This document shows positions 1 to 64,000 of a stretch of DNA of 64,000 bases, piece by piece. The stretch is from contig CAVRQT010000003.1 in NCBI GenBank assembly GCA_963723515.1, positions 192,001 to 256,000 on the forward strand, written 5' to 3'. The DNA is from Vulcanimicrobiota bacterium (lineage in GTDB: Bacteria; Vulcanimicrobiota; Vulcanimicrobiia; Vulcanimicrobiales; Vulcanimicrobiaceae). The notes under the pieces are model-generated. The model saw nothing but the letters and a program-made list of their open reading frames with translations. It did not search any database and was not told where the DNA came from. Both the position numbers and the translations under genes were made by a program. The first letter of the stretch is position 1; every line of letters begins with the position of its first letter.

Positions 1-552
1 CCGCCCGAGTTTGCTGGCCTTTACCGAAAGATGGACTTGCGGCGGATTCGTGTCGCGAATCGGCGCGACGCTATCCCACGCGATCAAGGAACGCGGAATT
101 CTCCGGTAGAGTGCGGGCACGAGATGGCCTGCCGAGCGTAACCCGAGCCGCCGCAGAAGGCCGCCGATTCCGATATCCGCAGCGATGACGCGCAACGCAC
201 CGCCGGTGTTGGCAACTTCAAGATCGTTAATGCGCACGACCTTGCGTCCGTCGACATCAACGATCTGTTTGTCGAGCAAATCGGAAACGAGGTAGAGCGC
301 TTGGGAGTCCGGCGGCGCGGGCTCTTTGGGTGCGGTGTTTAAGGCAACGGTTCCGCGGTCATCGATGTCGACGACGCTTTCGATGGGCGCAACACGCTGA
401 CCGCGCTGCGTGCCGATCGCAAGACCGTCGATCTTCGGGAACGTATCGTCCGGTGAGCCGACGAGCAGATCCGTGACCTTGCCGATCGGCAGGCCATTGA
501 CGAGCGCCTTGCGCCCGACGATTTCCGAAACGAACCCATCGTGAAACGGCAT
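1..552 (-). CDS. MgtE-like magnesium transporter intracellular/PRC-barrel protein, N-terminal part (runs off window)
   Basis: Manual translation MPFHDGFVSEIVGRK...LLDKQIVDVDGRKVVRINDL...DIGIGGLLRRLG, typical of PRC-barrel/MgtE_N/CBS proteins. Absent from the ORF track because it is truncated. Confidence 0.75.
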   Translation of the reverse strand, partial: MPFHDGFVSEIVGRKALVNGLPIGKVTDLLVGSPDDTFPKIDGLAIGTQRGQRVAPIESVVDIDDRGTVALNTAPKEPAPPDSQALYLVSDLLDKQIVDVDGRKVVRINDLEVANTGGALRVIAADIGIGGLLRRLGLRSAGHLVPALYRRIPRSLIAWDSVAPIRDTNPPQVHLSVKASKLGR

Positions 553-609
553 CGTTTCCAATGTTCCTCGCCAAAGGGAGATTCCGCCTGCACTTGGTAC
601 CCCGCGCGC

Positions 610-1299
610 ATGCAAACATTTACTCGTAATCACTTCTTGTCTGCGATGACCGGCGCAGCGACCGTCGTGGGCATGCCGACCCTGCGCGTGGAAGCGGCAG
701 CGATGGTTTCAGCGCGCCTCAATCCGAACGCGGCACTCGAACAATTGGTTGCGGGAAATCGGCGTTACGTCGCCGGTCGACCGATCCACACGGAACATAC
801 TGCACGTCGCGAGGAAAATGCCGGGAAACAGCATCCGTTCGCGATCGTGCTCAGTTGTTCGGACTCACGCGTTCCGCCCGAAATCGTCTTCGATCAGGGT
901 ATCGGCGATCTATTCGTCGTGCGCGTCGCCGGCAACGTCGCAACCGATGTCGGCATCGGCTCGATCGAATACGCGGTTTCGCATTTTGCTTCGGCGTTGT
1001 TGGTCGTACTCGGTCATACGAACTGCGGCGCCGTCCATGCGACGGTCGATGCGCTTGAAAGCGGCAGTTCCGCTCCCGGCCACATCAAGGCGATCGTCGA
1101 TCAGATCGTGCCCGCGGCAGTCGCCACTCGCCACGAATCCGGCGACAAATACCTTAACGCGACGAAGGCGAACGCGCGCGGGGTCGCGTCGAAATTGCAC
1201 GCCACCCAGCCGATCATCGCGCCGCAGGTGCAGAAAAAACAACTCGAAGTTGCATCCGCGCTCTACTCACTCGAAACGGGACTTGTTAGCCTTCTGTAG
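610..1299 (+). CDS. beta-class carbonic anhydrase with Tat-like signal
   Basis: CSDSRV, RVAGN and GHTNCGAV motifs; N-terminus TRNHFL followed by a hydrophobic stretch. Confidence 0.92.
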   Translation: MQTFTRNHFLSAMTGAATVVGMPTLRVEAAAMVSARLNPNAALEQLVAGNRRYVAGRPIHTEHTARREENAGKQHPFAIVLSCSDSRVPPEIVFDQGIGDLFVVRVAGNVATDVGIGSIEYAVSHFASALLVVLGHTNCGAVHATVDALESGSSAPGHIKAIVDQIVPAAVATRHESGDKYLNATKANARGVASKLHATQPIIAPQVQKKQLEVASALYSLETGLVSLL

Positions 1300-1600
1300 C
1301 CGGCGGTTCGTCGATCGTGTACAGCCACCACCGCGGCGTGTTGCGCCTGGCCTGGCGTTCGAAGTAGATCGTCGCATGGCGGCCATCTTCAAGTTCAACC
1401 TCGAACCAATGGCGCGCGAGATAGACGTCACCGCGATCGGTCTTCGTCGAACGCCAGCTGCGAGAGAGCGAACCGATCGTTAACCGCTGGTCATTCCACT
1501 GAAAAGCAGTCGGCAACGCGGGCTCACCGTGGCTCATCGTCGCAGGATCGAAAGATGCACCGAGCGCCTGCAGCGGCTCGCTGACAAAGTGACGCCGCAT
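1286..1600 (-). CDS. DUF6504-like small protein
   Basis: P-x-x-F-x-W, W, RHWFEV and WWLYTI pattern. Confidence 0.65.
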   Translation of the reverse strand: MRRHFVSEPLQALGASFDPATMSHGEPALPTAFQWNDQRLTIGSLSRSWRSTKTDRGDVYLARHWFEVELEDGRHATIYFERQARRNTPRWWLYTIDEPPATEG

Positions 1601-1616
1601 CTTAGGGAGCGGTTCC

Positions 1617-2388
1617 ATGTCTGAGCCGCTGGAGGTCGCGATCGAAGCGGCGCGCGAAGCGGGCGCGCTGCTCATGGGTTACCTGCATCGCCCGCTGCAC
1701 AGCACGCAAAAAGGGCGCCGTGCCGATCTCGTCACGGACGCAGATCGCGCCTCCGAGCGCTTGATCGTCGACCGGCTGCGAAAGGAATTCCCGAAGAGCA
1801 CGATCGTCGGTGAAGAAGGCGGCACGCGAGCCGGCGACGCCGCAGAACGGTGGTACGTCGATCCTCTCGACGGTACGACGAATTTCACGCATGCGTATCC
1901 ATTGTTCTGCGTTTCAATCGCGTACGAGCGGATGAACGAGCTCTGCGCGGGCGTGATCTATGCCCCATTCTACGATGAACTCTTCGTTGCGCAGCAAGGC
2001 GCGGGAGCGACGCTCAACGGCAAGCCTTTGCAGGTTTCGGCAGTGCAACGGTTGAGCGATGCGCTCGTGTGCACCGGATTCCATCCCGCAGACTTCGCCC
2101 GCAACGGTGAATACTTTCGCGTCATGTCGGGCGAGGCGCAAGCGGTGCGGCGCGACGGGTCGGCGGCGCTCGATTTGGCCGCAGTGGCCGCCGGACGTTT
2201 CGACGGCTTCTGGGAATTCGATTTGAGTGCTTGGGACGTCGCCGCCGGAACGTTGATGGTGCGCGAATCCGGAGGCATCGTTTCCCAGATCAACGCCGAG
2301 GCGTTTCGAGTCGACGGTCGCGCAATTCTTGCGAGCAACTGCGCGCATTCACGACGAGATGGTGGACGTCCTCAAGACGCCTTTGTAA
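1617..2388 (+). CDS. suhB: inositol monophosphatase family protein (frameshift near 2340)
   Basis: DLVTDAD, GEE, DPLDGTTNF, WDVAAG; the likely C-terminus RIHDEMVDVLKTPL* is in another frame. Confidence 0.88.
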
Positions 2389-3704
2389 TTCGTCCAGTCA
2401 TCCCTTCGCAGCCGTGTGAACGTCAAGAGCGATCTCGCCAGCCATGCGATGATCCAGGCGATGGGTACGGCATAGAGGCCGATGCGAAACACGTGAATTC
2501 CAAGCCAGGCGATCGGCAGGACGAAGACGCCGGTTACAATGCCTGCAAACATTGAGAATCGCGTGTCGCCGGCGGCCCGCAACGGCGCCAGAGCGGTCAT
2601 CGCATAGCCTTTGAGCGGCAGCGTGATCATGTGCAAAGCGAGCGGACCGGTAGCCAGCGATGCGACGGCGGCATTCAAAGTGAAGATGAATGCGAGAGGC
2701 CACGCTAGCGCTGCAACAATTGCACCGGTTGCGCACGTGATGAGGATTGCAAACCGCATCGCGCCGGCAAGAAACTCTCGTGCGCCTGCGCTGTCGCCTG
2801 CGCCCAAGCGCTGCCCGATCACGGTTTGGGTCGCTTCTTGTATTGGAATCGGTGCCATAAACGTGAAGTCGGAGACGACATTGAGGGCACGAAAGGCGGC
2901 AATCGTCGGCGTGCCGAGCGGCGCAAGCATCGCGATGATGAAGTTGTCAGGTGCAAGGACGGCGATCAAGAAAGCAACTTCCGGTAACGAAAGTCGCGCA
3001 GTCTGCACGGCGAGAGCCCAATCGATCGAGAGACTGCTGAAGATGCGATACTTTGGATTGCGGATAGCGTAGGTAACGAGGTAAACGGCGCCTGCGACTT
3101 CTGAGAGCAGCGAAGAGATGCCCGCGCCGGCGATTCCAAAGGGATGGTGCGTCAGCCACCCGAGCGTCAGAATGAAGACCAGCGGCACGTGAATCGCATT
3201 GATCAAGATCAGCGCGACGACTTGCGGCCGGCGATTTCCCGCCGCGCCAAGCGCGCTGATGATGCTGAGCGAGATCGCGATTGCAACCAGAGAGATACAC
3301 CGGAAGACCAAATATTGGGCGCTCGCGTTCAGCGAGGCAATCGGCCCCACCATCATCGTCAGCAGAGGTTTGGCAAGCACGAAGGAGAGGGCGATGAAAA
3401 CGAGCGCGAGGCCGAGCGGCGCGATTGCTCCGGCTCTTGCCGCCTTGCCGGCTCCGTCAATGTCGCCTGCTCCGACGTGCTGCGCGGCGACGATTGAAAT
3501 TCCGCTGGCAAAACCGAAGAGCGCGAGTACGAGCGTTATGAAGAGTGCAAAGGCGCCGGTCGCGCCGGCGAGCGCCACGACGCCCAACGCGCCGATCGTG
3601 ATCGTGTCGACGACGCTGAGCAGCTGATCGCCTGCCATCGAAAGAGCGATGGGAATCGAAAGGCGCCCGAAGGCGCCTTTGATATTACGGTGATCGACGA
3701 TCAT
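2349..3704 (-). CDS. MATE family efflux transporter
   Basis: 451 aa, about 12 TM segments, VDT..G.LG..ALAG, GQRLGAGD, RAAGDTR. Confidence 0.9.
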   Translation of the reverse strand: MIVDHRNIKGAFGRLSIPIALSMAGDQLLSVVDTITIGALGVVALAGATGAFALFITLVLALFGFASGISIVAAQHVGAGDIDGAGKAARAGAIAPLGLALVFIALSFVLAKPLLTMMVGPIASLNASAQYLVFRCISLVAIAISLSIISALGAAGNRRPQVVALILINAIHVPLVFILTLGWLTHHPFGIAGAGISSLLSEVAGAVYLVTYAIRNPKYRIFSSLSIDWALAVQTARLSLPEVAFLIAVLAPDNFIIAMLAPLGTPTIAAFRALNVVSDFTFMAPIPIQEATQTVIGQRLGAGDSAGAREFLAGAMRFAILITCATGAIVAALAWPLAFIFTLNAAVASLATGPLALHMITLPLKGYAMTALAPLRAAGDTRFSMFAGIVTGVFVLPIAWLGIHVFRIGLYAVPIAWIIAWLARSLLTFTRLRRDDWTNYKGVLRTSTISS

Positions 3705-3725
3705 CGCGCTAACGCAAGACGATCG

Positions 3726-4880
3726 CTAATCTTCTCGGATGCGATCGAGCGTCTCGAAGAAGTTCTCGACATCATCATCATTCGTGTAAAAATGCGGACC
3801 GACTCGAATTCCGCAGCCGGGCCGAAAGTCAACAAAGACTCGCCCTTCGATCAATCGGCGATACGCCGCTTCGACGCCGTCGAAATCGACTCCGATCCAG
3901 CCGGTTCGGCGCTGCGGATCAAGTGGCGTGTTGACGCTCAATCCGCGCTCTAGAGCCTTCTGCGCAATCCGGTTCGTCAGGCGAACGTTATGCTCGCGAA
4001 TCTTCTGCACGCCAACTTCTTTGATCGTGTCGTGTCCCGGTTTTGCGACGACGTAACCGGGAATCGTCGGCGTTCCCGTGCCGAAGCGATACATCGAATC
4101 CGCGTACTCCATCGGTGCGGGTTCGAACGCGAACGGCTGCCGATGCGCCATCCATCCCGTAACGGCCGGCTCAAAACGCGAACGGAGGGCGGGCTTCACG
4201 TAGATCCAACCGCATCCCGCGCCACCGCAGAGCCACTTATGGCTGCCGCCGGTAACGATATCGAGATCCCACTCCACCACATCATACGGATAGACGCCGG
4301 TCGTCTGGTACGCGTCGACCATCAGCAGCGTTCCGGTCTTGCGGCAATGCTGTTGGATCGTGCGCACATCGCAGAGCGCACCGGAAACATAGTAGGCGTG
4401 CGAGAGAACCGCGATCAGGGTGCGTTCGCTGATCGCCTCGATGATGCGTTGCGTATCGATTGTCCGGCCATCATCCGAGGGGACGATGCGAATTTGCGCG
4501 CCATAGCGTGCGAACTCAGTCCAGACATAGGTGAGAGATGGAAATTGCAGCGCTTCATAGACGACTTCGTTGCGGGGCGCCTGAAAATGGAGCGACGTCG
4601 CGAGGGCAGATTGCAATACCGAAACGTTTGGCCCGAGAAAAATCGAGCCGGCGGGCGCGCCGATCAGCTCGCCGAAGTTGTCCGCGATCCGCCCGATTTC
4701 CGGAAGCCAACGCTCCCAGGCTTCGGGCCCGTCGCGCTCCCAGTCGTGCCAGTATGCATCGAGTGCATCCTTGGCTGCCAAAGGTGCAGCGCCCATCGAG
4801 TGGCTGACTAAATACGTGCTGCGCGCGAGCGTCGGAAAACGTTCGCGAAAGCGCGCCGCCGTGATGGGCGCTTCAATCAT
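3726..4880 (-). CDS. kynU: kynureninase-like class V PLP enzyme
   Basis: HSMG, DAYQ, GSHKWLCGG, GWMAH and GTP motifs; close to kynA. Confidence 0.75.
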   Translation of the reverse strand: MIEAPITAARFRERFPTLARSTYLVSHSMGAAPLAAKDALDAYWHDWERDGPEAWERWLPEIGRIADNFGELIGAPAGSIFLGPNVSVLQSALATSLHFQAPRNEVVYEALQFPSLTYVWTEFARYGAQIRIVPSDDGRTIDTQRIIEAISERTLIAVLSHAYYVSGALCDVRTIQQHCRKTGTLLMVDAYQTTGVYPYDVVEWDLDIVTGGSHKWLCGGAGCGWIYVKPALRSRFEPAVTGWMAHRQPFAFEPAPMEYADSMYRFGTGTPTIPGYVVAKPGHDTIKEVGVQKIREHNVRLTNRIAQKALERGLSVNTPLDPQRRTGWIGVDFDGVEAAYRRLIEGRVFVDFRPGCGIRVGPHFYTNDDDVENFFETLDRIRED

Positions 4881-4886
4881 GCTATC

Positions 4887-5350
4887 CTAGCGCTTCACGT
4901 GCGCTAAGGTGATCATCGTCTTGCCGCCGGTTGCGTTGATCGTCACCGACTGCTGATCTTTCCCAAGTTCGCCGATCGTGAAGACGGCCGTCTCACCCAT
5001 TGCGGTCGTTGCATGGGTCTTCTCGGAGCCGGACGGAAGTTTCGATTGATACCATTTGTAGACTGTACCGAATGAATCGGATGTCGAGAGGACGGTACCG
5101 GCAGCGGAGCGCCGCCCATGCTCATTCCGGAGGCGCCCGAAGCCATCTTCGTCGCGCCGGGGTATTCCGGCAGTTGCGTCATCGTTCCCGACGCCGTTGT
5201 TCCTTTGTTGGTGACCGGTGCAGTCGATGCGGCCGCGGCCGGCGCCTCGGTTGCGGTGGTATTGGTTTGCTGTGCGCTGTTGCTCTTGCCCGAGCAGCCC
5301 GCCATGGCGAGCGCGCAGACAACAGCAAGACAGAGTCCAGATAAACGCAT
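4887..5350 (-). CDS. hypothetical lipoprotein (frameshift near 5105)
   Basis: Lipobox MAGC, LPEYPGA motif; C-terminus continues in a second frame. Confidence 0.65.
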
Positions 5351-5443
5351 TCGTTATCTCCTCAAGTAAAGGTGAAGGGGTAGGACGCTCGCAATTTGCC
5401 GCTTGCTGGCAAGGGCCTGCCGCCTGCCCGAAGGGCAACTCAT

Positions 5444-6217
5444 CTACCCGTAGGCTCCCTTGCCGAGGTACGTTCGCACTTCCCAGAGCTCGGGAAAGAA
5501 TTTGCGGCCCAGCGTCGTCGCAAGGTACGCGACGCCAAGCGAACCGCCGGTTCCCATCTTACTGCCGATCATGCGCTCGACCATGAGAATATGGCGGCTG
5601 CGCCACAGCAAGAATCGTTCGTCGAACTCGATCAAGTTTTCCATGAGCAAATAGAGGTCGTAGTGCTTATCGGATTCTTCGTAAATCTTTCGCAACGATG
5701 CAATGCGTTCGTCGTGCGTGTCGACCCGGAAGCCGCGTCGCTTGAGCAATCCGTAGACGGCATCGGGTAGCGTCGTCTCGTTGAGGCGGCGTTCGAGGCG
5801 CGCCTTATCCTGCGGAGTGGCTTCCAGGTGTTTGAGCGCATCGGTGCCCTTTAGGCCGCCTAAGAACTCGATTTCGCGAAACTGCAGCGATTGGAAGCCG
5901 CTTGCGGGCCGCAAATTGTCGCGGAAGGCGTTGAACTCTTGCGGCGTCATCGTCTCCAAGATGTCGACCTGCGCCTCGAGCAGACGCTGAATCGCATGAA
6001 TGCGCCCGAACTCTTTGGCGGTCTTGAGCAAGTGATCGTCGCGCAGCGATTTGAGAACCGCCTCCAGCTCGTGCAACAGCTGCTTGAACCACAATTCGTA
6101 GACTTGATGGATGATGATGAAGAGCATTTCATCGTGGTGTTCGGGCGCGCTCAATGGCCGCTGAAGCGCAAGGAGCTCCGGAACGCGAAGATACGAGCCG
6201 TAGGTCAGACGCTCCAT
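5444..6217 (-). CDS. kynA: tryptophan 2,3-dioxygenase
   Basis: TYGSYL, HDEMLFIIIHQVYELWFK, ASGFQSLQFR, GTGGS. Confidence 0.95.
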   Translation of the reverse strand: MERLTYGSYLRVPELLALQRPLSAPEHHDEMLFIIIHQVYELWFKQLLHELEAVLKSLRDDHLLKTAKEFGRIHAIQRLLEAQVDILETMTPQEFNAFRDNLRPASGFQSLQFREIEFLGGLKGTDALKHLEATPQDKARLERRLNETTLPDAVYGLLKRRGFRVDTHDERIASLRKIYEESDKHYDLYLLMENLIEFDERFLLWRSRHILMVERMIGSKMGTGGSLGVAYLATTLGRKFFPELWEVRTYLGKGAYG

Positions 6218-6256
6218 CAAGTAGGATTTCACGCTCTTGGCATGGATTTCCGTCGC

Positions 6257-6934
6257 ATGAAAAGATCGCTCTTCGGCGTCCTCATCTTCTTGGTTCTGGC
6301 AGGTTGCACCGGCGGCAACCGCGCGGCACAAGCGCCCGCGCCGTCACCTGCCAACCTTTCGAACCCTACCGGCTTTCCGCTCTACTCCGGAAGCAAAGTT
6401 CTCGTCGCGAAAAGCTTCAAGCAAACCGTCAATGCGAACAACTCATCGAATGGTGTTCTCGCGCAAGGCAATGGAACGTATAACGGCAATGAAGTGATCG
6501 CCAGCGCCCCGGCGGCTTTTCCCGCGTTACAAAGCTGGCTGCATAATGCGTATGCCAAGCCGCCGGCCGGGTTTCGGCAAGCGACTGAAAAGAATTTGAA
6601 CAGCAGCAGTGATACGGCGCGCACCATCGGCATCGACGGCCGCGGCTTTCAGTCGACGAAGAACGGCAAGGCCTCGACGCTGCTCGTCGTCGTCATGGAC
6701 CCCTCGAGGTTTAATGCACGGCTTGGGCCAGCGCTCGCGCTCGTTCGCCGGTTCCGTGATATGCCGCAATTCATGCGTGCGCCGCTCGACGAGCGAGCCA
6801 AGCAGCAGACGGGTTTTTCCATTTCGGAAATGCTGCAGCCCGATAGTCCCGTTGGCCTAGCGCTGGATGCGATGAACGAATTTTCGCATAATAATCAGCG
6901 CGCGATCCTGATGATCGACGCTCAAAAAGAGTAG
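6257..6934 (+). CDS. hypothetical lipoprotein
   Basis: MKRSLFGVLIFLVLAGC lipobox; FPLYSGS motif. Confidence 0.7.
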   Translation: MKRSLFGVLIFLVLAGCTGGNRAAQAPAPSPANLSNPTGFPLYSGSKVLVAKSFKQTVNANNSSNGVLAQGNGTYNGNEVIASAPAAFPALQSWLHNAYAKPPAGFRQATEKNLNSSSDTARTIGIDGRGFQSTKNGKASTLLVVVMDPSRFNARLGPALALVRRFRDMPQFMRAPLDERAKQQTGFSISEMLQPDSPVGLALDAMNEFSHNNQRAILMIDAQKE

Positions 6935-7395
6935 CGCCCTCGTTCGAAGCGCACGAGCCGTGCGCGAATCGAGCGTGCATCGGCGCCTTTGATCCGTCCA
7001 TCGGATCCGAGAACGCGATGCGCCGGAATCAGCAGATCGATCGGCGTCTTAGCCATGGCCATCGCGACGCCGCGGTGCGCATTAGGGCGGTTGATCGCGC
7101 GTGCGACATCGGCATAAGAGACGAAATGGCCGAATGCGAGCTGTGCGATCGCATCCCACGCATCGCGCTGGAGCGGCGTTCCGGCGTAGCGCAAAGGTAA
7201 GTCGAAGCGCCGCAGTTTGCGGCTGAAGTAGGCGTTGATCTGTGCGGCGGCTTCGCGCAGAAGCGGATCGCGAATGGCGCCCGTTACCCGCTTCGTGCGC
7301 CGAAACGCTCCGTCGACGATCGCACTACCCGATGTTTCGATGTAGTAGGCAAAGCCAAGCGGCGTCTGGATCGATGCAGAAGCGATCGCGCTCAC
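6922..7395 (-). CDS. methylated-DNA--protein-cysteine methyltransferase family (PAHRV, Cys-less ATL-like)
   Basis: SYADVA..., IPAHRV where the active enzyme has PCHRV. Confidence 0.85.
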   Translation of the reverse strand: MSAIASASIQTPLGFAYYIETSGSAIVDGAFRRTKRVTGAIRDPLLREAAAQINAYFSRKLRRFDLPLRYAGTPLQRDAWDAIAQLAFGHFVSYADVARAINRPNAHRGVAMAMAKTPIDLLIPAHRVLGSDGRIKGADARSIRARLVRFERGRYSF

Positions 7396-7396
7396 G

Positions 7397-7831
7397 CTAA
7401 GACGCTTTGCGGTACAGCGCGTCCGGCTCTCGCTCCTCATTCTCGCTGCCGGCTGTTTTCTTTACGAGCGTAAAGCCGTGCTTTTCGTAGAAACGAATCG
7501 CGGCGATGTTTTTTTGAAAGACCCACAAGTTCAGCGTGCTGTTCTCCTTGATCGCGACGGCGAGGAGCGCCGTCCCGGTCCCCTTTCGTTGCTGGAGCGG
7601 ATCAACGTAGAGATGGTCGATCCACTGGGGGCGAAAGGCGCAGAATCCAATGATTTCAGTGCGTTCCGCAACCCATACGGAGCATCGCTGAAAGACGACG
7701 TCTCGGAAGTGTGCGATGTCTTCGGCAGGGGTATGCAGCTCCGGCAGGTACGGCATGGACGCCATGCGAGTACGCTCGAACAACCCGACGACTTCGGCGA
7801 GATCTTCCAAGCACGCGCGTCGCAGAAGCAT
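7397..7831 (-). CDS. GNAT N-acetyltransferase
   Basis: LYVDP..QRKGTGTALL, N..AIRFYEKHGF. Confidence 0.9.
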   Translation of the reverse strand: MLLRRACLEDLAEVVGLFERTRMASMPYLPELHTPAEDIAHFRDVVFQRCSVWVAERTEIIGFCAFRPQWIDHLYVDPLQQRKGTGTALLAVAIKENSTLNLWVFQKNIAAIRFYEKHGFTLVKKTAGSENEEREPDALYRKAS

Positions 7832-7913
7832 AGTGTCGCCCGTCAAATCGCCGCCTGGGCCCCCTCGTCTAATGCTTCGTATAGTAAGTTCGCAGGGTCC
7901 TCGCAAAGACTGA

Positions 7914-9260
7914 GTGGTGACAACCAAAGTGCCGGTCACGCGTTACGCACGCAGCGGCGACGTCAATATCGCCTACCAAGTCGTCGGCGAAGGAGCGCGC
8001 GATCTCGTCTGGATACCCGGTTGGGTTTCGAACATCGAGTATGCGTGGGAAGAGCCGTGGATTCGGCGCTTCCAAGAGCGTCTGGCGTCGTTCAGCCGTC
8101 TGATCCTTTTCGATAAACGGGGGACCGGTCTCTCGGACCGCGTTCCGGATGATAAGTTGCCGACGCTCGAACAACGCATGGACGACGTCCGGGCGGTTCT
8201 TGACGCGGTCGGCTCGGGACACGCTGCACTGTTCGGGGCTTCGGAAGGCTCGTGCATGTCCATGCTCTTCGCTGCAACCTATCCGCAGCGCACGACGGCA
8301 CTCGTTGTTTTCGGCGGCTTTGCGAAGCGGATTTGGTCGGAAGATTACCCTTGGGCGCCTACCATGGAGGAGCGCGAGCAATTCTTTAAGGCGATCGAAG
8401 AAGATTGGGGTGGTGTCGTTGACCTGGCGACGCTCGCTCCGGACGCTTGGCAAGATGCGCTTTTTCGAGAGGGTTGGGAGGCGTATCTCCGGCGCAGCGC
8501 AAGCCCCGGCGCGGCGCTTGCCCTCGCGAAGATGAATACGAAAGTTGACATTCGCAACGTACTGCCGGCAATTCACGTGCCGACTCTGGTTCTTCACCGT
8601 CGCGGCGATCTCGATGTCAATGTTGCGGAAGGTCGCTACATCGCCGAACGCATTCCAGGAGCAAGGTTCGTCGAACTGCACGGGAACGATCACCTCTGGT
8701 ACGCCGGCGATCAAGACTCAGTTCTTGACGAAGTTGAAGAGTTTCTGACAGGCGTCCGCCATGTTGCCGAAGCTGAGCGCGTTTTGGCAACGCTCCTCTT
8801 CAGCGACATCGTCAAGTCGACGCAAAAAGCTGCCGAGCTTGGTGACCGGCGTTGGCATGATTTGCTCGAAAGACACAATACTCGCGTCAAGCGCGAAATC
8901 ACGCGGTTCAGAGGACGTTTGATCAAGATGACGGGCGATGGTTTTCTGGCGACGTTTGATGGTCCGGCACGAGCGGTTCGCTGTGCGCTCGCATTGCACG
9001 AAAGTCTACAATCGCTCGGCATTCAAATTCGAACCGGCTTGCACACGGGCGAATGTGAGATCGTTGAAGATGACGTTGCAGGCGTCGCCGTGCATATTGC
9101 CGCGCGCGTGATGGCTGAAGCGCGGTCGGATGAAGTGCTTGTCTCCGCCACCGTGAGAGATTTAGTGAATGGCTCCGGGCTGCATTTTCAGAGCCGTGGA
9201 CTACATGCGTTGAAGGGCGTACCGGGGCAGTGGGAACTGCTTGAAGTCGAAAGACCTTAA
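7914..9260 (+). CDS. alpha/beta hydrolase fused to class III adenylate cyclase (LipJ/Rv1900c-like)
   Basis: FDKRGTGLSDR, GASEG; cyclase motifs SDIVKST, KMTGDG, GLHTG, HIAARV. Confidence 0.92.
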   Translation: MVTTKVPVTRYARSGDVNIAYQVVGEGARDLVWIPGWVSNIEYAWEEPWIRRFQERLASFSRLILFDKRGTGLSDRVPDDKLPTLEQRMDDVRAVLDAVGSGHAALFGASEGSCMSMLFAATYPQRTTALVVFGGFAKRIWSEDYPWAPTMEEREQFFKAIEEDWGGVVDLATLAPDAWQDALFREGWEAYLRRSASPGAALALAKMNTKVDIRNVLPAIHVPTLVLHRRGDLDVNVAEGRYIAERIPGARFVELHGNDHLWYAGDQDSVLDEVEEFLTGVRHVAEAERVLATLLFSDIVKSTQKAAELGDRRWHDLLERHNTRVKREITRFRGRLIKMTGDGFLATFDGPARAVRCALALHESLQSLGIQIRTGLHTGECEIVEDDVAGVAVHIAARVMAEARSDEVLVSATVRDLVNGSGLHFQSRGLHALKGVPGQWELLEVERP

Positions 9261-9441
9261 GGTTCCGTTGCTTACAACGCCAGGTTGTTGCATTCATCGC
9301 GACAGTAACAAAAGACGGAAAGTTAAATAAAGGTAATCAACGGTGCGGAACGATAGTGTTGCCGCCCATGAAGCTAGCCTTCACAATTTAGACGTGGCTG
9401 GCAAACGTGTTGAAGCTCCCGCGAAAGGACCAATCAAGAAA

Positions 9442-10362
9442 ATGAAATTGCTAAAGCGCTTCTCGGTGATCGCGCCTTTATTGGTGTGGGCATTCTGGCC
9501 GGCGGTAACGGTCGCCCAAGAAACGCCGGCTCCGACACCGACACCGACACCGATAGCCAATTCCGAGCCGACGCCGATCGATATTCAGTACGACGGTCGC
9601 ACGCATATTACGCTAGCGCCGTACCTTTGGCTTTCGACGATACGTGGGAGCTTCCAATTTTCGATTCCGACACTGCCGAATCGTCCGCCTGACATCGTAC
9701 AAGGTAGCGTGTCGACTGGGCCGAGCAACTATTTATCGAAACTGAATTCGGCGGCGATGTTCGCCTTTGATATCCGCAAGGGACGCATCGATCTCTTCGG
9801 CGACTTCATCTATATGAACGCCGACGCCGGCGGGAGCACTGCATTTACGATCACCGGTCCGCGCGGCCGGCTCATGATTCCGGTTACACTTAATACGTCC
9901 GCGCATGTCTCCTCGACGATCTACGAGGTAGCGGCGGGTTATACCGTAGCGCAGACGCACGATGGAGATCTCAGCGTCTTCATCGGCACGCGACAGTTTC
10001 CGATTCACAACCTCAGCTTCAGCTACAACGCGACGATCGGCAGAAATGACATCATTACGCCATCGGGATCGATCTCGATCGCACAGAACGTCGCAAGCGA
10101 TATCATCGGCGGCCTGCGCGGCAAAGTGTTTGTCCATGGGAGCCGCTATTTTGTGCCGTATTATGTCGATTTCGGAACGTCGGCCGGCAGCATTGCGAAC
10201 TTTACGAACCAGGAATACACCGGCGTCGGCTACGCGTACGCTCATGGTCAGACGGTCGTGCTACTCTGGCGAGCGCTGAATTACGGCGGCTTTCCGTCGG
10301 GTAGCCCCATTCAAACGATGAATTTCAACGGTCCATTGCTGGGTTATTCGCTGAACCTGTAG
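9442..10362 (+). CDS. secreted outer-membrane beta-barrel-like hypothetical protein
   Basis: Signal peptide, PT linker, LAPYLW, C-terminal GPLLGYSLNL. Confidence 0.65.
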   Translation: MKLLKRFSVIAPLLVWAFWPAVTVAQETPAPTPTPTPIANSEPTPIDIQYDGRTHITLAPYLWLSTIRGSFQFSIPTLPNRPPDIVQGSVSTGPSNYLSKLNSAAMFAFDIRKGRIDLFGDFIYMNADAGGSTAFTITGPRGRLMIPVTLNTSAHVSSTIYEVAAGYTVAQTHDGDLSVFIGTRQFPIHNLSFSYNATIGRNDIITPSGSISIAQNVASDIIGGLRGKVFVHGSRYFVPYYVDFGTSAGSIANFTNQEYTGVGYAYAHGQTVVLLWRALNYGGFPSGSPIQTMNFNGPLLGYSLNL

Positions 10363-10374
10363 GTCCGCAAAACG

Positions 10375-11205
10375 CTATGGGCGCAGTCGCGATTTGCCAG
10401 GTTGTGCGAAGTCCAGATCGGGACGCCCCTGCATCGATAGCAGTTGCCGCTTGATCGGGTTCAAATTGATGGTGACGAATCCGGTTCCCGGCCGATCGTA
10501 ATCGACCATCATTTCGATAACGATTACGTATGCCAGCACATAAATAACGCTCAAGGCGAGCGGTCTTGAGTTATCGCGCGCAAAGCGGAAGCCGGTCGCA
10601 AGCGTGCCTAGTGCAACCAGGGTTAACGCGAGAACGACGATGGCCGTCGGTACATGGCTCGTCGCCGCTTGAAGCACTTCTGCAGAGACGTCAATCGTAT
10701 CGTTGAGCGTCTGCATCAGCAGCGAGAGTCCAAGATTCGATCGGCGCGCGCGTAAGGCCGATGACGCGATTGACCAGAGCCGCGCCTGGTCCCCGTCGCT
10801 GCGCGCGATCGCTTGCCGGTACAACGCTGGGGAGGCAGCGGGCGTTTCATACGCATTAAGCCGGGTGGCAGTGTAATCGAGCAAGATCTGCCGGAAGCGC
10901 CGCTCCGCGCTTCCATCGAGTTCGTCCGATCGAAGCCAAGTCGTTCCGATGGCGTTTGCTTCTCTGACGACGAGCGCGCGCCGGCCGTCAAAACGGCCGG
11001 AGGCTTGAGCAAACGATAAACCGAGCACGAAACTTGCCAACGTGAGGAGTCCGGCGTGCACGATGTTCCAGGCGTCGTCTTTCACTAGCTGACGGCCGGC
11101 CAACAGCTTCCCGAGGCGATACGGCACTTCGATCAACAGCGCCAATACGACGAGCATCACGCATGGAAGCAGCCACGGATTCGAATAGAAAAGAAACTGC
11201 GTCAT
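10375..11205 (-). CDS. DUF4239/bestrophin-like membrane protein
   Basis: LGLSF.....RF..RR..VV.EANAIGTTWLR, DYDRP..G. Confidence 0.7.
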   Translation of the reverse strand: MTQFLFYSNPWLLPCVMLVVLALLIEVPYRLGKLLAGRQLVKDDAWNIVHAGLLTLASFVLGLSFAQASGRFDGRRALVVREANAIGTTWLRSDELDGSAERRFRQILLDYTATRLNAYETPAASPALYRQAIARSDGDQARLWSIASSALRARRSNLGLSLLMQTLNDTIDVSAEVLQAATSHVPTAIVVLALTLVALGTLATGFRFARDNSRPLALSVIYVLAYVIVIEMMVDYDRPGTGFVTINLNPIKRQLLSMQGRPDLDFAQPGKSRLRP

Positions 11206-11226
11206 TATCGAAGATGCGAAATCATA

Positions 11227-11761
11227 TTATTTAACGGAGTATCCTCGCGCGTCCATGCACGCCGAAAAAGCGCGGCGCACGCTGTCAACTTGTTTTGCGC
11301 GTTGTGCGTTTGCTTGCGTGTGAGCGTTGGCTTGCGACTGCGCGTTAGCGGCATGCTGTAGGCGCCGGCCTCGAATCGCTCCGGTCAAGGCACCGGCTCC
11401 GGCGCCCGCACCGGCGTTGCCGGCTATTGCTCCGACTGCTGCGCCGTAGGCCGCACCGTGAGCGGCACCGCGAACGGCGCCTCCATGATGCGTCGGCGCT
11501 GGATGAGGCGCTGGCGTCTGACTAGCGAGATTAATCCCGGTACGTTGCTGCGCGGAAGCGTAACACTGAGATTCATCGGTGGCTTGTTTTGAAGTGCTTT
11601 GATTTTTCTTCGGGTACACGTAGACGCCCAGAGCAGACGTCGCCGGGGTGGCCGTTGCCGATGGGGGAGCCAAAGTGAAGGAACAGATAACGCCAAGGCA
11701 CAGCGCAAAGAAGATTAATCGTCTGGGAGACCGGGGCGCGGCAAGAACTGAGGCTTTTCAC
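11227..11761 (-). CDS. glycine-zipper secreted protein (probable extra A just after the GTG start)
   Basis: VYPKKNQS..KQ..DE..C, GAAxG repeats, ACMDARGYSVK. Confidence 0.75.
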
Positions 11762-11826
11762 GACTGCTTCCTTTCATCGAAGTTGTGGTCCAGAGATTAG
11801 CTACATCATCCGCTACGAAATTCCAG

Positions 11827-12666
11827 TTAAGGCGACGCTGCTAACAGCAGAAGACTAGCACGCAACGTCCAGGCAGACGCGCCCCGCACGTCAGCGAGAT
11901 TTTTTTCGGCCTCGATCGCAGCGGTTAACCGTCCACCGACGCCGAGGCCGCTACGCTCGATACGCACGCCGAGTGGAACATCCGTCCAAGCGCGCGTGTT
12001 CCAATCGTAGGTGAATCTCATCTGCGACGTGCCGATTGCCCAGCCGCCCGGCAGCGCAAAGACAATCGTCGGGTCCAATTGCGAACGCGCGACCGGCGGC
12101 CTCGATCCGTCGCCGGCAAAAGAAAAGAAATTTTGCGTGAAGATCCCGAGCGTCGTGGATTTGAGTTTGAGCGTGTAACCCGCGGCGGGACCGATCTGCC
12201 ATTTGCCTGATCCTAACGCGCCGTGCGATGCTGTCGGTAAGCGCAAGGACGGTCCTATAACCCAGCGACTCGTTTTCGAATCGAAGATTGCCAGCCCAAC
12301 GAGCGTCGTGTCACCGCTGCCGGTGATCGCATTTGCGGGTGCCGATGTTACGAACGGCAGCCGTATGCGCAGCACGTGCAATCGGCGTCCCGTGCCCGCG
12401 AATAAGAGCAGCGGCTTACCCCACGGTATCTGCGCTCGCAGATTGATCGTGTTACTTGATCCCGAAAGGTCGTCGTAGGCCGGAGAAAACTCATCCTCGA
12501 TTGAGACGGACGCGTTGGGCGAGGTCGCCGTTTCGCTGTCGGTATCGGCTGCGCGTCCAATGCCGGGCGTAGCAGTTAGTGCCATGATCAGGAGCGTAGG
12601 CAAAAGGCGCTTCTCAAGCAGTGCGCCCCGTCGGCTAGTACAAAATGTTGATCGCACGAGCGGCAA
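11827..12666 (-). CDS. outer-membrane transporter-like beta-barrel (paralog of 27237 gene)
   Basis: G.GD, PTAS...LGSGKW..GP, W..VPLG motifs shared with the 27237-28209 protein. Confidence 0.65.
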   Translation of the reverse strand: MPLVRSTFCTSRRGALLEKRLLPTLLIMALTATPGIGRAADTDSETATSPNASVSIEDEFSPAYDDLSGSSNTINLRAQIPWGKPLLLFAGTGRRLHVLRIRLPFVTSAPANAITGSGDTTLVGLAIFDSKTSRWVIGPSLRLPTASHGALGSGKWQIGPAAGYTLKLKSTTLGIFTQNFFSFAGDGSRPPVARSQLDPTIVFALPGGWAIGTSQMRFTYDWNTRAWTDVPLGVRIERSGLGVGGRLTAAIEAEKNLADVRGASAWTLRASLLLLAASP

Positions 12667-13300
12667 CGATAACGAGCGTAATGAGCGAAATGAGGCCCTG
12701 CACCATCATCAGACTTTTGGCGCGCAGCGCGAGCGGCATCGCATCGGTGGGGCTGAATGCGGTCTGCGCAGTGAATCCGATGAAGAGGTAATCGCCAAAA
12801 CTCGGCATCCACTCGGGCGGCGCATTTGAGGGGTCGCTCATTTGCGGAAAACTGAAATCCGGATACCGCGCCGCAATCCGACCTGCGCGCGCTTCTGGCC
12901 CACCACGATCGATCAGCCAATACAACAATGAAAACAACAGCACGTTGACCACCCAGATTGCGACGGAGGTCGAAAGGAGCGCCAACCCGTGAATGTTGCG
13001 CGGCGAATGCAACATCGAATTGATGACGTCGAACAGCGTGAAGAAGTTGACGAGTATGAAGAAAGAAATCGCCGCGAACATGATCGCGCGCTCGACGCGA
13101 AGCCAACCGCCGTTCTTCTGCACGAAAGCGCCGATCATCATTGGAGTGAGCATGACCACCGCCGCAGCAAGCGGCAGCCATGACGGCATGATGCGGTAGC
13201 GGCCGGGCAGGAGCATGAGCAATATGCCGACGACAACGATCGCTATTGCGGCGCCGAGGCGGTTTACCTGAACGCTTCGATTCGCCGGGAACTGCTTTAC
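12635..13300 (-). CDS. DUF1345 family membrane protein (start uncertain)
   Basis: LYWLIDRGGP, DFSFPQ, DYLFIGFT..TAFSPTD.MPL..RAK.LM. Confidence 0.8.
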   Translation of the reverse strand, partial: VKQFPANRSVQVNRLGAAIAIVVVGILLMLLPGRYRIMPSWLPLAAAVVMLTPMMIGAFVQKNGGWLRVERAIMFAAISFFILVNFFTLFDVINSMLHSPRNIHGLALLSTSVAIWVVNVLLFSLLYWLIDRGGPEARAGRIAARYPDFSFPQMSDPSNAPPEWMPSFGDYLFIGFTAQTAFSPTDAMPLALRAKSLMMVQGLISLITLVIVAARAINILY

Positions 13301-14247
13301 GAGCGCGGCCTGCGAACGCAGCGAAAGCCGAGATGACTCATTGAAGTCTCGACCATTTGCGGGGAGCGAGCCGCAGGCCGAAAGCGCAGGCAGTAATTGG
13401 GTGCGCATAGGTACGATCCACCTTTGAGCACTTTGCGCGGGATACGAAATTGAGGCTGCGCCGGATCGTAACTTCGTTCGATTGTTCCGCCACGCGGGAT
13501 CGGCGCTCCACAACAGGGTTTTGTTTGCGGACTTTCGCGCTGCGCGGCATACCAATCGCTCGTCCACTCCCACACATTTCCGGCCATATCATACAGTCCG
13601 TATCCGTTCGCGGGAAACGATCCGACTGGCGACGTTAATTCGTAGCCGTCGGTAAGCAGATTCTGCCACGGAAACTCACCCTGCCATGTGTTGGCGAGCA
13701 TCTTGCCGCCGGGATACATTTCATCTCCCCATGGGAACACCGGAGCGTCGAGTCCGCCGCACGCCGCATACTCCCACTCGGCTTCTGTCGGCAATGATTT
13801 GCCGGCCCACTGCGCATATGCTTCCGCGTCTTCGAACGCGACGTGTACGACCGGATGGTCATTCAAGCCCTCGATCGATGAATCTGGACCCGCGGGGTGA
13901 TTCCAGCATGCACCCGGCACCCATTGCCACCACTGAGTCCAGTCTCGTAAGTCAACGGGGCCTTTCCTTTTGCGAAAAACCAGGGATCCGGGAACCAAGA
14001 GTTCCGGGATTGCGCCTGGATAGAGCGCCGGATCGATAGGCCGCTGCGCGACCGTTGCGTAGCCTGTCTCTTCGATGAACTTTCCAAACTCGGCGTTCGT
14101 CACTGGATAGGGGTCGATTTCAAATCCTTCAACGCGAACGCGATGCATCGGCGCTTCCTCAGGATAAAAATCGTTTGATCCCATCGTAAACTCGCCGCCT
14201 TCTAGGCCGACGAGCGTTTCGATAACGCGCATAACGCCCTGGTTCAT
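13297..14247 (-). CDS. formylglycine-generating enzyme (SUMF1 family)
   Basis: FTMGS, LPTEAEWEYA, GNVWEW, KGGSYLCAPNYCLRFRPAAR, HLGFRC. Confidence 0.95.
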   Translation of the reverse strand: MNQGVMRVIETLVGLEGGEFTMGSNDFYPEEAPMHRVRVEGFEIDPYPVTNAEFGKFIEETGYATVAQRPIDPALYPGAIPELLVPGSLVFRKRKGPVDLRDWTQWWQWVPGACWNHPAGPDSSIEGLNDHPVVHVAFEDAEAYAQWAGKSLPTEAEWEYAACGGLDAPVFPWGDEMYPGGKMLANTWQGEFPWQNLLTDGYELTSPVGSFPANGYGLYDMAGNVWEWTSDWYAAQRESPQTKPCCGAPIPRGGTIERSYDPAQPQFRIPRKVLKGGSYLCAPNYCLRFRPAARSPQMVETSMSHLGFRCVRRPRS

Positions 14248-14292
14248 GCGACTTGCAAGGAAGCCCTACGCGTGCGCGGCAATCCAGGCGCC

Positions 14293-14858
14293 GTGATTTC
14301 GCCTTTCTGGTTTCTCGTGGCAGCGTTTATCGGCACCAATCTCGACGCGATCGTCGTACTTGGGTTACTGTTTGCGATTGACCAGCCAGCATATCGCCGG
14401 CACGCGATCGCGGCCGCATCTGCCGGTTTTATTGTCGTACTGATAGCGGCGATCGCAGTAGCACTCGTCGCGCATGGTTTGCCAGCATCTGGATCCGCTG
14501 GCTAACTCTGCTGCCCGCTGCCGTCGCGGTTGCACGCTTAGGCGCGTGGGCATGTAGCCCGGCTGAACTCACCCAACGCAATGCTGCAAAATACGCATCG
14601 ATCTTCTCAGCCGTTTTGGCGACTGGCATCGACAATGCAGTAACGTATGCTGCGATCTTTGCAACGATGCCGCTTGCGGGCGTGGCGATCACATCCGGCG
14701 TTTACCTCGGCGCGTTTGGCGTACTCTGTCTGCTTTTGTTGGAGTTCGGTCGTCTAGGCGTCCGCGTGCGCATACCACGCGCGATCGTCGAGCTCGGCAC
14801 GGCAGGAATATTATTCGCGGTGAGCGGCGTTTTAATGCATTTGATGTTTCACATATAG
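14293..14858 (+). CDS. CadD-like cadmium resistance transporter (frameshift near 14488)
   Basis: FIGTNLD and ATGIDN..Y...F repeats, matching the CadD TNIDD/GGDNIGVY pattern. Confidence 0.65.
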
Positions 14859-14921
14859 CGAAGGGGCGCCGCATCGCTCCGCCGTAGCACGTGAGACTAA
14901 TCCCAAATCCGGAGGCCTCCC

Positions 14922-17276
14922 ATGAGCGAGCGCAGCGATGATCTGAACCGCGGCATCCTACCTATTCCCGACCCTCAGTACGTCGGTCTGACGACCTACG
15001 ACGCCAAAGATCCCGACACAAAATTCCCTCCGATTGAACAGGTACGCCCGCCTAAGGGAGCCCCAAATGTCCTAATTGTGTTGATCGATGATGCAGGGTT
15101 TGGTTCGTCGAGCGCATTCGGCGGCCCATGTAACACGCCGACGGCAGAGCGACTAGCAAAGCGTGGCCTGAAGTATAACCGCTTTCATACGACGGCACTG
15201 TGCTCGCCGACCCGCGCCGCACTTTTGACCGGTCGCAACCACCACGCAGTCGGCATGGGCGGTGTAACGGAGATCGCGACTTCCGCTCCGGGCTACAATT
15301 CGGTGCGCCCAAAGTCAGCGGCGCCGCTTGCACAAACGCTCAAACTGAACGGCTACTCAACTGCGCAGTTCGGTAAGTGCCACGAAGTGCCCGTGTGGGA
15401 GACGAGCCCGATGGGACCATTTCAGCAGTGGCCGACCGGCAGCGGGTTCGAGCACTTTTACGGATTCATCGGCGGAGAGACGAACCAATGGGCGCCGGCG
15501 ATTTACCGGGACACGGTTCCCATCGACCCGCCGCCGGATCCAAACTACCACTTTACGGCAGACATCACGGACCGTGCGAGAGAGTGGATCGGTCAACAGC
15601 GCGTTCTGATGCCCGACAAGCCGTTTTTCGTCTACTTCGCGCCGGGTGCGACCCACGCACCGCATCATGTGCCCAAAGAGTGGGCCGACAAGTATAAGGG
15701 CAAGTTCGATCAAGGGTGGGACAAACTGCGCGAAGAGACGTTTGCCCGTCAAAAACAACTTGGCGTGATCCCCAAGGATGCCGAACTGACGAAGCGCCCC
15801 GCCGAGATCCCCGCATGGGACGATGTTGACCCAAAACTCAAACCTGTGCTGGCCCGCGAGATGGAAGTGTACGCGGGCTTCATGGAACACACCGACCACC
15901 ACGTCGGCCGGTTGATCGATGCGCTCGAAAAACTCGAAGTCCTCGACAATACGTTGATCTACTACATCGTCGGCGACAACGGTGCGTCGGCCGAAGGCAC
16001 GATCAACGGCACGTTCAACGAGATGTTCATGCTCAACGGCGTGACCGGCGTTGAAACGCCGGAATTCTTGATGGAGAAGATCGACAAGTTCGGCAGTCCT
16101 GAGGCGTACAACCACTACGCGGTTGGTTGGGCGCACGCGATGGACACGCCGTATCAGTGGACCAAACAAGTGGCGTCCCATTGGGGCGGCACCCGCAACG
16201 GTACGATCGTTCATTGGCCGAAAGGCATCAAGGCGAAGGGTGAAATCCGCTCACAGTTCCACCACGTGATCGATATTGCGCCTACTGTGCTCGAGGTGGC
16301 CGGTTTGCCGCATCCGACGGTTGTTGACAGCGTTCAGCAGATGCCGCTGCACGGCTCTTCGATGGTGTACTCTTTCGATGATGCGAAGGCGGCCGATCGC
16401 CGCGAGACGCAGTACTTCGAGATGTTTGTCAACCGTGGTATCTACCACAAGGGCTGGACGGCGGTGACGCGGCACAGCACGCCGTGGGTTGTTGGCGCAT
16501 TGCCGCCTTACGACGACGACGTATGGGAGCTGTACGGTCCAGACGACTGGACTCAGTCAAAGAACATCGCGAAGGAAAATCCGGCGAAACTGCACGACCT
16601 GCAGCGTTTGTTTCTGATCGAGGCGACGAAGTATAATGTGTTGCCGCTCGATGACCGCCGGGTCGAGCGCTTTAATGCTGACCTAGCCGGCCGTCCGCAG
16701 CTCATCCATGGTGAGAGTCAGTTGCTTTTCGGAAGCATGGGCCGCTTGAGCGAGAACTCGATCGTGATTCTCAAGAACAAGTCGTACTCGATAACCGCTC
16801 AGATCGTCGTGCCCGATGAGGGCGCCGAGGGTGTTATCGTGCACCAAGGAGGGCGTTTCGGCGGCTGGAGCTTCTATGCGAAGGACGGCAAGCTTACGTT
16901 CTGCTACAACTGCTTCGGTTGGAAGGTGTTTATCATCCGCGCCGACGCGCCGCTCCCCGCAGGCAATCATCAAGTTCGGATGGAGTTCGAATATGACGGC
17001 GGTGGGCTTGGGAAAGGCGGGAAAGTCACGCTGTACGTTGATGGCAAAAAAGCGGGCGAGGGCCGCCTGGACATGACCGTCCCAATGGCTTTCTCTGCCG
17101 ACGAAACGTGCGACGTCGGAAAGGATACGGGCACCGCGGTCAGCAGCGAGTACGACGTTGCGCATAGCGAGTTCAATGGCAAGGTCCTCGGCGTGCAGCT
17201 CGATGCGGGCAAGTCGGACGCGGACCGCTTTATTTCCCCGGAAGATCGGCTGCGCATTGCAATGGCACGCCAGTAG
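14922..17276 (+). CDS. arylsulfatase, Cys-type, with C-terminal LamG-like domain
   Basis: DDAGFG, LCSPTRAALLTGRN, GKCH, GATHAPH, DNG. Confidence 0.95.
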   Translation: MSERSDDLNRGILPIPDPQYVGLTTYDAKDPDTKFPPIEQVRPPKGAPNVLIVLIDDAGFGSSSAFGGPCNTPTAERLAKRGLKYNRFHTTALCSPTRAALLTGRNHHAVGMGGVTEIATSAPGYNSVRPKSAAPLAQTLKLNGYSTAQFGKCHEVPVWETSPMGPFQQWPTGSGFEHFYGFIGGETNQWAPAIYRDTVPIDPPPDPNYHFTADITDRAREWIGQQRVLMPDKPFFVYFAPGATHAPHHVPKEWADKYKGKFDQGWDKLREETFARQKQLGVIPKDAELTKRPAEIPAWDDVDPKLKPVLAREMEVYAGFMEHTDHHVGRLIDALEKLEVLDNTLIYYIVGDNGASAEGTINGTFNEMFMLNGVTGVETPEFLMEKIDKFGSPEAYNHYAVGWAHAMDTPYQWTKQVASHWGGTRNGTIVHWPKGIKAKGEIRSQFHHVIDIAPTVLEVAGLPHPTVVDSVQQMPLHGSSMVYSFDDAKAADRRETQYFEMFVNRGIYHKGWTAVTRHSTPWVVGALPPYDDDVWELYGPDDWTQSKNIAKENPAKLHDLQRLFLIEATKYNVLPLDDRRVERFNADLAGRPQLIHGESQLLFGSMGRLSENSIVILKNKSYSITAQIVVPDEGAEGVIVHQGGRFGGWSFYAKDGKLTFCYNCFGWKVFIIRADAPLPAGNHQVRMEFEYDGGGLGKGGKVTLYVDGKKAGEGRLDMTVPMAFSADETCDVGKDTGTAVSSEYDVAHSEFNGKVLGVQLDAGKSDADRFISPEDRLRIAMARQ

Positions 17277-17302
17277 CGCGCGACATGAGATAGGAACCTT
17301 GA

Positions 17303-17761
17303 ATGGTTCTGCATGAGCTGAAGGCTTGGGAGTTCGCGTTGCGCCTCGCCGTTGGTGCACTGTTGGGCGTCGCCATCGGCTTCGAGCGCCAGTGGCGTCA
17401 AAGCCCGGCGGGCCTTCACACGAGTGGCCTGGTCGCGATCGGCGCAGCGCTCTTCGCGCTGCTTGCGCCGGTCGTGGGCGCGGCGAGTGAAACGCGCGTG
17501 CTCGCCGCCATCGTTACGGGCGTCGGGTTTTTGGCCGGCGGCGTAATTTTGCGGGAAGGCCTGAACGTGAAAGGGCTGAACACGGCCGCCACGATCTGGG
17601 CAACGGCGGCCGTCGGTTCGCTTGCCGGAGTAGGTTTATTTGAAGAAGCGCTGCTCGGGGCGCTGGCGATCATCGTGTTGAACTGGTGGCTGCAACCGGT
17701 CGAACGTTTCATCGAACGGCGTCGGCACGTGCGTGCCGAGCAGCACGGTCAAACGGGCTAG
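17303..17761 (+). CDS. MgtC/SapB family protein
   Basis: IGFERQ...AGLHT, IVTGVGFLAGG, GLNTAATIW. Confidence 0.92.
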   Translation: MVLHELKAWEFALRLAVGALLGVAIGFERQWRQSPAGLHTSGLVAIGAALFALLAPVVGAASETRVLAAIVTGVGFLAGGVILREGLNVKGLNTAATIWATAAVGSLAGVGLFEEALLGALAIIVLNWWLQPVERFIERRRHVRAEQHGQTG

Positions 17762-17783
17762 CCTTGCCGAAAGGAGCGAACGT

Positions 17784-18218
17784 ATGAGCGAAGACGCGGC
17801 TAAGCACGGCGCCGATCGCTTTGAGGTGCGGCCGACGTCCGACAGCAATTTCGCTTGGTTGCGCACCCGCATGGCGCTCGAGCGAACGCAGATGGCGTGG
17901 ATCAGAACCGGCGTCTCCCTGATCGCGTTCGGCTTTACGATTTACCAGGTGCTTGAGAAATTGCCCGAGGCTGCACGAGCCGTGCATCCCCAGGCGCCGC
18001 GCGACCTCGGTCTGGTGTTGATCGGCACCGGAATCATCGCCATGGTTCTGGCCATGATTGACTACCGCATGGTTACGAACTACTTATGGAGCCCGGAGTA
18101 TAAACCAATTGCGGGCCTCTCCGACAAACGGAATCATACGACCGTGCTCCCGGTCACGCTGATCGTGCTGTTCGTCGGCATCGCAGCCTTCGTTGCCGTG
18201 GTGCTGCGCATTCCGTAG
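17784..18218 (+). CDS. YidH/DUF202 membrane protein
   Basis: ALERTQMAWIRTG.SLI.FGF. Confidence 0.88.
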   Translation: MSEDAAKHGADRFEVRPTSDSNFAWLRTRMALERTQMAWIRTGVSLIAFGFTIYQVLEKLPEAARAVHPQAPRDLGLVLIGTGIIAMVLAMIDYRMVTNYLWSPEYKPIAGLSDKRNHTTVLPVTLIVLFVGIAAFVAVVLRIP

Positions 18219-18230
18219 AGCACACCAGCA

Positions 18231-19664
18231 GTGAACGGCTGGCATTTTTTCGTAGGCGCATTGTTCTTCATCTGCTGCGCGCGCACGATGGCTGCAGCAC
18301 AACAACCGGTGCCGACCCCCAAACTAACCGCATCCCCGAGCTCCGCGTTCAAGTTCAGCGGCAACGTCCGCGTCTATAACTTCACGCGGACGAACGAAGT
18401 TGGCACCAACGCCGCCGCCTTCAATACGGAAGCCAAGCTGCACGGCGAATATAGGTTTGCGAACTCGCCATGGACGATCGGTGTCAGCTACTTCGGCGCG
18501 GACCCGTTCGGCGCGAATGGCCCTGAGCCGGGTTTCAACAAGAAAGTCGACAACACGCTGCCGGGCTACGCGCTGAGCCTGCTGGGCGAATACTACCTGC
18601 AGTATAAAACGTACGCCGTCACGGCCTGGACGGGAAAACAGATCATCGACACACCGTGGGCCAATGCATCGGATTCGCGGCTTGTGCCGGTGATTTTCCA
18701 GGGTACTGCGTTGAGCGTTGATGTCTCTCCCCAAACGACTCTGGGGGCGATGTACATGGCGCGCTTTCGCCATCGCACATCGTCGGACTTTGAATCGAAC
18801 ACGATGCTGACCAGTTGCGACAACACCGGCTCGAAGGTGCCCGGCGACCCTTGCCATCCGCAATTCACAACGCCCGGTTTTCTGCTGCTCTACGCAACGC
18901 AGAGGTTCTCGCCGCAACTGACCGCCAACGTGTATAACTATCAGGTGTACGATATCGTCAATCTTTTGTATATTGATACGAAGTACAATTATGCTTCAAA
19001 ATCGCCGTTCGATCCGTATGTCGGCCTGCAATACGTCGCCGAATCGAACACCGGCGCTTCGGACATCGGCGTCGTCCATAACCGCACGTTTGGCTTCCAA
19101 TTCGGAGCCAGCGCCGGCAAAAACATCGAACTCGCGCTGAGCTTCAACGCTTCGCCGGTTGTCACGTATACGACCCCATCCGCGTCATTATGCGGCGGCG
19201 GCTCCGGAAAATTCGATCCCAAACTAGGCGGGATCTTTGGCGGCGCCGTCGGCTTGCCGGTCCACGGCGCGCCGAAAGGAACGGTATTCTGTTACGGCGG
19301 CGCGTTGGCTTCGCCGTATACCGACAGCTACACGTCGGATCCCCTGTACACGACGATGATGTCGCAGTCTTTGGCAGACACGCACAAGCCCGGGTTCGCG
19401 AACAAAATTTCCGGCACGTTTCATACCAACGACCGCCGCTGGGTAGCGATCGTGCAAGAAGGTTGGTTCAACTACGGTCTTCCGTCAGCGCCGGCCGACA
19501 TCGTGAAAGAGTTTACGGGGGACCTAACCTACCATTTCAACGCGGTCGATCCGAAGCAGCCTTACCGGGGCCTCGCGCTACGCTATCGGTACGAGGATCG
19601 GCGGCAATTCACGGCGCCGTTCGATTTTAAATACAATCGAGCGCAATTGGAATACACGTTCTGA
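18231..19664 (+). CDS. OprD-like outer-membrane porin
   Basis: Signal peptide, GKQIIDTPWAN.SDSRL.P..FQG, C-terminal LEYTF. Confidence 0.7.
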   Translation: MNGWHFFVGALFFICCARTMAAAQQPVPTPKLTASPSSAFKFSGNVRVYNFTRTNEVGTNAAAFNTEAKLHGEYRFANSPWTIGVSYFGADPFGANGPEPGFNKKVDNTLPGYALSLLGEYYLQYKTYAVTAWTGKQIIDTPWANASDSRLVPVIFQGTALSVDVSPQTTLGAMYMARFRHRTSSDFESNTMLTSCDNTGSKVPGDPCHPQFTTPGFLLLYATQRFSPQLTANVYNYQVYDIVNLLYIDTKYNYASKSPFDPYVGLQYVAESNTGASDIGVVHNRTFGFQFGASAGKNIELALSFNASPVVTYTTPSASLCGGGSGKFDPKLGGIFGGAVGLPVHGAPKGTVFCYGGALASPYTDSYTSDPLYTTMMSQSLADTHKPGFANKISGTFHTNDRRWVAIVQEGWFNYGLPSAPADIVKEFTGDLTYHFNAVDPKQPYRGLALRYRYEDRRQFTAPFDFKYNRAQLEYTF

Positions 19665-19673
19665 TTTAGGCCC

Positions 19674-20531
19674 TTAGGCCGATCCAGCCGCTGCCAATTT
19701 GGTGGTCCGGGTGAAGTAAATGCTTACCAGCACGATGACGACCGCCTGGATGATGAGGTAAGTCAGCACAGCCGGGCCGACGGTGGTCCGAGGGAAAGCT
19801 TGGGTTGCAACGACCGCGCAGAGACCGATGTTACGAAGCGCGGTCGCGATACTGAGAGTGCGCCGGTACTCGCGCTGGGCACCAGCCATGATCCAACCGG
19901 CGGCGAGTGAGAGAACGACGATGCAGAGCATCGCCAACATGCCCCTTGAACCGTAGACGGATGCGACCGCCTTTATGAGCCCGGGACCCAGTAGCACGAT
20001 CAAAACAAGAAGAGATGCCGCAAAGAGCAGCATGATCGGTCGCGTTATCTTCGACGCCAGCGTAGGAGCTCGATCCGATACGAACATGCCGGCCAAAAGA
20101 GGTACGAGTTGAAACAGCACGAGCGTGATGACGAGACGCCCGACCGGAAGAACCGCCTTTGCGCCGGCTGGAAGAACCAGCTCGGCCGTAAGCGGGACTG
20201 TTACGATCGAAAGGGCCTGCAACATGAACGCAAGCGCGACGGCGAATCCGAGGCTTCCGCCTACTTTCTTGCCGGCAGCTTGAACGACGAACGGCACGCC
20301 GGGCGCAATCGCCATCAAAAGGAAGCCCGTCGCGACGTACGTGTCTAGATGGAAGAGCCGAACGAGCAGCACGCCAAGGATCGGCACGATAACAAAATTC
20401 GCGAGTAACGCACGGCCGAGTAGGTTGTAGTTCCTCAGGACCGCCGTCAAGTCGGCAAGGTTGACCTGCAGACCGGCAGCAAAAGTCAACGAAACAAGCA
20501 CGACGACAGCTACGAGCTTTTCAGGTCCCAT
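19674..20531 (-). CDS. bile acid:sodium symporter family transporter
   Basis: LLANFVIVP, APG.P, RNIGL; multiple TM segments. Confidence 0.85.
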   Translation of the reverse strand: MGPEKLVAVVVLVSLTFAAGLQVNLADLTAVLRNYNLLGRALLANFVIVPILGVLLVRLFHLDTYVATGFLLMAIAPGVPFVVQAAGKKVGGSLGFAVALAFMLQALSIVTVPLTAELVLPAGAKAVLPVGRLVITLVLFQLVPLLAGMFVSDRAPTLASKITRPIMLLFAASLLVLIVLLGPGLIKAVASVYGSRGMLAMLCIVVLSLAAGWIMAGAQREYRRTLSIATALRNIGLCAVVATQAFPRTTVGPAVLTYLIIQAVVIVLVSIYFTRTTKLAAAGSA

Positions 20532-20566
20532 TTTCGGCGGTTTCTTCTCGTTGCGCGGCCTTCCTA

Positions 20567-20575
20567 TGGTATGAT
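20567..20575 (+). promoter_or_regulatory. extended -10 element upstream of second arylsulfatase
   Basis: TGGTATGAT about 90 bp upstream of ATG 20662. Confidence 0.4.
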
Positions 20576-20661
20576 GGCGAACACCTCACGAGTGCATGCC
20601 GAAACGCAATCATCACCCTAGACGATCGTGAGATTTTGTTAAGAAGGGAAAACGCGTACTT

Positions 20662-22180
20662 ATGGCTGCAAAGAAACCGAATATCCTCATACTCTGGGGC
20701 GACGACATCGGCATCTGGAACATCAGCCGCTTTAGCAACGGCATGATGGGGTATCGCACGCCCAACATCGACCGCGTCGCGAACGAAGGCGCGCCTCTTC
20801 ACCGATTACTACTCGCAGCAGAGCTGCACCGCCGGCCGCGCGTGCTTCATCGCCGGCCAGAACCCGATCCGCACCGGCCTCACCAAGGTCGGCATGCCCG
20901 GCGCGACCGTCGGTCTTCAGCCGGAAGATCCGACGATCGCCGAGATGCTCAAGCCGCAGGGCTACGCCACCGGCCAGTTCGGCAAGAACCATCTGGGCGA
21001 CCGCAACGAATTTCTGCCGACCGTCCACGGCTTCGATGAGTTCTTCGGCAACCTCTATCATCTCAACGCCGAAGAAGAGCCCGAACTGCCCGACTATCCC
21101 AAGGATCCCAAGTTCAAGGAAATGTTCGGCCCGCGCGGCGTGCTGCATTGCAAAGCGACCGACACCGACGATGCGACCGTCGATCCTCGCTGGGGACGCG
21201 TCGGCAAGCAAACGATCAAGGATACCGGTCCGCTCACCAAGAAGCGCATGGAAACCGTCGACGAGGAGATCACCGCTCGCGCGCTCGCGTGGATGGAAAA
21301 GCAGGCCAAGGCCGACAAGCCGTTCTTCCTCTGGTACAACTCGACGGCGATGCATTTCCGAACGCACGTCGCCGAAAAGAATCTCGGCAAGAGCGGCCAG
21401 GATCCGTACAGCGATCGCATGGTCGTGCACGACGAGCAGATCGGCATGATGCTCGACAAGCTCGACGAGCTCGGCATCGCCGACAACACGATCGTCATGT
21501 ACTCCACCGACAACGGCCCCGAAAACGACACCTGGCCGGACGGCGCCAACACGCCGTTCCGCGGCCAGAAAGACTCCAACTGGGAAGGCGGCTGGCGCGT
21601 GCCGTGCCTTCATCCGCTGGCCGGGCAACGATCAAGCCCGGTTCGGTCTTCAACGGCATCGTCTCGCACATCGACATGTTCCCGACGCTGCTGGCGGCCG
21701 CCGGCAATCCGGACGTCACCAAACAGCTGCTCGACGGCTGCACGGTGGGCGGCAAGAAGTTCAACGTCCATCTCGACGGCTACAATATGATTCCGTACTT
21801 CACCGGGAAGGTGGCCGAAAGCCCGAGAAACGCCATCGTGTACTTCAGCGACGACGGCGACGTCATCGCGGTCCGGGTCGGCGACTGGAAGTTCAACTTG
21901 GCGCTGCAACGGGCCAATCACGATGGAGCAGTGGGCCGAGCCGTTCGTGAAGCTGCGCTTGCCGCACATCATGAGCCTGCGGCGCGATCCGTTCGAGCGG
22001 GCCGACTTCAACTCGAACACCTACTGGGATTGGATGGTCGATCACGCGCCGCAGCTGTATCTGATGCAGGCGGTGGTGGCGCAGCAGATCGAGGACTTCG
22101 AAAAGTTCCCGCCGCGGCAGAAACCCGCATCGTTCAACCTGGACTCGGTGATGGAACAGGTGAAAACGCCGCACGGCTAA
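20662..22180 (+). CDS. arylsulfatase (at least 3 frameshifts)
   Basis: [34 protein letters not shown] and WEGGWRVP distributed across frames. Confidence 0.85.
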
Positions 22181-22214
22181 CGACTCTCGGTGCTAACGAT
22201 CGGCGCGCGGTCGG

Positions 22215-23437
22215 GTGACGTTTTACGAACGCCATCCGTATCCGCCGCCGGTGGACGATCTCGAAGCCTACCGCCGCTCGTGGGACGACGCACCGCCGGC
22301 GCGCGGAATCGCATCTTTTTGGCCGGCCGAACCATACCGCGAAGACCGCAGCATTTTAGTTGCCGGCTGCGGCACGACGCAGGCCGCGCATTACGCGGTG
22401 CGCTGGCCGCGCGCGCGGGTGATCGGAATCGACGTCAGCGCAAGCAGCCTCGCCTTCACGCAAGAGCTCAAGCGCAAACACGCGCTCGACAACCTCGAGC
22501 TGCACGCAACTTCCCGTCGAGCGCGCCGCCGAACTCGAGCGGACGTTCGATCACGTCGTCTGCACCGGCGTTCTGCACCATCTCGCCGATCCCGACGCCG
22601 GGTTGCGCGCTTTGCGCGACGTGCTCGCGCCGACTGGCGCGCTGCATCTCATGGTGTACGCGCCGTACGGACGCGCCGGCGTCTACATGTTGCAAGACTA
22701 TTGCCGGCGGCTCGGGATTGGCTCGGACCGCTGCCGAGATTCGCGACCTCGCCGCGAGCCTCAAGGCGCTGCCGCCGGACCATCCGATTGCGCCGCTGCT
22801 GCGCAAATCGCCCGACTTCGCGACGACGCCGGGCTAGCGGATGCGCTGCTGCATCCGCAAGATCGAGCGTACTCGGTTCCGCAGCTGCTGGAGTTCCTCG
22901 ACCGCGCCGGTCTCGCGTTCGGGCGCTGGGTGCGGCAGGCGCCCTATCTGCCGTGGTGCGGCGCGCTGGCATCGACGCCGCATCACGCTAAACTGGCTGC
23001 GCTTGCCGCCCGAAGAGCAATATGCCGCCATCGAACTGTTTCGCGGAACGATGGTGCGCCACAGCGTCGTGGCCTATCAAAAGCGACGAACCGGCGCAAA
23101 GCGCCGTCCGTCGATTTCGCAGGCGATGCATGGCTCGACTACGTTCCCATTCGGCTGCCCGACACGCATCGCCGTGCGCGAACGGCTGCCGGCCGGAGCG
23201 GCGGCCGTGCTGATCAATCGCAACCACACCTATACCGATCTTTATCTGCCGATCGATGCGACGGCAAGAGCGGCTGCTGGCCGCGATCGACGGAAAGCGC
23301 ACGATCGCGCAAATCTGTGCGGCGAGCCCGACGCGACCGAAGTCTCGCGCGCGACTTACTTTCAGCAGCTTTGGCGCTGGGATCAAGTCGTTTTCGACAC
23401 TTCGAGCAGTTTCGAGGCAGGAAGAATCCACCGATGA
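22215..23437 (+). CDS. class I SAM-dependent methyltransferase (multiple frameshifts)
   Basis: FYERHPYP, LVAGCGT, CTGVLHHL.DP, LMVYAPYGR, DALLHPQDR. Confidence 0.75.
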
Positions 23438-23939
23438 TCGCGGACACCAGCACAAAAAACACCGGGTTGATCTTCGTTCGCAACATGAGCACGACGACAA
23501 CGAGAGCGACTGCGATCGTAAGGACGGTCGTCGTCGCAGTCGTTGCGAGGGCGTAGACGCCGGAGAGCATCAGGCCAATCGAGATCGGCGCCAAACCGTC
23601 CTGCACCGCTCGCCGCCACGGAGAGTCGCCCGCCCGCACCCAGACGCGACCGACGACGAACACGAGCAGCGCGGCCGGGACGAAGAACGCGAACAACACG
23701 ACAAGCGCACCGAAAATTCCGGCAATCCGATCTCCGAACACGACGACCATAGTCATATTTGGACCAGGCGCCAATTGTCCCAGACTGTATATCTTCGTAA
23801 ATTCGGCGGGACTCATTTGATACTGGCCTTGCATGACTCGCTGCATCTCCGGGAGCACCGCCGTGCCGCCGCCAATTGCCTGCAGCGACAGTGTCCCAAA
23901 GTCGTTGAAGAGCTTCAAAAGGATCTGGAGTTCAGGCAC
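23400..23939 (-). CDS. short-chain chromate transporter subunit (3' end uncertain)
   Basis: AIGGG, GQLAPGPN. Confidence 0.85.
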
Positions 23940-24510
23940 TGGCTTTCCCTCGCGGGCGATAGAGATAGATCGCGATCGGCGCAAGCGTGAGGATAATCAG
24001 CAGCAGGCGCAGCTTGAGAAAGCTCATTCCAACGAACGTCAGCGCAATGAACATGATGTCGCGCGGCCGCATGAACTGCTTGTGGCCCGTGCGCAGCGCG
24101 ATCGCGAGCAGCATCCCGGTTGCACCCGCGGCAATTCCTCGCAGCGCCGCGTTGGCGATCGGCGTTTCGTGGGGCGCCTCGGCAGCGGCCAGGCCGAGCA
24201 AAAACACGACGATCGCACCTGGAGCCACGATACCGAGTCCTGCGGCAATGGCGCCGATCGGCCCGCGCAAGCGGTCGCCGACTAGAACCGCCATGTTGAC
24301 GGCGTTGAGACCGGGCATCGTCTGGCTGATCTCGAGCGAGGCCATGAACTCGTCCTCGTTCAGCCACTTTGTTTCGTCAATCAACATGCGCTGAAGATAC
24401 GCGATGATGCCGCCGCCGAAGCTGACCGCACCGATTGTCCCAAACTTAAGGAAGATCGTCCACAGGCTGACGTGCGGCTTGGTCGCGGTCGCTTCAGACG
24501 CGACGGACAC
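23932..24510 (-). CDS. short-chain chromate transporter subunit
   Basis: SFGGG, SQTMPGLN.VN. Confidence 0.9.
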   Translation of the reverse strand: MSVASEATATKPHVSLWTIFLKFGTIGAVSFGGGIIAYLQRMLIDETKWLNEDEFMASLEISQTMPGLNAVNMAVLVGDRLRGPIGAIAAGLGIVAPGAIVVFLLGLAAAEAPHETPIANAALRGIAAGATGMLLAIALRTGHKQFMRPRDIMFIALTFVGMSFLKLRLLLIILTLAPIAIYLYRPRGKASA

Positions 24511-24511
24511 G

Positions 24512-25330
24512 CTACTCTTGCACTCCGTAGATCAGCGCTGTCTTCGTGCTGCCTTCGAACAGCCAGTCTTTGAGCGGCCCCTGCAACTTTTTGAAAAACT
24601 TGTCGGCCGCCTCATGAGCCTTTTGCTGTTTTGGATTCGAACCGAGCACGTGGTAGGAGTATCCGAACTCTGCCACCAGCACGTTGAAGGCGTCGGTCGT
24701 CGGTCTGGTCCATACGGCAAGCCCCGCCGGGGCGACTGCATCTTTGCCAAAGATGAACGTTCCAAGTTTGGCTTCGATCTCGAAAACTTTCGCATTGTTG
24801 ACGGCCGAGACGGTCTTCGAGGGATCGAGCTGAAGGCTCTTGAGTGCCGGAAAGATCTCAATGATTCGCGACATCGGCAAGCTGAAATTTTTTACCGGCG
24901 ACATCGCGACGTTGTTGTTCGAGAAAATGCGACGAATCGATCCGTCGTCGTCGCCGCGCAAAATCTCTTCCTTGAATTTTCGCTTCTCGCGCACAGCCGC
25001 GGTCGAACCGACATCGAAGTCGACAGACTCCTGATAGTCGCTCGAGCGCAGCTTGAACGTCACCTCAAACGTTTCGTCGGGCCAGCCGCTCGAGCGATCC
25101 TGCCGGAGGCGCAAGATGACGTGGTTGCGCCGAAAATCCTGACCTTCCGTATCGAAAAACTGCACGGTGCGGATCTGCGAATCAACCGTCTCGAACTCGT
25201 CGTAGCTGACCTTGTAGTCCTTGGCGATCTTCGCCAGAAGATCGTTGAACTCGAAGACGGACCGCTTCGTCGGAAATCGCTCGGGTTTGAGCAACAATTT
25301 AAATTCGCGGTGGGTAAAAACTTTCGCCAT
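24512..25330 (-). CDS. CYTH-like (triphosphate tunnel) hypothetical protein
   Basis: REFKLLL, FFDT, ILRLR, TFKLR, KEE, EFGY and SKT-like C-terminal pattern. Confidence 0.55.
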   Translation of the reverse strand: MAKVFTHREFKLLLKPERFPTKRSVFEFNDLLAKIAKDYKVSYDEFETVDSQIRTVQFFDTEGQDFRRNHVILRLRQDRSSGWPDETFEVTFKLRSSDYQESVDFDVGSTAAVREKRKFKEEILRGDDDGSIRRIFSNNNVAMSPVKNFSLPMSRIIEIFPALKSLQLDPSKTVSAVNNAKVFEIEAKLGTFIFGKDAVAPAGLAVWTRPTTDAFNVLVAEFGYSYHVLGSNPKQQKAHEAADKFFKKLQGPLKDWLFEGSTKTALIYGVQE

Positions 25331-25361
25331 TTAGTTTCCTTAAAGGTTCCGCAGCGGCCCG

Positions 25362-25988
25362 TCACGCTAGCGTGCTGACCGCGCGGGCTGCGATCAGGAA
25401 GAGCGTCGTGAGCGAGATCAACGCTTGCAACATCAGCATCAGCTTCGCGCGGTGGCTCACAGGTCGCGCGTAGTCGGGGGGCATGAATGACGTAGACGTG
25501 CCAAACGCGAGGAATAGGTAATCCACGAACCGCGGCCTGTCCTTTTCGGCGAAATCGAAATCGTTGGCATGGGTTTGCGCCCCCGCGCTATCGACTTGCC
25601 AATAGAGCAGTGCAAAACTTACAAGGTTGACAAGCCAGATTTGCGCTCCAGTCTCGAGTAACGTTATGCCGCCAAAGCCGTGTTTGGTGGCGAGCATGTC
25701 TGCGACGAGTTTGACAACCGTTGTGATCGTCAAAATGCAGACAATGGCGAAAATCCCGACAATGACCGCGCGCTCGACACGACGCCAAAAAAAGCTTGTC
25801 GGTGCAAAGGCGACCGCTAGCATCGATCCCACGCCGACAGCGAAGAGCGCCCACGGAACCCATGGTCCCAAAACATGGTAGCGGTTCGGCAATAACTGGA
25901 CAAAACCAAATACGAAAACATAGGCGAGGATGGGCGGCCAACGCGGCTCGGCATCCGGGCCTGTGGCGGCCGGCGACCTCTCGTTCAC
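25362..25988 (-). CDS. DUF1345 family membrane protein (second copy)
   Basis: EPRWP, FALLYWQVD, DYLFLAF..STSF.P.D, RAKLMLMLQ. Confidence 0.8.
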   Translation of the reverse strand: MNERSPAATGPDAEPRWPPILAYVFVFGFVQLLPNRYHVLGPWVPWALFAVGVGSMLAVAFAPTSFFWRRVERAVIVGIFAIVCILTITTVVKLVADMLATKHGFGGITLLETGAQIWLVNLVSFALLYWQVDSAGAQTHANDFDFAEKDRPRFVDYLFLAFGTSTSFMPPDYARPVSHRAKLMLMLQALISLTTLFLIAARAVSTLA

Positions 25989-26028
25989 GCGCTATCCAGA
26001 GATCGCCGACCCTTTTAGAGTCGAGGCC

Positions 26029-26703
26029 TTACAAGGCGCGCTGGCCGATGACGCGACCCACCGTCGGCGTGGTGTCCTTGCCCTTGCCCCAAGTGCCGTT
26101 GAAGCTGTTGTTGTCATTGTTGAACCAAAATGAGAACCAGCCCGACGTGCCCATGCCCGTCCAGGTCGCTCGTACCTTGTCTTTGGTTCTGAATTTGCCG
26201 TTGAGGACGATACCGCCCGTGCGACACACGACTGTTGGGCCCGATTGCTTGCAGCCCATGTTCCCCAGGAAAGCCGTCGGGCCGCCGGCACCAACGACGT
26301 GCCACGTTCCGGCCGCGGTGATCGGGGACGGCGGCAGAACTCTATTCCCGACGAACGATCCGTTGGCAGGCCGTCCGTTATAGCCCCACGTGCCATTCAA
26401 GCTGTGACCGTTAGGGCTCACATAGACGGTCAGCCAACCGGCGCCGCCTTTACCGTGCCATTTTCCATTGATCTGCGTATCGTTGACAAAGGTGCCGGTG
26501 AGTCCGTTTCCGTTCGTAGCGTTGCTGCCGACAATCCCCATGCCTGACTGGTGCAGCGTTATCGTCGAGGTTGTGGTGCCGTTGAGACCCGTTTGCTCGA
26601 CGTGCCAAGTCCCCGTGACATTCGGCGGGCTCGCCAGTGCCCAGCCGGTCGTTAGCGCGGCCATCGCCAAGCCGCAAATTGTTGAAATAGCAAGACGTTG
26701 CAT
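26029..26703 (-). CDS. secreted hypothetical protein with two beta-rich repeats
   Basis: Signal peptide, RBS AAGGAG, GTWHV...NGTWG duplicated. Confidence 0.7.
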   Translation of the reverse strand: MQRLAISTICGLAMAALTTGWALASPPNVTGTWHVEQTGLNGTTTSTITLHQSGMGIVGSNATNGNGLTGTFVNDTQINGKWHGKGGAGWLTVYVSPNGHSLNGTWGYNGRPANGSFVGNRVLPPSPITAAGTWHVVGAGGPTAFLGNMGCKQSGPTVVCRTGGIVLNGKFRTKDKVRATWTGMGTSGWFSFWFNNDNNSFNGTWGKGKDTTPTVGRVIGQRAL

Positions 26704-26827
26704 GCGTAAAACTCCTTCGCGTTCGTATATTCGTATAGATGAGGGGGCGTTCTGGGCGCTCGATTAAGCGGCGCCTCGTTACTCACGTAAGAGTTCTGGC
26801 GTTCGCTGGTGAGCGATGGCGCGCGGC

Positions 26828-27199
26828 TTACAATCCGACAAGATATGTTATGTAAAGTATGGCAAAGATACCATCGACGATTGCAATGGCGGTCATTCCG
26901 ATCGTCCGTCGCAAGGGGCCGAAGAATATCATCGCGACGAGCGCAACCTTCTCTATGGCTGCCGCAGCTAAAATCGGATTGCGGGTCGCGGCATCGTATG
27001 CCGCGTACACGGTCAACGCGCCCACAAGAAAGATCAGAAGCCCCCAGTGCCGTGTGAAGAAGAGCACTGCCCTGTCGATGGGCTCGATTGCGAACGCTAC
27101 TCGCAACAATGGCCTCGGGAAGAGCAAAGCGGCGAAACCGCCGGCGGCGGTGATGACGCCCGACGCGATGAGTATCCACCCAATCGACGACGCTAGCAA
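26828..27199 (-). CDS. small hypothetical membrane protein
   Basis: 4 hydrophobic segments, RHWG and EK motifs. Confidence 0.6.
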   Translation of the reverse strand: MLASSIGWILIASGVITAAGGFAALLFPRPLLRVAFAIEPIDRAVLFFTRHWGLLIFLVGALTVYAAYDAATRNPILAAAAIEKVALVAMIFFGPLRRTIGMTAIAIVDGIFAILYITYLVGL

Positions 27200-27236
27200 C
27201 CGATCACATCCTAAAGAACGGTCCTGAAAGCCGGCG

Positions 27237-28209
27237 CTACTTTCCCAGAGCTTCCTTTATAAGTTCTTCTCTGCTGATGCGCTTGATCGGGAAGACGAGC
27301 GACCACTGGATGCGCAATTGCGTCTGCGGCGCACCGACGGGCCGCGCGACGTAGGTGAAGTAACCGACGCCGAGTTGCATCAGCTGGTCGCCCGCTTTGA
27401 ACGTCTTTACGAGATTGAGGCCGAGGGGGACTGTCCATTTATTTTGAGGCGCGTTCCAATTCGCGGTGATCGTTGGCGCAAACGCGAGCGCGAGCCCGCC
27501 TTTAAAGTTGTAGTTCACGAAGGGCTGCACCAAGAACTGGCTGACGTCCGGGCGGTTCGACTTCCCAGCAAACGACCACAACTGATTGACAAGCGCGCCG
27601 ATGACCCAGGGCCCCGGCATGACCAGCGCAACCGCCGTTGGTCCCGCGCTCCATTTGCCCGTGCCGAGCGTATCGGGCGATGCGGTCGGAATCAAGAACT
27701 GGGGACCGATGCCCCAGATCAGCGCTCCGGGCTTTGTCTTGGGCGCAAAATAGAATTGCGGGTTGAAATCGCCGATGCCGAACGTCCACGGGCATCCCAA
27801 CGCCGATGCGCAGACTTGCGGCGGCGCCGCCGAGGGCTGGTTTACGATCGGCATGATCATGCGGATGACCAGATTCAAGTTGGGACTCAACATGGCCGGC
27901 ACGACCGGTTGTACGTTCAGGTTGTACTGATAACGCGCGTAGGGCCCAACGCCAAAGTTGAAATTGTTCTGGAACGGAATGATCGTGACGTTGCCGACCG
28001 GGTTTTGCGTCGTCTTGATGATGAATTGTTGGACGGCCGCTTGCTGTTCAGGCGTGAGGTTGCCGAGCGGGTTCGCGCCCTGCGGAGCCGCTGATGCCGA
28101 GGGCGTTGGTTGCGGAGGTGCGCTCGGCGTGGTCTGGCCGAGCGCCGGCGATTGCAGTGCGGTGAGCACAATGAACGCGAAGAAGAGCGTGCGGCGTTGT
28201 CGCGGTCAT
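27237..28209 (-). CDS. outer-membrane transporter-like beta-barrel ('neuromedin U' annotation family); 5' frameshift probable
   Basis: QNPVGN...PFQNN, QPVVP, LGTGKWSAGP, QPFVNYN. Confidence 0.8.
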
Positions 28210-29417
28210 AACTCGAATGTCTCCCAAGTGTACGGCGTGAATCCCCTAGCCGCGTCGTCATAGCCGATCTGGAACGCTTCGGCGATCGCTTTTTGATCGT
28301 TGAAAGAGACGACTCCCAAAGGCAATTCTGATTTTGGACGCGTGTAGAACAGGTCGGTTTCCGGCACTGTGCTCATGAAACGCGCGAGGTGCGCTTGTTC
28401 TGTTGTCGAGAGCCTTTGATTGCTAAAGCCTAAGCGTGAGTATGCGCGTCTAGCCACGCTCTGAAAGTAAGTGTCACGCATCTCGATCTCGAGTATCTTG
28501 CGCTGCATCGTTCCATATGCACCAAAGGCGATTGCGACTGCGTCTTCGTATGCCGTTTGCGGCTCGAATGGCGGATCCATGAGCACGATGTCGGCAGCAC
28601 GCGCAACCGAGTGAGCGATCGCAACTGCCGAGTTGCTGGCCACGCCGCCATCTACGTACAAGTTCGGTGTGCCGTCCGGACCGGGAAGCTCCACCGGATC
28701 GAAGGCTAAGGGAATAGCTGCCGAGGCGAAAAGGGCGCGGTGAAGCAGATCGACTGTTATTTCGCGCACGGCAGTGTTGGGGCCGAGCGTCAATTGCAAC
28801 GAGTGGACGAGTCTCTGCGGTAGTGCCTTCGGACTGCCTGGCGGCCGCGCGAAAAAATACTCGGGGCGTTGTGTCGTAAGATTGGTGACGGCCCAAACAA
28901 GCGGCATGACGAGCGGCCGTTGCGAATCGATGTGGCGTTCGATCCAGTCGAGAACCGGCTGCGATTCGAGGACCGCAGGCTCGTTTTTAGTGAGTCCGAT
29001 TAGCCGGATTGCGGCCATTAGCCGATTGCCAACGCCGCTTTGTGCGTTACGGAGTGCCGCAAATTGCGGCTTAAGTTTCAAAAGATTTTGCGACGCGATA
29101 CCTGACCACAGTTCGCGCAACTGTGTGTACTGACCGGTAGCAACGAACCAGCCGTTCAACGCGCCGATCGATGTGCCGCACGTTATACCATAGGGTGCGA
29201 GCGGTTGCCCGTCGCCGACTGCCGCCTTGCCGGCAAGTCCACTGATGATACCAGCTTCATAAGCTCCGCGAGCACCGCCGCCCGACAAAACGAGTGCGCG
29301 TTCTAATGGCTTGGGGGTTGCAGCGGGTGACGCTGCCGCAGCCGGCGTTGCAAGCAGCGCACGTCCCAAACTCGCCGCGCTAAGCGCGCCTAAGAATGTT
29401 CGCCGCTCTATCATCAT
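28206..29417 (-). CDS. patatin-like phospholipase with Tat signal
   Basis: RRTFL; GGGARG, GTSIG, ASAAIP, DGG. Confidence 0.9.
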   Translation of the reverse strand: MMIERRTFLGALSAASLGRALLATPAAAASPAATPKPLERALVLSGGGARGAYEAGIISGLAGKAAVGDGQPLAPYGITCGTSIGALNGWFVATGQYTQLRELWSGIASQNLLKLKPQFAALRNAQSGVGNRLMAAIRLIGLTKNEPAVLESQPVLDWIERHIDSQRPLVMPLVWAVTNLTTQRPEYFFARPPGSPKALPQRLVHSLQLTLGPNTAVREITVDLLHRALFASAAIPLAFDPVELPGPDGTPNLYVDGGVASNSAVAIAHSVARAADIVLMDPPFEPQTAYEDAVAIAFGAYGTMQRKILEIEMRDTYFQSVARRAYSRLGFSNQRLSTTEQAHLARFMSTVPETDLFYTRPKSELPLGVVSFNDQKAIAEAFQIGYDDAARGFTPYTWETFEL

Positions 29418-29539
29418 TTTATTAGAAACCCTTTACCGGTCGCGCTTCGAAAGCAAGCGATGGCTTCCTTTTGGGCCAACCTGCAAACTGATCGGTTGCT
29501 AACCGTTCGCGAATCTATCGTTTAAAGTTCGGAAGCGTA

Positions 29540-30731
29540 CTAGGAGCCAACAGCGTCGGTTAGGTCGCGAAACGTCGAAACGCTGGCGTCCTTGTTGTTG
29601 CCCTGTGCATCGAATGCGGCCGGGAGATACGTAACTGCGACGGCGATCGTCAGCTTTTTCGCCGGCAAATAACCGACCGTCGCTGAGCAACCGGCGAAGG
29701 CTTTTGTTTGCGTGATCCAAGGGCCAAGCAAAACGACGCCGAGCCCATAATGGAAGGCCATTGTGTTTCGACGGCACACCGCACATTTCGCAGCGGCGTG
29801 ACCGAACCCAACGAGCGTTGGGCCAACCTGCTGCATAAATGACGACCGCGAAAGAAGCGTCCCATTCCCGACGGCTTCCATGCTCTTGCTCATGTCGGTA
29901 ATGTCGGTCGTTTGCACGGCGCGATCATATGTCGTCCAAGACGGATTCCAATACGTGGACTCCTCGTAAAACGGAGCGCCGGGTTTCACGCCCAGCTCCT
30001 GTCGGCGTTCGGACGTGAACGCGTGCAGCACCGGCGGCGGGATGTACGGCGTGATGAAGCCGTCGGTTTGCGTCAGTCCCATCGGGCCAAAGATGTATTT
30101 GTGCATCGCGTCGTTGAGCGGCATACCGGCGATTTTCTCGAGAACGCCGCCCAAGATGACGTAGTTCGTATGTGAATAGCCCCAGTTCGTGCCTGGCGCG
30201 AACATCATCGGCTTCGAGATGCCGACGTGAATCAGTTGCGCGGGCGTCCATTGCCGGAACGGATCCAGTTCCGTTCCGTTGAGCACTTCCGGCTGATACA
30301 CGTAGTCGGCGTAGCCGGAGGTCATGTTGGCGAGGTTGCGCAGCGTGATCCGGTCCGCTTGCGGCAAATCCGGACGAAAGCGAGAGAGTTTCGTTTCGAG
30401 TGCGACCTTCTTATCGTCGACCAATTTCAGCAGCAGCGTCGACATGTAGGTAAAGGCCATGGCCCCGTTTCGAAAGTGCATGTCCGGCGTTGCGGGGACG
30501 CCGCTCATCGACTCGCCGTACGCATGCGTGTAGACGTTCACGCCGCCGGAACGAACTTGCACGATGAGCGCCTTGATGTGGTAGCGCGTCACCGCGGTCT
30601 GCGCGATCCTTTGAATCGTTGCAACCTGCGTTGAATTGCCGGCCGCTGAGACTGCCGGCGCACGCTGCGAACAGGCGGCGAGTGCAAGAATGCAAGATCG
30701 TGCCTGCAATGCAAGCGCGGCGCGTCCGCAT
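29540..30731 (-). CDS. beta-lactamase/serine hydrolase-fold lipoprotein (frameshift near 30690)
   Basis: LAAC lipobox, LANMTSG, PGTNWGYSHTNY, PMGLT; lacks SxxK. Confidence 0.85.
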
Positions 30732-30860
30732 TAGGCCCTACGATTTCGTGCACGTCGTTTTCCCGCGCTTCGTAAGCAGGCGATAGCCTCCTGTTGCCGG
30801 ATCGTGCTTTCGCACGCGTACGAGGGAAGAGCATGGGTTCTGACGTTTTAGAGTACTGCG

Positions 30861-31443
30861 ATGCTTGAATTTTGGAACACGATCGCCGCGATAGGAACCT
30901 TTCTCGTTATCACTGCAACTGCGATAGCTGCGGTCATTCAACTGCGGCATCTGCGTGCTGCAAACCAACTCGAGGGTTTACTGACGGTGCTTGCGCGCGT
31001 TGAGGACGCTCGCTTCAACACTTGGCTCACGGAGACGCAAAAGCAGCTGCCTGAAATGCTGGCGAACCCCGCGTACGTCAAAAGCGTCGCCGACGGCACT
31101 TTCGATCGCAGTGTCGCGTGGCTGCAGCTTGCGAATTCCTACGATTGGGTTGGTAGCCTTGTAAAGAATAAGCTCATCCCGATCGACGCGTTCTTGGACG
31201 TCTATGCATTTCGCGTCATACAAGCGTGGAAGTTGATCGAGCCGCTCGCGGTGCTTGTACGGCACAACTTCCTTCTCGGCGATTTGGGAGAACTTTGAGT
31301 TTCTTTATGTCCGAGCGTGCGAGTGGAGAGAGCAGCATTCTGATGGCAACTATCCAAAGCATGCGCCGCGCGCAGATTTGCCGCCGTATGAACAGCTCTT
31401 TGCGTCTCAAGATGGAATTACGAGTCAGAAGACCGTAACATAG
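30861..31443 (+). CDS. DUF4760-like hypothetical protein with N-terminal TM (frameshift near 31270)
   Basis: TM then QLRHLR; YDWVGSLVK; WENFEFLY in second frame. Confidence 0.6.
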
Positions 31444-31459
31444 AAGTTGCAGTACGTTC

Positions 31460-31547
31460 GGAGAGGTGGCAGAGCGGTTGAATGCGGCGGTCTTGAAAAC
31501 CGCTGAACGTGATGAACGTTCCGTGGGTTCGAATCCCACTCTCTCCT
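31460..31547 (+). tRNA. tRNA-Ser(TGA)
   Basis: GGAGAGG/TCTCTCC acceptor stem, GCGGT-CTTGAAA-ACCGC anticodon arm, long variable arm, GTGGG-TTCGAAT-CCCAC T arm; CCA not encoded. Confidence 0.95.
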
Positions 31548-31667
31548 GTTTTAGCGCATAACGACGGGCTTTTCTCTATTCTGTGCCTTAGAAGGGCGGC
31601 GCCGTCGTCGTCGACATAGGAATTTGCGGCCGATCTTCGTGAGGCGAAAAGGCTGTTGCGTGGCGCG

Positions 31668-32159
31668 CTAATGGAATCGCGGCCTTACAATAGCAACTGG
31701 ATCCAAACTGAAGTGTCGTGCGCAGACGAGGACGATACTTTTCGCATCGGGGTGCTGCGGGTTGATAAGGACGACGCGCTCTGGATCGTTTGGAAAATCT
31801 GGAAATAGGGCTGACGGTAGCGAAAACGCTAAGGAAGACTTTCCTAATGCCCAATTCGTTCCCAACGTACGCGTCGCATCACGAGCAGGCACGGCATCCC
31901 AATCCGGCGGCAGTTCGGTATGTTGCATATGCGCAACGAGGTCGCTCCGCAGATGTAGCTCAATGAGCGCTAATTTCGAGGGCGCATCTTGAACATCTAC
32001 GTTTGCGACGGTCTCTAATATCGCCAAAGCCATCGAAGTCGCGGTGTATATCATCGGTGTTCCGCGATGATTCCATCGCCCCGAATAAAGCGAAGCGCCC
32101 TGACCGCTCAGGGCGCTTTCTTCGTATTCAGCGGCGCAAACACGCCACAACCGAATCAG
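31668..32159 (-). CDS. RES domain toxin (start CTG 32159 or TTG 32150)
   Basis: LWR, SGRWN, YTATS.ALAILE, PSA, LINPQHPD. Confidence 0.9.
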   Translation of the reverse strand: MIRLWRVCAAEYEESALSGQGASLYSGRWNHRGTPMIYTATSMALAILETVANVDVQDAPSKLALIELHLRSDLVAHMQHTELPPDWDAVPARDATRTLGTNWALGKSSLAFSLPSALFPDFPNDPERVVLINPQHPDAKSIVLVCARHFSLDPVAIVRPRFH

Positions 32160-32656
32160 GAGAACACGCCGTAAGCGATCCGCCCAAGCGCATCTTCAAC
32201 AAGGCGTGCTGCCGGCTCGCTTTTCATAGCGCGCAAGGGAATGCGACCGCCCAAACTGCGATTCGGTTTGCGCAGCCATCGCAACGCCCTCTCATCGTCG
32301 CCGAGCACCGTGCGGGCGAAAGCATAAATGCGCGCAAGCCGGAACACTTGATCGGACTGTTCAGGTGAAAGCTGTCGCGCGCGCGCTTTTCGTGCCAGCG
32401 ACCGGCTCGGAATGTCCAATATCTCTCCGATTTCACGCAGGGAAACTTTTAGCAGACGCGCTGCTTTGTGCAAGGCCGAGCCCGGTAAACCGGCTTCGAT
32501 GCGAAGCGCAACATCGTACGGATCATCGACCCGCACACCGAGGCATCTCGCTGCCTCCACCGTTTCTGACGCGGCCATACGTTCAAGTATATGCCAATAT
32601 GGCTGTTCTAGCAATGCCATAATGGCCGGCGCGCCGAAGCGGCCCATATTCGGCAA
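32156..32656 (-). CDS. Xre/MbcA/ParS-type antitoxin
   Basis: GLP, LSPEQSD..RLAR, A.RWLRKPN..LGG..P, LGRIAYGVFS. Confidence 0.9.
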   Translation of the reverse strand: MPNMGRFGAPAIMALLEQPYWHILERMAASETVEAARCLGVRVDDPYDVALRIEAGLPGSALHKAARLLKVSLREIGEILDIPSRSLARKARARQLSPEQSDQVFRLARIYAFARTVLGDDERALRWLRKPNRSLGGRIPLRAMKSEPAARLVEDALGRIAYGVFS

Positions 32657-32702
32657 GCGCGATGTTTCCGATTTTTTAACCGGTAACGACGCGGCAATCG
32701 CC

Positions 32703-33714
32703 CTAAAGGCGCTGTTCTAGCGCGCGGATTCCATCCGGCGGACCCGCAGCGACAATTTCATCGCCGGCCGCCAGTTGCGCATCGGATGGGCGGAAAGACA
32801 TGCGGCCCGCCCGCTTCATCGCGAGAATGATCACCTCGTCGTTATCCGGCGCGAGCGCCGAAACCGTGCGCCCGATCCACGTCGAGTTGCTGGGAATCAT
32901 AAAATCTTCCAAGAGCAGCTCGCCATTGTTCGCGGAGAGCACCGTATCGACGAACTCGACTGCCGTTGGACGCATTGCAAGGCTCGCGATGCGCCGGCCG
33001 CCGATCGTGTAGGGCGAGATGATGCGGTTGGCACCGGCAAGCGCGCAGCTTCGGCTCCGTATCGTCGCGATTTGCGCGTGCGACGATAAAGATCTTTGGG
33101 TTGAGCACCCGCGCCGATAACGTGACATAAACGTTGTTCTCGTCACTATCAATGCACGTGATCAGCCCGCGAGCGCGTTCGACGCCGGCCGCCTTGAGCG
33201 TCTCAACGTGCGCCGCATCGCCGTTGACGACCGTGAGGCCTTCATCTGCAGCGCGCACGAGGGAATCCGCATTGATGTCGATGACGGCGAATGGGATCTT
33301 CTCTTCCAAGAAGTTGCGCGCGACCTCGCGTCCGACGCGACCGTAGCCGCAGAGGATGAAGTGGCCTTCCATTCTAGCGACCCGCCGGCGCATGCGGCGC
33401 TCGTAAAACGCGGCGCTCAGGCGCCCTTCGATCACATATGAGATCAACATCAACAACGTGAAGGTCAGTGCGCCAAAGCCGACCGTGACGACGATGATCG
33501 TCCAAAGCTTGCCCGCAATGGTGAGCGGTTGCGGTTCGCCGCCGCCGGTCGTCGTGACGGTCATGATCGTCATGTAAAATGAATCGAACCATCCCCACCC
33601 CTCCAGCACCACGTAGCCAATCGTTCCGATGGCGATGACTGCCCCAAGCAGAACGGCAGCGATAGCCGGTCCGCGCAGCAATCGTCTTTCCGTGCGCACG
33701 GCACCAAATTTCAC
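32703..33714 (-). CDS. potassium channel with TrkA-N/TrkA-C domains (frameshift near 33040)
   Basis: 2 TM plus pore segment TTTGGGE, CGYGRVG, GDA, RCK-C. Confidence 0.88.
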
Positions 33715-33866
33715 CGGCGCGCCGCATTGCCATCTACCGCATGCACGCTTTGGTTCAGCGAGTTAAGCAGGCGCAAGCTTAGAGCAGGCGATGGCTAACT
33801 GGGTACGATTGGCACGCGGAAATTCGCGTTCTTAAGGACGCGAAATACCGGCGAAAGGAGCGTCTC

Positions 33867-34256
33867 TTGAAACACCTGTATCTCGCACTCGCAGCCACTC
33901 TGCTCGCGTACGGCGCCGGCGCCGGCCTGGCAAGTGCGCAGCAAGCGCCGCCGGCTCCGAGCGATGTAACGCCATCATATAGCGATCTTGCATGCGGCAC
34001 ATGGGTCAACGACGAGTGGGTTCCAAACGGCAAATGCCCACCTGAAACAACTCGGCTCAGACACGACACAGTAAGCGGCACGATCACAAAGGTGGAGGGG
34101 CATCTTGTCTCGTTGCAGCAGTCGACGCGCACCGTTATCGTCAACGATCAACCGGCACTCGATCGCAAGCAGACCGGCAAGGTCGGTGTCGGACGGCAGG
34201 TCGTTGCTTATGGATACTGGCTCGACAACACATTCTACGCGACAGCAATCTATTAG
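33867..34256 (+). CDS. secreted hypothetical protein (OB-fold-like)
   Basis: RBS AAAGGAG, signal peptide. Confidence 0.65.
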   Translation: MKHLYLALAATLLAYGAGAGLASAQQAPPAPSDVTPSYSDLACGTWVNDEWVPNGKCPPETTRLRHDTVSGTITKVEGHLVSLQQSTRTVIVNDQPALDRKQTGKVGVGRQVVAYGYWLDNTFYATAIY

Positions 34257-34268
34257 GCGCACGCTAAT

Positions 34269-35264
34269 CTAAAGGAAGTCACGGGGCAGCAAAACAGCTG
34301 CCCCATTTATTTCGTCCCGCTTTAGCGCCCAGAGCGCTTCGTTTGCTTGCTCAAGCGGAAAAGTTTCGACGACCGGCCGGATTCCAATGTGCGCCGCGAG
34401 CGCAAGGAAGTCGTGCGCGTCGCCGCGCGTCATATTCGTGACGCTGCGGATCTGTCGCTCGCCCCAGAGCAGCCGGTCGTAATCGAACTGCGGCATGCGA
34501 TCGAGATGAATGGCGTTGATCGCGAGGACACCGCCTTTGCGCAGTGACGCTAAGGCGCTGATCACGACCTCGCCCGCCGGCGCAAAGGTAATCGCGCGAT
34601 CGAGCGGTTGCGGCGGTAAATCGGCAGCATCGCCGACCCACGCCGCGCCGAGCTTTCGCGCAAATTCTTGATGCGAGCGGCCGCGCGTCGACACGTACAC
34701 CTCACAACCCCAGTGATGCAGCACCGAGAGCGCCAAATGCGCCGATGCACCGAATCCGAAAAGTCCGACGCGCTCGTTTGGCAACACTCCGGCAATACGC
34801 AAGGCACGAAAGCCAATAATGCCTGCGCAAAGCAGCGGCGCTGCTTGCAGATCTTCCAGCTCTGAGGGCAGCGGCAACGCAAAGTCGCCGCGCGCATCTA
34901 CGTAGTCTGCATACCCGCCGTTCACATCGTAGCCGCTAAAGGTCGGAGTGTCGCAAAGATTCTCAGCACCGCCAAGGCAGTAACTGCACGTTCCGTCGAC
35001 ACCACCGAGCCAAGAGACGCCCACGCGGCTACCGATTTCATGTAACGGGCCCGCGCTTTCAACGACATCCCCGACGATTTGATGGCCCGGAACGATTGCC
35101 GGATGACGCGCCGGCAATTCGCCCTCGGCAATGTGCAGATCCGTTCGGCAGACGCCGCATGCACGAACGCGAATCCGAACATGTCCTGATTGCAATGGCG
35201 CGAGAGCGATCTCTTCAGCGCGCAACGGGCGTTGCTCGATCGGCATCGGTTCGCGCAGCACCAT
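34269..35264 (-). CDS. zinc-binding alcohol dehydrogenase family protein
   Basis: CGVCRTDLH, PGHQIVG, C..C......C, PLLCAGIIG, GFGASA. Confidence 0.92.
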   Translation of the reverse strand: MVLREPMPIEQRPLRAEEIALAPLQSGHVRIRVRACGVCRTDLHIAEGELPARHPAIVPGHQIVGDVVESAGPLHEIGSRVGVSWLGGVDGTCSYCLGGAENLCDTPTFSGYDVNGGYADYVDARGDFALPLPSELEDLQAAPLLCAGIIGFRALRIAGVLPNERVGLFGFGASAHLALSVLHHWGCEVYVSTRGRSHQEFARKLGAAWVGDAADLPPQPLDRAITFAPAGEVVISALASLRKGGVLAINAIHLDRMPQFDYDRLLWGERQIRSVTNMTRGDAHDFLALAAHIGIRPVVETFPLEQANEALWALKRDEINGAAVLLPRDFL

Positions 35265-35293
35265 CGCCCGCGTCGAAGTAACGGTGCTTATTG

Positions 35294-36539
35294 TTAAGGC
35301 CGGATTCTGTAGATGTTGCCGGTTAGATCATCTGCGACGAAGAGATCGCCTTGCGGACCAATCGCGACGCCGGTCGGGCGTCCGACGCGCTGTCCGGAAG
35401 ACGTTTGAAAACCACTGACGATATCGCGCCATTGCGTCGTGGGATCGTTCCAATTGACGGCGCCTGCAGGCGCATCTCCCACTAATGGAACGAAAGCCAC
35501 ACGCGGTGGTGCGACCGGGACGCCGCCGTTTTGATGCCACGAACCATGCATCGCAACGAACGCTCCGCCGTTATACTGAGAGGGAAGCGCAAATGCGCCC
35601 CCATTGTGTGCCGGGACGATCGTTAGGCCGATGATGGTTTGATACGCGGGAAATTCAATAAGCGGCACGGTTTGATTCGAGCAGCTCGCGCCGCTCCCGT
35701 AATTTTGGTGATTTTCCTCACATTTCGGCCAGCCGTAATCCGGCACACCGCCTCGCGTGCCAACCGGATCGAGGAATTCGTACGGATGGCCGGACGGAAG
35801 ATCGTCCTGCCCCGCATCGCCCGCCCATAATATGCCGGTCGATGGATTGACGGCGAGTCCGATCGAGTTGCGGATATGCGTCGCGCGCGCCGTCATATTG
35901 CTTCCGTCAAGTCGCCATTTGCTGGATCGTCGCACGCGTCGGATCATTTTCATCGCATGCGTTGCATGAAGAACCGACGCTTGCATAAACCGTTGTGCCG
36001 CTGATCGCGACAGTCGTCGTTACATGGCCGCCACCGCCGCCGTTTCGAACGGATGCAATCTTTTGCGGCGCTGAGGATGCGCTTAGATCGCCGGGCTTAT
36101 AGCTGAGGCGATAGACGCCGAATTGCGTCCCGACGTAGATTGCGCACGCATTGGCGCTAAATGCAACGCCTGCGGCCGGAGCGTCCGGAAGCGTGGCAAA
36201 TGTCTGCGCCGCTCCGGCGTTGCCCGAAGCATCCGCGTTCGGCACGATCGCGATCGTATTCCCGAGCGTTCCAACCAACAGATCACCGGTGGGCAAGAAC
36301 GCCAGTTCGCGTGCGTTGGCAACATTTGCAATCGTCTGGATGCGAAGTCCGGCCGCAACATGCAAGTCCGGCGGCGTTGATGGGGGCGGCCCTGTGGGCG
36401 CAGGCGCCGGCGTGCCGGAACACGATTGAGGTTGCGGCGGCGGCGCTTGCTGCGGGGCCGCGCTCGTACTGCTCCCGCCTCCGCCGCACGCGACCAGCGC
36501 GAAGAAGAAGCACAGGCCGCTCGTCCTACACATATCCAT
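35294..36539 (-). CDS. PQQ-dependent sugar/sorbosone dehydrogenase-like lipoprotein (frameshifts near 35985 and 35915)
   Basis: LVAC lipobox, SVGSSCNAC.E, RNSIG, DYGWP.C, HGSW, GRPTG, DLFVADD. Confidence 0.82.
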
Positions 36540-36606
36540 AGTGTTCCCATCCGGCGCCGCCGCGCGCAACAGGTCGCCTCTAACGGAAAGCAATAACGAG
36601 CGCGTG

Positions 36607-37409
36607 ATGTCTCTTCGCGGAATGGTGGCGATCGTTGCCGGCGCCTCCGGCGCAATCGGCAGCGCAACCTGCAGCGCGCTCGGCGCGCGAGGCGTCAAGC
36701 TCATCTTTGCCGCGCTGGACGATCCGATGTTGCAAGCGCTCGTCAAACGCGCTCAGGCGCAAGGGTTTTCGCACCTCGCCGTGCCGACGAATTTGCAAAG
36801 CCGCGGCGACATCGATCGCTTGATCGCGCGAACGCTCGATGAATTTGGCCATATCGACATTCTCATTAACGCGGCCGGCATCGGATCGAGTCCGGCGATG
36901 TGCGAGAGCACCGATGCCGAGCTCGCAGATGTCGTGACGATCAACTTATTAGGAGCGGCACGGTTAATGCATGCCGTTTTGCCCGCCATGAAGGCGCAGC
37001 GCCGCGGCTCGATCGTCAACGTCGGCTCGATCGCAGGAGAAGCGGGCATCATGGGGATTTACTCGGCGTCAAAATTCGGATTGCGCGGCCTGAACGATTC
37101 CGTGCGTCGCGAGGTCAAGAGTTTTGGAATCGACGTAACGTTAATCGAGCCCGGCTTCATCGAACGGCGATGAACGCGCGGATGACCAATCGCCTTCCCG
37201 GCCCGGAGATCGTCGCTGCTGCAATCATCGATGCGATTCGGCGGCCGCGTCGCACGCGAATCATTCCGCCCAACTACATCGTGCCGACGCTGCTCGTACG
37301 GTCGTTTCCGGCCCTCGCCGATCTCGTCTTCGGCAACGCGCGCATTCAAAAGCGCTTGAACCGGGACGCGCGCGCTGCGCGCAGCGCGAATGCTGCCGAA
37401 CCCTCCTAG
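36607..37409 (+). CDS. SDR oxidoreductase (frameshift near 37165)
   Basis: GASGAIG, NAAG, YSASK, EPG. Confidence 0.88.
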
Positions 37410-38598
37410 CAAGCGCGAAAACGAATTAGAGAAGACTGCGCCACTCTGGGTGCAGCCCCTGCGCTGGGTGGCGGTAACGGTCATCACCGTGTACTACTCG
37501 CTCGCCTATCGGATCACGGGATGGGGAACGCTGCCGCGCAGACGCCGTAGCGCGTTGCTCGTTGCCAACCATCAACACGAAATCGAATCTCCGGCAATCG
37601 TCGCCATCATGACGCTCAAGACGTTTTCGTGGCGCTATCCGATCTTCACGGTTTCCTCGCGCCGCATGTGGGAGCCGGGATTTCTCGCCGAACGGATTCC
37701 GTGGCTTTCCTTTCTGTTGAAGACCGTCAATCTTGGGCCAATGTTCAGTGCGCTCGGATTGCAGCCTATCGAGAACGAGCTTCACACGCGGCCGTTCGCG
37801 AGCGTGGCATATACGTTGCGAGAAGAATTCGGCGATCTGCCGGTCAACCGCGTTTTCCGCGAAAGCGTGCTTCAACGTTTACCCGCTCAGATTCGGCAGC
37901 TTTCGGATTTGCTAGCGCCGGCGAATTTCAATATCGGACGTACCATGGTAACGTTGTCGGAGCTGAACGATCCTTACAAACAAGCAGCGCTCAATGCGAC
38001 GCGAGCGCAACTCGAAAGCGATCTGCAGCACTTCGAATCGCTCGCGCGCGACGGCGCGACGATCTTCTTAGCGCCCGAAGGTTTTTATTCGGGTGACGGC
38101 AAGATGCAGCGTCTTCGCGGCGTTCTCTCGCGGCTGCAGCCCCTTGCAACAACGTGGCTCACCGGCATTAGCTACGATCCATTCGTTGGGCGGCGTTTGG
38201 GTTTGCTGTACCGTATCGCTCGAGCGATTGAGGATGCTCCGCTCGACATGCAGCTCAAACGACTTCGTCCCGTCACGACCAGTGCGCTGCTGGCCACGTG
38301 GTTGCAGGCACGAAGCGAACCGTTCTCCGCGGCAGAAGCAATCGAGGGCGTCAAGGAGCAACTGAAGAGCTTGCCGGCAATGCTCTTTGTCGAACCGCGG
38401 CTCCGAAGCGATGCGGAGCAATCGACGACCACGGCGCTCGACGGACTGCTGCGACTTGGTTCGTTGATCGTAAAGGATGGCGGCTACGCACTAACTTCGC
38501 AGCGCCGGCATCCGCAATTTCCGCGGACGAGCGACATAATCCAATATCAGGCGAATTTTCATGCGGAAACGCTCGAAGGCGCTCGCGTCACCGCCTGA
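37390..38598 (+). CDS. PlsC-like acyltransferase-fold protein
   Basis: LLVANHQHEIE, IFLAPEG. Confidence 0.65.
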   Translation: MLPNPPSKRENELEKTAPLWVQPLRWVAVTVITVYYSLAYRITGWGTLPRRRRSALLVANHQHEIESPAIVAIMTLKTFSWRYPIFTVSSRRMWEPGFLAERIPWLSFLLKTVNLGPMFSALGLQPIENELHTRPFASVAYTLREEFGDLPVNRVFRESVLQRLPAQIRQLSDLLAPANFNIGRTMVTLSELNDPYKQAALNATRAQLESDLQHFESLARDGATIFLAPEGFYSGDGKMQRLRGVLSRLQPLATTWLTGISYDPFVGRRLGLLYRIARAIEDAPLDMQLKRLRPVTTSALLATWLQARSEPFSAAEAIEGVKEQLKSLPAMLFVEPRLRSDAEQSTTTALDGLLRLGSLIVKDGGYALTSQRRHPQFPRTSDIIQYQANFHAETLEGARVTA

Positions 38599-39439
38599 CC
38601 GTGGCGCGGTCGTCGTCACCGGAACTTCGAGCGGTATCGGCAAGGCGATCGTCGAGCAGCTTGCTGATAACGGCTTCAAGATTTTTGCAACCGTTCGCAA
38701 CCAAGCCGATTTAAAGGCGCTCGAGACGCGTCGCGACGTGCGCGGAGTCATCTGCGACATCACGGATCACGCTTCGATTACAAAGGCCTCGGAAGTCGTT
38801 ACGTCCAGCGGCATGCGGCTCGAGGGCCTCGTGAACAACGCCGGGATTGCGATCGGCGGTCCATTGGAACATCTGCCGCTGGATGCGTTTCGCAAGCAAT
38901 TCGAAGTCAACGTCATCGGATCGCTCGCAGTCACGCAAGCCTTCTTGCCGCAATTGCGCGCAGCGCGCGGCCGTTTGATCTTTATCGGCTCGGTCGCCGG
39001 CCGCATTGCGATGCCGTTCATCGGGCCCTACAGTGCGTCGAAATTTGCATTGCGCGCGCTTTCGGATGCGCTTCGCATCGAATTAGGTCACGCCGGCATA
39101 CGCGTCTCCTTGATCGAGCCGGGATCGGTCCGAACGCCGATCTGGAGCAAGGGTCGAGAAGGGAAAGCAACACTCGAGGAGCGCCTTGGTACCGCGGGCG
39201 CGGAGCACTACGGCGAAGCGCTGCGAGCGCTGATGCGGCAAACGGAGCAAGAGGAGCGCATCGGCATGCCGCCTGAACGCGTCGCCCAAATCGTCTTTAC
39301 CGCTCTAACCGCACGTCGGCCACGCGCGCACTACATCGTCGGCGCGCCCGCCCGCATCGGCACGATTTTGAGCCTGCTTCCGGCGACGTTGCATGACCGC
39401 ATCATGCGGGCGTCGATGCGCTTGCCGAAACATAGGTAA
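38561..39439 (+). CDS. SDR oxidoreductase
   Basis: TGTSSGIG, NNAG, YSASK. Confidence 0.92.
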   Translation: MRKRSKALASPPDRGAVVVTGTSSGIGKAIVEQLADNGFKIFATVRNQADLKALETRRDVRGVICDITDHASITKASEVVTSSGMRLEGLVNNAGIAIGGPLEHLPLDAFRKQFEVNVIGSLAVTQAFLPQLRAARGRLIFIGSVAGRIAMPFIGPYSASKFALRALSDALRIELGHAGIRVSLIEPGSVRTPIWSKGREGKATLEERLGTAGAEHYGEALRALMRQTEQEERIGMPPERVAQIVFTALTARRPRAHYIVGAPARIGTILSLLPATLHDRIMRASMRLPKHR

Positions 39440-39525
39440 TGAATCCAACGACGGGAACGAAGGAGGTGCCGCCGGTGGAGAAGCTGGCGGCGAACACACT
39501 TGCTATCATTTGAAAGGATACCTTC

Positions 39526-39777
39526 ATGAATCGTGTCAAGCGGACATCAAGCCTTATCGCACTCGTGCTGGGTGGCGCGATGCTCGGATCGGCGTTAACC
39601 GGAACGGCGCTCGCCTATCAAAGCCACATGTGGAATGCGCTTAACGCGGAGCAGACCGCAATACATCAACTGCAGATCGCGAGACCCGACAAGGCCGGTC
39701 ATCGTGTGAACGCGATCAACTTGCTGGGCCAGGCGATCACGCAAACCCATCTGGGAATCACGGCAGGCGCACAGTAA
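39526..39777 (+). CDS. small secreted helical protein
   Basis: Extended -10 TGCTATCAT (39501-39509), RBS AAAGGA, signal peptide, Q.HM..AL...DKAGHR..AI. Confidence 0.75.
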   Translation: MNRVKRTSSLIALVLGGAMLGSALTGTALAYQSHMWNALNAEQTAIHQLQIARPDKAGHRVNAINLLGQAITQTHLGITAGAQ

Positions 39778-39854
39778 CGTTTGCCGCGGGAGCTTCGCCT
39801 GCGCGCACGTCGTGCGGGCGAAGCAATCCGCAGATGCCGAAACGGTAGGCTTTC

Positions 39855-42389
39855 GTGGAAACTGATCTCGGCCCGAAAACTCGCGCCGTTCCGCAGACGG
39901 CGCTCGGGCCGCGGCAGCTGCCGGCGTTTACGATCTCCGATAGCGAGCTCGGCATGGGTGCGAGCCTCGGCAATAGCGCCATTTGGATCAACACGAAAAG
40001 CACCGGTGCGATCGAACGCATCTCGCCGATCAAATGTCCTGAAAGCCTCTTTGGAACAATCATGATCCGCTACGCGGGCACGGGTAGCGCGTTGAGCGAT
40101 GGTTGGGTCGAGACGGCGCATGGCGACGTCGCCGAGCCGAGCTACGTCAACTTGCGCCCCGATGGAAATATCCGAACGTTTGAGATCCATCCCGCATACC
40201 AGCGGGTATCGTTCACGATTGTCGGCGCGGTGCGCGTGGTGGAGACGACGTTCGTTCCACTGCTTTCGCATGATACCGAAACAGAAGATGACCCCCCGAT
40301 TGCCTACCAAAGCATCGAACTGAAGAACAACGACGTCTATCCGCATAACGTGCGTATTACCGCTTACGCGCGTCTTCGCGGCAGTCTCGGGGCAGACGTC
40401 CAAGCGCGCTATGACGAGCGGTGCAACGCGATCGTCGCGTGGAATCGCAGCGACCGCAAGTGCATCCGGCTCTTTGCCATGTTGCCGAAGGCGATGCGAT
40501 ACAGCACGACCTTCGATTTCGGCAGCGTCTACGATCCCTCACACGTGCACGCGTTGCCGAATTCAACCGACGTCGAAGGCGATGTGCTCGGCTGCTTACA
40601 GGTCGACATCACGCTGGAGCCGGGCGCAAAACACGAATTCTGCATCAAAGCAGGCGCCTTTGTGGGCAGCGACGAGACGGCGGTTCTCGATGCGTTCTGT
40701 GACTCAGATAATGCGCAAACGGCGCTGCAACGGACGATCGAGCATCTCGACCAGCGTCTGCATTTCAGCGAGATTGTCGCGCCCGATGCGGTGATCAATC
40801 AAGGCGCGCTTTGGAGCAAGGTCAACATGCGCCGAGTGATGGCGACCTACCCGCAGGGCCGCGCCTTTACAAACGATCCGGGGAACACGCCGAATCTCGT
40901 CGTGAGAGATGCGGCCTGGTTCATCTTGGGCAATGATTACTTCATGCCCGATTTTTCGCGTTCGCTGCTAAAGAAGTTGATCGCGATTCAATACCGCAAC
41001 GGCAAAATGCCGGAATACACCGACGCAATTACCGGGAAGATCGAAGATGACGGCCTCAACATCAACGATGATACGCCGCTCTTCATCCTGGCTGCGCATC
41101 ACCATTTTCAGGCGACCGGCGACAAAACGTGGCTCGAGGAAGCCTATCCCGCCGTCGCCCGAGCCGCGCGTTACATCCTCTCACAGCGCGACAAACGCGG
41201 CTTGATCTTTTGCGACGCCAAAGATCCGCGCGGGTATGTTTGGGCGATCGCCAGCTGGCGCAACATCATCCCGCTGTACACGATTAACGGGGCGGTGACG
41301 GAGATCAACGCCGAATGCGCCGCCGCGCTCCGTGCCGCCGCTGAGCTGGCAGCGCAGACGGAGGATCATGGCGCAGATGGACCCGAGTTTTCGTCCGCAT
41401 ATCAATCGCTGCGCGATGCAATCAACAGCCACCTGATCAACCCCGAGAACGGCCTGTACTATCTCAATATCGATGTGGACGGGAACGTTCATACCGACGT
41501 TACGGGCGACGAAGTTTTTCCGGTGATGTTTCGAGTCTGTGACGACGAGACGGCCTTTCGCGTCATCAGCCGCCTCAATGCGCCCGATTTTTGGACGCCG
41601 GCGGGTTTACGGACCGCCTCGCGTGTCGATCCGCTCTACGACCCAAGCCATTTCTCGGGTCTGATGGGCGGCGTTTGGCCCGGATTAACGTGGTGGTATG
41701 CATTTGCCGCTGCGCCGTATCATCCCGAGTTCATGGTGCGAGCGTTGCGCTCGTCTTTCGAACACTATGGCACCGATCCGAAGAAGAACAACACGGTTCC
41801 GGGCCAATTCAGCGAGTGGTTCGACGGCGAAAGCTTGACCAACAAAGGCATGCGCTTGAGCCCTTGGGAGCCGCCGCGATTCTTGTGGGCCGCCGTTGAA
41901 GGCGTTTGCGGACTAACATTGACCTCCGGCGTCCCGTGCATCAACCCGCTGATTCCCCCCGAATGGAGCTGGGTCGGTTTGCGGCGCTTGCGCTACCACG
42001 GCGGGGAGCTCTCATATTTCATGATCCGCAAAGGCACGACATCGCAGATCTATACGACGGCGCAGCTCGAAAGCGAATCCGAGATGCAACTCTTCAGCCG
42101 CGATGTTACGGATGAGCTCGCGGTCTTTTCAACGACGGCCGCCGCGATCGCGCTCGCCAAAGAGAACGAGATCGCGGTGCTCCTCGGAAACATCGGCGAT
42201 CAGACGGCAACGATTCCGATGAACCTTTCGCGGCTTGTCGATGCGCAGGCGAACTACATGGTGCGGCTCTTTAACAGCGAGCGCGGGGCGTGGGAAGAAC
42301 CGGAAGAAGAGATCGGCGCTGAATTAACGACGCTCGCACTCTCGATTGAGGGCAAAGGTTTCCGGCTTCTGAATTTCACGCGGATCTAG
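39855..42389 (+). CDS. (alpha/alpha)6-barrel glycoside hydrolase (amylo-alpha-1,6-glucosidase-like)
   Basis: RDAAW, DDTPLFI, EINA, GLRT, GGVWP, FSEWF. Confidence 0.75.
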   Translation: METDLGPKTRAVPQTALGPRQLPAFTISDSELGMGASLGNSAIWINTKSTGAIERISPIKCPESLFGTIMIRYAGTGSALSDGWVETAHGDVAEPSYVNLRPDGNIRTFEIHPAYQRVSFTIVGAVRVVETTFVPLLSHDTETEDDPPIAYQSIELKNNDVYPHNVRITAYARLRGSLGADVQARYDERCNAIVAWNRSDRKCIRLFAMLPKAMRYSTTFDFGSVYDPSHVHALPNSTDVEGDVLGCLQVDITLEPGAKHEFCIKAGAFVGSDETAVLDAFCDSDNAQTALQRTIEHLDQRLHFSEIVAPDAVINQGALWSKVNMRRVMATYPQGRAFTNDPGNTPNLVVRDAAWFILGNDYFMPDFSRSLLKKLIAIQYRNGKMPEYTDAITGKIEDDGLNINDDTPLFILAAHHHFQATGDKTWLEEAYPAVARAARYILSQRDKRGLIFCDAKDPRGYVWAIASWRNIIPLYTINGAVTEINAECAAALRAAAELAAQTEDHGADGPEFSSAYQSLRDAINSHLINPENGLYYLNIDVDGNVHTDVTGDEVFPVMFRVCDDETAFRVISRLNAPDFWTPAGLRTASRVDPLYDPSHFSGLMGGVWPGLTWWYAFAAAPYHPEFMVRALRSSFEHYGTDPKKNNTVPGQFSEWFDGESLTNKGMRLSPWEPPRFLWAAVEGVCGLTLTSGVPCINPLIPPEWSWVGLRRLRYHGGELSYFMIRKGTTSQIYTTAQLESESEMQLFSRDVTDELAVFSTTAAAIALAKENEIAVLLGNIGDQTATIPMNLSRLVDAQANYMVRLFNSERGAWEEPEEEIGAELTTLALSIEGKGFRLLNFTRI

Positions 42390-42399
42390 AAGCGCGAGC

Positions 42400-43338
42400 G
42401 TGAAAGTCAAAGCACAATTTCCCGATGAAGCCGCCGGCGACGGGCGCTTCATCCGGCAGAAGGATCACTTTCGCGGTTGGATCGGCGCCGGAAGCTCGGA
42501 CTATCCGGCCGTTGCCGGGCGTTACCATCTCTATGTGTCGCTCGCATGCCCTTGGGCGCATCGCACGGTTATCGTCCGCAAGTTGCTGCAATTGGAAGAG
42601 GCGATCGGAATGACGATTGTCGATCCAATCCGTGACGAACGGGGCTGGGCGTTTCGAGATGGTCCCGGATACTCGCACGATCCGATCAACGGGTTCGCTT
42701 TCTTGAAGGAAGCCTATGTTGCAACCGATCCGCAGTATCGGGGGCGCGTCACCGTCCCAGTCCTCTGGGATAAGCAAACGAAAAGAATCGTCAGCAACTC
42801 AGATGACGACATCATGCGCATGTTGGAGACCGAGTTTCTCGAAGTTGCCCGCAATAAGATCGTGCTCTATCCAGCGCCGATCGCGCCAGATATCGATGAG
42901 CTCAACGAAGCGATTTACCAGACGATCAACGACGGCGTGTACCGTGCCGGATTTGCAACGTCACAGGGAGCGTACGAAGAGGCGGCTTATCGCCTTTTCG
43001 ATATGCTCGACGTGCTCGAGAGCCGGCTCGCCGAGCGTCGCTATCTTTTCGGTGAGCAGCCGCTCGAAACCGATTGGCGGTTATTCACGACGCTGATCCG
43101 CTTCGATCCGGTCTACTACTTGCATTTCAAGTGCAATCTGCGGCGCATCATCGACTATCCGAATCTGTTCGGCTACCTCCGCGATCTCTATCAAGTCGAT
43201 GGCGTCGCGCAAACGGTCAACTTCGATCACATCAAACGCCACTACTATTGCACGCATACGGAGATCAATCCGAGCGGAATCGTCCCGATCGGCCCGGCGC
43301 AGGATTTGAACGCGCCGCACGGCCGCGAGCGGCTTTAG
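42400..43338 (+). CDS. glutathionyl-hydroquinone reductase (YqjG/omega-like GST)
   Basis: YVSLACPWAHR, TVPVLWD, GVYRAGFA, IRFDPVY, HIKRHYY. Confidence 0.95.
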   Translation: MKVKAQFPDEAAGDGRFIRQKDHFRGWIGAGSSDYPAVAGRYHLYVSLACPWAHRTVIVRKLLQLEEAIGMTIVDPIRDERGWAFRDGPGYSHDPINGFAFLKEAYVATDPQYRGRVTVPVLWDKQTKRIVSNSDDDIMRMLETEFLEVARNKIVLYPAPIAPDIDELNEAIYQTINDGVYRAGFATSQGAYEEAAYRLFDMLDVLESRLAERRYLFGEQPLETDWRLFTTLIRFDPVYYLHFKCNLRRIIDYPNLFGYLRDLYQVDGVAQTVNFDHIKRHYYCTHTEINPSGIVPIGPAQDLNAPHGRERL

Positions 43339-43344
43339 ATAGGA

Positions 43345-44504
43345 TCAGCGCACGACGCCGAGCTCGAAACCGAAGCGATCTTGATCGGCGTTCGTGCCGC
43401 CTGCACTGAAACCAAGCCCCGCGGTAAACGAAGTGAGCCGAACGTGAGAGTACTCAAACCGCAAGACGCCATAATTTGCAAAGTGGTATGCCGGCGTCAG
43501 TGTTAAGGAAAGTGCCGAGCTGCCCGGACCGAAACCGATTAAGTCTGCGTTACCGCTGTGAGTCCGTCGTAGAGCTGTAATTCCAGACGCTTTCAAACCG
43601 AAATGCAAGTGAGAACGGCGTGCTCCATGCGTACGTGCCCATCAACACAGCTGCCATCGCATTTTCACTCGCGAGTGTAGCCAAGTGAAGATGATGCCGG
43701 CGAATGCACCCACAGCATGTACGGTAGCAACTGCAGTTTCCCGAACTGCCGCGTCAACATCAAATCGTATTCAGCTTTGTTGCCGATCGCGACAGTTGGA
43801 TTGGGGCCGATGTTGCTTCCGGGAACGATACCGGCAAACTGAACGCTCGTATCGGACGATGGGGACCATCCAACGAGCCACTCGATCGCGCGATTATGAC
43901 CGGAGTAATAGGCATCGTTCGCCTCAAGCGTCGCCGTCCATGGGCCACGTGCGTAGATCGCGCGCACGCCGCGGCTTATTGTCGGCTCCATCGTCCACGC
44001 AAGCCCGCGTTGCACGTTGATGTTCTGGTAGGTCATCGGCGACTCTTGACCGAGCAACGAGGCAAATTTTCCGGCTGCAAGACTGAAGTGGCTATCGAAG
44101 TTGTACTGGGCGGCAACAACAGGCAACTGCGAATAGAGCAGTGTATTGGCGCCGCTTTGCGTGCTCTGGTTGATCGCTTCTCCGACCGTTAAGAGGTTGT
44201 AGACGCCGGCGCTTGCAGTCACGCGAAACCGCGCACTACCGGCGGATATGTTAAGAAGAAGATCCGAGATGTCGCCGCGACCGGCCCGATCGCTTCCAGA
44301 CGGCGTATCGAGCGCGCCGGTGTTGTTCACCCCATCGGTGTGAAATCCGAAAATCGTGAACGCGCCGCCGATGATGAGCGGTGGCATTGGCGTCGGAAGC
44401 TCCAGCGGTGTGGGGCTTGGTGATGGAGCTGGCGTTTGTGCGATCGCCGGTGCCGTGATCGCCGCTGCGATCAAACAGACGAAGATAAGAGTGAGTCGGT
44501 GCAT
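43345..44504 (-). CDS. outer-membrane beta-barrel porin (BBP2-like; frameshifts near 43670 and 43560)
   Basis: Signal peptide MHRLTLIF, PSPSPT linker, GKFASLLGQES..YQN.N, EP...RG, LTLTP, RFEY. Confidence 0.75.
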
Positions 44505-44607
44505 TCTGCCCTCGAGTCTAGCGCGAACGCTCGCTTCCCGGTATCCGTCAAACGGATGATCCAAATGGATATGGGTGACACGGAATAATGGCGCGAACGT
44601 ATAGCGC

Positions 44608-45180
44608 ATGATTGAGTGGATGCATGATTTAGACGCTGCTCTTCAGCGTGCCCGCGAGGAAGAAAAACTCGTCTTGGTCGATGTCTTCAACCCTGGCTGA
44701 GGGGGCTGCAAAGCGTTGGATACCGTGACGTATCCTCAGCCGCCCGTCGTGCAAGTAATCACAGAAAACGCCATTCCCGTTCAATACGACAATTCGAAGA
44801 AAGAGAATGTCGAGGTTCTCAAGCGGCTCCATCACATTTGGACGCCGGATGTGCGAGTTCTCGATGAGAGGGGCGCGGAGCTCTACCGTTGGGACGGCTT
44901 CCTCCCGCCGCCGGAATTCATCGCGCGAGCATTATGCGGCTTCGGGCAAGCGCATTTGCGCCGGCGAGAGTTTGAAGCGGCCGAAAAGCTCTACATTGAC
45001 GTGCTGACGCGCTTCTCGACGACCTATGCGGCTCCCGAAGCGCTCTACTACTTAGGCGTGACGAGGTATCGCAAGAATCCGCTCGGCAACGATCTGCTCG
45101 ACCAGTGGGCCCATCTGCGCGAGCGCTATCCGATGAGCGAGTATCGCGTCAAGCAATCGTTCAAAGAACTGCCGGAATAG
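44608..45180 (+). CDS. thioredoxin-fold plus TPR-like protein, putative selenoprotein (UGGC)
   Basis: MIEWMHDLDAALQRAREEEKLVLVDVFNPG-TGA-GGCKALDTVTY is in frame with ORF 44716-45180; WTP loop; TPR-like C-terminus. Confidence 0.8.
44701..44745 (+). promoter_or_regulatory. putative bacterial SECIS element
   Basis: GGATAC-CGTGAC-GTATCC hairpin with the loop starting 23 nt after the TGA and G at loop position 2; lower stem GGCTG/CAGCC. Confidence 0.6.
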
Positions 45181-45186
45181 TTGACG

Positions 45187-46483
<1,297 letters not shown>

Positions 46484-46502
46484 GGAGAACGAACGCCGCA
46501 TT

Positions 46503-47757
46503 ATGCGAGGCGCAAGCGCAGTCCTATCCCGCAAAAGCGGCTTCGATGTCGAGCAGTTGCTGCCGCCGCAGCAGGCAATCATCACTTTCTTGTCGCGCGC
46601 GGCCCTGCGGCCGGCGCGACGCGAGCGCGTGAATCTGGATGAAGCATCGGGTCGCGTACTCGCCGCCGATCTTATTGCGGATCGCTGCTATCCCGATGCG
46701 CCTCGTTCGACGATGGACGGCTACGCGATTCGTGCGAGCGACGTCCCCGCGGCCTTGCGCATCGTCGACGAAATTCAGATCGGACGTCTCCCTGCGCGTC
46801 GCATTATCCGCTTTGGAGGCAGCGCGCATTCCGACCGGCGGCCTCTTGCCTGTGGGAAGCGACGCCGTCGTTCCGTTTGAGCGCGTCGTCCTCGACGGTG
46901 AGACGATTCGGATCGAGGACGCGGTAGCCGTGGGCGACTGCATCACTCCGCGCGGCGAAGATATAAAGGAAGGCGAGCTGCTCTTTCGCGCCGGCCGGCG
47001 CATCGGTGCAGCGGAGGCCGGGGTCTTGGCGACGCTAGGCCGAGGGCAGATCGAGGTCTTTGCACGTCCTCGCATTGCGGTCGTTTCTTCCGGCGATGAG
47101 CTCGTCGATCCGCAGGCCGATCCCCAACCGGGCCAGGTCCGCGATTCAAATCGCTATGTGATTGCGGCGGCTTTGAGAGCGATGGGAGCCATCGCGACGC
47201 ACTATCCTACCGCGCGCGACCGTGAAGGCGCCTTGGAGGATATTTTGCGTGCCGCGCTCGCGGACAACGATGCGGTCATCGTCAGCGGTGGTTCTTCGGT
47301 CGGAGAACGCGATCGCACGCCCGTTGCAATTGCGGCGCTCGGAGAGCCCGGCGTTATCGTGCATGGCTTGCGCGTCAAGCCAGGCAAACCGACGGTGCTC
47401 GCCGCTATCGACGGTAAACCGATCGTCGGCTTGCCCGGAAATCCAACGTCCGCGCTGATGATTCTCGAGACCGTAGGGGCCCCGATTATTGCGGCAATGA
47501 CCGGCGCGCATCTCATCGAACGCCAAACGGGAGCCCAACTGGAGCAAACCGTGGAGAGCCGAGCGGGTTGGACGTCGTTCGTTCCCGTCGCTCTTTCGCA
47601 AGATGCAGTGCCCTTTCGAGCGCAGCCGCTCGCGATGCACTCGTCGCTGACGAGTTTGTGCGCGCGCGCCGACGGTTTCATCGTCGTCGACGAGGAAACC
47701 AAACGCCTCGAGCGCGGTGCAGCCGTGCGCGTCTATCCGTTTACGAGAGGTTGGTAG
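46503..47757 (+). CDS. moeA: molybdopterin molybdotransferase (frameshift near 46790)
   Basis: SMDGYA-like STMDGYA, IPTGG, SSGDEL, DSN, SGGSSVG, KPGKP, LPGNP. Confidence 0.93.
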
Positions 47758-47759
47758 CC

Positions 47760-48314
47760 GTGAAGCTTTGGCGTGCGATTGCTTGTGGAGCAATGTTCGC
47801 GCTTGCCGCGTGTTCCGGAACCGCGCAGCGACAAGCGCAAAGTTTTGCCAGTGCAGCGCCCGGCCAGCTGAAGGACGCAGGGCTAGCGGTTGCGATCAAA
47901 GGCAAGCTGGCAACGATCGATCTCGATTCGTCGGCGGCGGTCGATGTTGTCGTCTCTAACGGCGTCGCCACGCTAAGCGGTGAAGTACGTTCGCAAAGCG
48001 TGCGAAATCAATTCGAGGCGGCCGCCCGATCGATCGGAGGCGTGCGCAGCGTTCAAGATCGCACGACGATCAACCCGAAAGTGCGGAGCGTTCGCGAGTC
48101 GGCGTCCGACGCGGCTTTGCTCGCAAAAGTCGACGGCACGCTTCTCGCGCAAACGGGCATCAACGCCTTCAAAGTCAAGACTGCGGCTCACAGCGGCGTC
48201 GTTACCTTGAGCGGCACGCTTTCGTCGCAGGGGACAAAGCAGACGATGCTCGACTCCGTGCGCCGATTGAACGGCGTAAGAAGCGTCGTCGATCGCATCA
48301 CCGTTCATCCGTGA
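47760..48314 (+). CDS. dual BON-domain lipoprotein
   Basis: LAAC lipobox; two D..L...GVV/ATLSG.....GVRSV.D repeats. Confidence 0.88.
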   Translation: MKLWRAIACGAMFALAACSGTAQRQAQSFASAAPGQLKDAGLAVAIKGKLATIDLDSSAAVDVVVSNGVATLSGEVRSQSVRNQFEAAARSIGGVRSVQDRTTINPKVRSVRESASDAALLAKVDGTLLAQTGINAFKVKTAAHSGVVTLSGTLSSQGTKQTMLDSVRRLNGVRSVVDRITVHP

Positions 48315-49405
48315 CGGTACTGCGCGCAACGCCCGCGATTGAAGCGATTCCGCCGATGACGCCGTTCATCGGTCCGGAGCAACTGATGCGCGAGGGCGGA
48401 CATCCGCGCATCTTGCGCCTGGGCGCAAATGAAAGCGCGTTCGGCCCATCGCCCAGAGCGCTCGCCGCGATGGCGGCGGAGTTGCCGCGGCTCTCATGGT
48501 ACGGCGACCCGGAGTCGCACGACTTACGTGAAGCGCTCGCCGGCCGGCTCGGCTGCAAGATCGATCAAATCTTAATCGCTTCAGGCATCGACGATTTGAT
48601 GGGCCTCGCTGTTCGCGCGTTCATCGGCCCGGGTTCAATTGCGTTGGCGACCCGCGGAACGTATCCGACATTCGCATACCACGTCACCGGGTATGGCGGG
48701 GCGCTTGAAACGGTCGACTACCTTGCCGACGGGAAGATCGACGTCGACGGCTTGCTGGAGCGCGCTCGTCAATTGCGTCCCGCGATCCTCTACGTTGCCA
48801 ATCCTGACAATCCGAGCGGAACGATGTGCGCGCGCGAGCAGGTCGAGACGCTTCTCGAGAAGACGCCGCCGCAAACGCTGCTGCTCTTGGATGAGGCGTA
48901 CGCGGAATTCGCTCCGCCGCACTCGTTCATGCCGACGATCGTCGATCCGCGATTGATGCGCGTCCGCACGTTTTCAAAGGCGTATGGGATGGCCGGGGCG
49001 CGCGTGGGCTACGCCGTCACGACGATCCGCAACGTCGAAACCTTCGCCAAGATTCGGCTTCAATACGGCGTCAACCGCAACGCCCAGATCGGGGCGCTTG
49101 CGGCACTCGACGATGAAGCGTATGCATCGGGCGTTGTCGCGCAAGTCGAGCGGGGACGCGAGGAGTACTACGCGCTCGCGAGGTCTTTAGGGCGTCAATC
49201 TATCCCGTCGTACACGAACTTCGTATGCATCGACTACGGCACGGCGCAAGAGGCAAATGCCGTCATCGTCGATCTGATGGCCCGCGGCGTCTTTATTCGC
49301 AAGCCCTTCGCGCCGCCGCTCGACGGTTATATTCGAGTGACCGTTGGAACGGCGCCGGAACGATCCGAATTTGCGGAGCACCTGCGTGCTGTACGGCCGC
49401 GATGA
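48311..49405 (+). CDS. histidinol-phosphate aminotransferase family protein
   Basis: GANES.FGPSP, NPDNPSG, DEAY, RTFSKAYGMAGARVGY. Confidence 0.88.
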   Translation: MTVLRATPAIEAIPPMTPFIGPEQLMREGGHPRILRLGANESAFGPSPRALAAMAAELPRLSWYGDPESHDLREALAGRLGCKIDQILIASGIDDLMGLAVRAFIGPGSIALATRGTYPTFAYHVTGYGGALETVDYLADGKIDVDGLLERARQLRPAILYVANPDNPSGTMCAREQVETLLEKTPPQTLLLLDEAYAEFAPPHSFMPTIVDPRLMRVRTFSKAYGMAGARVGYAVTTIRNVETFAKIRLQYGVNRNAQIGALAALDDEAYASGVVAQVERGREEYYALARSLGRQSIPSYTNFVCIDYGTAQEANAVIVDLMARGVFIRKPFAPPLDGYIRVTVGTAPERSEFAEHLRAVRPR

Positions 49406-50127
49406 GATATGCGATCATTTCGGACGTCCATTCCAATCTCGAGTCGCTTGAAGTGATGCTCGGGAGGCTTCAAGAGGACGACGGTCTCTTGTGTTTGGGC
49501 GACATCGTTGGATACGGTCCAAACCCCAATGAATGCGTCTCGCGCATCCACGCGCGGGCGACCGAAGTCGTGCTAGGAAACCATGACGTCGCCGCGACCG
49601 ACAACTTCGGCGTCGAATATTTCAACCCGGTTGCCCGCAATGCGATCGAGTGGACTCAGCGGACGATTTCAAAAGAGAGCGTCGATTGGCTCACTACGCT
49701 GAGTTATGAAATTCGCAAGCCCGAATACTTGATGGTGCACGGCGCCCCCAAAAACTACTTCGAGTACATCCTCGATAAGCGCGGCGCATCTCGCGCGTTC
49801 AAGAACACCGATGCGCCGTTGATCTTCGTCGGTCATACGCACATCGCCGACTACTACACGCTCAGGGCAGACGGCACAATCGACCACGCCCACATGCAGA
49901 ACGGCGGCCCACTCGAACTCGCGGAAGGCGATCGGTACATTATCAATCCGGGAAGCATCGGACAGCCGCGGGACCTGAACCCCAAAGCCGCCTTCGCCTG
50001 GTACGACGACGTGCAGCGAACGCTCGAATTCGTTCGGTACGATTACGCGATTGCCCAAGTTCAGCAGAAGATTCTCGCTGCCGGCCTTCCTGAAGCCCTG
50101 GCGGCTCGACTCGACGTTGGACGCTGA
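49402..50127 (+). CDS. metallophosphoesterase
   Basis: SDVHSN, GDIVGYG, GNHD, HG, GHTH, NPGSIGQPRD. Confidence 0.92.
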   Translation: MRYAIISDVHSNLESLEVMLGRLQEDDGLLCLGDIVGYGPNPNECVSRIHARATEVVLGNHDVAATDNFGVEYFNPVARNAIEWTQRTISKESVDWLTTLSYEIRKPEYLMVHGAPKNYFEYILDKRGASRAFKNTDAPLIFVGHTHIADYYTLRADGTIDHAHMQNGGPLELAEGDRYIINPGSIGQPRDLNPKAAFAWYDDVQRTLEFVRYDYAIAQVQQKILAAGLPEALAARLDVGR

Positions 50128-50566
50128 TCTCGTGCCGATCGACGATCGGAACTGCTTTGCTTGCGGAGCCGAGAATCCGATCGGTTTGCATCTCGAGTTT
50201 GAGCGCGCGGGGGCGCAAAGCGTTCGCACGCAGGTCACGCTGGCGCGCCAGTTTCAAGGATGGCGTGACGTCGCGCACGGCGGCATCGTCATTGCGCTGC
50301 TCGATGAAGCGATGGCGTATGCGGCCGGTGCCGCAGGCTTTCGCGGCGTAACGGCGAGCCTATCCACACGCTTTCGCGCTCCGATTCCGCTTGGCCGGCC
50401 GCTTGATGTCTTCGGCGAGGTCCGATGGATGCGCCGTAACGTGCTCGGACTCTTCGCGCGCGTCTGCGATAGCCATCGGCTTCTTGCGGAAGGCGAGGGC
50501 CATTTCGTCGCCCGAGGCGCGATTGACGCGTCTTCCGACTTAGCCCGGCGGCTCGAAGGCGCATAA
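50117..50566 (+). CDS. PaaI family thioesterase
   Basis: CFACG.ENP.GL, HGG....LLDE. Confidence 0.9.
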   Translation: MDADLVPIDDRNCFACGAENPIGLHLEFERAGAQSVRTQVTLARQFQGWRDVAHGGIVIALLDEAMAYAAGAAGFRGVTASLSTRFRAPIPLGRPLDVFGEVRWMRRNVLGLFARVCDSHRLLAEGEGHFVARGAIDASSDLARRLEGA

Positions 50567-51048
50567 TGGCAAAGCGGCGTGCGCCCCGCGACGAGAAACC
50601 GCCGGCGCGCTCCCCCTCAGTTGACAACCGGCGCGCGCGTTACGAATACGAAATTCTGGAGTCGATAGAAGCCGGCATCGTACTCACCGGCACCGAGATC
50701 AAGTCGCTTCGCGCCGGCGGCGTCAGTCTGGCCGAGAGCTACGCGCGCGTCCGCGAGGGTGAGCTCTGGCTGCTCGGCATGCACGTGCCTCCATATAAGG
50801 AAGGAAGTTTCGCCAATCAAGAACCGCTCAGACCTCGCAAACTGCTCTTGCATAAGGCGCAGATCGTTCGGCTCGGCGGACGCGCGGCGGAAAAAGGCTT
50901 GACGCTCGTGCCGCTGCGGCTCTATTTCACCCGTGGAAAGGCGAAAGTCGAGCTAGGTTTAGCTCGCGGCAAGAAACTGTGGGATAAGCGGCGCGCCACC
51001 GCCGAACGGGAATTGCGTCGCGAAATTGCACGGCATGCGCGGCGCTAG
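50566..51048 (+). CDS. smpB: SsrA-binding protein
   Basis: NRRARYEY, EAGIVLTGTEIKS, RKLLLHK, GKKLWDKR. Confidence 0.98.
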   Translation: MAKRRAPRDEKPPARSPSVDNRRARYEYEILESIEAGIVLTGTEIKSLRAGGVSLAESYARVREGELWLLGMHVPPYKEGSFANQEPLRPRKLLLHKAQIVRLGGRAAEKGLTLVPLRLYFTRGKAKVELGLARGKKLWDKRRATAERELRREIARHARR

Positions 51049-51919
51049 GCCACAGCGGGCGCTCGAATCTGCAATTTTGCATGACGCGAGCCTGCAGGAT
51101 GGTGAGTCAATTGTCATCGCGTGCTCCGGCGGTCCGGATAGCGTCGCGCTCGCGGGTGTAATGAAGGCACTCGCCTTCAAGCGCAAGTGGCGGCTTTGTA
51201 TCGGCCATGTAAACCACGGCGTACGTGCTTCGGCGGAACAGGATGAGGCGGTTGCGCTCTACATCGCGGCGGCTTTGCAGTTGCCCATAAGAACCGTTCG
51301 CCTCGGTGGCGCTTCACGCGATGAACGTGCTTTGCGAACGGCTCGTTACGATACGCTCAAGCGCATCGCCAAGGAAATTGGCGCATCGGCGATCGCGACC
51401 GCCCACACCGCCGAAGATCAAACCGAAACGGTGCTCCTGGCGCTCTTTCGCGGGACAGGTACGGCCGGACTGACGGGGATCGTGCCCCGACGCTCGCTCG
51501 GCGCCGCTGTCGAGCTGTGCCGTCCGCTGCTGCGCTGCACTCACGATCAGTTGCGACGATACTGTGAAACGCTGTGTTTGCCGTATGCGCTCGATCCGAC
51601 AAATCAACTTCTGAGATACCGCCGCAATGCGGTGCGTGATGCGCTCGAGACGCTGCGCCTTTGCTTTCCAGGCCTGGATCGTGCAGTTGCTCGCGCAGCC
51701 TATATCGTCGCAGAGGAGTTGACCGGCGCGCCGCGAGCCGGCGTTCGTCGTCGCGTGCGCGAAGCGCTCAGTGAAAGCGGAGAGCTGCTAGACGTTGACT
51801 TCGAACACGTTGAGAGTGCGGTGCGTGCACTCGAGCGAGGGCGCTCCGGACTTTTTCATGTCAACCAAAACGCGGCCCTCGCGATCCGTCGCGGCAGCCT
51901 GACGGTGAAGAAACGTTGA
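51035..51919 (+). CDS. tilS: tRNA(Ile)-lysidine synthetase (short form)
   Basis: SGGPDS, HVNHG, AHTAEDQTET, RPLL, DPTN, RNAVR. Confidence 0.95.
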   Translation: MRGARPQRALESAILHDASLQDGESIVIACSGGPDSVALAGVMKALAFKRKWRLCIGHVNHGVRASAEQDEAVALYIAAALQLPIRTVRLGGASRDERALRTARYDTLKRIAKEIGASAIATAHTAEDQTETVLLALFRGTGTAGLTGIVPRRSLGAAVELCRPLLRCTHDQLRRYCETLCLPYALDPTNQLLRYRRNAVRDALETLRLCFPGLDRAVARAAYIVAEELTGAPRAGVRRRVREALSESGELLDVDFEHVESAVRALERGRSGLFHVNQNAALAIRRGSLTVKKR

Positions 51920-52476
51920 TTCAGCGGACCGCGTTGAAAGAAAGTGCCGCCCCGGTGCTCTACACGTCCCAGGAAGTCGACGGAGCGGTTCGACGCCTGG
52001 CAGCGCAGATTGCGCGCGACTTCTGCGGGCAACCCTTGCTGCTGCTCGGCGTGTTGAAAGGTGCGCTGTATGTCACGGTCGATTTGGCCCGGGCGCTCTG
52101 CTCGGTAGCCGATGGCCCGAGCGAGATCACGATTGACTACATCGTTCTCTCGAGTTACGGGCAAAATATGACCAGCAGCGGTGAGGTACGGATGCTCAGG
52201 GATATAAAGCGCGTTCTCCACGGAAAAAACGTGGTGATCATCGAGGACATCGTCGACCATGGGCTGACGCTGGAGTACTTGCAAGCGCTCGTGCGGGGCC
52301 GCCAACCGGCCGTACAGAAATCATGCACGCTGCTCGATAAACCATATCACCGCCGTACCGATGTGCGCATCGACTACGTTGGAATGACCGCGCCGGATGC
52401 GTTTGTCGTAGGGTACGGTTTAGACTTCCAAGAACGCTATCGCAACCTTCCGTATATCGCGCAACTGGGGCACTGA
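51916..52476 (+). CDS. hpt: hypoxanthine phosphoribosyltransferase
   Basis: VLKG, SSYG, IEDIVDHGLT, FVVGYGLD, YRNLP. Confidence 0.95.
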   Translation: MIQRTALKESAAPVLYTSQEVDGAVRRLAAQIARDFCGQPLLLLGVLKGALYVTVDLARALCSVADGPSEITIDYIVLSSYGQNMTSSGEVRMLRDIKRVLHGKNVVIIEDIVDHGLTLEYLQALVRGRQPAVQKSCTLLDKPYHRRTDVRIDYVGMTAPDAFVVGYGLDFQERYRNLPYIAQLGH

Positions 52477-52482
52477 GAATCT

Positions 52483-54399
52483 TTGGCTAAACATCTTCGT
52501 TCGATCGTTCTGATTATCGCGGCTATCATCGCGGTCTTTTTGATCGTTGAGCGGCTCGTGCTGACGCAAAACACGAGCCAGAAACTTTCCTACAGCGATT
52601 TCTATCGGCGCGTATCGCAAAACCAGGTCAAGGATTTTCACGCGATCGGTCACGACGCGACGGGCGAGCTCAAGAACGGCACAAAGTACACCGTTTCGGT
52701 TCCGGACTCGAGCAGTTATCCGTTTACGCAATTTCTCTATAACCACGGCGTCGGGATCGACGTCGAACAGCCCAGCAACGGCGCGATCTTTGCGAACATT
52801 TTGCAATTCTTACCGCTGCTGCTGATGGCGGGCTTCCTGATCTTCATCCTTCGGCAAGCGCAGAACGGAGGCAGCCAGGCCCTCTCCTTCGGGCGCTCCA
52901 GGGCAAAACTGCTTTCTGAAAATCGTCCCAAGGTGACGTTCAACGACGTCGCCGGAATCGACGAGGCCAAAGAAGAGCTGCAAGAAGTTGTCGAGTTCCT
53001 GAAGTATCCGAAAAAATTCCAATCGCTCGGCGCGCGCATTCCAAAGGGCGTGCTCTTACTTGGGCCGCCGGGCTCCGGCAAGACACTGCTGGCGCGCGCG
53101 ATTGCGGGCGAAGCCGGTGTCCCGTTCTTCTCGATTTCGGGATCCGATTTCGTCGAAATGTTCGTCGGAGTTGGTGCGTCACGCGTGCGCGATCTGTTCG
53201 AGCAGGCCAAGAAGTCTGCACCATGTATCGTTTTCATTGATGAAATCGACGCGGTCGGGCGCCAGCGTGGAGCAGGCCTTGGCGGCGGCCACGACGAGCG
53301 CGAGCAGACGCTCAACCAATTGCTCGTTGAGATGGATGGCTTCGATCAAAACACGGGCGTCATTTTGATCGCGGCAACGAACCGTCCCGACGTCTTAGAT
53401 CCTGCGCTCTTGCGCCCCGGACGTTTCGACCGGCAAATCGTGGTCGATCGTGCCGACATCAGAGGACGCGCGGCGATTCTCGGCGTGCATGCGCGCAACA
53501 AGCCGCTCAACAAAGACGTCTCATTGGAGACGCTTGCCAAACGCACGCCGGGGTTTTCCGGCGCCGACCTCGAGAATCTGCTGAACGAAGCGGCATTGCT
53601 CGCGGCACGCAAAGACAAGAGCGCGATCGAAATGGCGGATTGCGATGAAGCGATCGATCGCGTGATGGTTGGCCCCGAGCGTCGCTCGGTCGTCATGTCG
53701 CAACAAGAAAAAGAAGTCACCGCTTACCACGAGTCCGGCCACGCGTTGATCGGCGGACTGCTGCCGCACCACGATCCGATTCACAAAGTCACGATCATAC
53801 CGCGCGGAATGGCAATGGGCATTACCTGGTCGCTTCCGGAAGATGACCGCCACAGCCAGACCAAAGAGCAGTTGCTCGCTGCAGTGTGCCGGCTCTTGGG
53901 CGGACGAATCGCTGAAGAGATCAAGTTCAAAGATGTAACGACCGGCGCAAGCAACGATTTTGAGAAAGCGACCGAAGTTGCACGGCGGATGGTGACGCAA
54001 TACGGAATGTCCGATGCGCTGGGCCCGATCCAATATGGCCGCGGCAACCATCAGGTCTTCTTAGGACGAGAACTGGGCGAAGATCGCAACTACTCCGAGG
54101 ATATCGCCGGCCGAATCGACGCTGAAGTGCGGCGCATTATCGATAACTGTTACGAGCGTGGCCGCGAGCTGCTCGAGAAAAATTGGGGCAAGGTCGAGCG
54201 CATGGTCAGCTCGCTGCTCGAATATGAAACCGTCGAGACCGAAGAAGTGAAAGCGATCCTGGAAGATCGCCCCTTCACGCGCGAAAAGGCCCCGACTGAT
54301 ACGACTCCGCCCTCGACGCCCGAGCGCGTGGAAGGCGGCACGCGCGCCAAACCCAAGAGCAAGCGCCTCCCGCCAAACATATCGCCGGAACCGGCATGA
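52483..54399 (+). CDS. ftsH: ATP-dependent zinc metalloprotease FtsH
   Basis: 2 [18 protein letters not shown] region, HESGH. Confidence 0.98.
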
Positions 54400-55700
54400 T
54401 GCGCAGCGCCCGCGCTCTGGGCGCCATCGCTTTATGTGCCGGCCTCACGCTGGCGCTTCTTTCGAACGTTCAACGGCCTTGCGCGGCGGCCGTCGAGCGA
54501 ACGCAACTGCCGAACGGCAGCGCGCTGATCTTGCGGCGCGACGCTGCCGTACCGATGGTGGCGATCGAACTGTGGTATCGCGCTCCCTCGATCGGTTTCC
54601 ACGCGCCAATTGTCGGTTTATCACGCTACGCCGCAACGGCGATAGCGGCGTCAGCGCAAGGGCGTTCGCTTTCGCTAAGTCAGCTGATCAAGAGTTTGGG
54701 CGGCCGCTTTGTGATCAACGCCTATGCAGACGCCGTTTCGATCGCCGCATCGGTTGCGGCAAACGATCAAAGCCGCGTCTTTCGCGCGTTGACGCAAGCC
54801 TACTTTACCCCGCAGATCTCAGCGCAAGGAATGCGTGCGGCACTGCGTGAGGTCGCGGTCGCCGGCACGCAGCAGCAGCTCGATCCCCAGGCGACGCTGC
54901 ACGATGCGCTCTTCGCGCAATTGTTTACCGGCGGCCCGGCCCACTACGCCGCGGTTCCTGTGAGTGCCAATGCGCTCACACACGTTTCGCCCACCGAGCT
55001 GAAATCGTTTGCGGCGCGCGCGTTTCGATCGACGAATGCGATCGTGACCGTCGCCGGCGACGCAGCCGGCAACGTCGCGCCGGAAGTTACCGGCCGGCGT
55101 TCCGGTCTGGCGATGGAGAATCCGGTTGACTCAATTCGGGCGTCCGGGCCAACGACGACGAGCCGGTCGTACGGCGAAGACGCGATCGGCTATGCGTGGC
55201 TCGGCCCACCGATCCGTGACGTGAAAGCAGCCACGGCGCTCGACTTTATCGCAGATTACCTCTTTCGCGCGGAGAGCGGAACGGTTGCACGAATGAGCCG
55301 CAACGATGCACCGGATTCCTTTCTGTCCGGCCAATTTATCACACTGCACGATCCGGGTGTGATGGTCGTTGACATGTCCGGCAAGCAACTCGATCAGCTT
55401 CAGGCGCATGTCGACGACCAACTTCAGCAGATCAAACGTCCGCTGGCGCAGCATGCGTTCGACCAAGCACGCGTCGCATTCGAATACCACATCTTGACCG
55501 ATACGGAATCACCGCTCGCGATGGCTGACAATTTCGGGTGGTACGCCGTGGAGGGCGATCCGCTTTACGCGCCGAGTGACGACGGCGCGAAATACTTGCA
55601 GACGATGCAGTCGCTTGATCCCGGCTACGTTGCGCGCATCGCGCAACAATATCTCGGCACGCCGACGATCGTGCGGTTGCGGGCGAGCGCGCAGAAATGA
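54396..55700 (+). CDS. M16 (insulinase) family peptidase-like protein lacking HXXEH
   Basis: LPNG..L, P.VAI.LWY, signal peptide. Confidence 0.7.
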
Positions 55701-57030
55701 AGGCCCGCTTTCAGAGCCGCACTCCTTATGCGTGAGCGCAGTGTCGATCGTATTGGCCGCCCTGCACCCGGCAAATGCGGCGCCCGTCATCACGCAAAGC
55801 GCCTATGACGGAGCCAGACTCGTTCAGCAGCCGGACCGGTTGAGCGCCTTGATCGGCATGCAGCTCTTCATACCGGCTGGACTCGACCGCCAAACGCCCG
55901 CGGAAAACGGACTGTCGGCGCTCGTCGCCGAGGACCTATTGACCACGCCGGTCGGGCCGGATCGAATGCCGCTGCGCGATGCGCTGCAGGCCGAAGGGCG
56001 GATCGATTACTTACAGCGTTGACGGGCGTTGGATCAGATATTACATCGAAGGGATCAAAGCGAATTTCGGATCGCGCTTGCTGCCGCTTTTCGAAGCGGC
56101 GTTAGCTCATCCGAGTTTCAACGATTCGGCGCTGCTGAGCGCACGCAACGAGCTCGACCGTAAGATCGCGGAGGATGAGGCCGTGCCGCTAACCGTCGGG
56201 CTCGAGATGCTGAACGGCGCATTCTTCACGCAGTCGGATGCGGGATTGCCGCCGTTTGGTTTGCCGGCAACGCTCGCGGCGCTTACGCCGCCCGATGCGC
56301 AACGCTTCTTCACAACGTATTACCGGCGCAACGGTGCCGTCGTCAGCGCGGCAGGCGGTCTCGACGCTTCAGCGCGGCGACGATTTCACTAAGTTGATCG
56401 ACACGTTGCCGGCCGGCAGCACGCGTCCGGTGGCAATCAAGGTGCCGAAGTTGCGTGGCACGCAGCGGCGGCTGGTCGCACAACGAGATATTGCGGTGCC
56501 CTGGCTGGTCGCGCAATTCCCCGCGCCGTCACTGCGCAGCCGAGACTTTGGGGCGATGCTCGTTTTGACCACGTTCTTGGAACGAACGGCATCCGAAGTG
56601 GCCGGCAATCCGACGATCACGACGATACCGTTTACGGATCGTCCGGCCGGGCGCGATGTACAACTTCGATCAGCAGCCGGCGAACGTTGTTCTCTTCATC
56701 AATGGTGGTTTCGGCGATCCGTCTCGACCTTTTGGAACGGCGCTTTCCGTCGTTCAGATTTTCGCCCGCAGCAAAATATCCGGTGATCTCAGCACGATGA
56801 AATCGATTGCCGCCGGAACGTACATCGATGCAGCGGGTTCACTCGAAGATCGCGCTTGGTTTGCCGGAGTCTTTGCTGCGCAAGGCGTCTCGCCCGACTT
56901 CCTCGCACGCGGATTGGATGCGATCCGGACCGTTAAGGCAGCGGATCTGCAGCGCGTGGCACGCGTTTATCTCGGCAATCCAAACGTCGCGCTGGTATTG
57001 CCGCGCGACGGCGCTAACCTTTCTAGCTGA
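55697..57030 (+). CDS. second M16-like protein (several frameshifts)
   Basis: PAG...Q...ENGLSAL, YYR.NG.VVS.AG, V.AADLQRVAR.YL. Confidence 0.65.
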
Positions 57031-58101
57031 ACGTCGCACTCGTCCATGATTACCTCAATCAGCGCGGCGGCGCCGAGCGCGTCTTCGCGCAGATCGCGCG
57101 GGCTTTTCCGGAAGCGCCGATCTACACGGCGCTTTTCGATGCACGCTTAACCGGCGATCTTTTTCCGGGGCGGACGATCAACGTTTCGCCGCTCGGAAAA
57201 CTTCCGGGCGTCAATCGCTACTTCCGCGCGTTGGCGCCGCTGTATCCGGCAGTTTTTGAAGCCTTCGACCTAAGCGCTTACGATACGATCGTCAGCTCGA
57301 CAACAGCCTGGGCGAAGGGTGTGCGCTTTTCATCAAGCGCCGTGCACGTTTCGTATATCAATACGGTCAGCCGCTTCGTCTTCGCCTACGATCGGCTACA
57401 CGAGCGGGTTCGCGCTGCGCAATCTCGCCCGGCCCGTCATCGCGCAACTCGCGCGGTGGGATCAACGAGCCGCGCAACGGCCCACGATGCTGATCGCAAA
57501 TTCGCACAACGTCGCGGCGCGAATTCGTACGTACTACGGGCGAGAGGCGGAGGTCTTGCACTGTCCGGTCGACCTCGATCGCTTCACCGTTGGAGCCGGC
57601 CGCGGCGATTACTTTGTCATCGCCTCGCGGCTCTTACCCTATAAGAACATCCAGATCGCGATCGATGCTTGCACCGCGGCCGGCGTTCCGTTATTGATCG
57701 CCGGAACGGGTCCGGCGCAATCAATGCTGCAGCGGCACGCGCGCGGTTCAACGACCACAATGCTCGGCTTCGTTGAGGACCGCAAGTTGAACGAGCTGCT
57801 TGGAAACGCGCGCGCTGCGATTGTTCCCGGAGAGGAAGATTTCGGATTGATTCCACTGGAGGCGGCCGCAACCGGAACGCCGACGATCGCCTTGCGCGCC
57901 GGCGGAGCGTTGGAGACGATCAGGGAGCATGAAACCGGTGAATTCTTCGATCGCCCGACGGCGGAATCGTTGCGCACCGTCCTCGATCGTTTTCAACGCG
58001 CCCGCTACGATCCTCAAGTGCTGCGCCGGCATGCCGAAAATTTCTCGCCTGCCATCTTCATCGAACGACTTCAGCAGCTTGTCGCAAGCGCTCGGCGATG
58101 A
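57027..58101 (+). CDS. GT4 glycosyltransferase (CTG start; frameshift near 57395)
   Basis: VALVHDYLNQRGGAERV, SSTTAWAKG, SRLLPYK, EEDFGLIPLEA. Confidence 0.88.
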
Positions 58102-59083
58102 TCTCGCCGGGTCGCGAGCGGTCGATCCGCGCAGCGCGCGCTAAGGATTCAGCGCGCAACGCCCCGCGTTGCTCCGAACTCGCTGCAATGGCCTTCATCG
58201 CTTCTTGCCATCGCCCCGCGTCGTCAAACGGCAGAAGGAGAGCCGCACCGTCGCATGCTTCGGGCAATCCGCCACGGTCTGCGGCCAGCACGGGTGCGCC
58301 GCACGCCATCGCCTCAACGGCCGGCAAACCGTAGCCTTCATCGCGCGATGGCATCAAAAGGGCGATCGCACCGCTGTATAGAGCCCGCAGCTCCTCATCG
58401 GACGGCGTCACGCGTTCGTACGCCATGGTGGCGCTACCCAGAATGCGCTGATCGGCGATCGAAAGCGTGCCGGCGATGATGAGCTGCACGTCGTGCTTTG
58501 GAAAGGCATGCGCAAATGCCCTGAAGAGCATCGCGGCATTCTTTCGTGCATCTGCGGCTCCGATAAAGAGAAAGTACGGCGCTCGCTCCGGCGGCGCGAC
58601 GGGAAACCAGAAGTTGGACGGCACCGGGCAGGCGATCGTCAAGCGTTCGACCGGGATGCTGAATTGCGCAGCGATCTCACGCGCGGAGAACTCTGAAACG
58701 GTCGTCAACGTCGTCGCCTCGTTGATGGCCCGGTTGATCGGGCGCTGCTCACGGCGACGTGCAAGCGGATTGCGGTGCGGATAGCTGAAGGCGAAGACGT
58801 CGTGAATCGTGGCCACGCTCCCGCCTGTTAAGCGGAAGCGCATGCCGTTCCACGGATACCACGTTGCATCGAACCGGCGGCGTCGCGCTTCGCCGAGCGT
58901 TATGCATTCAGCGCTCTGATTTACGACGCCCGCGATTGCGAAAAGTGCGCGCCGATCCCGAACGACGATCGTGACCAAGGCATCGTTCCGTGCGCTCAAC
59001 GTGTTCAGCACGATGCGCGCGTACCGCCCCATGCCGCGCCGATCCGTCGCGAGATTCAGCCCGTCGACCGCGATGCGCAGCAC
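58058..59083 (-). CDS. GT4 glycosyltransferase
   Basis: GMGRY, TIHD, RKN, EGYGLPAVEAMACG. Confidence 0.9.
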   Translation of the reverse strand: MLRIAVDGLNLATDRRGMGRYARIVLNTLSARNDALVTIVVRDRRALFAIAGVVNQSAECITLGEARRRRFDATWYPWNGMRFRLTGGSVATIHDVFAFSYPHRNPLARRREQRPINRAINEATTLTTVSEFSAREIAAQFSIPVERLTIACPVPSNFWFPVAPPERAPYFLFIGAADARKNAAMLFRAFAHAFPKHDVQLIIAGTLSIADQRILGSATMAYERVTPSDEELRALYSGAIALLMPSRDEGYGLPAVEAMACGAPVLAADRGGLPEACDGAALLLPFDDAGRWQEAMKAIAASSEQRGALRAESLARAARIDRSRPGEIIAERLRQAAEVVR

Positions 59084-59084
59084 G

Positions 59085-59843
59085 TCAGAAGGCGCTCTTC
59101 GGCGCGATAAAGAGCACGAGAAGCGTGAAGCCATTAAAGCAGGCGTGGGTGATCATCGACATCCATGCGTTTGTCGTCTTGATATAGACGTAGCAGAGAA
59201 TCAGGCCGCCGGCGGTGAGGGGGATCAAGAGAAACGGATCTTGATGCGCGACCGCAAAGAGGCCGCCGCTGACCAGCGCTGCTCCCGAAATCGGCAAGAA
59301 TCGCCGTGCTGCGTTAAAGATGAAGACGCGAAAGGTCAGCTCTTCCGTAATTGGCGCCGCGACCGTCACAACGAGCGTAAAGTACAGTGCAAGCCGGGGA
59401 TTGCGTATCGAGCGAAATATTTGCACCGCTTGCTGTTCGTGCCGCGCGTGCAGAATGGCTTGGACGAGTTGGCCAAGCGCGGCAACGACGACGATCATCG
59501 CCACCGCGCCAGCAAGCGCGACTGCGATTTGCCCGAAGGACGGCCATGTGAAGCCCAGTCGCGCAAACGAATCGCGCCAGAGTGCTCGCAAGATAAAGAG
59601 CACATACGGGGCCAAGAAGACGTAACCGAAAAGCTGCGCGGTCAGTAGCGACCAAAGACTGAGATGCCGCGCATTCAGCGACCCGTGGAACGCAACGATC
59701 AGAAGAAATCCGAATGCGACTCCGGCAATCGCGACGGGGACGATGCCGACCGCAGCGAGGACCGTCCAGGTTGCCTGCTGGCGATCAGTTGTGAAGGTGG
59801 TCGGCGAGGGCGGCGAACTGGGCGAGCTCGAGTTGTTCTCCAC
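59085..59843 (-). CDS. CPBP/Abi intramembrane metalloprotease
   Basis: APITEELTFR, FAVAH, HACFN. Confidence 0.9.
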   Translation of the reverse strand: MENNSSSPSSPPSPTTFTTDRQQATWTVLAAVGIVPVAIAGVAFGFLLIVAFHGSLNARHLSLWSLLTAQLFGYVFLAPYVLFILRALWRDSFARLGFTWPSFGQIAVALAGAVAMIVVVAALGQLVQAILHARHEQQAVQIFRSIRNPRLALYFTLVVTVAAPITEELTFRVFIFNAARRFLPISGAALVSGGLFAVAHQDPFLLIPLTAGGLILCYVYIKTTNAWMSMITHACFNGFTLLVLFIAPKSAF

Positions 59844-60631
59844 GGACCTCCGGACCTAAACCGATCGATCTGAGCGCCGACGATGTCCGAGCGGGCTCGA
59901 TGTTCAGAGCAAGCCGCAAGCTGTTCGCGAGCGTTTTGCGGCGGTACGCGAAGGCAGCGCGCGTGACCTGCAGCAAAAACCGCGCATCGCTCGTGCGAAC
60001 CGGCGGCTCGCCGTACCGAACCATCCGCACAATCGTTGAATCGACTTTCGGACGCGGGTAAAACGCCGCTGGCGACAGCGTGAACAGGCGCTCAACGCGC
60101 ATCGCGTATTGTACCGCAAGCGTTAAGCTGCCGTATGCGGACGTTGACGGCTTTGCCATGAAGCGGTCTGCAACGTCTTTTTGCAGCATGACGACCATTT
60201 GCTCGGGTCCGCCTGGCATTTCGATCAACCGCAGCAGCAACGGAGTGGCGATGTTATACGGGAGATTTCCCGTTACGCGCCACGGCCGTCCGCCGGCGAA
60301 GGCTTCGTAATCAAAGTGCAGTGCATCGGCTTGAACGATTTCCACCGCTGCGAGTTCCGGATCTGCGCGCAGCAGCCTGACGAGGTCCTCATCGATCTCA
60401 ATCGCCGTAACGGGAAAGATTCGCTTTGACAAGCGCAATCGTCAGCGCGCCTGTGCCCGCACCAATTTCGAGGACGGAAAAACCGCGGTCGCCGTTCGAG
60501 GGCAAGCCGACCAGAGTTGCGATCCGGCGGGCAGCGGATGAATCCAGAAGAAAGTGCTGCCCGAGGTGGCGTTTCGGCCGTGATCCGAGCGCGCGAAAAA
60601 TAGCGCGCGGATGTGTCGGCCTTAGCGCAAT
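59785..60631 (-). CDS. rsmA: 16S rRNA dimethyltransferase (frameshift near 60420; start uncertain)
   Basis: LGQHFL, VLEIGAGTGALT, EID, GNLPYNI, F.PRPKVDS, RRKTL.N. Confidence 0.93.
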
Positions 60632-61642
60632 CGGTACACCCTAACGGGTCGCCGTCCGAACTGCATCGCATCGCTGAGCGAATTGAAGCCCAAGTCGATG
60701 CGATTACCGACAATCGCCCCGCCGGTATCACCGGCAATCGCAAGACCGTAACCGGGAATGTACAGACGCGTGCCGAGCGGGATGACGCGCGGATCGACCG
60801 CGACGATACCGTGACCGGCTCGCGGACCAATTGCGGTGTAGCCGCTGCAACCGGCGCATTGCGCCGTGTATGCGGTGGCCATCATCGATATAGCGCTTGC
60901 CGCGATGTACGACGTCTTCTCTAGACCGAACTTCGCCATTTGCTCGAACGCGGCGTATTCGCCGATCCCGCGCGCGATAATTCGCGCTCGGGGTTTGCGA
61001 ACGATGCGCGTCGCGATGACGCGATGTTCTGTGACGCCGTCACGTTGTGTGAATCCGACAAGCGTCTCACGCTCCCCGCGACCGCCATGCGCGATGACCT
61101 TGGTTCTGCCCGGCGGCAGGCTGAAGACCAATCGTGTGATCGTCCGCGGCGTGATGGACTGCTGGGTCGCTTTCGTCCATTCGGCGATCCGGATAACGCG
61201 AATGCGCTCTCCCGGGACGAGCGCATCCGAAAACGGCGCCGACACTTCGTCATGCAGGCCGATGTCGACATTCTCGTTTTCAAGCAACGTGCCGACGTCG
61301 ATCGCCGAGGAGAGAACCGTCTTCGAGCCCTGTGAAGTAATGATCGTGACCGGCACCGCGGCGCGGTACGTGATCGATCGTATTATCTGCTACTGCGGTT
61401 GCCAACGATGGCGAAACGTAGTCTGCGTCGGTGACGCCGAGACCGCGTTCTTTGAGAAAGTCGCCGACGGTTTTCGCCGTCGTAACGTGCTGCGTCGTGG
61501 CCCCATTTGAGGTAAACGACACGATGTGTGAGATAACTGCCGCTAGTGAAGCGGCGGGGTGACTGATATTCCCGATCCACAGACCGAGAAAGAGAACGCT
61601 CGCGGCGAGCCAGCTCGCCTTTGAGTGACCGCGTCCTATCAA
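60622..61642 (-). CDS. YabE/RpfB-like cell-wall protein (DUF348-G5-3D; frameshift near 61370)
   Basis: RBS AAAGGAG with TTG start; TVGDFL.E repeats, G5-like segment, ATAY, VAVDPRVIPLG, AGDTGGAI.GNRID. Confidence 0.9.
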
Positions 61643-61649
61643 TCCAACT

Positions 61650-61862
61650 CCTTTCCTGGTACGACGGGCCCGCAAGGAAGCAGAGCGCGCTAAAAATCGC
61701 GCCGAGTGCAATGCGTGCACGCCTTTAGAGGTTAGTAGTGGTTGACGGATCCGTACGAGGAAACGCCATAAACCATGGGCGGCCGAGCCCCTGAAGGCTG
61801 CGGGCCATACCCTCTAGCGACGGGGCGCCGAAGCGCTCCCGGTAACTCCGGGCACTATAGCA
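61650..61862 (-). promoter_or_regulatory. extended -10 promoter and structured 5' leader of the yabE/rpf-like gene
   Basis: TGCTATAGT (61862-61854), followed by several hairpins including one with a cUUCGg loop. Confidence 0.5.
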
Positions 61863-61946
61863 CGGCCTCCGCGACCCGCCACTATGCCAAAAGTCGCCCC
61901 ATTTTGCCTGGAGCCATATGAAGACGACCGCCGGCGACATGGTTTA

Positions 61947-63101
61947 ATGAGGATGATGGAGTCCGCTCTGAAGGTCGGTTTCTTCACCGAATGCTACCGT
62001 CCGATCGTCAACGGAGTGGTCGCGTCGGTTGATGCGCTCGCCGACGGGCTGCGGCAGCGGCACCACGAGGTCTATTGCTTCGCTCCGCGAGCGCCGGGCT
62101 ACGCTGAGCGCCCTGGGCCGGTGTTTCGGATGCCGTCTTTGCCCTTGCCGGTGAGAACGCCGTACCGCTTGACGTTGCCGCTGGTCAGCCGCAAGAACCT
62201 CAATGGAATCATCAAGCGGCTATCGATCATCCACGCCCATTCGCCGTTCATCACCGGCTGGATGAGCGTCTGGTACGCCCGTCGTTTCGGCATTCCGCTG
62301 GTTTACACGTATCACACCCAACTCGAACAATACGCGCATTATGTGCCGTTCGATGCAACGGCGATTGCGCGGCTCGCTTCCCGGATCACGCGCTGGTATG
62401 CGAACGCCGCCGATGCGGTCGTCGTACCGACCGCCGCAATGGCCGATCGGCTCGTAGATCTGGGAGTTCGCAGCCGCATCGAAATCGTGCCGAGCGGCAT
62501 CGATTTGCAAGCCTTTGGCGCTGGGCGGCGACGCAAAGAGATTCGGGCGCAGCTCGGCGCCGAGGGAGAAGAACCGCTCGCCTTGACCGTGGGCCGTCTC
62601 GCACGCGAGAAAAACCTCGAACTGATGATCGACGCGCTCGCCGGCGAGCCGGCCTCCAAGGTCCGTCTGGCGATCGTGGGCGAAGGCCCGCATTCCGAAG
62701 CCTTGCGGCGGCATGCCGCGCAGCGAAATGTGGCCGACCGCGTTCGCTTCGTGGGGCACGTCGAGAGCTCGCTATTACCTGACCTGTATGCATCGGCAGA
62801 CGTATTTCTTTTCTCGAGCGTCACCGAGACGCAAGGTATCGTCTTGGCGGAAGCCTTAGCGGCCGGCTGTCCCGTCATTGCGGTCGAGACGCCGCAAACG
62901 CGTGAAGTGCTACACGATGCGGCCGCCTACGTACAAGACGATGCCGGCGAAATGGCGCGCGCATTAGCACTCGTCGCCTGCCCACCCGATTGCGCCTCGC
63001 GCGACCGCTCCAAGGCGGTCGCCATGCAGTTTAGTCGAGAAACACAAGCCGATCGGACGGCGGCATTGTACGAGGACTTGCTCGCCCGGCGCCGGACTTG
63101 A
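61947..63101 (+). CDS. GT4 glycosyltransferase (diacylglycerol glucosyltransferase-like)
   Basis: FTECY.P.VNGVV.S, HAHSPF, YTYHT, GRLAREKN, ETQGIVLAEA. Confidence 0.9.
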   Translation: MRMMESALKVGFFTECYRPIVNGVVASVDALADGLRQRHHEVYCFAPRAPGYAERPGPVFRMPSLPLPVRTPYRLTLPLVSRKNLNGIIKRLSIIHAHSPFITGWMSVWYARRFGIPLVYTYHTQLEQYAHYVPFDATAIARLASRITRWYANAADAVVVPTAAMADRLVDLGVRSRIEIVPSGIDLQAFGAGRRRKEIRAQLGAEGEEPLALTVGRLAREKNLELMIDALAGEPASKVRLAIVGEGPHSEALRRHAAQRNVADRVRFVGHVESSLLPDLYASADVFLFSSVTETQGIVLAEALAAGCPVIAVETPQTREVLHDAAAYVQDDAGEMARALALVACPPDCASRDRSKAVAMQFSRETQADRTAALYEDLLARRRT

Positions 63102-63126
63102 CTCGAACATACGTTCGATTTACAAT
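63098..63126 (+). promoter_or_regulatory. sigma70 promoter with LexA (SOS) box in the spacer
   Basis: TTGACT-17 bp-TACAAT; TCGAACATACGTTCGA at 63103-63118. Confidence 0.85.
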
Positions 63127-63132
63127 GGGTAC

Positions 63133-63573
63133 GTGATCTCCGTGAGGGCGAAAAAGCAATCGGCAAGGAGGATCCAAGCGGTGCTTGGATACAGCGCGGA
63201 TGACCTCGGGAACGGGCTGGCCTACGTCGACCTGCGAACCGCCACGGCGCAACGCGTTGCCCGGGTCGATTTTCCCGTGCACCGGATTCCGGCGCTGGTC
63301 GGACGCGAGGTCGGCTACGCTGCGTTGACTGAGGTTGCGAAACGGCTCGCCGACGCGGGCTTTCACGAAGCTTCCTTTAGAATACCGGATCATGACCTCG
63401 TCGACGACCTCGAGGGGACGGCCGAAGTGCCGGCGGCGCTCTCGTTGCCATACGTGAATCTACGCTGTCAACTGAACCGCTTTCAAACGGCCACGGTCGA
63501 GGCGGACGAGTCGGTCACAGAAGATCTTGCGGCGCGCGCGCGCGCAGAGGTAACGCTTCACGTAGCCGCTTAA
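63133..63573 (+). CDS. hypothetical protein, degenerate RNase H-like fold, probably leaderless
   Basis: REVGYAAL...L...G......DHDLVDDLEG...V...L..PY......L.RF resembles the RNase HI/RVT_3 pattern. Confidence 0.65.
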   Translation: MISVRAKKQSARRIQAVLGYSADDLGNGLAYVDLRTATAQRVARVDFPVHRIPALVGREVGYAALTEVAKRLADAGFHEASFRIPDHDLVDDLEGTAEVPAALSLPYVNLRCQLNRFQTATVEADESVTEDLAARARAEVTLHVAA

Positions 63574-63583
63574 CGACGCGTGG

Positions 63584-64000
63584 GTGCGCGCGTACCGCCG
63601 TCTAAAGCGAAGTACTCTTCCAACGGAAACGATCGCCTGCGCCAAGGCCTTAATCGGCGTCGTGCTCGTGCACGACCACAATCGCGTGCGGCTTGCCGGC
63701 CGAATCGTTGAAACCGAAGCCTACGTCCTCAAAGATCCGGCATCGCACGCTTATCGCGGGCGAAGCTCGCGAAATGCTAGCATGTTCCTTGCGCCGTTTC
63801 ATGCCTACATTTATAAGATCTACGGAACGGCGTTCTGCTTCAACGTGACGACCGAAAGCGAGATGGAAGGCGCGGCGGTCCTCGTGCGTGCTCTCGAACC
63901 GCTCGAAGGTATCCACATCATGATGGAGCGGCGCGGGAGAAGCTCACTTCGTGATCTCTGCCGAGGACCAGGACGCCTCTGCCACGCGCTCGGGCTCGAC
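63584..64000 (+). CDS. mpg: 3-methyladenine DNA glycosylase, AAG/MPG family (runs off window)
   Basis: Manual translation: GRIVETEAY, D.ASHAY.G...RN.SMF, AYIY.IYG, AVLVRALEP, GPGRLC. Confidence 0.93.
   Translation, partial: MRAYRRLKRSTLPTETIACAKALIGVVLVHDHNRVRLAGRIVETEAYVLKDPASHAYRGRSSRNASMFLAPFHAYIYKIYGTAFCFNVTTESEMEGAAVLVRALEPLEGIHIMMERRGRSSLRDLCRGPGRLCHALGLD

Follow-up and report, generated by a model that had tools for sequence, protein, structure and literature searches.

The window analysed here, a stretch of 64,000 nucleotides, carries on its plus strand a gene of 190 codons that runs from an ATG at 44608 to a TAG stop at 45178-45180 (44608..45180) and contains an in-frame TGA. Read from the ATG (44608-44610), the N-terminus is MIEWMHDLDAALQRAREEEKLVLVDVFNPG, after which come the TGA (44698-44700) and the codons GGG GGC TGC, so that read-through translation yields a U-G-G-C redox motif within a product of 190 residues. 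In this translation the candidate selenocysteine (Sec) codon is residue 31 and opens the motif (44698..44700, plus strand), and the TGC codon at 44707..44709 (plus strand) supplies Cys 34, the putative resolving residue of the UxxC motif. Of 57 aligned sequences, 56 use TGC for codon 34 and one uses TGT, and C34 is almost invariant in the alignment of Cys and Sec forms of the family. Close downstream of the TGA lies a hairpin (44718..44735, plus strand) that also encodes the peptide (L)DTVTYP, and the read-through protein is predicted to consist of a DsbD-gamma-like thioredoxin-fold domain (residues ~3-106, 44614..44925, plus strand) followed by a helical, YbgF/CpoB-like TPR domain (residues ~106-187, 44923..45168, plus strand). 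The table-11 ORF list begins the gene at a TTG (44716..44718, plus strand), which appears to be the false start of a shortened 154-aa ORF. No obvious Shine-Dalgarno sequence was seen before ATG 44608 in the window gene. A first-pass annotation of this DNA had already described the frame from ATG 44608 with its TGA at the first position of UGGC, the hairpin and the ORF start at TTG 44716, and all of these were found where it had placed them.

All 61 of 61 orthologous loci, of which 58 are distinct, have TGA at this very codon. So do all 80 of 80 loci of a diverse metagenome set, recruited by a degenerate peptide pattern that leaves the Sec codon unspecified. Complete proteins are encoded at 68 of these 80 metagenome loci; their identity to the window protein ranges from 26 to 85% (median 36%), and at 60% identity they group into 29 clusters. 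Strong matches spanning the codon were obtained in the source genome itself and in 12 of 40 relatives, and all of them (13/13) contain TGA. The frame 5' of the TGA is open and conserved at the 61 orthologous as well as the 80 metagenome loci. Among 150 representative homologues, the Sec column is occupied by Cys in 58 proteins of at most 260 aa and in 17 longer ones, and 51 calls begin just past this column. The residue carried by homologues at this codon, which the first-pass annotation had singled out for checking, is consequently either TGA-encoded or Cys. Contiguous Cys forms of ~190 aa exist, and a Geobacteraceae Cys form (P0350) matched the window protein over its full length, with 34% identity over 182 of 190 residues (E = 1e-36).

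These counts bear on the possibility that the TGA arose by nonsense mutation or through faulty assembly, the gene being then a pseudogene or an artefact. Frame errors do occur in this assembly, since serS is split at ~45586-45592 and the 3' end of selD shifts frame, and one orthologue (G032, L033) is frameshifted mid-gene. However, the errors seen in the assembly are indels and not substitutions, as had been remarked in the first-pass annotation for lesions elsewhere in the window, the TGA recurs at all 61 and all 80 independent loci over many assemblies and lineages, and the sequence downstream of it is under strong purifying and RNA-level constraint. Mutation or artefact is therefore of negligible probability and appears effectively refuted by conservation.

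In the databases the gene is nearly always represented by its 3' part, as had been anticipated from the ORF list: in a search with the window protein, the best 120 of 382 database homologues measured 143-156 aa and spanned 75-81% of its length, and with a Thermodesulfobacteriota-type member as query, calls of ~150 aa likewise made up most of the best 120 of 1432 homologues. These short products go under the names 'tetratricopeptide repeat protein' or 'hypothetical protein' and include one RefSeq isolate entry. When Sec and Cys forms were scanned against NCBIfam, every model stayed below its cut-off on both. The peptide encoded by the hairpin, [DG][TA]VTY[PSA], is present in 32 of 38 assessable shortened calls vs 1 of the 58 Cys forms of at most 260 aa.

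That the ~150-aa form is reported almost everywhere by gene callers and NCBI, the RefSeq isolate entry included, would be expected if the TGA were a true stop, the ~150-aa TPR-like protein being the functional product and the 30 upstream codons a leader peptide or untranslated. The Met found six residues past the TGA in many lineages, where the window gene has TTG 44716, would be in keeping with this view as well. Against it, the 30 upstream codons are kept in frame at 141 loci, down to 26% overall identity, and they provide the first strand and the first helix of the thioredoxin fold together with the first redox residue; the short product would lack the active site and half of a fold that is modelled as a single unit at pLDDT 97. 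Moreover, Cys forms of ~190 aa are contiguous across this position, and three published members have been accepted as selenoproteins. Termination at the TGA is consequently considered very unlikely.

The hairpin is formed by the stem GGATAC (44718-44723), the loop CGTGAC (44724-44729) and the stem GTATCC (44730-44735). The loop starts 23 nt past the UGA, and its second nucleotide is a G. In the 57 aligned sequences, all 342 of 342 cells of the upper stem pair, and the 13 variant stem cells consist of 12 G-U changes and one double compensatory change. With so little variation in the stem, true covariation is scarce, and the observed covariation score was matched by 13 of 500 column shuffles. 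Conservation and covariation of the hairpin had been proposed as a check, and the element proved to be conserved, with variation that preserves pairing. At the codon level, codons +3 to +11 have a mean normalised synonymous entropy of 0.078, the lowest of all sliding windows, whereas 24 other conserved columns average 0.726 (Mann-Whitney p = 6.7e-6).

Selection on the encoded DTVTYP peptide itself may account for part of the stem conservation. This cause is disfavoured because the synonymous stem sites are fixed: the three free synonymous sites of the stem are identical in 240 of 240 instances in the metagenome set, a set itself picked using the DTVTYP-region peptide. The two free loop sites vary in the same set, which contains CGTGAC in 62, AGTTAC in 15, GGTTAC in 2 and GGTGAC in 1 of the loci. 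The minimum free energy (MFE) fold of the window sequence has an energy of -19.7 kcal/mol (z = -1.25), and 20 of 200 shuffled sequences are equally stable; the folding energy of the single sequence is thus unexceptional and the significance of the element arises from the comparison across loci. In this fold the apical hairpin is surrounded by an extended lower helix (44699..44748, plus strand) that includes GGCTG (44704-44708) paired with CAGCC (44737-44741). The first-pass annotation had coupled this lower stem to the hairpin; the apical hairpin stands, with every cell paired, and the lower stem does form in the MFE fold, but its conservation is partial, with 72.6% of cells pairing and the pairs 14-49 and 15-48, two of its ten, mostly broken.

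According to the published bacterial SECIS model, the apical loop has 3-9 nt, the upper stem 4-16 bp and the spacing 16-37 nt (Fig. 2 legend, PMC13188914), with a G at loop position 1-2, usually followed by G or U, and an MFE of at most -7.5 kcal/mol (PMC13188914). The window hairpin has a loop of 6 nt that starts C-G-U, a stem of 6 bp, a spacing of 23 nt and an MFE of -19.7 kcal/mol, all within these limits. A search of positions 44550-44850 against Rfam gave no meaningful match, the two hits at E 2.9 and 8.5 being noise.

The presence of selA, selB, selC and selD in the genome had likewise been named as a check, and all four were detected above their cut-offs. The tRNA-Sec, with anticodon TCA, scored 69.4 bits vs a cut-off of 47, and selA 506.6 bits, above its cut-off. 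Adjoining selA, selB is marginal at 244.4 bits vs 242.25, its match containing a TAG; selD scored 357.9 bits, above its cut-off, and is itself of the Sec type (...CAGUASK...). In addition, selA is above cut-off in 13 of 13 genomes with the TGA form. As a stop codon, TGA ends 26 of the 57 long open frames of the window, and 21 of 57 orthologues of the selenoprotein gene itself terminate with it; the genetic code is therefore not reassigned.

The same observations weigh on the idea that the UGA is read as Trp, Cys or Gly, by a reassigned code or by near-cognate suppression, with no selenocysteine involved. Some database entries (P0297, P0315, P0339 and P0131) do show W at this position; the simplest account of them is gene calling with a code in which TGA=W. 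Reading as a standard amino acid is at odds with the use of TGA as a terminator in these window frames and orthologues, with the complete Sec machinery and a second Sec-type gene, selD, with the conserved hairpin that fits the SECIS model at the expected distance, and with the position being that of the redox Cys in the Cys forms. It is accordingly held to be exceedingly unlikely.

At the protein level, the read-through product was modelled with AlphaFold2 (AF2) at a pLDDT of 97.4 over the whole chain, the domain junction included, and a pTM of 0.92. Pfam models Thioredoxin_7 (4.4e-11), Thioredoxin_2 (1.7e-8) and Thioredox_DsbH (1.4e-6) all matched above cut-offs, PF13098 reaching 35.2 bits and PF13899 43.2 bits vs a cut-off of 27 for each, and TPR_16 scored 23.7 bits, under its 32.7 cut-off. 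Searched against the PDB, the family profile retrieved DsbD-gamma (~6e-15), YbgF (2xev, E = 2e-14) and CpoB (6g5s, 9.4e-10), the YbgF match bearing out the earlier description of the C-terminal half as TPR-like. Foldseek aligned the model with the C-terminal domain of DsbD at a target-normalised TM of 0.74-0.76 and an rmsd of 2.2 A, and the C-terminal half of the AF2 model is made of helices at residues 101-118, 122-135, 142-156 and 162-173. A two-domain architecture, a DsbD-gamma-like thioredoxin domain joined to a YbgF/CpoB-like TPR, can thus be proposed with confidence from the model. No membrane segment is present in the AF2 model of the 190-aa protein, and the protein is probably cytoplasmic, as no hydrophobic N-terminus is seen in its sequence.

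Three features place the window gene, as judged from its sequence, within the described 'Thiol:disulfide interchange protein' selenoprotein family and not in a new one: its thioredoxin domain, the position of the predicted Sec and its colinearity with published members. The thioredoxin domain is of the PF13098/DsbD-gamma type, DsbD-gamma being the top structural and PDB-profile match and PF13098 the Pfam listed for this family in reviews of 2022 and 2026, and the predicted Sec opens a UxxC motif (U31-G-G-C34). The family was first reported in Geobacter about twenty years ago; the passages of the 2022 and 2026 reviews that list it credit it to Kryukov & Gladyshev 2004, Zhang et al. 2006 (PMC1794560, supplementary file 4) show its sequences from Geobacter metallireducens, G. 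uraniumreducens and Syntrophus aciditrophicus, and the same family appears as 'Trx-like 2', cd02953, in the GOS paper (PMC2398784). The published members share with the window protein the length of ~185-190 aa and the two-part architecture, and, by eye, the ...(L/V)DxFNPGUxGC... context followed by D[AT]V[AT]YP and a C-terminal ...YP.SE(W/Y)..., the motif as printed being FFNPGUxGC...D[AT]V[AT]YP (Zhang et al. 2006, PMC1794560). Colinearity with these members is indirect, in that P0350 is colinear, again by eye, with the printed G. uraniumreducens sequence over long identical stretches. The window protein differs from them in its motif (U-G-G-C vs U-I-G-C) and in its host, which belongs to Eremiobacterota (Vulcanimicrobiota; Baltobacteraceae-type MAGs), whereas the three members of 2006 are from Deltaproteobacteria; its identity to the Geobacteraceae form is ~34%. 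Since the family was published in 2004-2006, the novelty implied in the first-pass annotation by the word 'hidden' does not hold.

Other known systems resemble the window protein in part. The gamma domain of DsbD (PDB 2fwe, 2fwf, 1vrs, 1uc7) is the best structural match for residues ~1-116 and has a CxxC-type active site at the equivalent place; it is, however, the periplasmic end of a three-domain membrane electron transporter of ~570 aa, whereas the window protein is free-standing, with a predicted Sec and an attached TPR domain and with neither membrane domain nor signal peptide. Identity with full-length DsbD was rejected, NF001419 reaching 37.5 bits vs a cut-off of 330 over positions 460-567 of 574 only. 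Of the solved structures, only the 'chaperedoxin' YbbN/CnoX (PDB 3qou, 3qdn) could be aligned with the two halves together, thioredoxin then TPR, at ranks 14 and 18 of the Foldseek matches; it is longer (~285 aa) with a larger TPR domain. Assignment to CnoX/YbbN was also rejected, on the basis of an rmsd of 9.8-11.4 A, a query-normalised TM of 0.38-0.40 and 13-15% identity, the order of the domains alone being common; the Pfam and NCBIfam scans gave no sequence-family match to it. Finally, the Thioredoxin_7-type selenoproteins VPGUxxT (NF041383, NF041382) and Trx7/PDZ (NF041199) have a similar N-terminal region with a -PGU- context, but only the first ~90 residues align with these models and the C-terminal domains differ. 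They were set aside with 38.2 bits vs a cut-off of 275 for NF041383 (model positions 5-99 of 287 only), 13.9 vs 350 for NF041382 and 11.6 vs 300 for NF041199.

Taken together, the comparative sequence data make it almost certain that the in-frame TGA genuinely specifies selenocysteine, in the gene of a small redox protein of thioredoxin-like type. The selenoprotein part of the proposed Sec oxidoreductase is supported by the conservation of the TGA, the constraint on the SECIS, the Cys homologues and the Sec machinery, and we give a probability of about 93% to the full reading of a 190-residue selenoprotein of a known family, in which a hairpin SECIS specifies UGA as Sec and a thioredoxin domain is joined to a TPR domain. 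From this we infer Sec insertion, SelB binding, oxidoreductase activity, a cytoplasmic location and a role for the TPR. The UGA at 44698-44700 would be decoded as selenocysteine, with the hairpin at 44718-35, inside the coding sequence, serving as bacterial SECIS; SelB carrying Sec-tRNA(Sec) would bind the apical loop and deliver Sec to the ribosome stalled at the UGA. The Sec would replace the attacking N-terminal Cys of a CxxC thiol:disulfide oxidoreductase (U31-G-G-C34), whose thioredoxin fold is predicted to pack on the short TPR domain, which would most likely bind a substrate or partner. In the rest of the genome, and where it ends many orthologues of this gene, UGA is an ordinary stop.

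A more speculative extension, which we regard as improbable, combines two proposals in a single claim. The protein might be a Sec-dependent CnoX-like 'chaperedoxin', or a dedicated cytoplasmic reductase with a YbgF-like TPR that recruits a specific client; and the SECIS, unusual in being near-identical across phyla, might force D-T-V-T-Y-P onto the Sec forms only, which would make the family a natural, portable 'SECIS cassette'. The GGAUAC/GUAUCC stem is invariant across the 29 protein clusters, down to 26% identity to the window protein. If this extension were true, an RNA element would dictate protein sequence over a long evolutionary distance, or would mark the repeated horizontal spread of the Sec form. 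Neither cross-phylum invariance of the SECIS nor a TPR domain is mentioned in the literature examined on the family: neither 'TPR' nor 'tetratricopeptide' appears anywhere in the reviews of 2022 and 2026 that list it, and no TPR or thioredoxin family is mentioned in the sections consulted of the deep-Sep paper (PMC12013277).

The biology of the preferred reading, a Sec-containing thioredoxin-like protein, is little surprising, as a UxxC thioredoxin-fold selenoprotein is expected in a Sec-decoding soil bacterium. What is new here are the Eremiobacterota members, the evidence from shortened entries, the NCBIfam gap and the two-domain model. A literature search combining 'Eremiobacter...' with 'selenocysteine' found no paper, and Eremiobacterota would join the phyla having thioredoxin-fold selenoproteins. 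One of the earliest bacterial selenoprotein families to be predicted by computation is still shortened almost everywhere in databases. With a dedicated HMM and the very regular SECIS (TGA, 17 nt, GGAUAC-NGUNAC-GUAUCC), annotation pipelines could recover hundreds of such genes.

Regarding the genomic neighbourhood, serS lies downstream of the selenoprotein gene in convergent orientation. This arrangement, together with a porin neighbour, recurs at 2 of 60 loci only, L023 and L052, both of which represent a single contig from the same genus, and a functional link to serS was rejected as confined to this relative. The adjacency is considered coincidental because it is seen in the same-genus relative only, in agreement with the reservation expressed when it was first pointed out. 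A search of sequencing runs matched one soil-metagenome run, with 12% of the sampled words, whose contigs span 45179-45400 only, on the serS side; no RNA run matching the sampled sequence was found in this search. Within flanks of 1.5 kb no conserved operon partner was detected, the commonest flanking frame being present at 16 of 58 loci. Many of the flanking frames are shadow ORFs of GC-rich DNA.

The gene at 44608-45180 (+) runs from ATG 44608 to TAG 45178-45180 and translates into 190 residues, its N-terminal frame from the ATG up to the in-frame TGA reading MIEWMHDLDAALQRAREEEKLVLVDVFNPG. The TGA (44698-44700) is followed by GGG GGC TGC, giving U-G-G-C, and the table-11 ORF list calls the gene from TTG 44716 as a 154-aa ORF. 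These features were found in the sequence as the first-pass annotation had described them, as was a putative SECIS hairpin on the same strand (stem GGATAC 44718-23, loop CGTGAC, stem GTATCC 44730-35), whose stem begins 17 nt and whose loop begins 23 nt past the UGA. We regard 44608-45180 as a real selenoprotein gene with a probability of roughly 93%. The longest ORF of a divergent OmpL-like porin gene, 43665-44609 (-), overlaps ATG 44608 by two bases; the true porin start probably lies further inside this ORF, since the Pfam match starts at residue 82 only.

Strong matches to the gene were recovered in 13 of 41 genomes (that of the organism itself and 40 relatives), all 13 with a stop inside the match, and weaker matches of 23-32% identity, lying inside long open frames, were other thioredoxin-domain proteins. 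The 41-genome tallies, for the gene as for selA, take in three unpublished genomes (G020, G022 and G036), none of which supplies a TGA-bearing orthologue. A contig scan yielded 48 further loci, almost all of which carry an Eremiobacterota or Vulcanimicrobiota label (Baltobacteraceae, Cybelea, Rubrimentiphilum), and the U codon was TGA in 61/61 loci (58 distinct), in the context F-[NSK]-[PN]-[GTH]-U-G-G-C. One of the 48 (L079, DATJUC010000266.1), an orthologue that shares 68% identity and has the same hairpin and TGA, comes from a MAG labelled Candidatus Acidiferrales, a label that none of the other 47 carries; its placement could be mis-binning or horizontal transfer. The orthologue at G032:C2:301281-301845 (L033) keeps the TGA and hairpin and shows a mid-gene frame change with two match pieces, a sign of pseudogenisation or of an error in the assembly.

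Of the 57 open frames in the window that span 250 codons or more, 26 end in TGA, which is also the terminal stop of 21 of 57 orthologues and of 25 of the 71 metagenome homologues with a visible end. TGA is thus otherwise an ordinary stop and a reassigned genetic code is therefore excluded. The organism decodes Sec: the search for selA, selB, selC and selD proposed in the first-pass annotation matched each of them above cut-off in its assembly (2.11 Mb, 4 contigs, 88% complete), with tRNA-Sec at 69.4 bits (cut-off 47; ARAGORN tRNA-SeC, anticodon TCA), selA at 506.6 bits, an adjoining selB barely above its cut-off (244.4 against 242.25 bits) with a TAG within the match, and selD at 357.9 bits. 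The selD product reads ...SSCAGUASKLG... and is itself a selenoprotein, UxxK being the form given for Sec-type SelD in the 2022 and 2026 reviews. The selB match (G000:C2:432826-434673; L011, L016) is accompanied by a short additional piece read in a different frame, which together with the TAG is possibly a further frame error. The 3' end of selD (G000:C2:780199-781126; L019, L021) likewise runs on in another frame, as a second match piece spans model positions 264-310, and another assembly indel is probable. In the 41-genome set, selA was above cut-off in all 13 TGA holders and in 38 genomes overall, and the two relatives without a selA match (G003 and G005) were also without the gene; this co-presence is a matter of consistency and no test, because the genomes are mutually related.

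The minimum free energy fold of 44698-44750 (-19.7 kcal/mol) includes both the hairpin and the lower helix proposed around it in the first-pass annotation. This fold is unexceptional for one GC-rich sequence (z = -1.25; 20/200 shuffles equally stable), and the case for a SECIS therefore rests on comparison. Across 57 distinct sequences, synonymous variation was nearly absent at codons +3 to +11 past the UGA (TGC CAA GCG CTG GAT ACC GTG ACG TAT). Mean normalised codon entropy there was 0.078, with no sliding window lower, whereas a further 24 conserved columns averaged 0.726 (Mann-Whitney p = 6.7e-6). The six stem pairs were paired in 342/342 cells, and of the 13 variant cells 12 had changed on one side to a G-U pair and one had a compensatory double change from A-U to G-C (in G014, a relative), so that conservation in relatives, on which the earlier proposal had been made to depend, was observed for the TGA and the hairpin alike. 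Formal covariation of the stem was weak (13/500 shuffles attain the observed score) because the stem is so conserved. The lower helix kept its pairing in 72.6% of cells only, with 2 of its 10 pairs mostly broken. The bSECIS model, as quoted in the 2026 review (PMC13188914), has a loop of 3-9 nt, an upper stem of 4-16 bp, a spacing of 16-37 nt, a G at loop position 1-2, mostly then G or U, and MFE <= -7.5 kcal/mol; the window hairpin agrees with every criterion quoted there.

Beyond the phylum, the peptide G-C-x-x-[ML]-D-T-V-T-Y-P, back-translated degenerately so that every synonymous site and the U/C codon stayed free, was used to scan metagenomes, and 80 of at least 120 matching stretches were retrieved. 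The U codon was TGA in 80/80 loci and the three free synonymous stem sites held the pairing base in 240/240 cases, a set picked by peptide and hence without peptide-altering hairpin variants; the two free loop sites varied (CGTGAC 62, AGTTAC 15, GGTTAC 2, GGTGAC 1). The 68 complete proteins shared 26-85% identity (median 36%) with the window protein, fell into 29 clusters at 60% identity and carried U-x-G-C motifs in which x was G, I, S, L, M, R, A, H, N or K.

HMMER, run exhaustively against 1.84 billion representatives, recovered 3092 homologues at E <= 0.001. Among the best 150, Cys stood at the U column in 58 homologues of <= 260 aa and in 17 longer ones, 51 gene calls started immediately past this column, 10 had another residue (4 S; W, N, Q, E and L once each) and 15 were partial entries; Cys or TGA in homologues, the first check envisaged, was thus seen in both forms. 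Of 38 truncated calls that could be assessed, 32 contain the hairpin-encoded peptide [DG][TA]VTY[PSA], compared with a single one among the 58 Cys forms of <= 260 aa; constraint of the protein by the RNA element is thus confined to the forms that use Sec. In four entries (P0297, P0315, P0339 and P0131) Trp occupies the Sec column (NPGWIGC..., NPGWGGC...), for which the simplest explanation is gene calling on metagenome contigs under a TGA=W code; the first three retain the Sec-type DAVTYP peptide and P0131 (DSSVYP) does not. A Geobacteraceae cluster at 90% identity (P0350) joins full-length Cys forms (185-197 aa) and 149-aa truncated calls, which suggests a very recent Sec/Cys interconversion within one lineage. 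A second thioredoxin-like match in the organism's genome (G000:C2:547910-548119; 31% identity over residues 2-71), in a 196-aa stop-free open frame, is a possible Cys-type paralogue within this family.

The thioredoxin fold with a TPR-like domain, as first proposed, was borne out by Pfam (Thioredoxin_7, Thioredoxin_2 and Thioredox_DsbH above cut-offs at residues 2-106; TPR_16 below cut-off at 112-156), by an AF2 model from a 40-sequence alignment (pLDDT 97.4, pTM 0.92) displaying a thioredoxin fold and then four long helices, and by family-profile matches to DsbD-gamma (~6e-15) and YbgF/CpoB TPR domains (2e-14 and 9e-10). Foldseek ranked the gamma (C-terminal) domain of DsbD highest (target-normalised TM 0.74-0.76, rmsd 2.2 A), and YbbN/CnoX were the sole solved structures spanning both halves, with a loose fit (rmsd 9.8-11.4 A). 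No hydrophobic N-terminal segment was seen on reading the translated sequence, and the protein is therefore probably cytoplasmic. It would act as a thiol:disulfide oxidoreductase in which Sec31 attacks and Cys34 resolves, and its TPR domain would bind the client or partner.

The 2022 and 2026 reviews list a 'Thiol:disulfide interchange protein' selenoprotein (PF13098, UxxC, representative WP_011366075.1), credited there to Kryukov & Gladyshev 2004. Zhang et al. 2006 (PMC1794560) place the family in Geobacter metallireducens, G. uraniumreducens and Syntrophus aciditrophicus, the three sequences in supplementary file 4 being ~185-190 aa long with ...LLDFFNP[GN]UIGCK[QT]MDAV[AT]YP... and a C-terminus ...YPDS[EP]W..RA.PY.LL. 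Judged by these motifs, the window gene plainly belongs with them, and it is a further member of a known family; the link runs via the Cys form P0350, which aligns with the window protein over 182 residues (E = 1e-36) and is colinear, compared by eye only, with the printed G. uraniumreducens protein. Modestly new are the Eremiobacterota members, a single literature search having found no paper with both 'Eremiobacter...' and 'selenocysteine', a SECIS that stays nearly identical from phylum to phylum and leaves its imprint on protein sequence, the TPR domain, on which both reviews are silent (0 occurrences of 'TPR' or 'tetratricopeptide'), and the scale of mis-annotation. Truncation by standard annotation, anticipated for this 154-aa ORF, extends to homologues called at 143-156 aa (best 120 of 382) and to those of a UIGC-type member, mostly ~150 aa too (best 120 of 1432), including RefSeq WP_307632970.1 from cultured Thiovibrio. 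Also among the new points, no NCBIfam model attains its cut-off on Sec or Cys forms.

The neighbours in the window are the OmpL-like porin, serS, a GST-like protein and MoeA, none of which is kept beside the gene. The most shared flanking frame occurred in 16 of 58 loci, and serS and the porin recurred in 2 of 60, being one contig retrieved twice, in keeping with the initial caution that serS adjacency may be coincidence. The serS gene, 45187-46585 (-), is broken by a frame shift into two ORFs (45593-46585 and 45187-45585), most likely through an assembly indel since serS is essential.
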